A DNA stretch of 63,446 bases, filler included, from Reclinomonas americana ATCC 50394 (lineage: Eukaryota), in the NCBI GenBank assembly GCA_048213135.1. It is 12 parts of 9 records of this genome, joined end to end, with 100 filler letters (N's around TTAATTAATTAA, not from the genome) between each part and the next. Parts side by side here need not be neighbours in the genome. Positions count along the whole stretch, not along the records: positions 12,226 to 19,109 come from PS015911.1; 11 more parts are not named here. One strand, 5' to 3'. The translations under genes and the position numbers were made by a program. The first letter of the stretch is position 1; the number at the start of each line of letters is the position of its first letter. The notes beneath the pieces were generated by a model. The model was not told the DNA's origin and did not search any database. It saw only the letters and a list, made by a program, of their open reading frames with translations. Below, in pieces: positions 1 to 63,446 of this stretch.

Positions 1-498
1 CCCGTCGGCAGTCACCTCCGTGGCCACATCCTGCTTGACGCGCTTCGGCTCCTTGTCGGGCTTCTTGGTCCAGCCGAGAGACACTTGCCCACCGCAGCTC
101 CACACGGTCAGGTCTTCCTCGCCGGCCTCCGCCTCTGGGGGAGGGGAAGGGATTCGAGGGGGGAATGAGATAAAGACATGACAGAGGCATCATGATACCA
201 ATGAAACAGCCCCACAAGAGAGAGCAAGAGGAGACACCGCACAATCGACCCTTGGCTTCTACGCACCGAGCACAGCATGCTTCTTCGAGACCGTGGAGTG
301 CGGCACCGTAATCACACGCTGCGCCTTGGTCTCTTTCACGTACGCAGCCAGTGCGTCGCGCTCCTCCGCCGCCGTCGACTCGCTCGCCGAGAGACGACTG
401 ATCAGCGAGCGGCCGGCAAGCACCACAATGCACTCGCCGCTGCCGCCGCTGAGGGGCACGAGGACGGCCACTCGGGGAGGGCCGCCACTGGAGGAAGA
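1..498 (-). CDS. Partial gene (two exons, ~498-268 and ~135-1), possibly FHA-like domain protein; runs off the window edge, start not located
   Basis: GC-rich coding-like exons with a polypyrimidine/CAG acceptor and a GTGCGT donor. They read ...ECIVVLAGRSLISR...ITVPHSTVSKKHAVL|EAEAGEEDLTVWSCG..., where VSKKHA resembles the FHA SRxHA motif. Confidence 0.35.
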
Positions 499-1263
499 CT
501 GGGAAGGGGAAGGGAGAATGGGGAAGGGATGGGAGAAAGGGGAAGGGAGAGCGAGACAGAGGTGCTGACAAGTGCAGACTTGCAAACTTGAAGAACATCT
601 TGTGACATGCAAACGCAGTGAAGGGAAGGAAGACACTCGGCTGCAGGCAACAAGCACCGAATGCATATGGCTATGCAAAGACAAAGTGCGAGAGATGGAG
701 AGAGATGGAGAGAGAGAGAGAGAGAGCAAGAATGAAAGACGCAGACAAGCGCGAGAGATGGAGAGAGCGAAGAATGCAGACTCGTAATACCAGAAGAACG
801 GATGCGGAGAGGGTAACATCGACACCAAAGTGTGCACAATGCAAGACAAGCGCAAAGTCCAAGTACACAATGAGAGTGAGAGAACGAGAGACGAAGTGCG
901 AGAGAATGCAATGTTGATCAGTGCGACTCACGTGACTTGAACAACAGATCGTGAAATGCAAACGCTGAGAAGGAGAGGGAGAGGGTGACACCCAGCAGCA
1001 GGCAACAAGCACCGAATGCAAACAAGTGTCGGAGGGAGGGAGACAATGAGAGAGAGAGAGAAATAGTGAGAAGTGCAGACTTGCAAATCGTGCAGACAGC
1101 TGAAGTGTACAATGGTAGAGAGGGAGGGGGAGACAGAGACATCGCAGTGGGTTCGTGCACAGGACGCGAAGAAGCAGAGTCCGTGTGCCAAGAGAGAGAG
1201 ACAGTGACCGAGAGAGTGCGAAGGACAACATGCACACAATGAGTAAGAACGCAATCACCCGTG

Positions 1264-1266
<3 letters not shown>

Positions 1267-1358
<92 letters not shown>

Positions 1359-2288
1359 NNNNNNNNNNNNNNNNNNNNNNNNNNNNNNNNNNNNNNNNNN
1401 NNNNNNNNNNNNNNNNNNNNNNNNNNNNNNNNNNNNNNNNNNNNNNNNNNNNNNNNNNNNNNNNNNNNNNNNNNNNNNNNNNNNNNNNNNNNNNNNNNNN
1501 NNNNNNNNNNNNNNNNNNNNNNNNNNNNNNNNNNNNNNNNNNNNNNNNNNNNNNNNNNNNNNNNNNNNNNNNNNNNNNNNNNNNNNNNNNNNNNNNNNNN
1601 NNNNNNNNNNNNNNNNNNNNNNNNNNNNNNNNNNNNNNNNNNNNNNNNNNNNNNNNNNNNNNNNNNNNNNNNNNNNNNNNNNNNNNNNNNNNNNNNNNNN
1701 NNNNNNNNNNNNNNNNNNNNNNNNNNNNNNNNNNNNNNNNNNNNNNNNNNNNNNNNNNNNNNNNNNNNNNNNNNNNNNNNNNNNNNNNNNNNNNNNNNNN
1801 NNNNNNNNNNNNNNNNNNNNNNNNNNNNNNNNNNNNNNNNNNNNNNNNNNNNNNNNNNNNNNNNNNNNNNNNNNNNNNNNNNNNNNNNNNNNNNNNNNNN
1901 NNNNNNNNNNNNNNNNNNNNNNNNNNNNNNNNNNNNNNNNNNNNNNNNNNNNNNNNNNNNNNNNNNNNNNNNNNNNNNNNNNNNNNNNNNNNNNNNNNNN
2001 NNNNNNNNNNNNNNNNNNNNNNNNNNNNNNNNNNNNNNNNNNNNNNNNNNNNNNNNNNNNNNNNNNNNNNNNNNNNNNNNNNNNNNNNNNNNNNNNNNNN
2101 NNNNNNNNNNNNNNNNNNNNNNNNNNNNNNNNNNNNNNNNNNNNNNNNNNNNNNNNNNNNNNNNNNNNNNNNNNNNNNNNNNNNNNNNNNNNNNNNNNNN
2201 NNNNNNNNNNNNNNNNNNNNNNNNNNNNNNNNNNNNNNNNNNNNNNNNNNNNNNNNNNNNNNNNNNNNNNNNNNNNNNNNNNNNNNNN

Positions 2289-2372
<84 letters not shown>
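1267..2372. repeat. (GA)n and (CA)n microsatellites flanking an assembly gap
   Basis: Pure GA run 1267-1358 and CA run 2289-2372 on either side of an N-gap. Confidence 0.95.
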
Positions 2373-2374
<2 letters not shown>

Positions 2375-2657
2375 CACAACACAACACAAACACTCATACA
2401 ACTCACTCACACACACACACACACACACAGCACTCCCTGACTCTTCTTCTCGCTTGCTCCAGTTCACTGGCAAACAACTTGTCACTGCATTCACTCACGC
2501 TTCCTCTCTCTCTCTCTCTCTGGACACACACACACTCACACTCACACACACACTCACACTCACACTCACACTCACACTCACCCTCACCCTCACACTCACG
2601 CACACCTCTACACTCTTCCCTCTCTCCCTTCTCTCTTCCCTCTTCTCTCTTCTCTCA

Positions 2658-3279
2658 ATGGAGGCCATCTTTGAGGAGCTTGCGGCGAATTTGGAGCAGG
2701 AGGCGGCGCGCAAGGACGAAATGCGGACGGTGTTGCGCAAGAGCATTGAGCCGGTGTTGCGTGAGCTGCAGGCGGCGTTTCAGGCCGTGCATTCTCCCGG
2801 TGGATTGGAGCAGGTGCGAGGAGGAGAGGGGAGGGATGATGAGAGGAGAGGGAGAGGGGGAATGCATTGATCTTTCCTTCTTTGTTGCTTGCTTGCTTGC
2901 TCGCTCGCATCCTCTCCTTCCTTCGTTCTTGCCAGTTTGCTTCATTCTCTTCTCCTGCTGCTTATCCTTGGTTCCTGCTTGCTTGCTTGTTTGCTTGTTT
3001 GCTTGCTTGCTTGCGTGCTTGTTTGTTTGCTTGCTTGTTTGCTTGCTTGCTTGCTTGCTTGCTTCCTTCCCTCATGCTGTTTCCTTCCTTCTTGCTTGCT
3101 TGCTTGCGTGCTTGCTTGCTCACTCGCATCCTCCCCCTCCTTCTATCCTTCGTTCTTGCCACAGCTTGCTTCGTTTCCTCCTCCCGCTTGCTCGCTTTCC
3201 TGCTCAATGCCAGCTTGCTTCATTCTCTCCTCGTGCTTTCTTGCATCCTTGGTTCCTGCTTGCTTGCTTATTTGCTTGT

Positions 3280-3355
<76 letters not shown>

Positions 3356-3973
3356 TTGTTTGCTTGCTTGCGTGCTTGCTTGCTCACTCGCATCCTCTCC
3401 CTCCTTCTATCCTTCGTTCTTGCCACAGCTTGCTTCGTTTCCTCCTCCCGCTTGCTCGCTTTCCTGCTCAATGCCAGCTTGCCTCATTCTCTCCTCGTGC
3501 TTTCTTGCATTCTTGGTACCTGCTTGCTTGCTCGCATCCTCTCCTCCTGCTTGCGTGATTGCCGTTTGCTTGCATGGTTGCTTCCTTGCTTGCTTGCTTG
3601 CTTGCTTGTTTGTTTGTTTGTTTTCTTGTTTGTTTGTTTGTTTGTGTTTTTGATTGCTTGCTTGCTTGCTTGCTTCTTGCCTTCTGGCTGCTTTCCTCTT
3701 GTCTGCTTGCTTGCTAGCTAGCTTCTTTCACTCATTCATCTTGCGCTTTCCTGCTCAATGACAGCTTGCTTCATTCTCTCCTCGTGCTTTCTTGCATCCT
3801 TGGTACCTGCTTGCTTGCTTGCTTGCTCGCATCCTCTCCTCCTTTTTGCTTGTTCCTTCCTTCTTTTCTGCCATCCATCTCTCCTTCTTGCCAGCTTACC
3901 TCCTTCACTCCTCCTGCTTACTTGCTTGCTCGCTTGTTTGCTTGCTTGCTTGCTTACTTGCTTGCTTGCTTGT

Positions 3974-4005
<32 letters not shown>

Positions 4006-4071
4006 TTGCTTGCTTGCTTGCTGGCTGGCTGGCTGGCTTGCTTGCTGGCTTGCTTGCTGGCTTGCTTGCTG

Positions 4072-4129
<58 letters not shown>

Positions 4130-6037
4130 CTGCTTGCTTGCTCGCTTGCTTGCTTTTGCTTGTTTGCTTGCTTGCTTGCTTTTTCTCTCGCCCTCCTCCT
4201 TTGCTATCCCTTTCCATCTCCCTCTCCTCCCATCCTTCTCTCTGCCTCTCCATGTCCCTTCTTCTCTCTCTCTCTCTCTCTTTCCTTTGCTCTCCCCCTT
4301 CCCCCTCCCCCCACTCCCTTCCCACACCCTTCCCCTTCTCTCTCTCCCAGTCCCGCATCGCCGAGCTAACCCACAAAGCGCGCGAACTGTTCACCTCGCT
4401 CTCGGAACCCTTTGCCGAACTCGAGGCCGTAGTGCCCGAACACGAGTACTACCGGTGCGCTCCCCCACACCCACCTGCTTCGCCGCGGCTCCCCATCAAC
4501 TCACCCGCCTCTCTCGTCGCACAGCTACAACGACATTTGGCGCAACACATGGCAGCAGCTCGTGTTCCTCGCCGCCTTCACACAGTGGCTGGAGGACGGC
4601 ACGTTGCTGAATGTGCGCGGCGTGGAGGAGATGCTGCACTGTTGCGTGGCGATCGTGAAAGGAGGCGATGTTTTCGCACTCACCGGTGACTGCAGTGAGT
4701 GCGCTGCGCTCGATGCGCATCGACATGGAGGACTACCTGGTCGGTCTGACGTTCCTCTCCAATGAGCTGTCGAGGTTGTGCCGCAATAGGTGAGCGATTG
4801 TGGACAAGAGTGTGCAAGAGGAGTATCTACGACTGTGGTCTGCTCTTCCTTCTGCTCGTCATCGGACTCGCGTCTCTTTCTTCTCTGTTAATCGCTTTCT
4901 CTCTCTCTTTCTCTGTTCTCTTCTGTCAGCTCGTCATTAGCAGACTCCCGTCTTTTGATCAGCGACCCTTCGCTCTCTTTCTCTCTCTCTCATCTCTCAC
5001 ATCTCTCTCTCTTCTCTTCTGTCGGCTCGTCATCAGCAGGATCCCGTGTTTCCTTCCCTCTCTTTCTCTCGTCTCTCTCTCTTCTGTCCTCTCGTCACTA
5101 GCAGACTCCCGTCTCTTGCTCACCAATCGTTCGCTCTCTTTCTCTCTCTATTCTCTCCTTATCTCTTCTGTCAGCTCATCAACGTACGCCCGTCTCTTAC
5201 TCACCGCTCCGTCGCATTCTTTCTCTCTCTCTCTTATCTCTCACCTCTCATCTCTTCTCTTCTGTCCTCTCGTCACCAGCAGACTCCCGTCCCTTGCTCA
5301 CTGCTCCGTCGCTTTCTTCCTCTCGCTCTCTCTCTTTCTCTCTCATGTCTTCTGTCTCCTCTCCTCTGCCCGTGTCACCTCACCTTAACGCACCTGTCAC
5401 ATTTCCCTTCTTTCCCTTCCTCATCTGCAATCCTTCACATCTTTCTCTCCCTGCTCTCACTTTTTCTCTCTCTCTTTCTCTTTCTCTCTCTCTTTCTCAC
5501 ACCTCTCTTGTCTCTTCTGCCACCTGGCCTCTGCCCTTGACGATTCCCTTCGCCTCGCCTTCACTCGCCTGCTACACTTCCCCTCTTTCCCTTCCTTCTC
5601 ATTTTTACCCTCCATTTCCTTCGCTCTCTTTTTGTGCCACTCTCTCTCTCTCTCTTCTCTCTCTTCTCCTCTGTCTCCTCACCTCTGCCCTCGACTACCA
5701 CCTTCTCCTCACTTTCACACATCTGTCGCCCTTCCCTCTCTCCCTTCCTTTCCCTTTTTCCCTTCCCCTTTCCTCATCCCCCTTCCCCTCATCCTTCCCC
5801 TTTTCCTTCCCCCTTTTCCTCAGCGTCATCCAAGGCCGCTACACCCTCCCCCGCCGCATCCAACAATTCCTCGGCGACATTTTCGGCGGCTTCCGCCTCA
5901 TGTCCCTCAAAAACGACATTGTGCGCCGCCGCTTCGACTCCATCAAGTACGACCTCAAGCAAGTCGAAGAGGTCGTGTATGACCTGAGCATCCGCGGCCT
6001 CACCCAAGACGTCGACGCCGACGCCGTCGAAAAGTAA
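2658..6037 (+). CDS. TSN: Translin (C3PO subunit), 5 exons: 2658-2813, 4351-4454, 4525-4640, 4696-4788, 5824-6037
   Basis: Stitched protein MEAIFEELAANLEQEAARKDEMR...EYYRYNDIWRNTWQQLVFLAAFTQWLEDG...IDMEDYLVGLTFLSNELSRLCRNSVIQGRY...FRLMSLKNDIVRRRFDSIKYDLKQVEEVVYDLSIRGL matches translin signature motifs. Phases are consistent across GT-AG junctions. Confidence 0.93.
2885..4180. repeat. (TTGC)n-rich compound microsatellite with higher-order duplicated blocks, in translin intron 1
   Basis: Long GCTT/GTTT arrays plus repeated blocks such as cactcgcatcctc...cacagcttgcttcgtttcctcc. Confidence 0.9.
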
Positions 6038-6063
6038 AACAAGGACACTTTTTTGCTGGAGAG

Positions 6064-9000
6064 ATGTCACTGCGACAGTTTCTCGTGGAGTGGGCCTGTG
6101 CACTCTCTCCACCGCAAACCTCCGATGCAGAGGCGCTGGTGAGCGATGCTGAGCGACGCCTGGCACGCAACGATGTGCACACACTTGGCGGTCTCGCCTT
6201 TTATCGGCGCCTCGATGCACTCGCCACGGCACTGGAGGACGACTCGCATCCGTTTGCACACGCCACGGAGGCGTATGATCGTGTGTGGAGCGCGTGGGAG
6301 GCAGAAGAGTGCGTGCGTTGCAAGGGGCGGTGAGCAAGAACGGCGCACTGATGTGTGTGTGGCATGCAGTCGCATGCCGGTGGTGGATGATGCGGGGGCT
6401 GATGAGCGGTTCCCGGCGCTGGAAGGTGGGTGGGAGGAGGGTGATAGAGAGAGGAGGGCGATCAAGAGAGGGAGCAGGGCGACAGGCAGAGAGCAGGGCG
6501 ACAGAGACAGGGAGCAAGCGACAAGCAGCGGGAGCAAGCGACAGGCAGAGGGAGTAGGCGACAGGCGGAGGGAGCAGTGCAACAGCGGAGGGAGCAGTGC
6601 AACAGCGGAGGGAGCAGTGCAACAGCGGAGGGAGCAGGCGACAGGCAGAGGGAGCAGGCGACAGGCAGAGGGAGCAGGCGACAGGCAGGGAGCAGGACGA
6701 CAGGCAGGGAGCAGGGCGACAGACAGGGAGCGTGCGACAGGCAGGGAGCGGGGCGACAGGCAGGGAACATGGCGACAGAGTCAGCGAGCAGGGCGACAGA
6801 CAGGGAGCAGGGCGACAGACAGGGAGCAGGGCGACAGGCAGAGGGAGCGGGCGACGGGCAGAGGGAGCAAGAGCAGCGTCGTGATCCAACAGTCTCACAT
6901 GCATACGCCCAGACACAAGCAGCTTGATGCACGAGCTGCCGGCTGGCACTGCATTGCCATTCTTCGTGTACGGCACCCTGAGGCCCGACAACTTTACCGA
7001 CGCAGCGTGGCGAGCACCATTCCTCGCCGGCGCTGACATGCTGGTCAAGTTGCGTCCCTTCTGACGCCTCCTTCTTTCTACAACTGCTTATGGAGAGAGG
7101 ATGCAGGGGCACACTGCACGGTTTCGCCATGGCCGTCGGATCACATTACCCGGTGATCTACCCATCGGTGGACGCCACGAGCTCGATCGTGGGTTACCTG
7201 GTGTACTTTGGCGGCGAGGAGGAGTTTGCGGCGAGGTTGCGCTTTGCCGATCACATCGAAGGGTACCCGAATATGTACCAAGTTGCGGGAGATGCCTCCG
7301 TACATTCCTCTCTTCAGCAAGTCTCCACCGTCGGTGCCTGGCTTTCTTCGTTGTCCTGCGATAACTGTGTCATCCTCCTGTTGGTGTCACAGCGCAGCGC
7401 CACATATCGTGACTCCTCTCGCGCTATCTTCTTCGTGAATCTTCTCCTCAACACCCTCTTCCCCCGATCCTCTCTCATCAATCTCCTCCGTATCTTGTTA
7501 ATAGTACTTGTAGCTCTTGTGTTGTCGTCTCATCCTTCCTCTCTAACTGTTTCTCTTCTCCGCCTTCCTTATTCCCCTCCCCGCAATTCTTCCTCAACCT
7601 CTTTCAATGCTCGTCATTCTGTCTGGAGCTGTCCTTCTTCTCTCTCTTTCTCTCGTTACCCTCTTGTCTTCTCTCCTCCATTTGCTTCCTGTATTTCCTT
7701 TGTTTCTCGTTTCTCTCCCTCGGGCTCTCCTACGTCCCTCTCGTCCCTCCTCTCTCTCTTTCTCTCTTTGTCTCTCTCCCTCTCTGCCTTCCTTGCAGCT
7801 CTTCACTTGTCAGAGTTCTTCCGCAATCCCCTTCATTGTTTGTTTATTTTACTCGCGGTTCTGTCCCTCATCCTTCCTCAAACACACATACTCTCTTTCT
7901 CTACTTTCCTTGTATCTCTTACTTTACTTGTGGCTTTCATGCTGCCCTTCGCATCCGTCCTCTCTCCCTCTCTTCTGTCTGCATTCCTTACATCTTCTCT
8001 CCCCACTATTCTTCCTCAATCCCCTTCATTGTTTGTTTACTTAACTCGTGGTCCGTCCCTCTCATACCTCCACAAACACACGCACTCTCTCTCTCTCTCT
8101 TTTCTCTTTCTCTCTTTCTCTGCTTTCCTTGTATCTCTTTACTCCTCAATATTCCTCCATCTCTCTTTTGCTTTACTTGTGACTCCCGTGCTGTCCTTCG
8201 CATCCCTCCTCTCTCCCTCTCTTTCTCTCTGCCTTCCTTACATCTTCTCCTCCACTTCCATATGCTCTCCGTGGTATTCATACTGTCCAGTTTATACCTC
8301 CACTCCCTCTCGCTCACAAACACAGATTGCCTTCTGTCTTCAACATTCTTTATCTCCCCCGTTTCTTGTATGTTTTGTCGATGGCTCTCATCCTGTCCCT
8401 CAAATCCCTCTACGGTCATCGTATCCCTTCCCTCCTGAATATCTTCTCAAAAACCCCTCCTCTAATCCTCACTCTTTTAGCCTCTCCCTCTCCCATTTCC
8501 CTCTTCGTGCCTCTCCTACCCTCCCAATCAAACCCCTCCCATAATCCTCGCTCTTTTAGCCTCTCCATTTCCCATTCCCTCATGGTACTCTCGCCCTTCC
8601 TGTCTCAAATACCCCCTCCCCTAATTCTCGCTCCTGTAGCTTCTCCGTCTCATATCCGTCATACTAATCTCTTACCCTTCCTGTCTCAACACCAACAACA
8701 CAAATCCTCACTCTTTAGCTTCTCCCTTTCCCATATCCCTCGTCGTACATCTCATACTCTCTTGCCCTTCCGGTCTCAATACCCCTCCCCTAATCCTCAC
8801 TATTTTAGCCTCACCCTTTCCCATATCCCTCTTCGTGCCTCTCCTACCCTTGACCAATCAAACCCCTCTTTTGCTTCTCTCTCTCTCATATCCCTCTTCG
8901 TACCTCTCCTACTTCTCCTGTCTCAAATCCCCCCTCCCCTCATCCTCATTTCTTCAGCTTCTCCCTCTCTCACTACTCTCTTTCCCTCCCTTTCCCATAC

Positions 9001-9284
9001 TTCCCATACATCCCTTTCCCCTCTCATCCCTTTCCCCATTTCAGCGCGCTGTGGTCACCATCCACCCCTCACCCTCCACCCCCCTCCCCACATCATCCCC
9101 CATCCAAGCCCTCACCTACTACCGCGCCTCCATCCCCGCCCACTGGTTCGTTCCTCCATCACTCACGCACACACACTTTTCCCTCACCACCTCCCTGCCC
9201 CACAGGTGCGCTCGGCCCGTCCCCACCGGCGACTGGCTCAGTTTGCGCGACGACACCACCCTACACAAGACTCCCGAACTCTAG
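6064..9284 (+). CDS. Gamma-glutamylcyclotransferase (GGCT/AIG2/GGACT-like) protein with an N-terminal extension; about 6 exons
   Basis: Exon ~6892-7048 encodes LPFFVYGTLRPD (GGCT-like YG[ST]L motif). Exon 7107-7281 encodes GTLHGFAMAVGSHYPVIYP...IVGYLV...ADHIEGYPNMYQ, then RAVVTI...ALTYY...PVPTGDWL, ending at TAG 9284. The start at 6064 is less certain. Confidence 0.75.
6470..6870. repeat. ~19-20 bp purine-rich intronic minisatellite (GGGAGCAGGGCGACAGGCAGA-like)
   Basis: Tandem degenerate copies visible in the sequence. Confidence 0.85.
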
Positions 9285-9513
9285 ATCTCCTAATGAATGA
9301 GGGCATGCCGTTCGTGACGATTCATAGAGCATTCTCCGCGAAAGAAAGAGGCAACACGAAGAACCGACAACAGTCACGGCACACGCAGAAGCACTGGCGA
9401 GCATAAGACATGGAAGGAAATGACAAAAGACAGCAATCCACAAAACGAGGCAATGCATGAAACACACAAGAGATGAGATGGCGTGTGTCTATGCATGCAC
9501 AAATGCGAGGAGA

Positions 9514-11474
9514 TTACTGGCTGCCGCTGCCGCCAGCACCCTCATCGTCGTCCGAGCCGAACGGCAATTGCTTCGTCCAGTCGAACGGCTTGCCAGTGAT
9601 GCTGCACGAAGAAGAATATGGTGAGTGCACCACAAATGAAATGCACCGAAAAGAAACNNNNNNNNNNNNNNNNNNNNNNNNNNNNNNNNNNNNNNNNNNN
9701 NTTAATTAATTAANNNNNNNNNNNNNNNNNNNNNNNNNNNNNNNNNNNNNNNNNNNNAGGAGCGAGAGCGAGAGCGAGAGCAGGAGCGAGAGCGAGAGCG
9801 AGAGCGAGAGCAGGAGCGAGAGCGAGAGCAGGAGCGAGGAAGCAGAGAACAAACTCCATCTCTCTCCCTTCTCTGTTCTCCTTTCCCTCTGTCATCCCTT
9901 CTCTTGATGGGCACGCAACAGAGCCTCTCCAGCCGTCACGGGGATCTTCTGCACCTTGCCGGCCTTGTACACGTAGCTGCCGTCGACCAGCATGAAATCC
10001 AAGTAGCGGGTGACCTTCAGGTGCTTGAGAATGCGCACCAGCTTGCCTGCAAGGGGGGTGAGCAACACGTGTCCATCCATCGCGTGACACAGCAAACGCA
10101 CCATCGGCCATGAGGAACTTGGGCACCAGGTCGACATTGTAGTCGCGCGACGGTCCCAGCGCCTCATGCGGCTCACCGCGGCCGTACTAGAGACGCGCAA
10201 AGTGAGACACAATGGGGAATGGGGAGAGAGAGGGAGAGAGAGAGAGAGAGAGAGCAGATCGACACGAGCAAGTGCAAAGCGAGACGAGCTCAGGAACGAG
10301 ACGAAGAAGGGCAGAACGAGACAAGCACAAGCAGAGGGAGACGAGCGAGAGCAGAGCTATACGAGCCAGTGGCGAGAGCAGAGCGACACGAGCCCGAGGC
10401 GAGACTTGGTGAGCAGGAGGCGAGACGAGCAAGGGGTGAACGAAAGAGCAGAGACAGGCAAGAGCAGTGTGAGACGAGCAGGAGGAGAAAGAGACAAGAA
10501 GCAGAGACGAGCAAGATCAGAGCGAGAAGAGCAAGAGCATAACGAGACGAGCAAGAGTACAGCAAGACAGGCAAGAGGAGAGCGAGTCGAGGACGAGCAG
10601 AGCGAGACAGGCAAGAGGAGAGCGAGACAGGCAAGAGGAGAGCGAGACAGGCAAGAGGAGAGCGAGACAGGCAAGAGGAGAGCGAGACAGGCAAGAGGAG
10701 AGCGAGACAGGCAAGAGGAGAGCGAGACAGGCAAGAGGAGAGCGAGACAGGCAAGAGAGGAGCGAGAAGAGCAAGAGCACAGCGAGACGAGCAAGAGCAC
10801 AGCGAGACGAGCAAGAGCACAGCGAGACAGGCAAGAGGAGAGTGAAAGCGGAGCGAGTAAAGAGGTAAACGCGACAAGAGAGAGTGATGAGACAGAGAAC
10901 AATGCACGACAACAAACACTCACTCACTCTCTCTCCCTCTCTCCCTCTCTCTTCCTCTCTCACACACAACGCGACACACACACAGAGTCACAGAGTGCGC
11001 GTGTCACGTGTGAGCCATGCCCACGCGTCGGGGGAACACAAAACAAATGATTCCCTCACACACAACACACACACCACTCACCCGCTCAAACAGCTGCTGC
11101 AGCTGCAACGAGGCCGACTCGGCACCGTAGTAGTCGTTGCGGTCGACGTGGAGCACCTTCATGCCGTCGACAGCGAGCATGCCGCTGCAAAAGACACACA
11201 CGACATGGCCATCAGACTTCCACGCACGCACACACACACACACACACGTTGCTCTTCCCCGCTGCATGTGCTCACCTCATGACGCACTCGGTGAGACCGG
11301 TGCCCAACACAATCCTGTATGCGTGTGCGTCAGTGACACATGATGAGCAGTCAAATGACGCATGTGATGGTGTTATTTTGGCGCGCTGTTGGTGCTATTT
11401 TGTGCGACAACTGTCTCTCATGTGTGCGTGTGTGACAAGCACTGGGGCACTCACGCGTCGTACTCCTCGTCCAT
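9514..11474 (-). CDS. GDI1: Rab GDP-dissociation inhibitor; central part missing in the gap at 9658-9757
   Basis: MDEEYDA|IVLGTGLTECVM|SGMLAVDGMKVLHVDRNDYYGAESASLQLQQLFE|...SRDYNVDLVPKFLMADG|KLVRILKHLKVTRYLDFMLVDGSYVYKAGKVQKIPVTAGEAL is a classic Rab GDI N-terminus. The last exon (~9601-9514) reads ITGKPFDWTKQLPFGSDDDEG...*, resembling GDI C-termini. Confidence 0.92.
10540..10840. repeat. 20-bp tandem repeat AGCGAGACAGGCAAGAGGAG in a GDI intron
   Basis: At least 7 near-perfect consecutive copies at 10601-10750, with degenerate flanking copies. Confidence 0.9.
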
Positions 11475-12225
11475 GGTTAACTCTGTGACGAAAAAACGAC
11501 AAAAAATGCTGCTGAGTGAGCATTCATTGACGTGCGTGTCGGGCGTGTGTGGGAGGGCAGGCACGGAGTTTGGAGGGGGAGGAGGGAGAGAGAGAGAGGG
11601 CGAGAGGAGAGGAAGGGGGGAGAGGACGCGCGCACCTGCTTCGCCAAAAGTAGATGGGTTGGTCGATCGGCGGATCGTGGATCCTGGGGAGTGAAAGGAA
11701 TGCAAGCCGGCTGGCGGTTCGGGAGGTGAAGAGGAGCTGTACTTGCAGTTGGAGAATATGATGCAAAAGAGAAGCAGCTTTAAAAATGAAGAGATCAAAG
11801 AAAACAAGGGAAATACATTGCAAATACCGGAGCCTAGACTGGCAGGCAATTCGGATCGTAAAGATGTCAGTGTGGAGTCACTCACACTCCGCACATCCGG
11901 ACCCTGGCATGTCGAATGTTTTTCACTTCCCTGGATTTTCACTGTCGTGTTGAAATCATCATTCCTGCGCTGCAACAATGACAATAACAACTCCTCCCAT
12001 CTGCTCAAGCCACCACCGATAAGAGCCTCACCAACAACACGACAAGTTCTCTTCTGTTTCAACCACGTCACACCACCACTGCTTTTGCTTGCTTACTTCA
12101 CGGATCCGGACCCGGATTTGCTTTGNNNNNNNNNNNNNNNNNNNNNNNNNNNNNNNNNNNNNNNNNNNNTTAATTAATTAANNNNNNNNNNNNNNNNNNN
12201 NNNNNNNNNNNNNNNNNNNNNNNNN

Positions 12226-15200
12226 GCTGGTGCGCGTGACCAGCGTCCTGCATCGGCACCGCCTCGCTGTGTACGACATGAGAACGCGCAGCATGTAGCT
12301 CACGGCACGTCAAACACACTCGCCTCAGCAGCAACTTCAACCACCCATCCTGAATGCCGGCAAACACGTCCGCCGCACGCCATTCGAGCTCCTCGCGAGT
12401 GATAGTGTAGTCCATCAGTGTCGGGCCTGCAGCACAGAAAGGATGTAAGCATTGTGGAGTTGACTCTCGTCTCCACCTTAAAACGCAACGAGTGACAAAC
12501 AGACTGCCGTTCACCGACAGCAGCTGCAGGTCGACAGGCTCCACCGGCCCACTGCTGGCTCCGAAGAGCGCCAGCATGCCACGACGACGGAGCACCTTGA
12601 GGCCGTGCAGGAAGGTGTCCTTGCCGACGCCATCGTACACCACGTCCACACCGCGACCTGCAAGAGTGTGAGCAGGGATACCTCACCCTCACTAGTTTCA
12701 ACGATAATAGTGCTCATCACTCGTTCTCTTTTTCCTCACATGCACACACTCCCACCCTTCAACCGCATGGATTCGTTCTGTGCTGCATCCCCTTTAACCA
12801 CTCAAACGCACTGCTCTGTTCATATGAATGCAAGCGCATATTCCCGCGTGGACTCGCTCACTCGCTCACACTCACTGGCGTCATCGACATTTCTATGCGT
12901 GCGGTCTCTGCTGCATCCCCTTTAACCATTCACATTCACTGCCCTGTTCATATGAATGCAAGCGTATATTCCCGCGTGGACTCGCTCACTCGCTCACACT
13001 CACTGGCGTCATCGACATTTCTATGCGTGCAGTCTCTGCTGCATCCCCTTTAACCATTCACACTCACTGCCCTGTTCATATGAATGCAAGCGCATATTCC
13101 CGCGTGAACTTGTTCACTCGCTCACACTCACCGGCGTCATCGTATTTCTATGCAAGTACACACGCATGCATGGACAACATCAAAACACGCACACTCACTT
13201 CGTTCAACAAATCTCGCTCTCGTTCTCTTCCCACTCAGTCGCTCATTCGCACACTTACTACCTCTGTTTTACATGCATCCGCTCTCCTCCCCTTCAGCCT
13301 TCCCTCTCTCCATCCACATCATCCACTATCCAAGCACGCACTCACTCATGCGCCAGCATCGACCTGTTCTCCTCTGAATCTCAAACTCAACACACACCCT
13401 TTTCCTCCCCCCTCTCCCTCTTCCCCCTCTCCCTCTTTCTCCTTTTCTCCCTCACCCCCTCACGCACCAGCCGTAATCTCCTTGACGCGATCCACCCACG
13501 ACTCCTGCACGTAGTTGACGACATGATCGCAGCCGACCTGCGCGGCCTCGGCGGCCTTGGCATCGGTGGACACAGTGCCGATGACGGTGGCGCCTGCGAA
13601 GCATGGGGAGGGCGGTGAGAAAAATGATATTGAGCGAGATAAGAAGGCTGACAAAGAAGCGGCAAGAGGAGGAGAGAGAAATAGAGAGACAGTAACTCTC
13701 ACAAAGAGACATGACAACTCTGTCTGGATCTGTGCATGATCTCTATTTCCATGTGTTCATGAACGACTGAAACAAGGAGCGATTACAGCTGTCATTTCTC
13801 TTTCCATCTTTCTCACTCCTCTTTCACACCAAAAGTCATCGGAAACTTTGCAATCCCAATTGCGCCGACTCTGGCGACTTCCATTGTCTCACGAATATCT
13901 GTTTTTTCGTCTCACTATCTCGCCCCTGCCTCTCTGCTACTCATCGCAACACAATTCAGGGTTCGACACCAACAATAAAGGGAGCAAGCACAATAAACAG
14001 TGCATGCCGCCAGAGCGTGTTATCTGCAGCTATCAAACACCAATCTTGTCGCTACCCACAATCTGCCTCTTCCTCTTACTCTTCCTTTCTTCAATCCCCA
14101 TTCTCTTTCCCCCTTCCCTTTTCCCCCGTTCCCCATCATCCCTTCCCCTTCGCCTCCTCACCAATCCTTCTCCTTTCTCCAGTCCCCATTCTCTTTCCCC
14201 CTTCCCTTTTTCCCCTTTCCCCATCATCCCTTCCCCTTCCCCTTCGCCTTTCCCTTCTTCCTCACCAATCCTTCCCCTTTCCCCCTTTTCCTCATTCGCT
14301 TNNNNNNNNNNNNNNNNNNNNNNNNNNNNNNNNNNNNNNNNNNNNNNNNNNNNNNNNNNNNNNNNNNNNNNNNNNNNNNNNNNNNNNNNNNNNNNNNNNN
14401 NNNNNNNNNNNNNNNNNNNNNNNNNNNNNNNNNNNNNNNNNNNNNNNNNNNNNNNNNNNNNNNNNNNNNNNNNNNNNNNNNNNNNNNNNNNNNNNNNNNN
14501 NNNNNNNNNNNNNNNNNNNNNNNNNNNNNNNNNNNNNNNNNNNNNNNNNNNNNNNNNNNNNNNNNNNNNNNNNNNNNNNNNNNNNNNNNNNNNNNNNNNN
14601 NNNNNNNNNNNNNNNNNNNNNNNNNNNNNNNNNNNNNNNNNNNNNNNNNNNNNNNNNNNNNNNNNNNNNNNNNNNNNNNNNNNNNNNNNNNNNNNNNNNN
14701 NNNNNNNNNNNNNNNNNNNNNNNNNNNNNNNNNNNNNNNNNNNNNNNNNNNNNNNNNNNNNNNNNNNNNNNNNNNNNNNNNNNNNNNNNNNNNNNNNNNN
14801 NNNGCGGCGTCGGGTGGTGTGGGCAGGTTGTTGGTGCAGATGGCCAAGAAGATTGGTGAGGAAGAAGGGAAGGCGAAGGGGAAGGGATGATGGGGAAAGG
14901 GGAAAGGGGGAAAAGGGGGAAAGGGGAAGGGTCTGGTGAAAGATTGGTGAGGAAGAATGGAAAGGGGTGGAAAGGGGAAGGGATGATGGGGAAGGGGGAA
15001 AGGGGNNNNNNNNNNNNNNNNNNNNNNNNNNNNNNNNNNNNNNNNNNNNNNNNNNNNNNNNNNNNNNNNNNNNNNNNNNNNNNNNNNNNNNNNNNNNNNN
15101 NNNNNNNNNNNNNNNNNNNNNNNNNNNNNNNNNNNNNNNNNNNNNNNNNNNNNNNNNNNNNNNNNNNNNNNNNNNNNNNNNNNNNNNNNNNNNNNNNNNN

Positions 15201-17205
15201 NNNNNNNNNNNNNNNNNNNNNNNNNNNNNNNNNNNNNNNNNNNNNNNNNNNNNNNNNNNNNNNNNNNNNNNNNNNNNNNNNNNNNNNNNNNNNNNNNNNN
15301 NNNNNNNNNNNNNNNNNNNNNNNNNNNNNNNNNNNNNNNNNNNNNNNNNNNNNNNNNNNNNNNNNNNNNNNNNNNNNNNNNNNNNNNNNNNNNNNNNNNN
15401 NNNNNNNNNNNNNNNNNNNNNNNNNNNNNNNNNNNNNNNNNNNNNNNNNNNNNNNNNNNNNNNNNNNNNNNNNNNNNNNNNNNNNNNNNNNNNNNNNNNN
15501 NNNNNNNNNNNNNNNNNNNNNNNNNNNNNNNNNNNNNNNNNNNNNNNNNNNNNNNNNNNNNNNNNNNNNNNNNNNNNNNNNNNNNNNNNNNNNNNNNNNN
15601 NNNNNNNNNNNNNNNNNNNNNNNNNNNNNNNNNNNNNNNNNNNNNNNNNNNNNNNNNNNNNNNNNNNNNNNNNNNNNNNNNNNNNNNNNNNNNNNNNNNN
15701 NNNNNNNNNNNNNNNNNNNNNNNNNNNNNNNNNNNNNNNNNNNNNNNNNNNNNNNNNNNNNNNNNNNNNNATGCACCACGCACGTCTGCCCCGCCTTCAA
15801 CTCAAACACCGAGTGCACCAAGTAATGCGCCGTCATGCCCTGCAGCAGCGCCGCCGCCGCCTGCTCCAACCCCACCCCCTCCGGCACGCGCACCAGCGAC
15901 GCAGCCGGCGCCACCACGTACTCGGCGTAGCACGAGGTGCCGGTGAAGGCCACGCGGTCGCCCACCTCAAAGCCCTCCACGCCCTCGCCCAGCTCCTTGA
16001 TGGTGCCGGCGGCCTCGCGTCCCTGTGGGGGAGGGAGGTGAGTGGGGGGAAAGGGGGCAAGGGAGAAGAAAGCGACAAACCAGAATCAGCGGCAGGCCGG
16101 CCTTGTTGTACGGCGGAATGCCCTGGCGGATGTATGTGTCGATAAAGTTGACACTGCGCGAGGCAAGGGTAAGCAGGACGCCATAATAAAAGGATGGACA
16201 TGAAGCGTCTTCTCCCTAGCTCTTGTCCGCAGCACATTGTCTCTTCGCTCATGGAGAATCGCGCAGGGAAGAGAGGAAGAGAGCCGACATGAATGCAAAG
16301 ATAGTGCAGACTCCTGCACAACCTCGTTCCGCAGCGAAGAGCACGCAGGGGCAGCTACTTACTTTCACGCTCGTCGGAGTGTGCGAGCGAAAGACCGACA
16401 GAATAGAGTTGGAAGCAACGGAATGTTGCAGACTGCTTCTCACTCTGGCCACAGCCTTGGCTCTCCACTCACTGCTGGCCTCGTCACAGCGAGACAGCTG
16501 CGTGCTCTGCTCTCACACCGAACGATGCAAGAGGAAGAGAGGAGAGACCGAGAGAAAGAAAGTCGGAGACTGCTGAACGGAATGCAAAGATGCGGCAGAT
16601 TCATGCCACGTCTCGCTCATTCCTCAGTTAAGTGTATGAAATGAGCAGCTTGCTCTGACACACTGAGCGACGCAAGAAGAAGATAGGAGACTGCCGAGCG
16701 AAATGCAATGCAACGATGCTGCGGATTGCTTCTCACTCTGTCTCCAAAGCCGTATCTCTCGCTTATCCCTCAGTGAAGAAGGGACAGCAGCTTGCTCCCA
16801 CACAAAACGATGCGAGGGGAAGAGAGGAGAGACCAACAGAAAGAGAATCGGAGACAGCTGAATGCAAACAATGCGTCACACTGCCTCTTACTCTGTCACC
16901 AAGGCTTTGTCTGCACAGCGAAGAGCAGCTTACTCCCGCACAAAACGATGCAAGAGGAAAAAGCAAATGCACAACACCAAGGAATGCATGATAATCTCCC
17001 ATCATTCCCTCCCGCCTTCCCCTCTCCCTATGTCCTCTCTCCTCTCCCCTTGTCCTCTCTCCTCCCTCCTCTGATGACGCAACCCCGCCGCCACCGTCTC
17101 CACCAACACCTGTCCCGGAGCCGGCTTCGGCATCGCCACCGCCTTCCACACAATGTTCTCCGCCCCGCCGTACTCCTCAACCACAGCCGCGTACATTGTG
17201 CTCAT
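12226..17205 (-). CDS. qor: NADPH:quinone oxidoreductase / zeta-crystallin-like MDR enone reductase (QOR family); 3' end lost in gap, one exon on a mis-oriented contig (14804-14855)
   Basis: MSTMYAAVVEEYGGAENI...PAPGQVLVETVAAG|VNFIDTYIRQG...|GREAAGTIKELGEGVEGFEVGDRVAF...LLQGMTAHYL...GQTCVVH|AASGGVGRLLVQMAKKI|GATVIGTVS...DHVVNY...|GVDVVYDGVGKDTF...GMLALFGASSGPV...GSLFVTR|PTLMDY matches E. coli QorA-type motifs throughout. Confidence 0.93.
12782..13150. repeat. ~128-bp tandem triplication in a QOR intron
   Basis: The unit starting gctgcatcccctttaacca occurs at 12782, 12910 and 13038. Confidence 0.85.
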
Positions 17206-17261
17206 TCGCAGACAAAAGAGAGAAAGAGAAAGCGCTCCGACTGATTACTCCGATATTTGTC
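17206..17261. promoter_or_regulatory. 56-bp head-to-head spacer (putative bidirectional promoter region) between QOR and the deaminase
   Basis: The QOR ATG (minus, 17205) and deaminase ATG (plus, 17262) lie in gap-free sequence. Confidence 0.6.
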
Positions 17262-19909
17262 ATGAGTGGAAAGCGCGCGGCTGAGGCCACTGCTGCGGCT
17301 GCGGATGACGAGCCGGCACTCAAGCGGCATCATGCGGGTGGTGATGATAGTGAGGTGTGTGAGTGGAGCGGAGAGGAGGGAGGAGAGAGGAGGGAATGCA
17401 TGCATTGTGCCACTGTGTGCTTCTTCCTGTGCATGTGAGTCTACGCCATCTTCTCTGAGTTTGCGTTGTGCAACGATGTCTAGTGAGAAGCTGTTCTCTG
17501 CACGCACTCTCCTGCGTGTGATTGCTCTTGATTCCTTTGAGTGTGTTGCTCTTCTGCGTTGGATGCGCGCTCTTGTCTGCGTTTGCTCTGTGCTGTGTGC
17601 GTGAGAGGCAACCTGCTGTCTGTGTTTGCATTCGATGTGCGGGTCTGCTGTCTCTGCTTTTTGCACTGAGAGGCTGCTCTCGCTGTATCATGCATGCGTT
17701 GCATTCTGCATCTCTGTATGCCGCCCATCCTCCTCCTTCTTCTTGCAACATTGTCTCTCAGCCCTCGTTCTTTCCTGGTTGTCCTCTTCCTCGCCCTATT
17801 CCTTTTGTCGCTTCTGCAGCACCAGCTTTCTCTGTTCCCTTCTTCTTCAACTGTCTTCCCGTCTTCATTTTCTCGCCTCTCTCTGTTTCCTTTTCTGTCT
17901 CCTTTCCCCTCGTTTGTCTCTCTCTCCTTTCCTTTCCTTTCCATCCCTTCTTCCCCTCTCCTTCCCCTTCTCTCACTTTTCCACCTCGCAGGTGACTTCT
18001 GGTCCAAATGGCGACGCATTCGTGCTGTCTCGACGCGCTGGTGCGCTGGCAAACTACCCGCACATGCGGCGCGCCGGTGGCATGCTGTACGTGTCGGGAA
18101 TTTCATCGCGACGGCCGGATAACACGCATGAAGGTGGGCAGTCGACAGGAAGGCACAGGAGAACAAGCGAGAGAGGGAGAGAAAACAGAAAGCAACAGAG
18201 CGATAAGATGCGAAGCAAACGAGGGTGAGAAGAACGACGCTGAATTGTGACGACTAGAGAATGACTTGAAATACAGGAGATGCAGCAAGAACGAAAGAGA
18301 ATGAGGGTGTGAGAAAGGAACAGGGACGAGCGAGGAAGAAGAAGAACAGGCGAAAGAAGAGCCAGCGAGAAGGAGATGAAATTGCGATAAAGGCACAGAA
18401 AACAGTCAGGGAAGAGCGAGGAATGAGGAAGAAGAGGCTGAGAGGAGAAGCGACAAGATCGAGATGAGGCTGTGAGAACGATCAGGAAGAGCGAGAAAAG
18501 AAGAAAGCAGGCGAATGAAGAGCCAGCGAGAAAGAGAATGGGGCTGTGAGAATGACACAGTCGCATTCACGGAGGAGCGAGGAAAAAATAGGCTGAGAGA
18601 AGAGGCGACGAGAATGAGATGAGATTCTGAGAAAGACGCAGCCTTAGCCAGGGAAGAGCGAGGAAAGAAGATGACTCTGAGACGATAGGTGCAGCGTTTA
18701 GGATAACGCAGCGCTACTCGGAGAGGGAATTAGCGAAGAAGAAGGAGAAGAAAGCAGGATGCAGTGAGGATTGAGGAGCGTATTCAGTGAATATCTGCGA
18801 GCACATCGACGATTCCCAGTTGATTGCTCTTTGAGGCTGCAACTCTCTCACTCCCTTTTGTTTATACGCTTCCCTTCATTCAGCCTCTCCGTTTCCTGTT
18901 TCTCCCCCCACATCCCTTCGCCCTCTGTGCTTCCCCCCTTCTCCCTTCCCCTCACGTCCCTTCTCCTTCCCCTCACGTCCCTTCTCCTTCCCCTCACGTC
19001 CCTTCTCCTTCCCCTCACCTCCCTTTCCCTTCCCCTCACCTCCCTTTCCCTTCCCCTCACCTCCCTTCCCCCTTCCCCCTTCTCCCTTCCCCCTTCTCCC
19101 CTAACCCTTNNNNNNNNNNNNNNNNNNNNNNNNNNNNNNNNNNNNNNNNNNNNTTAATTAATTAANNNNNNNNNNNNNNNNNNNNNNNNNNNNNNNNNNN
19201 NNNNNNNNNTCAAACCTTGATCTCAATCAGGAGATTCGGGTGCGGCAGCTGGTGCACGGCGACGGTGGTGCGCGACGGGCTCGTGTGCGGATCGCTGAAG
19301 AACTCGTTGTAGGCGCGGTTGAAGCCGGCGTAGTCGGCCATGTTGACGAGGTAGCACGTCATGTCGACCACGTGGGAGAGATCGGCGCCGGCGGCGGCGA
19401 GGATGACGGCGATGTTGCGGATGACCGCGCGGGTTTGCTCCTCAATGTCTTTGACGATGGTGCCGTCGGCGGTGATCGTTACCCCTAAAAAGGGGGNNNN
19501 NNNNNNNNNNNNNNNNNNNNNNNNNNNNNNNNNNNNNNNNNNNNNNNNNNNNNNNNNNNNNNNNNNNNNNNNNNNNNNNNNNNNNNNNNNNNNNNNNNNN
19601 NNNNNNNNNNNNNNNNNNNNNNNNNNNNNNNNNNNNNNNNNNNNNNNNNNNNNNNNNNNNNNNNNNNNNNNNNNNNNNNNNNNNNNNNNNNNNNNNNNNN
19701 NNNNNNNNNNNNNNNNNNNNNNNNNNNNNNNNNNNNNNNNNNNNNNNNNNNNNNNNNNNNNNNNNNNNNNNNNNNNNNNNNNNNNNNNNNNNNNNNNNNN
19801 NNNNNNNNNNNNNNNNNNNNNNNNNCTCGAAAGAAGTGTGTGCGCGTGTTCGTTTCTCACGCTGCCGCGCGATGCGCAGGCCGTGGCCGTGGCACCCAGC
19901 CACAGCTGA
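17262..19909 (+). CDS. 2-aminomuconate deaminase (RidA/YjgF/YER057c family, NbaF/AmnD type); exons 17262-17354, 17992-18133, 19484-19216 (on an inverted contig), 19880-19909
   Basis: ...[92 protein letters not shown]...[30 protein letters not shown]. The YPH..R...[11 protein letters not shown] and [17 protein letters not shown] motifs are typical of the bacterial aminomuconate deaminase subfamily. Splice phases match across the flipped exon. Confidence 0.85.
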
Positions 19910-19969
19910 ATGCCCCTCCTTCGCCATTCAAATGAATACTCATTTAACTGTTTCACTCGCTTCACTCTC

Positions 19970-20441
19970 TCACAACGCTACCGATCCGCCCACCACATCG
20001 TCAGGGTCGACGGCCACCTCATCGTCCGAATTGGAGTCTGCATCGGCACTGTCGCCACTCACCGACAGGCCGGCCAGTCGCTTCGCCACGCCGTTGACCA
20101 CGTCCACGTGTCCGTCGATCTTCAGCTCGCCCTTGGAGGGCAGGCTCTCCGAGAGCACCAACCGCGGTGCCTTGGTCGTCCACTGCCATTCGTCGCGATC
20201 GTAGCCGAGGAACTCGAGGGCGTTCTGTGGGGGAAGGGGGGTTTAGAACGGCGAACAGAAGCACAGGGAGGATGCAGTCTCGCAAGCGTCTACGCTCTTG
20301 CTGCACACATAAGGCGCAGATGGTGGCTCTCGTATTGCACAAGGGTTCTCACTCACGAGCAAGATGACGAACAAACTTCCCTGAAAATAACGCTGTGTCC
20401 CACACAATACTTGCACACACGCAGACACGAGCAGGTGCACG

Positions 20442-20476
<35 letters not shown>

Positions 20477-23400
20477 CCGGTGTATCTTCCACACCGACAC
20501 TGAAACAATCCGCACAATGCGTACACCAAAACGAACATTGCGCTCACTTGTACGCACACAACATTGTCCCTTTATCTCTCTTTCTCGCACGCACATGCAT
20601 ACACACATACAATCTCTCTCCCTCTCCCTTTCTACCACACTCTCCCACATACAATTCCACCCCCTTCCTCTCTTTCACCCTCCCCTTCCCCTAGCACCCT
20701 CCCTCCCCTTTCCGACAATCACCTTGGTCATGATGCGCTCAGTCACCTCGCGACTCAGCTCCGCCGTCAGCGACACCTTGCCCGGCAACTCCACCTCGCC
20801 CAGCGGGAATGGATAATCGCTGCCCATGCACACGCGCGTGTCGCCGAGTTTGGCCAATAGGAATCTGCGTGAGAATGAAGGAGGTGAGCAAGACTGCCTA
20901 CAATCGAATGCTTGTCAGAGGACAAACCTCAGCGCATCCACGTCGTGCACCAGCGAGTCGACAAAAAACTGCCCGAGGAACGCCGTTGGTGGCTTGCTCG
21001 TATCCATGGCACACAAGTCGGGTCGGCAGTGGTAACCGTGCTCCACGCGACCTGCGCGCGAAGAGTGAGAACAGGAGAGAATGCGCGAAGGAATGTAGGA
21101 CGAAGTAGGTGGTGACACACAGCAGTACCAAACGCCCCGAATTGTCACCACATGCAACAGCGCTCCACCTCTTGCACCTATGACTGTCTCCTCCCAAAGT
21201 AATTGTGCATCGTGCTCTCTCTCTCTCTTCAAGAACTGTGCCTGAGGGTGAGGAAGGGAGAGAGAGACAGAGAGAGAGAGAGCGTGAGTGTCACTCTCTT
21301 TCTCTCTCCTGTATTTGAGGTACAGCCTTCTCCTGCGCTCCTTCTCTCGCCCTATTTTCTCCTCCTCCTCTTTCTCTCTTTCTCTCTCCAAGAACTGTGC
21401 CTAAGGGTGAGGGAGGGAGGGAGAGAGAGGGAGAGCGTGAGTGTCACTCTTTCTCTCTCTCTCTCTCTCTCTCTTGTAATTGAGGGACAACCTTCTCTGC
21501 ATTCCCTGCGCTCCTTCTCTCTCTCTCATCTCTCTTCCTCCTCCTCTTTCTCTCTCTCCCTCTCTCTGCAGTGGTCTCCCTTCCCCGTTCCACCCCTCCA
21601 CACTACTCACCGACGATAAACGGAAACGCGCCACCTCCATGCGCAAAGCACACGCGCAATCGCGGATGCCTCTCAAACACTCCACCGAGAATCATGGCCG
21701 AAATGGCCGCCGCGGTCTCCGAGGGCATGCCGACCAGCCAGCGCAGCCAGTGTCGCTCGAGGAGATCGTGGCCTGTGTGAGAAGGAGAGGGAGATTCAGA
21801 TCACAGGGGGAGAGGAGAGGAGAGGAGAGGGGAGGAGAAGTAAGAGGAGAAGACAGACGAGAAGTAAGAGGAGAAGAAATGGAGGGAGAAAGGAGGGAGG
21901 AGAAGAGAGAAGAGAGACAGAACGCATGATCAGCGAGTATGAGATGACAAGAACAAGGCTAACAGATGAACGCATTAGCGAGAGAATACGAGACGAAACG
22001 ACGTCGTCGGAAGCGTGAAAAAAGAAGAAGGAGAAGAGGAGTGGGAAGAAACAAAACAGACGACGCGAAGAAAGAGGGAGAGCAAGGATGTGCGACTTTA
22101 CGAGAAGAAGTGAGTCATCTGCGTTAGCAATATTAAACGCGAGTGACGAAGTGCAGAGGGCAGAGGAGAGCAAGAAAGTGTGAACGCGAGAGTAAAGGCA
22201 GAGTAGCAGGCACAAAGCAAGGAGGAGAGCATACTGCAGCTGACGAACGCATGATCAGTTACAACGGCCAGCAAAAATCAAATCGCGAGACTCAAATGAG
22301 GAAGCAAAGAAAGGAAAGCGAAAAAGAGAAAATGAGGGAGAAGCAAGAGAGAAAGCACAAAGTAAGCAAGAGAGGAAGCATGAAAGAATTCACGAAAGAC
22401 AGAGAGCGCACCGCAGTGGGCAATCTCACCCCCTTTCCCTCTTTACCCCTTCCCCTTTATCACCCTTTCCCTTCACGCACCCATCAACCCATCCCACGGA
22501 TGCACAAACACCGCCGCCCCCATATCCTCCGCCGCCGCCCAAAACGGCTCCAGTGCCGGATCATCGAGTCGCCACTTATTCACCGACGAGCCAATCTCCA
22601 CTCCGCGCAGCCCCAGCTCCAAACACCGTCGCATCTCCTGCACGGCCAGATCCGGTGCCTGCATCGGCAGCGTGCCGAGGCCGATGAATCGGTCGGGATG
22701 CTCGCGCACCACTTGCGAAATGTGGTTGTTGATGAATTGCGATGTCTCCAGGGCGTGCTCCGGTCGCGCCCAGTAGTTGAAGAGCACGGGGATGGTGCTA
22801 AGGACTTGGACGGAGACGCCGGTGCTGCGGGTGAAGGAGGAGAGAGAGAGGGAGAGAGGGAAAGTGAGCGGATGGGGGAGAGGGAGGAGAGAAGAGAAGC
22901 TCACGCCTCTCTTCCACAACCTCACCTGTCCATCTCCTCCTTCCGCACATCAGCCGCCCATGAGTTCGGCTGTACCTCTCTGAAAAACTGCACGAAATCG
23001 GATCAGCGCCGGGCTCGTCAACCTTCTCCGGGCTAGCAACGCACCTTGGAGCCAACATACATCTTGGCGTTGCACGAACACGATCCCGGTGGCGCATGGT
23101 CAAAGCGCACGAAGCCAGCAATGCCAAAGCTGCGAGAGTAAACGCGAAGGGAGTGGATTGAGATGAGAGAGAGTGTGTGTGTGTGTGACAAAGGAACACG
23201 TGCAAGAGAGACAGGAAAGGCGTGCGAGAGCACGAGAGCAACGACGCTGATATTGAAATGGGTGTGCGACTGTGTGCGCGAGAAAGAAACAGTGAGAGAG
23301 AGAGAGATAGAAAAGAGGAGAGAGCGAGAGAGAGAAGAAACAGAGAGAGAGAGAGGAGGGAGGAAGAGGGAGAGGAGGGAGAGGAGAACAAAGAGCGAGA

Positions 23401-23691
23401 GAGAGAAGAGACAGCCAGAGAGCAGAAGGAGAGCAGNNNNNNNNNNNNNNNNNNNNNNNNNNNNNNNNNNNNNNNNNNNNTTAATTAATTAANNNNNNNN
23501 NNNNNNNNNNNNNNNNNNNNNNNNNNNNNNNNNNNNTTGCTGCTTGTGAGCATTTGTGTGGCTGGGTGTGAAGGAGCCGGGAGAGTAGAGAAGAGGAATG
23601 GAACGAAGGAAGACAAGAAGCCAGCAATGCCGAAGCTGCGAGAGAATGGCTGGGAGTGGATTGAAAGAGAGATAGAGATAGAGATAGAGAT

Positions 23692-23736
<45 letters not shown>

Positions 23737-24435
23737 AAGCAGTAGAAGACCGAGTCTGAGAGCAGAGTGTGCGATGGTTGCTCCAGGGAGTTACTGCGTG
23801 AGGCAAAGGAGACTATAGAAGTGTGGAAAGGAAGAGCGGAGAAGAGAGGAAGAGAAGATTGGTCTGAAGAGAATGTGCGGTTGGCACATTGTGCGAGAGA
23901 TTGTGCTGTGTGACTGTGTGTGTCTCTGTGTAGGAGAGCGAGTGTGCGGAGGAGTGAGCGAGGAAGAGAGAGAGGGAGAGAGAGAGAAAGAGAAAGAGAG
24001 GGCGAGAGAAACTGGAAGAAGACTGAGAGGGATTATGCGGTGCTTCTTGAGGCGCAAGTGCCAGTGCTTGTGAGGAGTATTCACACACGAGTGTGCGAGA
24101 GTGTGTGTGAAAGAGAGTGAGGGAGCGAGCGCACGAGAGACGGAGAAGTCTTGTCGCGGAATAAACGTCAGATTCTCGCCTGCTCAACGCGCGACGGTCT
24201 CTCACCCTCTCACGCATCACCCTCTTCTCCATACAGCCACCACCAAAGGAGAGAGCGTCAGAAAGAGAAAGAGAGAGAGGGGCGCGCGGGAGAGTGAGTG
24301 AGCCATTTCCGTCGCCTTTCCTTCTTCCCGCGCGACTCACCGCTCCGACCAATCAGGCCAGTCCTCGGGAATGATGTGTGTGTGAATGTCGATGCGCTTC
24401 AGTGATTCGCGCTCCCGCAGTGACGCACTCTCCAT
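19970..24435 (-). CDS. ACMSD: 2-amino-3-carboxymuconate-6-semialdehyde decarboxylase (amidohydrolase superfamily), about 8 exons
   Basis: KRIDIHTHIIPEDWPDWSER|FGIAGFVRFDH...|FFREVQPNSW...EEMD|STGVSVQVLSTIPVLFNYWARPE...RFIGLGTLPMQAPDLAVQEMRRC...FVHPWD|...WLVGMPSETAAAISAMILGGVFERHPRLRVCFAHGGGAFPF|GRVEHGYHCRPDLCA...DSLVHD|...GSDYPFPLGE...|NALEFLG. The metal-binding HxH, H and D motifs of ACMSD are present. Confidence 0.96.
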
Positions 24436-37235: not shown

Positions 37236-40200
37236 TGTGCTTCTCCGTCCACTGCCCTCTGTCGCACTAACCCTCTCTTTTCCTTCCTTCTCCTCCGCCA
37301 CGCAGGTGCTTCTCCATCTTCCAAATCGTGCAAGAGGTGACCAACAAGCCATCTGTGCTGCGCCAAGTGACCAAGGATGTGAGTACGCCCTTCCCCCCAC
37401 CTCGTCAGCCTCTGTCTGACGCATGTTGCAGATTGTGCTCGAGTTCGCCGCCGACAATGTGCGCTACCTGGAGCTGCGAACTGGACCGCGCGATGTGCCG
37501 GAGACCGGCATGACAAAGGATTCGTTGCGTCTGTGGGCAGCGCATGCACACAAACGCGCAAACACACGCGCTCTCACACATGCAGAATTCTCCTCTTGTC
37601 ATTCCCTCACACTTCAACCCGCCTTGGTCTTTGCTCCACACCATGAGCCGCTCGTATTTCGACCCTTTGTTCGCGACTCTTGGCTCTAAATCTTTGTCTC
37701 TCGTCAACCCTTGATTCGCGGCCCTGCGCTCTCGCGACCCTTGCCTTGCGACCCTTGTTGTTCAGCCCTTGTCTGCTGATCCTTGATTTGCAACCCTTGA
37801 TTCACAACCCCTGTTTCCCAACCGTCGCCTCGCAACCCTTGAGCCCTTGGCCCTTGACCCTCGATTCGCGACCCTTGTTGGGCAACCCTTGTCGTGTTCT
37901 GACCCTTGCCTCTCGACCCTTGTCTCTCGTTCAACCCTTAATTGTTGACTTCCCACCCTTGACTTCCCACCCTTGTTTCGCAACCCTTGCCTCGCGACCC
38001 TTGTCTCTTTCGACCATTAATTCTTGACTTCCAACCCTTGGCCGCCGACCCTTGTCTTTTCCCGACCCTTGAGTCTTGACCCTTGTCATTTCCTCGCTCC
38101 ATTCTCCTCCCCCACCGTGACAGCTACATGGAGATGGTCACCGAGGGCGTCCGCGACGCCCTGGCCGAGTGCCCAACGCCCATCACCGTGCGCCTGCTGG
38201 TTAGCATCAACCGCGGCCGGCCAATGTTGCGTGCCAACAGAAGATCTAGATCTTCTTTCCGACGACCTACATCCTTGCCTCTCTGGCACTGTTTTCTTCC
38301 ATTCCTTCACTCCTCTCTCTGACGCTTCCCTGCAGTCCTTTCCTCACACTTCTCTCTCTCTCTCCTTCCGCCTTCTCCTTTCCCCTTTTCCTTCCCCCTG
38401 TTCCTTCCCCCTTCCCCTTCCCCCTGTTCCTTTCCCCTNNNNNNNNNNNNNNNNNNNNNNNNNNNNNNNNNNNNNNNNNNNNNNNNNNNNNNNNNNNNNN
38501 NNNNNNNNNNNNNNNNNNNNNNNNNNNNNNNNNNNNNNNNNNNNNNNNNNNNNNNNNNNNNNNNNNNNNNNNNNNNNNNNNNNNNNNNNNNNNNNNNNNN
38601 NNNNNNNNNNNNNNNNNNNNNNNNNNNNNNNNNNNNNNNNNNNNNNNNNNNNNNNNNNNNNNNNNNNNNNNNNNNNNNNNNNNNNNNNNNNNNNNNNNNN
38701 NNNNNNNNNNNNNNNNNNNNNNNNNNNNNNNNNNNNNNNNNNNNNNNNNNNNNNNNNNNNNNNNNNNNNNNNNNNNNNNNNNNNNNNNNNNNNNNNNNNN
38801 NNNNNNNNNNNNNNNNNNNNNNNNNNNNNNNNNNNNNNNNNNNNNNNNNNNNNNNNNNNNNNNNNNNNNNNNNNNNNNNNNNNNNNNNNNNNNNNNNNNN
38901 NNNNNNNNNNNNNNNNNNNNNNNNNNNNNNNNNNNNNNNNNNNNNNNNNNNNNNNNNNNNNNNNNNNNNNNNNNNNNNNNNNNNNNNNNNNNNNNNNNNN
39001 NNNNNNNNNNNNNNNNNNNNNNNNNNNNNNNNNNNNNNNNNNNNNNNNNNNNNNNNNNNNNNNNNNNNNNNNNNNNNNNNNNNNNNNNNNNNNNNNNNNN
39101 NNNNNNNNNNNNNNNNNNNNNNNNNNNNNNNNNNNNNNNNNNNNNNNNNNNNNNNNNNNNNNNNNNNNNNNNNNNNNNNNNNNNNNNNNNNNNNNNNNNN
39201 NNNNNNNNNNNNNNNNNNNNNNNNNNNNNNNNNNNNNNNNNNNNNNNNNNNNNNNNNNNNNNNNNNNNNNNNNNNNNNNNNNNNNNNNNNNNNNNNNNNN
39301 NNNNNNNNNNNNNNNNNNNNNNNNNNNNNNNNNNNNNNNNNNNNNNNNCTTCCCCCTTTTCCTTCCCCCTGTTCCTTCCCCCCTGTTCCTTCCCCCTATT
39401 CCTTCCCCCTGTTCCTTTCCCCTGTTCCTTTCCCCTGTTCCTTCCCCCTTCTTCCCCCTCCTTCCCCTTTTCCTTCCCCTTTTCCTCCCCCCTCCTCCTT
39501 GCCCCCTTCGCCTCACTCTTTGCCTATTTCAGCGACGACGCCAAGGCCAACATCGACATCGCCCTGCGCTGGCGCGACCGCGGCGTCGTCGGCGTCGAAA
39601 TCGGCGGCGACCCATCCGTTGCGCCCTCCCTTCTCCTCCTACCTCCCTTCCACTCCTACCTCCCTTCCACTCCTACCTCCCTTCCCCTCCTACCTCCCTT
39701 CCCCTCCTCCCTCCCTTTCCCCCTTTCCCCACCCTTTCCTCTCACACAGAAAGGCGACATGCACGCCCTCCTCGCCGAACTCGAGCGCGTGCGCGCGGCC
39801 GGCCTGCCCATCTCGATTCACTTTGCGGAGCTCGACAACGACGCCGAAGCGAACGCCATTCTCGAATTCGCGCCCGAGCGCGTCGGCCACGCCGTGTGCA
39901 TGAGCGACGCGGTGCGTGAGCGTCTCGTGGGCTCGCGCATTCCAGTGGAGATCTGCTTGACCAGCAACATCAAGACGCTCAGTGCGTCGTCCGTCGACGG
40001 TCACGCCTTTGCGGCACTACGGCAGGCCGGTCATGTGTGTGCCCTGTCGGTGCGTCAACAGTGACGACGATGCGTGCGCGCATGTGAGTGAGTGTGTGGT
40101 GTTTCTCACTGTGATGCTGGCAGACCGACGACAAGGGAGTTTTTGAGACGTCGCTGTCGCACGAGTACGTGCTGGCGGCGCGCGAGTTGTCGCTCTCGCG

Positions 40201-40327
40201 ACGTGAGCTGGCCGAGTTGGCAGAGCAGGCGGCCACGGTGGCGTTTGCCGAGTCGGCGGTTCGTGAGGCGCTGGTGGAGGAGATTCGGCGGTATGTGGTG
40301 CAACAGCTGGGCAGCGATGCAGAGTGA
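36222..40327 (+). CDS. ADAL: Adenosine deaminase-like protein (ADAL/MAPDA, N6-methyl-AMP deaminase type), about 8 exons
   Basis: FCRGLPKA|ELHAHLSGS...SLS|ECFSIFQIV...|IVLEFAADNVRYLELRTGPR...GMTKDS|Y...VRLLVSINR...GVVGVEIGGDPS|KGD...ISIHFAE...PERVGHA...IPVEICLTSNIKT...|TDDKGVFETSLSHEY, which are ADAL-type motifs. Confidence 0.92.
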
Positions 40328-42136
40328 AGTTGGAACCCGTGAAGCAGCCGCTGTCTGTTACAAAAACGCGTGTGGAGTGTGTGTGTGCAATCTGTTTCTG
40401 TTGCAGACGTCAGAAACCGACCAGGCGAAGGTTCTGTTCACTTTGTGTGGGTAACCAGCACGATACAGCCATGACGTCTTTCCTGTTTGTGCAAGGATGG
40501 AAGGTATGCTGTCAGGCAAGCAGTAGGTGGGCGCGCTTGTTGGGTAGGTCAGGCAGAGGCAGTGGGAACCGCGCAGCTTCTGCAAGGTCTGCTTGGAGAG
40601 CTCGCGAGGCCATCCACAGTGCATGTCCAATCTTCATTCTGCGATACCGGCCAACTGCGGTCACATTGTGTGGAGTGATGGATCCATATGCTGCTCTCTT
40701 GCACAGACAGCCGATGCCTGGAGGTGCAGGGTTCTGCCAGACAGCGCTCGATTGATTTGGAAAGAGTGAGTTTGCTCTTTTGCGCGCCTCTTATGGGCGT
40801 CGACGGCCGTGGATTTTGGCTGACTCTTTCACCCACTTTATGGTGTATCTTCTCGCCTGCGTCAACTCACGGAAAACAAATATTCTCAGCGCGCGCGCGT
40901 CGGCACGAGTGACGTGGGCCAGTGTCGTGACTGGATTATTAGCCGCCGTTATTGCCTCCATCTGCATTGCAATAATTGTCGTTGTGATGACCGCGATTCC
41001 TGGCAATGCAGTGCCAATCGCTGATGGGTCTGGGCAGGTTGGATGGATGATTGTGGGCCAGATGCGAGGTGTCAACGACAACAAGCAAGCAACAGCAGCT
41101 GTGTTGATTACCAAGTCCAGCCAGACACGAAAATCAACGCTGACAGCAGTGATGACGGCAGGAGGATGGCCTTTCTGTGTGTGCGCGCTTGTGTGTGTTC
41201 ATGCAGACATTTCTCCTTCTTCTCTGCAATTCTGATGCTCACTCATGGATCATCGTGCACCTTCTGTGTTGCTGTTGGTTATTCTCTGAGCTTCGAACAC
41301 AGGCAGTTCTTCAAAGTTCCAAGAGTGTTGATGCAGACATTTCGCCTTTCTCTCACGTGAACGATGATGTCTGCGTTTCTGATGCTCACTCAAGATGGAT
41401 CATCATGCAACGGCTGTGTTGCTGTTGGGATGAGAAGTTGATGCGCTGCACACTGATCAGCTGAGCTTCGTATCCGAACACAAGCAATTCTGCAAAGTTC
41501 CAAGAGTGAACACGCACAGGCACTCCGCATTCTATCGTCGCCGTGGACACTGATGCTTCTGCCCATTGACACGGGTGGACATGGTCATCACAGCGCGCGA
41601 GACAGCAGCACTGGTGTCGCAGATTGTTGTTGGCGGTGACGAACAAATTGTTGTTGCCACTCCGCAGAAAGGCAGCCAGCAGAAGCGAACCGAAAGACGC
41701 GGAGAGGGAATCCGCAACCCTCTGCGCTCGCTGCTCTGTCCTTCCCTTGCAATCACCGCAGCGATCTTCCAGCTGCAGGATGAGCAATAAATCGTTCGGA
41801 TTGTACTCATTCTATTGCAATCAGCTGCGATATACGGACCACCGCCGACGCCGCACACATCACCGACTGCATAGGCGACGCAACCTAGTTGTGGAAGAAG
41901 TTCCCGGAGACGTAAAAACCCAAAAAGTACATTTTCGGTATTTTGTGTCCTTTCGCCGGTGGAAGTGCTTGCCTCATCGGGCGAAAGTCAATCATTTGTT
42001 TCCACCCACACGCACAACAACAACAAACGGAGAGAGAGAGAAAGAAGGAAGAGCACGCATCATTGTCTCCCACACTGTGACATAGACACACACACGCGCG
42101 TGTGTCTCTTTGTGTCTGCGTGTGTTTTTTGTTATC

Positions 42137-45100
42137 ATGTCAGCCGCCGAGTCAGCACGACGACGACGATTCACAGTGAAGTCCTCTTCCTCCTCCTCCT
42201 CCTCCACTGCCATACCTCCACTTGAGCGCGCAGCCAGTGACGGCCGCACTCTGCCTCCACACATCAAGTCCTCCTCGTTCTCTTCCTCCTCCAAGTCCTC
42301 AGCATCTTCCTCCTCTGCGTCTTCGTCTTCATCACTGCTGGCGCCACCACTTGCTGTGCATCGCGAGTCGGACTTGGAGAGTGAGGTCGCACGGCAACGA
42401 GAGGCCCTGGAGGAGCGCACACTGGAGCGCATCTTTGATCACTTGCGCGACACGAGCTCAGTGGGGCATCGAATCTATGCGGTGAGTCAGAGATAAGCAC
42501 AGGCAGAGAGAGGCCGAGAGAGGCAGAGAGAGACGCGACTTTGGAGTGGCTTTTGAGAGAAATCATTCGCAGCGTCTTTCTGTGTTGGGGTGATGGGTAC
42601 TTGCATTTGCGCGTTCCTTCCTTCCTTGCGCTATATATCGCGCGTGCTGCCACTCCAGTGTATTGCTCAGGTGTGTCTTTGTATGGTCCTCCCTGGTCCT
42701 CCACTGGTGCCTTGTCTCTGTCTTCTGATCTTGTCAGATCCATGTCCTCTTGTGCCTCGCTCCACCTCGTGTTGGCGCCCCGTTGTCTTCTGATCCCTGT
42801 CTGGTCCGTCCGTGGTCCACTCTTGTGTGGGTGCTTCGTTATCTTGTGACCCTGTCGTGTTCGTATCCACTTGGTGCTTCAATCTTTCCCTGATGTATCT
42901 CCTCCTGTGCCTTCTCCCTTCGTTCCACCTCTTGTTGGCGCCGATCTTCTGATCCTGTCTGGTCCGTCCGTGGTCCGCTCTTGTATTGGTGACTTTCTGC
43001 ATCAGTGTCGGATGAATCTCCCGCAGACCCCCACTTCTCTCTCCGTTGTCTGGTGCTTCTCTTCTTTCCCTAATGTATCTCCTCTTGTCCCCCCACGTCG
43101 CTCCACCTCGTGTTGGCGCCCGTTATCTTGTGATTTCGTCCGTGGTTCGCCCTTGTATTGGTGTCCTTCTGCATCTGTGGCGGATGAATCTCCTCAGACC
43201 CCCACCTCTCTTCTTTCGTTGTCTGCGCCGGTCTTTGATGCACCACCTCTTGTCTGGTCCGCCCATCTACCTTGTATCGGCGTCCCTTCTTTCCCAGTTG
43301 TCTTCTGCTCCTGTCTGGTCCTTGCTCCTCTCTCCATCTCCCGATCTTGTCCACTGATCACCCCTTGTCCCCCTTTCTCCGCTGATCCCACCCTCTACTC
43401 TTCCGTGTCTGATGCATCTCCTCTTGTCCCTCCGTACTCTCCACCTCGTGTTGGCACCCGTCATCTTCTGATCTTATTTTGTTCGCCTCCGTTGGTCCCA
43501 CCTTGCCATGTTTTTGCTGTTCCTTTCTGGTCCCCGCTCGCTTCTCTCTCCGTCCTCCGATATTGTCAGATCCATCTCCACTGATCCCACTCTCTTCTCC
43601 ACCCTCCCTTGCCCCCGTTATGTCCTGTTTCTGATCTTGCCGTGTCCGTCTTCCCTCTTCCTCGTTCCCATTCTCCTCCTTCTGTTTGGTCCATCTCCAC
43701 TCGTCCCCCCTTCTCTGTTGTGGAATCTTGGGCGTGTGCGCACGCGCCACCTCACTACTCACTCACTACGCGCTTCTTCATGGCACATGCATGTACCGAA
43801 TTGCTGCGCTAATATTAATCATGTGTCGTAATTCTGTTTTTTGCAGATATCGGCTCCGCTCACGCTGTCGTTCATGACTGCGTGGAGCATCTGGGTGCGT
43901 GCGTGTGCGCGTGTGTCGCTCTGTATGTGAGTGGTAGGCTGACACGCGCGTGCAGGATGCCGAGAGCACGTGGCTCGCCGCGCTGCTGGCTGTTTTCCAC
44001 ATGGTGACCATTGCGGTGCTGCTGCCCAAGGTGCTGAAGGTGCAGCGCGGCTCGTCATTCCAGCAGGCCCAGGTCATGCTGCAGTGCATGCTTGTTGCGT
44101 GGGGGAATTTCGGAAGCACAGGGTGGGCCTCTCGGTGTTGGTGCTCACTGCTGCACACACACACAGTCCAAGAACGATCAACGGAAGCGCCTCTTCGGCA
44201 TCCTGTTTATCTGCTTGGATGCTGTGTGTCACGTGTTGCGCTGCCTCCTCGCACGCAGCTTTCCAGCGTGGTCGTGTTTCGTCCTGCCGCTGCTGCACGC
44301 TGTTGAGACATTTTGGCTAACTCTTGCCATCGCAAAACAGACCCGATTCTGTGCATGGTGTTTGCGTCCTTGGTGGTCATCGACGAGTGGATCAACTTGC
44401 TGGCCGTGTTCGTGTACTCCATCACCGCCGGTGCCGTGTTGATGGCGCGCGGCGACGTGGCAGTCGGCCTGGGGGCGTTCATGACGCTCTTTATTGTCGG
44501 CATTGCCGGCAACAACCTGACACGCTCCGTTCGCGTCACCGTGCACGCCCTGTCGGCGGCGCTGATTGAGCGTCGCAAGTTTCTGTCACGGTCAGTCGGG
44601 GTGCGAGGGCAGGAAGATATGTCGCTCTTTTTTGCAGACTGCACACTTGCACAATTATGCTGTTTCTCCGCATATCTGCCGCTCTTTGACTGCAGCACGA
44701 TATTCGTCAACATTCAGTTCGCGTTATTCTTTGCTTGCTCGTCACGTTCTCTGTTTCTGTGCGTGGTTCGACTTGCCGTGCCGCGTTGTTTCCTTGCAAG
44801 TCGAGATCTGTGTCGCGCCACGAACTCCATTGTGCAACTCAAATATCTGCAGTGTTCTCTCTCACATTCGCATGACGTCCCTCAGGCTCTCTCTCCTTCT
44901 TCATGCTCAATAGCATGTATCTTCCCCTTCCCTCTCGCCTTCGCCTCCTCTCCCTTCCCCTTCTTCCCTCTTCACCTCCCACCGTCCCCCTCTTGCTCCT
45001 TCCCCTTGCATCCATTCCCACTGCTTCTCCCTTCCCCTTCTATCCCTTCCTCTCCCACCGTCCCCCTCCTACCCTCTTATCCCATCCTCTCCTCACTTCC

Positions 45101-47579
45101 CCCCTCCTCGCAGCATGTCACACGAACTGCGCGGCCCACTCTTCGGCCTGTCGGCCGCCTCGGACATCCTGCGCGACTCGGTCACCGACCCGAACCACGT
45201 CGAACTCGTGTCCAGCGTGCAAGAGTGCGCCGGTCGACTCAACGGGTGCGTGCTTTGTGGTGTGCCTCGAAGAATGAGGTTGTTTTATTCTCGTACTGTG
45301 ATGTGCAGCCTGGTCAACGACTTTCTGCTGTTCTCCAAACTCGAAGCCACCGGCATTGTCAATTACACCCCTGTGGCGTTGCATGCGCTGCTCCGCGATG
45401 TGTTTTCATCTCTCCGCTTCATGTGCCAGCAAGAGGGGTGCGTCGCCGACGGTGCTCCCATGGACATTCTTCAGCTGAACGTGTGCCTTGCAGACTCGAG
45501 TTCCACTTGGAGATTGGCGACGACGTGCCGCGGACGATATTCTCCGATGCGACGCTGCTGACCGAGGCAGTCACCAACATTATCACGAACGCCATCAAAT
45601 GTTGCGTGCATTCACCGACATGTCTCCTTCATGGCTTCTCATTCTTTCTGCAGACACGGATCGTGGCTCGGTCACCTTGCGCGCCAAGTACGACGCTCTC
45701 AACGATACCGTGTTGATCTCGGTCGTCGACACGGGCCGCGGCATTCCAGGTTTGCGCGTGCTCACCGACGAATCCTCTCGAGAATTCTGCATTCTAACTT
45801 TTGTGCAGAGCACATGCACGAACGAGTATTTGTCCCCTTTGGTCAGGCGCACACCCTGGCCACGTCACACGCCAGCACGGGACTGGGGTGAGTAACGATG
45901 CAGCCTGTCGTCCTCCTTTTGCATGCTCAATCGCGCTGCGCGCAGGCTGAGCATCGTCCGTGAAATCATGCTCTCGCTCGGCGGACAAGTGCAACTGCAG
46001 AGTGAGGTGGACGTGGGCTCCACGTTCACCCTGTTCGGTACGCGTTTCCTCACGCTCTGCCCTCCATTGCCCCACTTGCTGACATGATTCCGCCTGCAGT
46101 TCCCGCCCGCAGCAACGAGCTGGTCGCGGCACAGCACCCGAGTCCTCGCACCGAGACCGGACCGCTCTCCCGCTCCGCGACGGCGGTGGCTGCAAGTCGT
46201 GACGCCAATGAGCTCTCGTTGGCTTCCTGCGACGAGAGCGAAGCAACGCAGCCGGCCGAGTGCCGCATCTTGTGCGTCCTTCTCGTTCGCACTGAGGTGA
46301 ATCTGCTGGGAATGCTAACTTTGCGCGCCACGCTCGTTGCAGCCTCATCGACGACCAGATGGTCATCACCAAGGTGAGCACAGTTGCTGTTCTCACTCTC
46401 CTTCTCTTCGTATATTCATCGCCTCCGTGCTTTTGCAGTTGGCAGCGCGTCTGATTCAGAAAATTACGGCATCTTTTGTCGACATTGAAGTGGTTGTCGA
46501 GGTATTCGGCAATGGTGTGGTGAGTCCTGCTCCATGTGGAGAGAGAGAGAGAGAGAGCGCGAGAGGAAGGGAGCGAGAGGGAGGGAGGGGTGAGTGTGTG
46601 ACTGCGGGTCTTGCACTCAGTCTCATACACGCCGCAGGATGCCGTGGAGCGCATGAAGACACTCATGCAGCAGTCCCTGGCGGCGCCAAATGTGGTGCGC
46701 CAGTGGCACTCATCGGTCCCATTTGTCGTCTTTTGCGACTTGCACATGCCGAAACTCGACGGCAGAGCCACATGTCGATCGATCGGCGACACCTACCGCA
46801 AGCTAGTCGACCGACAGTCATTACCGGATACGTCGCTGCCGCTGCCGTACCTGGTCATCATGACCGGCGATGCGACCGAGGAGACGCGCGACATTTTGAG
46901 CAGGGACAACGATAGTGCCTGCGTTCGTGGAGGTTGGTGCACGAGGGTTCATGTGCTTGCACAGTCTTGCTGTTTTAGATGTTGCACGCGAAACTTTATT
47001 TCGCTTCTCGCCCTCCACGGTGTTGGTCTTCCTTGTCTCTCCCGTCGTATGCTTGTCTCATCTCTCTCGCACACTGTGCGTTATCATCGTGTCTTATTTC
47101 CCTCCGTTTCCTCTCTTTCCCTCCGTTTCCCTCCAATCATCTCACTCTTTCCTTCTCCTCTTACACACTGTGCGTTATCATCGTGTCTTCATTCCCTCCC
47201 TTCCCTCTCTTCCACACCCGTTCCCTCCAATCATCTCACTCTTGCCTTCTCCTCTCCACCCCTCTAACTCGCTGTGCGTTATCATTGTGTCTTCTCTCCC
47301 TCCGTTTCCTCTCTTTCCCTCTCTTTCCCTCCAATCATCTCACTCTTGCCTTCTCCTCTCCACCTCTTACACACTGTGCGCTATCACCGTGTCTTCTTCC
47401 CTCCGTTTCCTCTCTTTCCCTCTCTTTCCCTCCAATCGTCCCACTCTTGCCCTCTCCCAGTCATCACCAAGCCCGCCACACGGCAGCACCTCGAGGCCAC
47501 CATCATCACCGGCTTCGAGGAGTGGTTCGGTCGGTCGCCTGCTCTGAGAAATACCACCGACCCGGAGCGTACACAATAG
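42137..47579 (+). CDS. Membrane-bound hybrid sensor histidine kinase (TM region + HisKA + HATPase_c + receiver domain)
   Basis: H-box MSHELRGPLFG, LVNDFLLFSKLE, N-box TNIITNAIK|YTDRGSV, G1 SVVDTGRGIP, F-box VFVPFGQ, G2 STGLG|LSIVREI..LGG.V.L.SEVDVGSTF. Receiver: LIDD...FCDLHMPKLDG...IMTG...ITKP. Several hydrophobic exons at 43847-44590. Confidence 0.92.
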
Positions 47580-47670
47580 TCATCACTTTTGTTTTTTTGT
47601 TAATCAACTTGCATAATACACGACGAAAAAGAAAACTTGTCTTTCATCCATATCTTTCATACATTTTCTG

Positions 47671-50600
47671 TCATCTATGCAACGGCGTGAGCGGTGGTGG
47701 TGGCGAGCCTCTCGGCGAACTGGCCATGCCACTGGCCATCGCAGGCGTGTTGTTCAGCGACGAGGGAGAGAGCGGCATTGGCGGTAGGCCATCCAGTGAT
47801 GCACGCGCCGGCATGTCACTCTCCGGCGGTGGTCTCCGAATCGAAAATGCACGATTGTTGGGGCTGGTGGCGCCACCGGCAGTGTCCGCGACGGCGGCAG
47901 CCGTGGGCANNNNNNNNNNNNNNNNNNNNNNNNNNNNNNNNNNNNNNNNNNNNTTAATTAATTAANNNNNNNNNNNNNNNNNNNNNNNNNNNNNNNNNNN
48001 NNNNNNNNNAATCACGAAAGCACACGCGCGCAACATCAGCAAAGGCTAAAAACACGAGAACAAGAAAGAGTCAACGGAAGGCAGGCATGAGAGAAACCAA
48101 GTGTAGCCGCTCACTTGCAACCAATAACCGGAGGCAAACACGAAAACACACGCGCGCAAGCGCGCGTGTGCCAATAAACAGAATAGTGACAGATGAATGA
48201 AAAGACTGAGAAGCACAAGAAGACAGGCAAGTAGCGCCCATAATCAGCAACTGGTACACGGATAATCAGCACGAACGCATGAAAGATAGAACGAAAGCGA
48301 TTCAGGTTCAACATGATGGCGCAGACATAATGAGCACACATACAATAGTCTCCCCTTCCCCTTTCTCCCTCATCCCTTCCCCTTCTCCCCCCTCGCCTCC
48401 TCACCTCATTGGTCAACGAACACCCCCACAGATTGAAATCATCGCGGATCTTGCGACGAATGTCCAGAATGTCGCCCTGATAAAACCGATAAATGTGCCG
48501 CAAGACGCGATCGGGCAGTGGAGGCAGCTGCCGCAGCTCACGCTCATGCTTGAAGCCACTATTGAGCGCAGAGGTAAGAGACGAGTCAAGCCGGTGGGCA
48601 CGGCAAATGAAACGCAACAGCTTCGCGTTGGGTTCGTACAACGTGTTCTCGTAGTGATCGAGCGCACGATCGACAAGCGTGCGCGACCCTCGATCCACCT
48701 CCAAAATGCGATACGCCAGTGCCTTGCTAAACTCAAAATCGCTCTTGCCGACCACCGAGTCGATAATCTCCTCTCGCTGCTTGTACGCCACGTCCGTGTC
48801 GTCGCCCTCTGTTGCGGCGACAGGAGGGTGAGCAGCAGCGGGGCAACACACTTGGGAGCACACACACACTCACCAATAATGGCATACACAATAGCGTCCT
48901 CGCGCAACGCCTGACTCGACTGGTGCTGCACCATGAGCAGCACACTGTGCCAGTCGCGCGCCTTGCGCACCGCGAAATGCAGCTGCTCTTCCAACTCTGC
49001 ACAGGCAACCAACAGGTTGAGTGACAAAAAAGAGTGAGTGGCGAAGGATGGACTCAACGTTGCCCGTCGCGAGACAGCAGCAGCTCGAGAACCGCATAGT
49101 CGCGCAGTCGAATGGCAATGTGGTAGGGGCCAGTGGGATCGGTACGACCCTGCATCGCAACAAATACTCAGTATTTCGCGAAGCAGACGAAGAAGAAAGA
49201 GAAGGAGAAGATGAAAGAAAAGGCAGGTGAGATGAAAGGACAGCGTGAAGAAAGAAGAATAAGAGAAATCAGGGGGGGAAAGAGAAGGAGAAGATGGAAG
49301 GCAAGGAAGAAAAGATGACAATTAATGAAGGCATGAAGGTGCGAGAGAGAGAGAACGCGATCGTGCTCCGGGCAACGAAACTCGAGGCACATATGTGCGA
49401 TTCGGCAACACGCCAATGCGCAACAACGCCTGCACGACTTTCCACTCCCACGCAATGGCGGCAACCAGCAGCGCTTCCGAAAGATGAACCACAGTAAACC
49501 TACAAGCACGCAAGTGAGCCGAGATTTCGAAAACACATCTCACACCAAGAAATTCGCTGTGCGTCTCTCTGCCTCTCTTTCTTGTTTGCTGTTTTCAACT
49601 CTTGCTTTCATGCTTCTTTCTTTCTCTCTGCGGGTGTGTCTCTTGCTGTTTTCCTCCCTTTCTTTCTCGCTTTGCCTCCTTCTCTCTTTCTTGCTTTCGT
49701 TTTCTCTGTCTTGGTTTCTTTAGTGCTGATTTGCATTTTTTGCTTGATCTTTTCTTCTCTCTTTTCTCTCCTTATTCCTTTCTTGCGTTCTTTGTCTTTC
49801 GGTCTTTGTCTGTCGTTCCTTCGTGCTTCATTTCTCTCATTCTTGCTCTCTCCTCTCTTTCTTCTCTCTCTCTCTCTTTCCAGCATTCGTTCTCTTTGCC
49901 TTCGTTTCTCTCTCTGGCTTCCTCTCTTTCTTCACTCTCTTGTCTTTCTTTCTTTCTTTCTTTCATTCATTCATCTTTCCATCCTGCTTCTTGTCTCGTC
50001 CTCATTTTCCTTCTCTCTATCTTGCTTTCCTCCACCTCTCACTTTCTCTCTCTTCCCCTCACTCCCTCCCTCCCTTCCTCCCACTCTCTCTCTCTCCCTC
50101 CCTCCGTCTCTCCCTCCCTCCCTCCCTACCTCCCTCCCTCCCTCCCTCTCTCCTCCCTTCCCCCTCCTCTCCCACCCCCCCNNNNNNNNNNNNNNNNNNN
50201 NNNNNNNNNNNNNNNNNNNNNNNNNNNNNNNNNNNNNNNNNNNNNNNNNNNNNNNNNNNNNNNNNNNNNNNNNNNNNNNNNNNNNNNNNNNNNNNNNNNN
50301 NNNNNNNNNNNNNNNNNNNNNNNNNNNNNNNNNNNNNNNNNNNNNNNNNNNNNNNNNNNNNNNNNNNNNNNNNNNNNNNNNNNNNNNNNNNNNNNNNNNN
50401 NNNNNNNNNNNNNNNNTCTTCAACACGCAACATATCCACATGCTGCGCCAGCCGCTGCACCAACTCCACAGCACCACTGCCGGCCGCCGTCAACAGCGTC
50501 GCCCGCCAAATGACAGCCGCCAGTGTCTCCTCACACTGGGAGTTGGTGGCCGCCAGCAGCGCCATGCAGCACTCAGTCTTCTGGCGGTGCGCGGCCACCT

Positions 50601-52550
50601 CGGAAGCGTAACGCGGCACGTGCAAATCCTCGTCGACCTTGAAGTGCTCAAACTGTACAATCTCGAAACACGTATCGGGGTCCATGCCGGCGCCGACAAA
50701 CATCTGCGCGCCACGCAGTCAGCAAGGGGGAAGACGAGGGAGAATGGTCTCACAGTCGCCGCACCTGCACCAACTCCATGTTGCCGTGATGTGCCGCCAT
50801 GTGCAAGTACGAGTAACCGGGACGGAACGGGTGCCTCCGCCAATCGACACTCGTCACCTTGCGCATCTGCTCGTACTCCATGCATTGCGAAAACACGCGA
50901 CCGTCGGCCACATTGTTCTCCAGCTGCAAGAGGCGGTCAGTTGGTGAGAAAAGGGAGAAGGAGTGCGAGAGAGAGAAAAGGACACACCAAGTTCCACAGG
51001 TACGAGTTGGAGAACGGCGTAAACATTTCGGCCTCGCGCAAAAACAGCATGCGATACAACTCCGGATAGCGGGATTCGGGGTCGATCGACTCGCCGTGGG
51101 CGAGTGCCAACGCGGCCGTGCGATGCACAAAGAGGGAGAAGGGAGAGTCGCCGCGCAGAGTGTGGTGGCGAATATTGGCGCCGAGCTCGATCAATCTCTG
51201 CTCACAGAAGTGAGTGACGGAGGGGAATGGAGGAAAAGAGGGCCAATAATGATCAAACCTGCACGACAAGAATGGTGGAACGGGCATTGAAGAGGGTCAC
51301 GCTGTCTGCACACACGCACAACGGCGTCCATCCGAGCAGATCCGGTGTGTCGACTCCGAGGCCAGAATTGGCGGCCAGCGCGTCCACGCAGTCGAGGTGC
51401 ACCGCACTGTCGGAGAAAGGAGGGTGAGGGAGAAATCACAGAGGAGGAGTCGGCTGGCAAAGTAGTGCGCAACAGATTCTGGTCCGTGACAAAGAACAGC
51501 GAGCACAGCGACGTCCACGCAAAGTTGCGCTCCTCGTCGGGGAACACAAAGCCATTGTCGAGGCAGTGGCGGAGGATGAGGTAGAGGACCTGCGGGTGGG
51601 CAAAGGGGAAGATAAGAGTGATGATCTCTGAAGAAGACAGTCGCAAAACATGTCAATATCTCGTTAACACTCTTCTCCACAATCCACGACAGTTTCTGTT
51701 CTCATCTTCCCATTCTCTCCTCACTGGCAAGTGTTCTCTTTAGTGTGTCTCAATATTTATCAACCGATTGCTGCTTGTCTCACTTCATCCACGTACTCTC
51801 TTCTTTCTCAGAGAAACGCAAGCCTGTGCTTCCTGTCTCTCGTCGAGTCCGCTTCCTTTCGTTCTCATCTCCCTTACGCTGCTTGCTTTGTGTCCAAGCC
51901 CCCACATGCCGTCTTCAACATCTCACTATCATTGCAACCCTCGCCCACGGCATCACCACCGAGTTGTCTCTCTTTCAAACTCTTTCAGCAGACCTCACCA
52001 CATGCTCGTGTGTCTCTGCCTCTGTCTCCTCGCTGTCTTGTTCCTCATTGCGTTTTTCTTTCTCTCTCTCTCGCTCTCTCTCCCTCTGTCTCCTCGCTGT
52101 CGTGCTCCTCATTACGTTTCACTTTATTCTCTCTCTCTCATTCTCTCTCTAACACCTCTTTCCATGCACCCTCCCTTCTCCTTTCCCCCTCTCTTCCCCT
52201 TTACTCTTCCCCATTGACGCACCTGATGCCCCCTCGACACCGCCCACCGCAACAACCCCTCCCTCGGCCGATTCCTGCCCAACCACGCGCGCACATGCCG
52301 CACCTCCTGCTCCGGACTCTCAAACTGCACTCCCTCCGCCACCGGCATTCCCTCCACCGACTCGGCCTGCTGCTGCGCGTGATGATGCCCGTTCTGTGCA
52401 CCCGCAATGCCTCCCCCACCACCTCCACCACGAGGCGACTTGGGCTGCTGTCGCACAGGCGCAGGCGGAGCAGGCGAAGGCGAAGAAGGCGGCTGAGGAA
52501 CAATCGGCTGCGACAACAACGATCAACGACGGAAATCGGGCGCGGAAGTT
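47671..52550 (-). CDS. Ankyrin-repeat-containing protein (multi-exon, interrupted by gaps; start and terminal exon uncertain)
   Basis: Exons read LLRWAVSRGHQ|VLYLILRH, VDTPDLLGWTPLCVCA, RLIELGANIRHHTLRGDSPF, GYSYLHMAAHHGNMELVQ|MFVGAGMDP and LLTAAGSGAVELVQRL. The Pro/Ser-rich last exon (47909-47671) lies beyond a linker gap. Confidence 0.65.
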
Positions 52551-53295
52551 GGTAGAGAGAGGGAGGAGAGAGCAGAGAGGAGAGAGAAGGGGGGAAGAGG
52601 GAGCAGAGAGGGAGGGGGAGAGGGAGCAGAGAGAGGGAGGGAGGAAGGAAAAGGAAGATGTAAGAAAGAAACACAGATACAGACCAATCGATACACAGAC
52701 GTTCACACACACACTCACTCACTCACTCACACAGACACACTCACTCACTCACTCACTCACTCACTAACTCACTCACGCACGCACACATGCACAAACTTTC
52801 ACACACACACGAGAGAAAGAGCATTCTCTCTTCTTTCCTCTTTCTCTTTCTCTCTCTCTCTTTGTGCGTATGTGTGTGTGGAAAGANNNNNNNNNNNNNN
52901 NNNNNNNNNNNNNNNNNNNNNNNNNNNNNNTTAATTAATTAANNNNNNNNNNNNNNNNNNNNNNNNNNNNNNNNNNNNNNNNNNNNCGAACAAGTGCTGA
53001 AAGCACTGTGGCAGCTGGGTGACAGCAGCTCAGCCACAATGGCCACACAATGCACACACCCTCACCCAGCATGTCACTAGCCGGATCGCGGATCCACCAA
53101 TGACTTGCAAGCGTCGCAGGTCGACGTCGAGGGTCAAGGGTCAACCGAGAAGCGCCAAACACAAAGGGCGCAAGCAGCAGTCTCACTGGGCTGAGCCTGA
53201 GTGCAAAACCAACAAAAAACAGCACAGCACAGCATCCTTGTCAGTCGTGTCCCGCCGCACCTTACACAACGCTCACACACACACACACGACAACC

Positions 53296-55623
53296 ATGCT
53301 GCGCTGTGCCTCTCGCTACGGCGGTGAGTCACACTCCTCTACACACACACACACACACCACTACCACACAACACACTGCTCACTCAAGAACATCCGCAGC
53401 TCACTTGTCACGCACATGGACCTGCGCACGCAGCGCACGTGTCTTCTCCTCTGATGTCACCTCCTCCTCCAACAACAACACTGATGCAGTGGTGACCGAC
53501 GACGACACAGTGGACGATGTACGCGTGCATCACTCACACACGCACAGACAACAACATGCATTTTCACTCTCTTTTCTTTCATTGATGATTATTAGGCTGT
53601 CGAGTCTCGCGAGGGCGAACTCGGCGACAGCGTGTACTTGACGGGCCGAGTGGATCAACAGACTGGGCTGACCACCTCGCCCTTTCCCAAGTCGGTGTGC
53701 GCCATTCTGTTGGAGCCTGTCAATCCCGACGATGTCGAAATCAAACCCGACGGCAGTGTGGTGCGGGTGCAGGGAAAGGGAGGAGGGAGAGAGGGAGGGG
53801 GGAGATTGCACACTGTCTTTTGATGGCCTTGATTCTCCATTGATCTCATTCTCGTCGCTCGTCCTCATCTTCCATCATGCCTCTCCTTCCGGTGTGCTGC
53901 CTCTGTTCTGCTGGCCTCGTCTCTCCCTCGTCCGGCCTCCTTGGCTGCATCCACTTCATATAAATCCTCTCCTTCTGTCGTGCTCCGTGCTAATGTCGCC
54001 TCTCGTCTTTCCCGTTCGCCTTCTGTCCTCCAAATTCCTCCAGCATGAACTCCTCCCCTTCTCTCCCTTTTACTCGTTTCCTCGTCCGCATCCCCTTGCC
54101 TGATGAGCTCCTCCCCTTCTCTCCTTCGCACGCATTTATTCATTCATGCTCAGCATCTCTTCTGCACGTCATCTTCCTTGTCAGCCTTGTCGTTGTCTGC
54201 CTTCGTCCACTTCATGATCTCGTGTCGCGTGCTGTCTCTTTCTCTCACGCGTTGTCGCCCTCCTGCTGTCCGTCTGTGACTTGGCCTCTGCGCTTCTCCT
54301 TCACACTGCCCCCGCTCTCCTCTCCTCTCTTCACGACGTCGTCAATGCACTTGCACGACACGCTTTTGTCCACTGCCTTCACTCTCTCGGCGCGTTTACA
54401 GGCCTCGCGTCTTGTTTCTGCCTCTCTTCTATAACTCTTTCCACCCTCCTTTCGTCTCTTGTCCACTCTTTGCTTCTTTGACTGTCGTGCTTTCCCCTCC
54501 TCCTTTCGCCTTCCCTCACTTACCCCTTCCCCCTCCCCGCAGTACCTCCCCGAAATCAAATACCGCCGCATCCTCAACCGCGCCTTCCGCCCTGGCGGCT
54601 GGGGCATCCTGCCGGCCTCGCCGTACGAGACCGTCGGCGATTTCATCGTGTGCGAATTCGCCTTGTATGCACTCGGGCGGTGAGGAAAAAGCCCTTTCCT
54701 TTATTCGCATGTCTCACTGAATCGAGTGAGACACAGACGAGTGTCGCAGGCGTGGGGCGAGCATGCGTTGAACAGTGGTCCCGGCAAGTCGGTGGCCACT
54801 GCACTCGAATGTTACGTGCATTTGGAAAATCGCGATTGCGCAGTCGCTCACTCTCTCTTCGTCCACCACCGCAGCCGCCCGCAGTAACGCACTGATGCGC
54901 TGCTGCAAGGATCTCGGCGTCGTCAGCGAGCTGTGGGACCGCGAGTTTATCGAGCAGTGGAAGGCCTCCCGTGCCGTGGAGGGTTGCGTAACATATTTGT
55001 TACCATTACTTCATGCCCTTGGTGTCCTCCTCCTTCGCCTCACCTTTACTTCTCTGTCCCTCATTGACCGTGCTGACCTTCACCTCTCCCCTTATTTGCA
55101 TTCCTCCTGTTACCTCTCCTCACTCCCCTTCTTTGCCATTGCACTGATTCTTCCATCCTTTCCTCCTCATCTGTTGCATTTTCCTCCGCAACTCACTTGT
55201 CGTTTCTCCCCCTGCCTGTGCACTCTTTCGTTTTCTGTGTGTCTCTTGATCCTCGCCATTCTTTCCCCGCGCCGACACTCCACTCACACCTTCGTATTTC
55301 GCTTGCTGTCCTTCTTCATCCACTCTCTACTGCATTTGCAGTTTCTCCTGCACTTCCTCTCCTCCCTCTCTTTCCCTTCTATCCCCTCCTCCCTCCCCTC
55401 ACATCCCTTCCCCTATACCTTCCCCTAATATCCCCTGTGTGCAGTGTGGTGCGAAAACCAACAAACCAAGCAAAAGCGCAAGTTCTGGCGCCGCAAGGAC
55501 CGCCCCGCCCTCGAATACCCGTGGAAGGAGGGCGCCTCACCCGCCACCGCCACCGGCCCCACCTCCTCCTCCTCCCCACAACAGCAGTCGGCGCCGCGCC
55601 CCGCTGCCCCTCGCCGCGTTTGA
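53296..55623 (+). CDS. MGM101: Mitochondrial genome maintenance protein Mgm101 (Rad52-related ssDNA-annealing protein)
   Basis: [43 protein letters not shown]...[27 protein letters not shown]...|[29 protein letters not shown] are near-invariant Mgm101 motifs. The N-terminal MLRCASRYG resembles a mitochondrial presequence. Confidence 0.93.
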
Positions 55624-55872
55624 CCATCTATCTCTTTTCCCTCTTTCCCCTCCTCTCCTTGCACACAATGAGAGAGCATTGAATTGATGACGAGGTTATT
55701 AACAAAACACGACTTTCTTGTTTTTAATCACCGCCCCGCCCTCGAATACCCGTGGAAGGAAGGCGCCTCACCCGCCACCGCCNNNNNNNNNNNNNNNNNN
55801 NNNNNNNNNNNNNNNNNNNNNNNNNNTTAATTAATTAANNNNNNNNNNNNNNNNNNNNNNNNNNNNNNNNNN

Positions 55873-58289
55873 NNNNNNNNNNCGCTCACGCGCCGCAGCG
55901 CGCGCCTCCTTGCGGTCCTGGCGGGCAGCCTTGGCGGCATCGGCGGCATTGGCGGCAGTGGCAGCGGCGGCGACGGCGGCGGCGACTTCCTCCTCAGCCT
56001 GCTTCTGCTGCACCTCGGCAGCCTTGCTCTTGCTGCTGCGTCCGTGCTTCGACTTCTTCGACTTGCTCTTCGTCTTCTTCTTCTGCTGTTGCTGCTGCTG
56101 CTGCTGCTCCTCGTCCGAGTCAAAGAACGCGGCGTTCTTGTCGTCCGCACCGCGGTCACCCGGCGAGCCACCGTCCTCGTCGTCGTCGTCAAAGAACGAA
56201 GCGTTCTTCTCCGACGAGGCGTCGTCGTACGGCGAGCGAGTGGTGGAGCGTGACGGCGGGCGAGCGCCAGTCGATTCGACCACATCCTCAAACTTGTCCT
56301 CCAGCAGCGCCTGGCGCAGGCCATCGACCACATCGGTCGGGCGCGGCGTCGTAAACGTGCTACCGGCGGCCGGCATCATCGAGGCGGCGGCAGCGGCCAC
56401 CAGCGGGTGCTGAGGAGCACGCGGTGGGCGCGGAGCCTTGGCACCGGTCGACTCAACCACGGCCTCAAACTCCTCCTCCAGCAGCGCCTGACGCAATCCG
56501 TCGACCACGTCGGTCGGGCGAGGCGTCGTAAACGTGCTGGCGCCAGCAGTGGCGGCGGCAACGGCGGCCGACATTTGCGGTGCGCGAGGCGGCTTGGTGC
56601 CAGTGGAAGCGATGAGATCGCCCAGACGCTGCTCCTCCATCGCACGACGCAGTCCATCGACCACATCGGCCACGCGAGGAGTCACACCCATCTGCGGCGA
56701 TGCCGGCACCTGCTGCGGCTGCGCGCCAAGCGGGGCGCGACGCGGGCGGGCCGGTGACTTGTTCGGCTGGGCGGATTCGCCATTGGCGGCGGCGGCGGCA
56801 GCTGCCGCAGCAGCCGACGCCACACCGCCGGCACCCGACGACTCCAACACCTCGCTGAGACGCTGCTCGGAGAGCACGCGGAACAGACCGTCGACCACCT
56901 CGTCGTGACGCGGTGTGGCAACAGAGGCGGCGGCGGCGGCAAAGGCACGCTTGCGCGCGGCAGCGGCATTCTCCGGCGTGTGCTCATCATCCTCCGGCAA
57001 ATCGGCCTCGCCCAGCAAATCGTCGAGGGCGGCCGCACTGCGCGGAGTCGTGGCTCCACGGTGCGTCAGCAAGCCCTCCAGACGATCCTGCAAGTTCTCG
57101 GTGCCGTCGGACTTGGAGCCGACCTTGACAGCCTCGCTGAGCGGCACGTCGCTGCCGTCGGCGCTGATCGGCGTCGGGCGGCGGCGAGCCGGGGACTTGC
57201 TGGTACCACGAGGAGTCGACTCCTGCTGCTGCTCCATCTTGCGGAAGTGGTCGACCACCTCCTGCTGCGCAGACTTTTGCTGACGGGCCTCGACCACACG
57301 CTGGCGCTCTTCGCGCGACGGCGGCGGCGGCGGAGCCTGGGCACCATTCGGCGACTCGGCACCACGAGGTGTGCGCAACGAGAGACCACGGGGCGTCTTG
57401 AGCTGCGTCGGCTGCTCGTCGTCGTCCATCGGCGGCGGCAGCGGAGTGCTGGTCGGTGAGAACAGGCTCGGCATGCCCTCCTCGCGCGGCGTGACGTTGG
57501 CGGGACCCGGGGTGGCGGAGCCAGCACGCGGGGTGAGCGCCGGACCCGGAGTGCCAGTGCGCGGCGACGAGGCAGGGAGAGCGGGCGACGCGGACAGGCG
57601 ACGCGGCGTGACAAACGGCGTGTTGGCATCGGCGGCGTGCGGCGACGGCGGTGGCGGCGGGAGCGGCGTACGAGTCGTTGTCAGACCGCGAGGAGTGGTC
57701 AGGCCACCACGCGGCGTCATGGACGGCAGCGAGCGCGGCGAGTTGTTGCAGCTGGCATTGGCGCTCCAGGCCGTCTTGCGACCCTTGATGCGATCCATGT
57801 CCTCGCCGGCCTCCGTTGCCATGTCGTCGTCGGCAGCATCGTCGTCGTCGTCGGCGCGCGTAGCATCCGACTCGTCGTTCCACTTGGTGGGGCGATCGCC
57901 GGCGGCGTAGCGGAGCGACTCGGAGCGCGGCATGTCGTCGCTGCCGTCGTCCGTCACACCGCGGTTGGCGGCGGCCATCTTCATGGCGAGCTCGTTGGCG
58001 CGAGCGGACACCGGACCCTGCTCGGTCTCGTGCTCGTGCAGCGAGACCTCGGACCAGTTGACCTGCGCCGGCTGCGGGTACATCGACGCGTCGTGCGCCA
58101 ACGCCGGCAACTCAATCTCCGAGCCCTCCTCTGACTCGCGCACCTGAGTGTTGCGGCGACCGCACCAGCGCGACCAGTTGATGCGGCGGAGCAGCAGCAC
58201 CGGCAACAGGAGCGGCAGCAGTGGCAAGAGGAAGATGAGGCCCACAATGCGCATGCAGCGTGCACTGAAGAGCGACTTGAGCTTCGCCC
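55873..58289 (-). CDS. Partial intron-free ORF (>800 aa): hydrophobic segment, disordered TPR-tripeptide-rich region and a 4x ~30-aa repeat; function unknown
   Basis: Long GC-rich open frame bounded by gaps. It has a TM-like RIVGLIFLLPLLPLLLPVLLL and repeats of TPRxxxVVDGLxxxLxExxxxxxxESTG. Confidence 0.7.
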
Positions 58290-58389
58290 NNNNNNNNNNN
58301 NNNNNNNNNNNNNNNNNNNNNNNNNNNNNNNNNTTAATTAATTAANNNNNNNNNNNNNNNNNNNNNNNNNNNNNNNNNNNNNNNNNNNN

Positions 58390-59073
58390 CTCCTCTTTCA
58401 TCTCCTCCTCCTCCTCCTCAGCAGCCACTTCCTCCTTCATCTCCACATCTTGCTGCTGCTGCTGCTGCGGCGGAGGCGGTGGTGACGGCTCTGTTGCTGC
58501 CGCTTGCGCTGGTGGCGGTGACGATGGTGGTGGTGGTGGTGGTGGTGATGATGGCGCAGGCAATGGTGACGATGGTGGTGGTATAGAGGAGGCCTCCATT
58601 GACGATGCAGTTGGCGGAGTTGCAGGTTGTTGTTGTTGTTGAGGTGGTGGAGGTGGTGGTGGTGACGATGGAGACGACGGCGGCGGTGGTTGTGGCGGGG
58701 AAGGCGGTGGCGACGACCGCGGCTCCTCTGCAGAGGAGGAGCCGGCGGTGTTGCCGTCCACGGCCGCCTGAATCGTCAGCAGATGCGGACAACTCCACTT
58801 GTCATCCTCGTCCTCCTCACGCTCTTCCTCCTCTTCCTCCGCTTCCTCTAGCTGCACGAGCATTGGTGGCCACCATCTCTGCGGCGAGTGGCTACATGCG
58901 TCCTCCAGGGCGACCGCGCACATGGCCGCTGCGCGATGATCACGCGGCATTGCATACGGCGACAGTGACAGTGCCTGCAGCGAGCACGGCATCACCACAC
59001 GTCCGCGCGTCTCTCGCAAACACCGCACATAGTCGGCCACACTGGGCGGCGGCACACCGTCAGCGCGAGACAT
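58390..59073 (-). CDS. 5' part of an unknown protein with Glu-rich and Pro/Gln-rich segments; truncated by a gap
   Basis: ATG at 59073, MSRADGVPPPSVADYVRCLRETRGRVVMPC..., open into the gap with coding-like composition. Confidence 0.5.
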
Positions 59074-59211
59074 GGTGTGCGCACGCGTGCGTGGAGTGTG
59101 CGTGTGTGTGTGTGTGTTTGCGCGCGCTCGCGATGATGAATGGACAGATTTTGTGAGGGCCTGTGAGGGACACGGGACGATGGTGGGACTCGCGAATTCT
59201 TTTGTTTCACG

Positions 59212-60270
59212 ATGTTGCGCAAGCGGTTGCTTGGCCACACTGGCGTCGTGTACTCTGTCGCCATCACTCCCGACGGTCAACACGTTGCTAGTGGTGGTGG
59301 CGACAGCACTGTGCGTGTGTGGTCGCTGGCGAGTGACAAGGAGGTGCGACGTTTGGAAGGGCACACTGGCGTCGTGTACTCTGTCACTGTCACTCCCGAT
59401 GGTCAACACATCGTGAGTGGTGGTGCCGGCGGCGAAGTGCGTGTGTGGTCACTGGCGAGTGGAGAGGAGGTGCGACGAATGAGCGCGCGTGTGAGTTGGG
59501 TGTTGTCTGTTGCAGTCTCCCGGGATTGCCAGCATGTTGTGAGTGGCGGCTCTGATGCAATTGTGAGAGTTTGGTCACTGGCGAGTGGTGAGGAAGTGTG
59601 GCGGCTGGAGGGGCACGATGGGATGGTGCGCGCTGTTGCCGTAACCCCCGATGATCAGCACGTCGTGAGTGGTGGCTTTGATGAAACAGTGCGGCTGTGG
59701 TCGCTGGTGAGTGGCCAAGAAGTACGGCGATTTGACGGTCACGTGCATACTGCAGACGTGTATTCTGTCGCTGCCACTCCCGATGGTCAACACATTGTGA
59801 GCGGTGGTGACAACAGCATCGTGCGAATGTGGTCGCTGGCGAGTGGAGAAGAAGTGCGGCGATTGGAGGGCCATAGTGATTCAGTTGTGAGCGTTGCTGT
59901 CACTCCCGACAGCCAGTACGTGGTGAGTGGCAGTGATGATACGTCAGTGCGGGTGTGGTTGCTGGCGAGTGGCACGGAAGTTCGACGGCTGATGGGGCAC
60001 ACTGCCGGAGTGTTCTCTGTCGCTGTCTCCCCCAATGGACAGTGCGTTGTGAGTGGGAGTGTAGACAAGAGCGTGCGAGTGTGGTCCACGCCGTATGGCC
60101 TCGCTCGGCAGGAGCTGGAGTGTGCGAGTGAGGCCATGCGCGTGTTGCAGCAGGAGGAGGAGGAGCCGGATCGGCGTTGCTTGGTGGAGATTGTGTTTCG
60201 GTGCTTCTTGGTGGAGGATGCTGAGGTGGTTGTGCATCGGTGCTTGGTGGACGACGACCTCTGGTTGTAA
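59212..60270 (+). CDS. Intronless WD40-repeat protein (7 highly similar repeats plus a short helical C-terminus)
   Basis: Repeats follow the consensus RRLEGHTGVVYSVAVTPDGQHVVSGGxDxTVRVWSLASGEEV; 352-aa uninterrupted ORF. Confidence 0.92.
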   Translation: MLRKRLLGHTGVVYSVAITPDGQHVASGGGDSTVRVWSLASDKEVRRLEGHTGVVYSVTVTPDGQHIVSGGAGGEVRVWSLASGEEVRRMSARVSWVLSVAVSRDCQHVVSGGSDAIVRVWSLASGEEVWRLEGHDGMVRAVAVTPDDQHVVSGGFDETVRLWSLVSGQEVRRFDGHVHTADVYSVAATPDGQHIVSGGDNSIVRMWSLASGEEVRRLEGHSDSVVSVAVTPDSQYVVSGSDDTSVRVWLLASGTEVRRLMGHTAGVFSVAVSPNGQCVVSGSVDKSVRVWSTPYGLARQELECASEAMRVLQQEEEEPDRRCLVEIVFRCFLVEDAEVVVHRCLVDDDLWL

Positions 60271-60616
60271 AGGCGACACCGAGGCTTTCTGCCTTGTTTC
60301 TTCTCTTCGTGCGTTGGCCGACTGGTACTGCATGGCATTTTTTTCTAAATGGCGTGTGTACTGCTTTGTTGTTGATCAAGGGCTTTGGTTTTTCTTTGCA
60401 CAAAGAGAGCGATGCATACACCTCGTGGTCTGTTCGTAAGAGAGAGAAGACAGAAAGAAAGTCTTGTGTCCTCGTCCGCAGTCACTGCATGCAATCAATC
60501 AACAACACCAGCACGCAATGGGCAAATCAAGTGCGTGTGTCTCACTGTGTGTGTGTGTGTGAGGGTGTGTCTCACTGTGGTCTTCTTTGTGCGTGTGCGC
60601 ACCTGCAGAAAAGAAG

Positions 60617-61704
60617 ATGCCGCGGGCATCGACGACGGCGGAGGATATTCTGACAGGGAACACCACTCGGCATTTGCAGAAGAAGAGCAAGCAGAGTTGA
60701 GTGGAAGGGAGAGAGAGAAGAGTGAGTGAGTGAGTGAGTGAGTGAGTGAGTGAGTGAGTGAGGGAGTGAGTGAGTGAGTGAGTGAGTGAGTGAGTGAGTG
60801 GAAGGGAGAGAGTGAGTGAGTGAGTGAGTGAAAGAGAGAGTGAGTGTGTGAGTGAGTCAGTGAGTCAGTGTGTGTGTGTGAGCGAGTGAGAGAGCGGGTG
60901 AGTGTGTGAGTGAGCGAGCGAGAGGGAGAGTGAGTGAATGAGTGAGCGAGTGAGAGATAGTATGTGTGTGTGCATGTGTATATGTCTCTGCCTCTCGTTG
61001 CACCCACTCCTCACTCCTCTTCCCCATCCTTTACCCCTTTCCTCACAGTGCACCGCATGCTCGGCCGCCTCGGCGTCAGCGGCGCATTCGGCTCCGGCGG
61101 CATTCACTCGTCAATGGACATGGACACGGCCAGTGGGAGCGGCCTGACGAGCACTGAGCGGAAAAAGTTGAAGAAGCAGCGACAAAAGGTGCGCGCCTCG
61201 GCACCCGTCACACCTCGTGGTGGTGGTGGTGGCAGTGGTGACGCCGACGAAGCGCCGCGACTTGATCTGTCGGCCTTCTTGGTGCGACGGTCCGACGAGG
61301 CGGCCGAGGCCTCCACCGCCTTTTCGACGCCGGCGAACCGCCTGAAGAGTCGCGGACTGCGACGCAAGCTGCGACAGCGCAAGGAGAAGGCGTTGGAGCG
61401 CGGACTCGGCTTTGCGTCGCGTCTCGAGCAGCGCGCTGTCAAGCTCGTCAAGACGCCGAGCAGCGCTGTGACGACCAGTGCGCGGCGCAAGAAGGCCGCC
61501 GCCTCGTCGTTGCTCAAGTCGTCGCTGAATTCGGCGAGTGGTGAGCGTGCTGCCGCCGCGTCGCGTCGCCAGCGACAAATGGGAGACGCGCTGGCGGAGT
61601 TTTTTGGCAGCGATGACGATGACGATGACGATGACGACGAGGTGGAGAAGGGTGAGGCGGAGGTGGTTGCTGGTGGCGGCGGCCAGATGGACGACAGTGA
61701 GTAA
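60617..61704 (+). CDS. Small basic/acidic protein (2 exons, 60617-~60695 and 61049-61704), possibly an Alb1/Ecm1-like pre-60S factor
   Basis: MPRASTTAEDILTGNTTRHLQKKSKQ|MHRMLGRL...RKKLKKQRQK...RRKLRQRKEKALERGLGFASRLEQRAVK...poly-D. The GTTGAG donor and CAG acceptor are in phase. The family call is a weak resemblance only. Confidence 0.45.
60721..60950. repeat. (GAGT)n intronic microsatellite
   Basis: Direct tetranucleotide array. Confidence 0.9.
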
Positions 61705-62558
61705 GCGAGTTTTGTTTTTCCCGTAGTTGAGTGGTGTTTTCGAGACGTAGAGGAGGATTTAGTAGGAGAAGGTAACTTGAGTGTTTTGTTGGTGAATGCA
61801 AGTGCAACAGCAATGAGTCACGCCATCAGCTAACAACAACAAGCATGTTGTAGCTGTCTCAGCCAAAACATCAACTCAGTTGACGACTGTGGCACGTCCT
61901 TCTTTGTTGGTGTCCGCTGCTTGTGACGACTGTGCCTCTGCTGACTTTCTCTCGTCGGAGAGCAAGCAACCTGATCGATGCTGTACTTCACCGGTAGTGT
62001 CATCTAGTGCTCTACCGCTTCTTGACTGTGTTGCAACTTCACCGCCAATGACGACGTCTTTATGCCTTGCTTGCTCCACGGATCCGTGTTTGGATTGCTA
62101 TGAATTTCTTCTGTAAACCGTAGACCTTTTGAGAGGCGTTTTAAACTCACTCCATTCTCGCGCGCGCCACTTCCTCCACATCCCCGCCGCCGTAGCCTTC
62201 TTCCTTCCTTCCCTTCTTCCTTNNNNNNNNNNNNNNNNNNNNNNNNNNNNNNNNNNNNNNNNNNNNTTAATTAATTAANNNNNNNNNNNNNNNNNNNNNN
62301 NNNNNNNNNNNNNNNNNNNNNNAGCACGAGGTCAGAACAAGGCTTGCCAGAGACAACAACACCGCAAGTCAAACACACACTCTTGCACACACTCTCTCAC
62401 ACACACACACTCTTGCACACTTGCACACACACACGCACACACACACCTGCAGCAACGCGTCGTCGGCCATCACAGTGGACAGTCACGGACAGTCGCGGAC
62501 AGTCGCGCTCGCAAGTGGATATCTGCGCTTGTTTGTCACCTCCAGTCGAAGAACGCAA

Positions 62559-63446
62559 ATGCGGCCAGTGCTGTGGGCAGCACTGCTGCTGCTGGTGAGC
62601 GCAAGAAGTAACAGACGCAGTTGTTGTCACAGTGCTCATTGAATTCGTGCAGTTGTGCACAGTGTGCATGGCAGTGGCAGTGGCAGCTGATGATGAGAGC
62701 GCATCAGGCAAGTGTCTGCCTGTGTGTCTCTCTGTGTGTCTCTTACTAACACACTGCTTGTGTGTGCAGAAGCGGCGTTTGAGTTGCAACAGCACAAGGA
62801 TGAGACGGAGGATTTGAGCGATGCAGTGAGCTTTGCGCAGGATTTGCGACTGCTGGAGTCCCTCGCGCAGCCGTCGTCGTCGTCCGACTATGCGCTGCTG
62901 GCGACAAGTGGCAAGTTGAACATGGACCTGCGTGAGCATCGTCTGCGTGGTGGCAAGAAGGTGCATCGTGAGGCGGAGGAGGATGATGAGCAGGAGGAGG
63001 AGGAGGCGGAAGATGAGGAAGAAGAGGAGGAGGAGGAGAAGAGCCAGGATCTTGTTGAGGTATGCTCTCTCTCTCTCTGTGCAGTGGTGGTGGCCACTGT
63101 GTAGTCTGACTGGTTCTGCAGCGTGGTGGCAGTCGCGGTGGTGGCAGTCGCGGTGGTGGCAGTCGCGGTGGTGGCAGCCGCGGTGGCGGCAGCAAGAAGA
63201 AGAAGAAGGGCGGCCTCAAGGGCAAGATGAAGAAGATGAAGAAGAAGGCGAAGAAGATGAAGAAGAAGGCGAGGAAGCTGAAGAAGAAGGCGAAGAAGAT
63301 GATGGGCGGCGACAAGGACGGCGACGACAATCAGGACGGCCAGGATGGCGAGAATGAGGACGGGCAGCAGCAGGGTGCGTGATTCTCTTGGCTGGTTGGT
63401 TGATGGTGTTTGGGTTCCTCATTGCGCGCGCAGATGAGGTGAACAA
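62559..63446 (+). CDS. Predicted secreted precursor: signal peptide, acidic region, (RGGGS)n, Lys/Met-rich cationic helix, acidic tail; runs off the window
   Basis: MRPVLWAALLLL|LCTVCMAVAVAADDESAS|EAAFELQQ...EHRLRGGKKVHREAEEDDEQEEEE...DLVE|RGGSRGGGSRGGGSRGGGSRGGGSKKKKKGGLKGKMKKMKKKAKKMKKKARKLKKKAKKMMGGDKDGDD..., with consistent intron phases including one GC-AG intron. Confidence 0.7.

Follow-up and report, generated by a model that had tools for sequence, protein, structure and literature searches.

A QorA-type oxidoreductase gene in a lower-kynurenine gene cluster of Reclinomonas americana is a candidate for the reduction of 2-oxohex-3-enedioate to 2-oxoadipate

In Reclinomonas americana, a gene for a QorA/zeta-crystallin-type NADPH oxidoreductase (QOR) lies within the same 20.5 kb, approximately, as the genes for ACMSD, an AMSDH/ALDH8A1-type aldehyde dehydrogenase (ALDH) and an AMD-type RidA protein. 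We propose that QOR may carry out the reduction of 2-oxohex-3-enedioate to 2-oxoadipate in this organism, and we put the probability of this reading at about 0.42; its basis is the adjacency of these genes in one fragmentary assembly. To our knowledge, how the carbon of 2-aminomuconate reaches 2-oxoadipate has been a question standing for decades. The literature that we searched names no gene for the reduction, in line with the initial annotation, which had described oxalocrotonate reduction as lacking an assigned gene. In a June 2026 preprint, AMD is assigned to fungi and ASPDH to animals; its accessible portions describe a substrate-generation system and give no enzyme that reduces 2-oxohex-3-enedioate, the product of AMD (bioRxiv 10.64898/2026.06.05.730449). 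A fungal paper, in the part available, leaves "reduction to 2-oxoadipate or decarboxylation" as alternatives (PMC7842363). The locus supplies a concrete candidate enzyme for this step.

The window, by which we mean the whole stretch of DNA analysed (63,446 nucleotides, filler included), consists of 12 pieces joined by N44-TTAATTAATTAA-N44 linkers. Because the ACMSD, ALDH and AMD genes each cross piece boundaries, pieces 3–6 form a single locus of about 20.5 kb; the previously noted linkage to ACMSD and the AMSDH-type ALDH is thus borne out, in a cluster tighter than had been described. Two divergent pairs make up the locus, QOR with AMD and ACMSD with ALDH. Their start codons are separated by 65 bp (17197..17261) and 972 bp (24435..25406), respectively, making QOR and AMD the most tightly coupled pair of the locus. 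The head-to-head arrangement of QOR and the deaminase gene, as first described, therefore stands, with the spacer corrected from 56 to 65 bp. In profile searches of the six frames of the window, HAAO, KYNU, KMO, TDO, cyclase and SDR genes were all absent, and tblastn likewise returned no SDR homologue there; within the window, the cluster is composed exclusively of steps downstream of the ACMS branch point. Among the window ORFs scanned with Pfam (63 kb of genome), there was no FAA_hydrolase, the family of oxalocrotonate decarboxylase and hydratase, and no HMGL/DmpG, the aldolase family, in agreement with the initial report that these three enzymes are missing from the window. The aspartate-dehydrogenase-type Pfam family was also absent from the ORFs scanned.

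The AMD-type gene occupies 17262..18132 on the plus strand, with exon 1 at 17262-17354, beginning with the ATG at 17262, and exon 2 at about 17992-18132, which corresponds to the AMD alignment A2 in its N-terminal part and to the operon RidA profile. Exon 3 lies on the minus strand at 19213..19494 (Pfam PF01042, E 4e-23), in a 287-bp contig (19210-19496) situated between a linker and an N run. This contig is most likely inverted, and the junction of exons 2 and 3 matches the AMD consensus. Over the exon, the nearest relatives are 61–76% identical, and many of them are named 2-aminomuconate deaminase by JGI and NCBI. The positions invariant in alignment A2 look present by eye up to K132, and the predicted protein seems to end a few residues short of the ends of its relatives. 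As far as sequence can tell, the gene beside QOR is of the AMD type and its product a predicted deaminase, the identity that it had originally been given. The ACMSD gene (20723..24434, minus strand; Pfam Amidohydro_2) begins with the ATG at 24434 in piece 5 and its mapped exons run down into piece 4; relatives named ACMSD are 57–71% identical. The ALDH gene (25407..32700, plus strand; Pfam Aldedh) starts with the ATG at 25407 in piece 5 and continues through piece 6, with TIGR03216 as the top NCBIfam match for two of five exons and an exon map spanning profile positions 14–479.

QOR itself lies on the minus strand at 12226..17196, with its start codon beginning at 17196 and exons at about 17196-17084, 16155-16084, 16022-15772, 13597-13466, 12661-12476 and 12427-12317. 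The gene is incomplete, its 3′ end and the last ~26 profile positions being lost at the linker at 12226, and the exons cover positions 1–296 of the 322 in a profile made from the nearest relatives. Pfam recognises ADH_N (PF08240, GroES-like) and ADH_zinc_N (PF00107, Rossmann) on separate exons. The top NCBIfam match for the three exons scanned is NF008024, "NADPH:quinone reductase", at 53, 67 and 33 bits, scores of single exons to be read against a cut-off of 348 bits that is meant for the whole protein. An AxxGxxG dinucleotide-binding motif, AASGGVG, is present at 14804-14824, on an exon (14804..14857) corresponding to profile positions 144-162. The motif had been reported as intact within QOR; it is indeed there, but on the plus strand, opposite to the gene, where N runs flank an island of 202 bp (14804-15005). 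Since the exon fits exactly at these profile positions, a mis-oriented small contig is the simplest reading; the island is most likely inverted and the exon would be continuous with the gene.

In zinc-dependent alcohol dehydrogenases (Zn-ADHs), the catalytic zinc is held by a Cys near position 40 and the His of a GHE motif. Both ligands are missing from QOR, which has G-R-E in place of G-H-E and V-N-F at the Cys site. QOR agrees at almost every conserved position with the consensus of bacterial relatives that lack the linkage, and nothing in it points to specialisation. By these sequence features, the gene encodes a conventional Zn-independent MDR of the QorA/zeta-crystallin type.

We propose that QOR would act as a cytosolic, Zn-independent, NADPH-dependent oxidoreductase. 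With the ACMSD decarboxylase, the AMSDH-type ALDH dehydrogenase and the AMD-type RidA deaminase, it would make up a compact four-member cluster for the "lower kynurenine branch". AMD would release 2-oxohex-3-enedioate, an alpha,beta-unsaturated 2-keto acid and a tautomer of 4-oxalocrotonate. QOR would then convert this compound into 2-oxoadipate, with the hydride of NADPH going to C4 and a proton going to C3. This chemistry accords with what the initial annotation had assumed of the family: the available part of one study includes in the QOR subfamily alkenal/one reductases that reduce a C=C next to a carbonyl (PMC5343027), and the closest relatives of QOR with a solved structure include a 2-haloacrylate reductase. 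The gene would presumably be co-regulated with the cluster. In bacterial kynurenine operons the corresponding slot belongs to a tyrosine-less SDR, whose place QOR would take, in this lineage, as a non-orthologous substitute. Only tentatively do we extend the proposal to a whole route from ACMS to 2-oxoadipate encoded by the four genes, in which a recruited QorA-family enone reductase completes the AMD branch.

Reductases of other families are found in the corresponding place in other lineages. A tyrosine-less SDR with an adh_short_C2 fold and an atypical active-site motif, close to AerF (6jh7) and BacG (3u49), is present at 35 of the 80 bacterial ACMSD loci, typically adjoining ALDH or RidA, and also at AMD loci (9/40 in Acidobacteriota and 7/15 further ones). 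A reductase gene is thus habitual in bacterial kynurenine operons, so that one may reasonably expect a reductase in such a cluster. According to the accessible portions of the preprint, animal ASPDH is an NAD(P)H-dependent 2-aminomuconate reductase (AMR) whose product is 2-aminohex-3-enedioate, and AMD and AMR are mutually exclusive across fungi and animals (bioRxiv 10.64898/2026.06.05.730449). In Aspergillus, a syntenic SDR is described in the pathway cluster (PMC7842363, in part).

Our linkage searches covered prokaryotes and metagenomes. None of the 80 bacterial ACMSD loci contained a QOR (no match in 1222 ORFs and no tblastn match in 1.36 Mb), and ACMSD, HAAO, KYNU, KMO, ALDH and AMD were absent from all 80 metagenome loci of the nearest QOR relatives (50–68% identical). 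MDR genes occurred at a single one of 52 AMD-centred loci (L191), where two distant Zn-ADH-like genes lie outside the operon, 5-6 kb away and beyond three genes on the opposite strand. Across the prokaryotes and metagenomes searched, the association of QOR with ACMSD, AMSDH and AMD is therefore seen in this window alone; the co-occurrence in other genomes that the initial annotation had proposed to look for was not found, and this is, for prokaryotes, one of the outcomes set beforehand as refuting. Because the linkage recurs nowhere else that was searched, the bacterial slot is held by an SDR and animals use ASPDH, the hope that the missing enzyme of other eukaryotes could be identified through QOR finds no support. 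As an oxalocrotonate reductase, QOR would be lineage-specific and not a general eukaryotic answer. Among the 11 annotated loci of the bacterial AMDs closest to that of the window, two (L231 and L236) contain FAA_hydrolase, acetaldehyde dehydrogenase and DmpG aldolase genes, and another (L237) an acetaldehyde dehydrogenase. Since these AMDs are found in part within decarboxylase-route clusters, such a route may be encoded elsewhere in the genome. An SDR orthologue or an ASPDH may likewise lie outside the 63 kb analysed.

Several other readings of QOR have to be weighed against the proposed role. It is plausible, if somewhat doubtful, that QOR is a general-purpose NADPH:quinone and alkenal/one reductase that neighbours the cluster by chance and shares a promoter without meaning for the pathway. 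Its run-of-the-mill QorA-type residues at conserved positions would suit such a bystander, as would the lack of kynurenine-gene linkage in its 50–68% identical relatives and the counts of 0/80 at ACMSD loci and, within the operon, 0/52 at AMD loci; moreover, other families hold the slot, namely the SDR of bacteria, that of Aspergillus (PMC7842363, in the part available) and animal ASPDH (bioRxiv 10.64898/2026.06.05.730449, in the part available). Against chance stands the fact that the chemistry of the family is exactly what the next, gene-less step after the three-gene cluster needs. In addition, QOR and AMD are the tightest pair of the locus (65 bp versus 972 bp), and the window contains no alternative reductase.

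The same 65-bp divergent layout is compatible with co-regulation for another end, in which QOR would be co-expressed for detoxification, removing perhaps quinone-imines of auto-oxidised 3-hydroxyanthranilate or 3-hydroxykynurenine, or else electrophilic enones or aldehydes that the pathway produces, and would form no 2-oxoadipate. Quinone reduction and the detoxication of reactive alkenals and alkenones are indeed textbook activities of the family (PMC5343027, as far as the available text goes), but we regard this role as improbable: the cluster lacks genes making either 3-hydroxyanthranilate or 3-hydroxykynurenine, about 130 prokaryotic loci show no protective QOR with the pathway, and the reduction step would be left with no enzyme. 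Least probable is that QOR reduces 2-aminomuconate directly. It would then resemble ASPDH/AMR in reducing an enamine or conjugated diene, and the deaminase would be bypassed or would face a competitor. Such an NAD(P)H-dependent activity is known in animals, and QOR belongs to an NAD(P)H-dependent family and lies in the cluster; however, a dedicated AMD gene 65 bp away argues for deamination first, AMD and AMR exclude each other across fungi and animals, in the portions of the preprint available (bioRxiv 10.64898/2026.06.05.730449), and QOR is unrelated to ASPDH.

If the proposed reduction by QOR is correct, the QorA family would be an independent enzyme family for the oxalocrotonate reductase step, next to the candidate tyrosine-less SDR and to ASPDH, whose mechanism differs. 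Non-orthologous enzymes would then repeatedly have provided a solution to this step. A working QOR would complete a four-gene module from ACMS to 2-oxoadipate, a further independent solution; should QOR fail, the tyrosine-less SDR of many bacterial operons would remain the leading candidate.

The top solved-structure matches of QOR are E. coli QorA (1qor), M. tuberculosis Qor (4rvs), P. syringae QOR (3jyl) and yeast Zta1 (3qwa), all Zn-independent NADPH:quinone oxidoreductases of the MDR superfamily, which have the same two-domain architecture, share the AxxGxxG motif and have no His at the GHE position. None of the four has a known link to tryptophan catabolism, whereas the window QOR lies inside a lower-kynurenine cluster. 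The 2-haloacrylate reductase CAA43 (1wly), also of the QorA family, matches two exons at E 2e-10 and 2e-12. The substrate of CAA43 is a small unsaturated acid, whose carboxylate-conjugated C=C it reduces at the expense of NADPH; this substrate and the genomic context are different, and no closer relationship to QOR than that of ordinary QORs is shown. The tyrosine-less SDR occupies the slot beside ALDH or RidA in clusters of the same pathway and is a candidate for the same reduction, but its superfamily, SDR, is unrelated to the MDR superfamily of QOR, and it is widespread in bacteria, whereas QOR linkage is found only in this window. Like QOR in its proposed role, ASPDH/AMR is an NAD(P)H-dependent reductase acting right after ALDH8A1; it differs in fold and superfamily, in acting on 2-aminomuconate itself and in its product, which is not 2-oxoadipate. 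The ascomycete 3-hydroxyanthranilate clusters (HAAO, ACMSD, AMSDH, AMD), as far as the available parts of the two papers describe them, include HAAO and an intronless AMD, whereas the window has no HAAO, an AMD with introns and a QOR; as syntenic extras these parts mention genes for a BVMO, for an SDR and for a transporter, and not a QOR. These clusters are, however, eukaryotic and built of divergent pairs, as is the locus described here (PMC7842363; bioRxiv 10.64898/2026.06.05.730449).

Pieces 3-6 of the window make up a single locus of ~20.5 kb, in which the genes are arranged as two divergent pairs: the QorA/zeta-crystallin-type reductase gene (QOR) and a RidA gene of the 2-aminomuconate deaminase type (AMD), 65 bp apart, and ACMSD and an AMSDH-type aldehyde dehydrogenase (ALDH), 972 bp apart. 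The window, whose genes are spliced, is eukaryotic assembly sequence in 12 pieces that are joined by N44-TTAATTAATTAA-N44 linkers and interrupted internally by additional N runs. Scanning of stop-to-stop ORFs against Pfam placed Rab GDI in piece 2, minus-strand QOR exons and plus-strand RidA exons in piece 3, the C-terminal RidA exon together with Amidohydro_2 exons in piece 4, and Aldedh exons in pieces 5-6. Adenosine deaminase, HisKA, Mgm101 and a WD40 protein lie beyond piece 6 and are unrelated to the locus. Neither six-frame profile searches nor tblastn detected HAAO, kynureninase, KMO, TDO, cyclase or SDR genes anywhere in the window. An 836-aa open frame without a family match (55834-58341, minus strand) sits in surroundings of 69% G+C, close to an intronless 367-aa frame with seven WD40 repeats (59167-60267, plus strand).

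QOR runs on the minus strand from a start codon at 17196 to a last exon at 12316-12226, which may contain a short intron; the linker at 12226 truncates its 3′ end. We compared it with a 322-position profile built from those of its nearest relatives (P0001-P0120) that are 300-335 aa long. Its exon translations cover positions 1-296, and positions 297-322 are absent from piece 2 and the rest of 9758-17300. The exon carrying the AASGGVG motif is encoded on the plus strand, in an N-flanked island of 202 bp (14804-15005); since this exon fits profile positions 144-162, the island is read as an inverted small contig, and it looks like one mis-oriented within the scaffold. One QOR intron holds a 128-bp unit repeated three times in tandem (12777-13153, 93% matches), and many introns across the locus are filled with CT-rich microsatellites. 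The top NCBIfam match of the three QOR exons scanned is NF008024, NADPH:quinone reductase, and among solved structures bacterial quinone oxidoreductases (9kuj, 4rvs, 3jyl, 1qor), 2-haloacrylate reductase (1wly) and yeast Zta1 (3qwa) come closest. Among the best 120 of 5774 matches to an 83-aa exon query, relatives are ~55-66% identical and ~322 aa long, and those with names are annotated as quinone oxidoreductases, from Acidobacteriota among other bacteria. QOR agrees with their consensus at almost all conserved positions of the profile comparison.

The AMD gene begins with an ATG at 17262, and its second exon ends in DNTHE plus one base. Exon 3 (19494-19213, minus strand) restores the consensus of relatives at the exon 2/3 junction (AMD alignment A2). 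This exon lies in a 287-bp contig (19210-19496) between the linker and an N run, and therefore this contig is also read as inverted, again resembling a mis-oriented contig within the scaffold. Inversion of the whole of piece 4 was rejected, because it would place ACMSD within an AMD intron and because ACMSD crosses the boundary between pieces 5 and 4 in the window's orientation; flipping the 287-bp contig alone explains the layout data. The top 120 relatives of AMD are 61-76% identical across the exon, and many of them are named 2-aminomuconate deaminase by JGI and NCBI.

ACMSD starts at 24434 in piece 5, and its minus-strand exons continue in piece 4; its relatives, named ACMSD, are 57-71% identical. 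Immediately 3′ of its last exon is a 90-aa open frame (19973-20242, minus strand) with no Pfam or NCBIfam match, which could belong to the 3′ UTR or represent a small gene. The ALDH start codon is at 25407 in piece 5; from there the gene extends along the plus strand across piece 6 and accounts for profile positions 14-479. For two of the five exons scanned, 2-hydroxymuconic semialdehyde dehydrogenase is the best NCBIfam match. The two divergent spacers share one 10-mer, on the plus strand in both: it lies at 17233-17242, ~20 nt 5′ of the AMD ATG, and at 25348-25357, ~50 nt 5′ of the ALDH ATG. Shuffled sequences give an expectation of 0.3, so the sharing is not significant and may be chance. 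In a quick ACMSD tree the window falls among metagenome proteins (SH-aLRT 94, not starred), outside a starred clade of five named early-diverging fungi; the tree uses one exon (113 aa, 33% of columns) with a long branch, and lineage is not inferred from it. These metagenome neighbors are only 62-74% identical to any bacterial locus fetched.

The linkage of QOR to this pathway was then sought in other loci. With ACMSD as bait (alignment A1), 551 stretches of prokaryotic genomes matched, of which the best 80 were taken with 10-kb flanks; their 1222 ORFs were clustered and the cluster representatives annotated. Recurrent families in these 80 loci were HAAO (49), kynureninase (42), SDR (35), KMO (35), ALDH (34), RidA (18), 2OG oxygenase (14), cyclase (12) and TDO (5). 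The initial annotation suggested testing whether QOR clusters with ACMSD or the deaminase elsewhere, and none of these best 80 of 551 loci contained a QOR/MDR gene by profile search and tblastn over 1.36 Mb. The bacterial loci also gave an ORF cluster, c9, whose members invariably overlap an HAAO, ALDH or RidA gene encoded on the other strand; it was discarded as an ORF-picking artefact. The 2OG-Fe(II) oxygenase (PF13532, ~199 aa) lies between kynureninase and KMO in its 14 loci, which are mostly from Hymenobacter and Pontibacter (for example L005-L019, L036, L037, L046 and L051 of the fetched loci).

In the reverse search, 80 metagenome loci, 736 kb in all, around the QOR relatives closest in sequence (50-68% identity) held no ACMSD, HAAO, kynureninase, KMO, ALDH or AMD, and only three contained distant SDR-family matches. 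AMD as bait matched 41 of 301 genomes searched, yielding 40 Acidobacteriota loci once the unpublished G029, though counted, was left out; 12 Pseudomonadota loci and three re-fetched loci were added. MDR matches among them were confined to L191, where two Zn-ADH-like genes lie 5-6 kb from ACMSD, separated from it by three opposite-strand genes. Fusions of QOR were absent from the best 120 of 5774 matches, a weak test.

Bacterial clusters of this pathway carry reductases of other kinds. In recurrent kynurenine operons an SDR of ~262 aa, whose consensus lacks the usual YxxxK motif, directly adjoins ALDH or RidA; AerF (6jh7) and BacG (3u49) are among its best solved relatives. It occurs in 35 of the best 80 of 551 ACMSD loci and in 9 of the 40 Acidobacteriota AMD loci. 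Loci carrying it include L057 (8585-9373, minus strand) and others within L001-L080, as well as L196, L200, L203, L210 and L238-L243, and this YxxxK-less SDR is the conserved reductase partner of the kynurenine pathway in bacteria. Where the SDR is absent, other families appear: an ApbA/ketopantoate-reductase-family gene immediately upstream of RidA-HAAO-ACMSD in L232 (8408-9472, plus strand), and an aldo-keto reductase adjoining RidA in L193 (10145-10996) and L194 (10140-10970), both on the minus strand. The 11 annotated loci of the AMD subgroup closest to that of the window are in part aminophenol or meta-cleavage clusters, with FAA_hydrolase, acetaldehyde dehydrogenase and DmpG aldolase in L231 and L236, acetaldehyde dehydrogenase in L237, and LigB dioxygenase in L235 and L236; in the kynurenine clusters L192, L195 and L234 of this subgroup a downstream enzyme is not evident. 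L193, L194 and L232, with the reductases described above, are members of this subgroup as well. In L195, an Acidobacteriota cluster, ACMSD (Amidohydro_2) and tryptophan 2,3-dioxygenase domains share a single open frame (10651-12513, plus strand), perhaps reflecting a fusion or an overlooked stop codon.

We tentatively favor QOR as the enone reductase of the pathway in this organism, converting 2-oxohex-3-enedioate to 2-oxoadipate, with a probability of about 0.42. This reading draws on the locus being a neat module of exactly the post-branch-point steps, on QOR and AMD forming its tightest pair, on the habitual presence of a reductase in bacterial clusters of the pathway, on the lack of a second reductase within the window, and on family chemistry that fits. 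Against it, the linkage is so far unique to the window among the prokaryotic and metagenome loci searched, the QOR sequence is unspecialised, other lineages have different enzymes, and an SDR or a decarboxylase route may be encoded elsewhere in the genome; that QOR is instead a bystander gene is a serious possibility. A QOR linked to the pathway in another role is improbable, and one acting directly on 2-aminomuconate very improbable. The broader proposal, that QOR identifies the enzyme still missing for this step in other eukaryotes, finds no support here.

The enone-reductase reading can be set beside described systems. The main text of a recent preprint (bioRxiv 10.64898/2026.06.05.730449) names no enzyme reducing 2-oxohex-3-enedioate, and it does not mention quinone, crystallin, oxalocrotonate, enoate, short-chain or SDR. 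A figure legend in PMC12899273 names an "oxalocrotonate reductase" without giving a gene, passages of PMC13151070 mention NQO1 only and are not relevant, and the published literature searched held nothing further on a gene assigned to the reduction to 2-oxoadipate. Alkenal/one reductases, enzymes that saturate a carbonyl-adjacent C=C bond, belong to the QOR subfamily (PMC5343027). In fungi, a RidA-family AMD is reported to produce 2-oxohex-3-enedioate, and in animals ASPDH is reported to act as a 2-aminomuconate reductase yielding 2-aminohex-3-enedioate (bioRxiv 10.64898/2026.06.05.730449).
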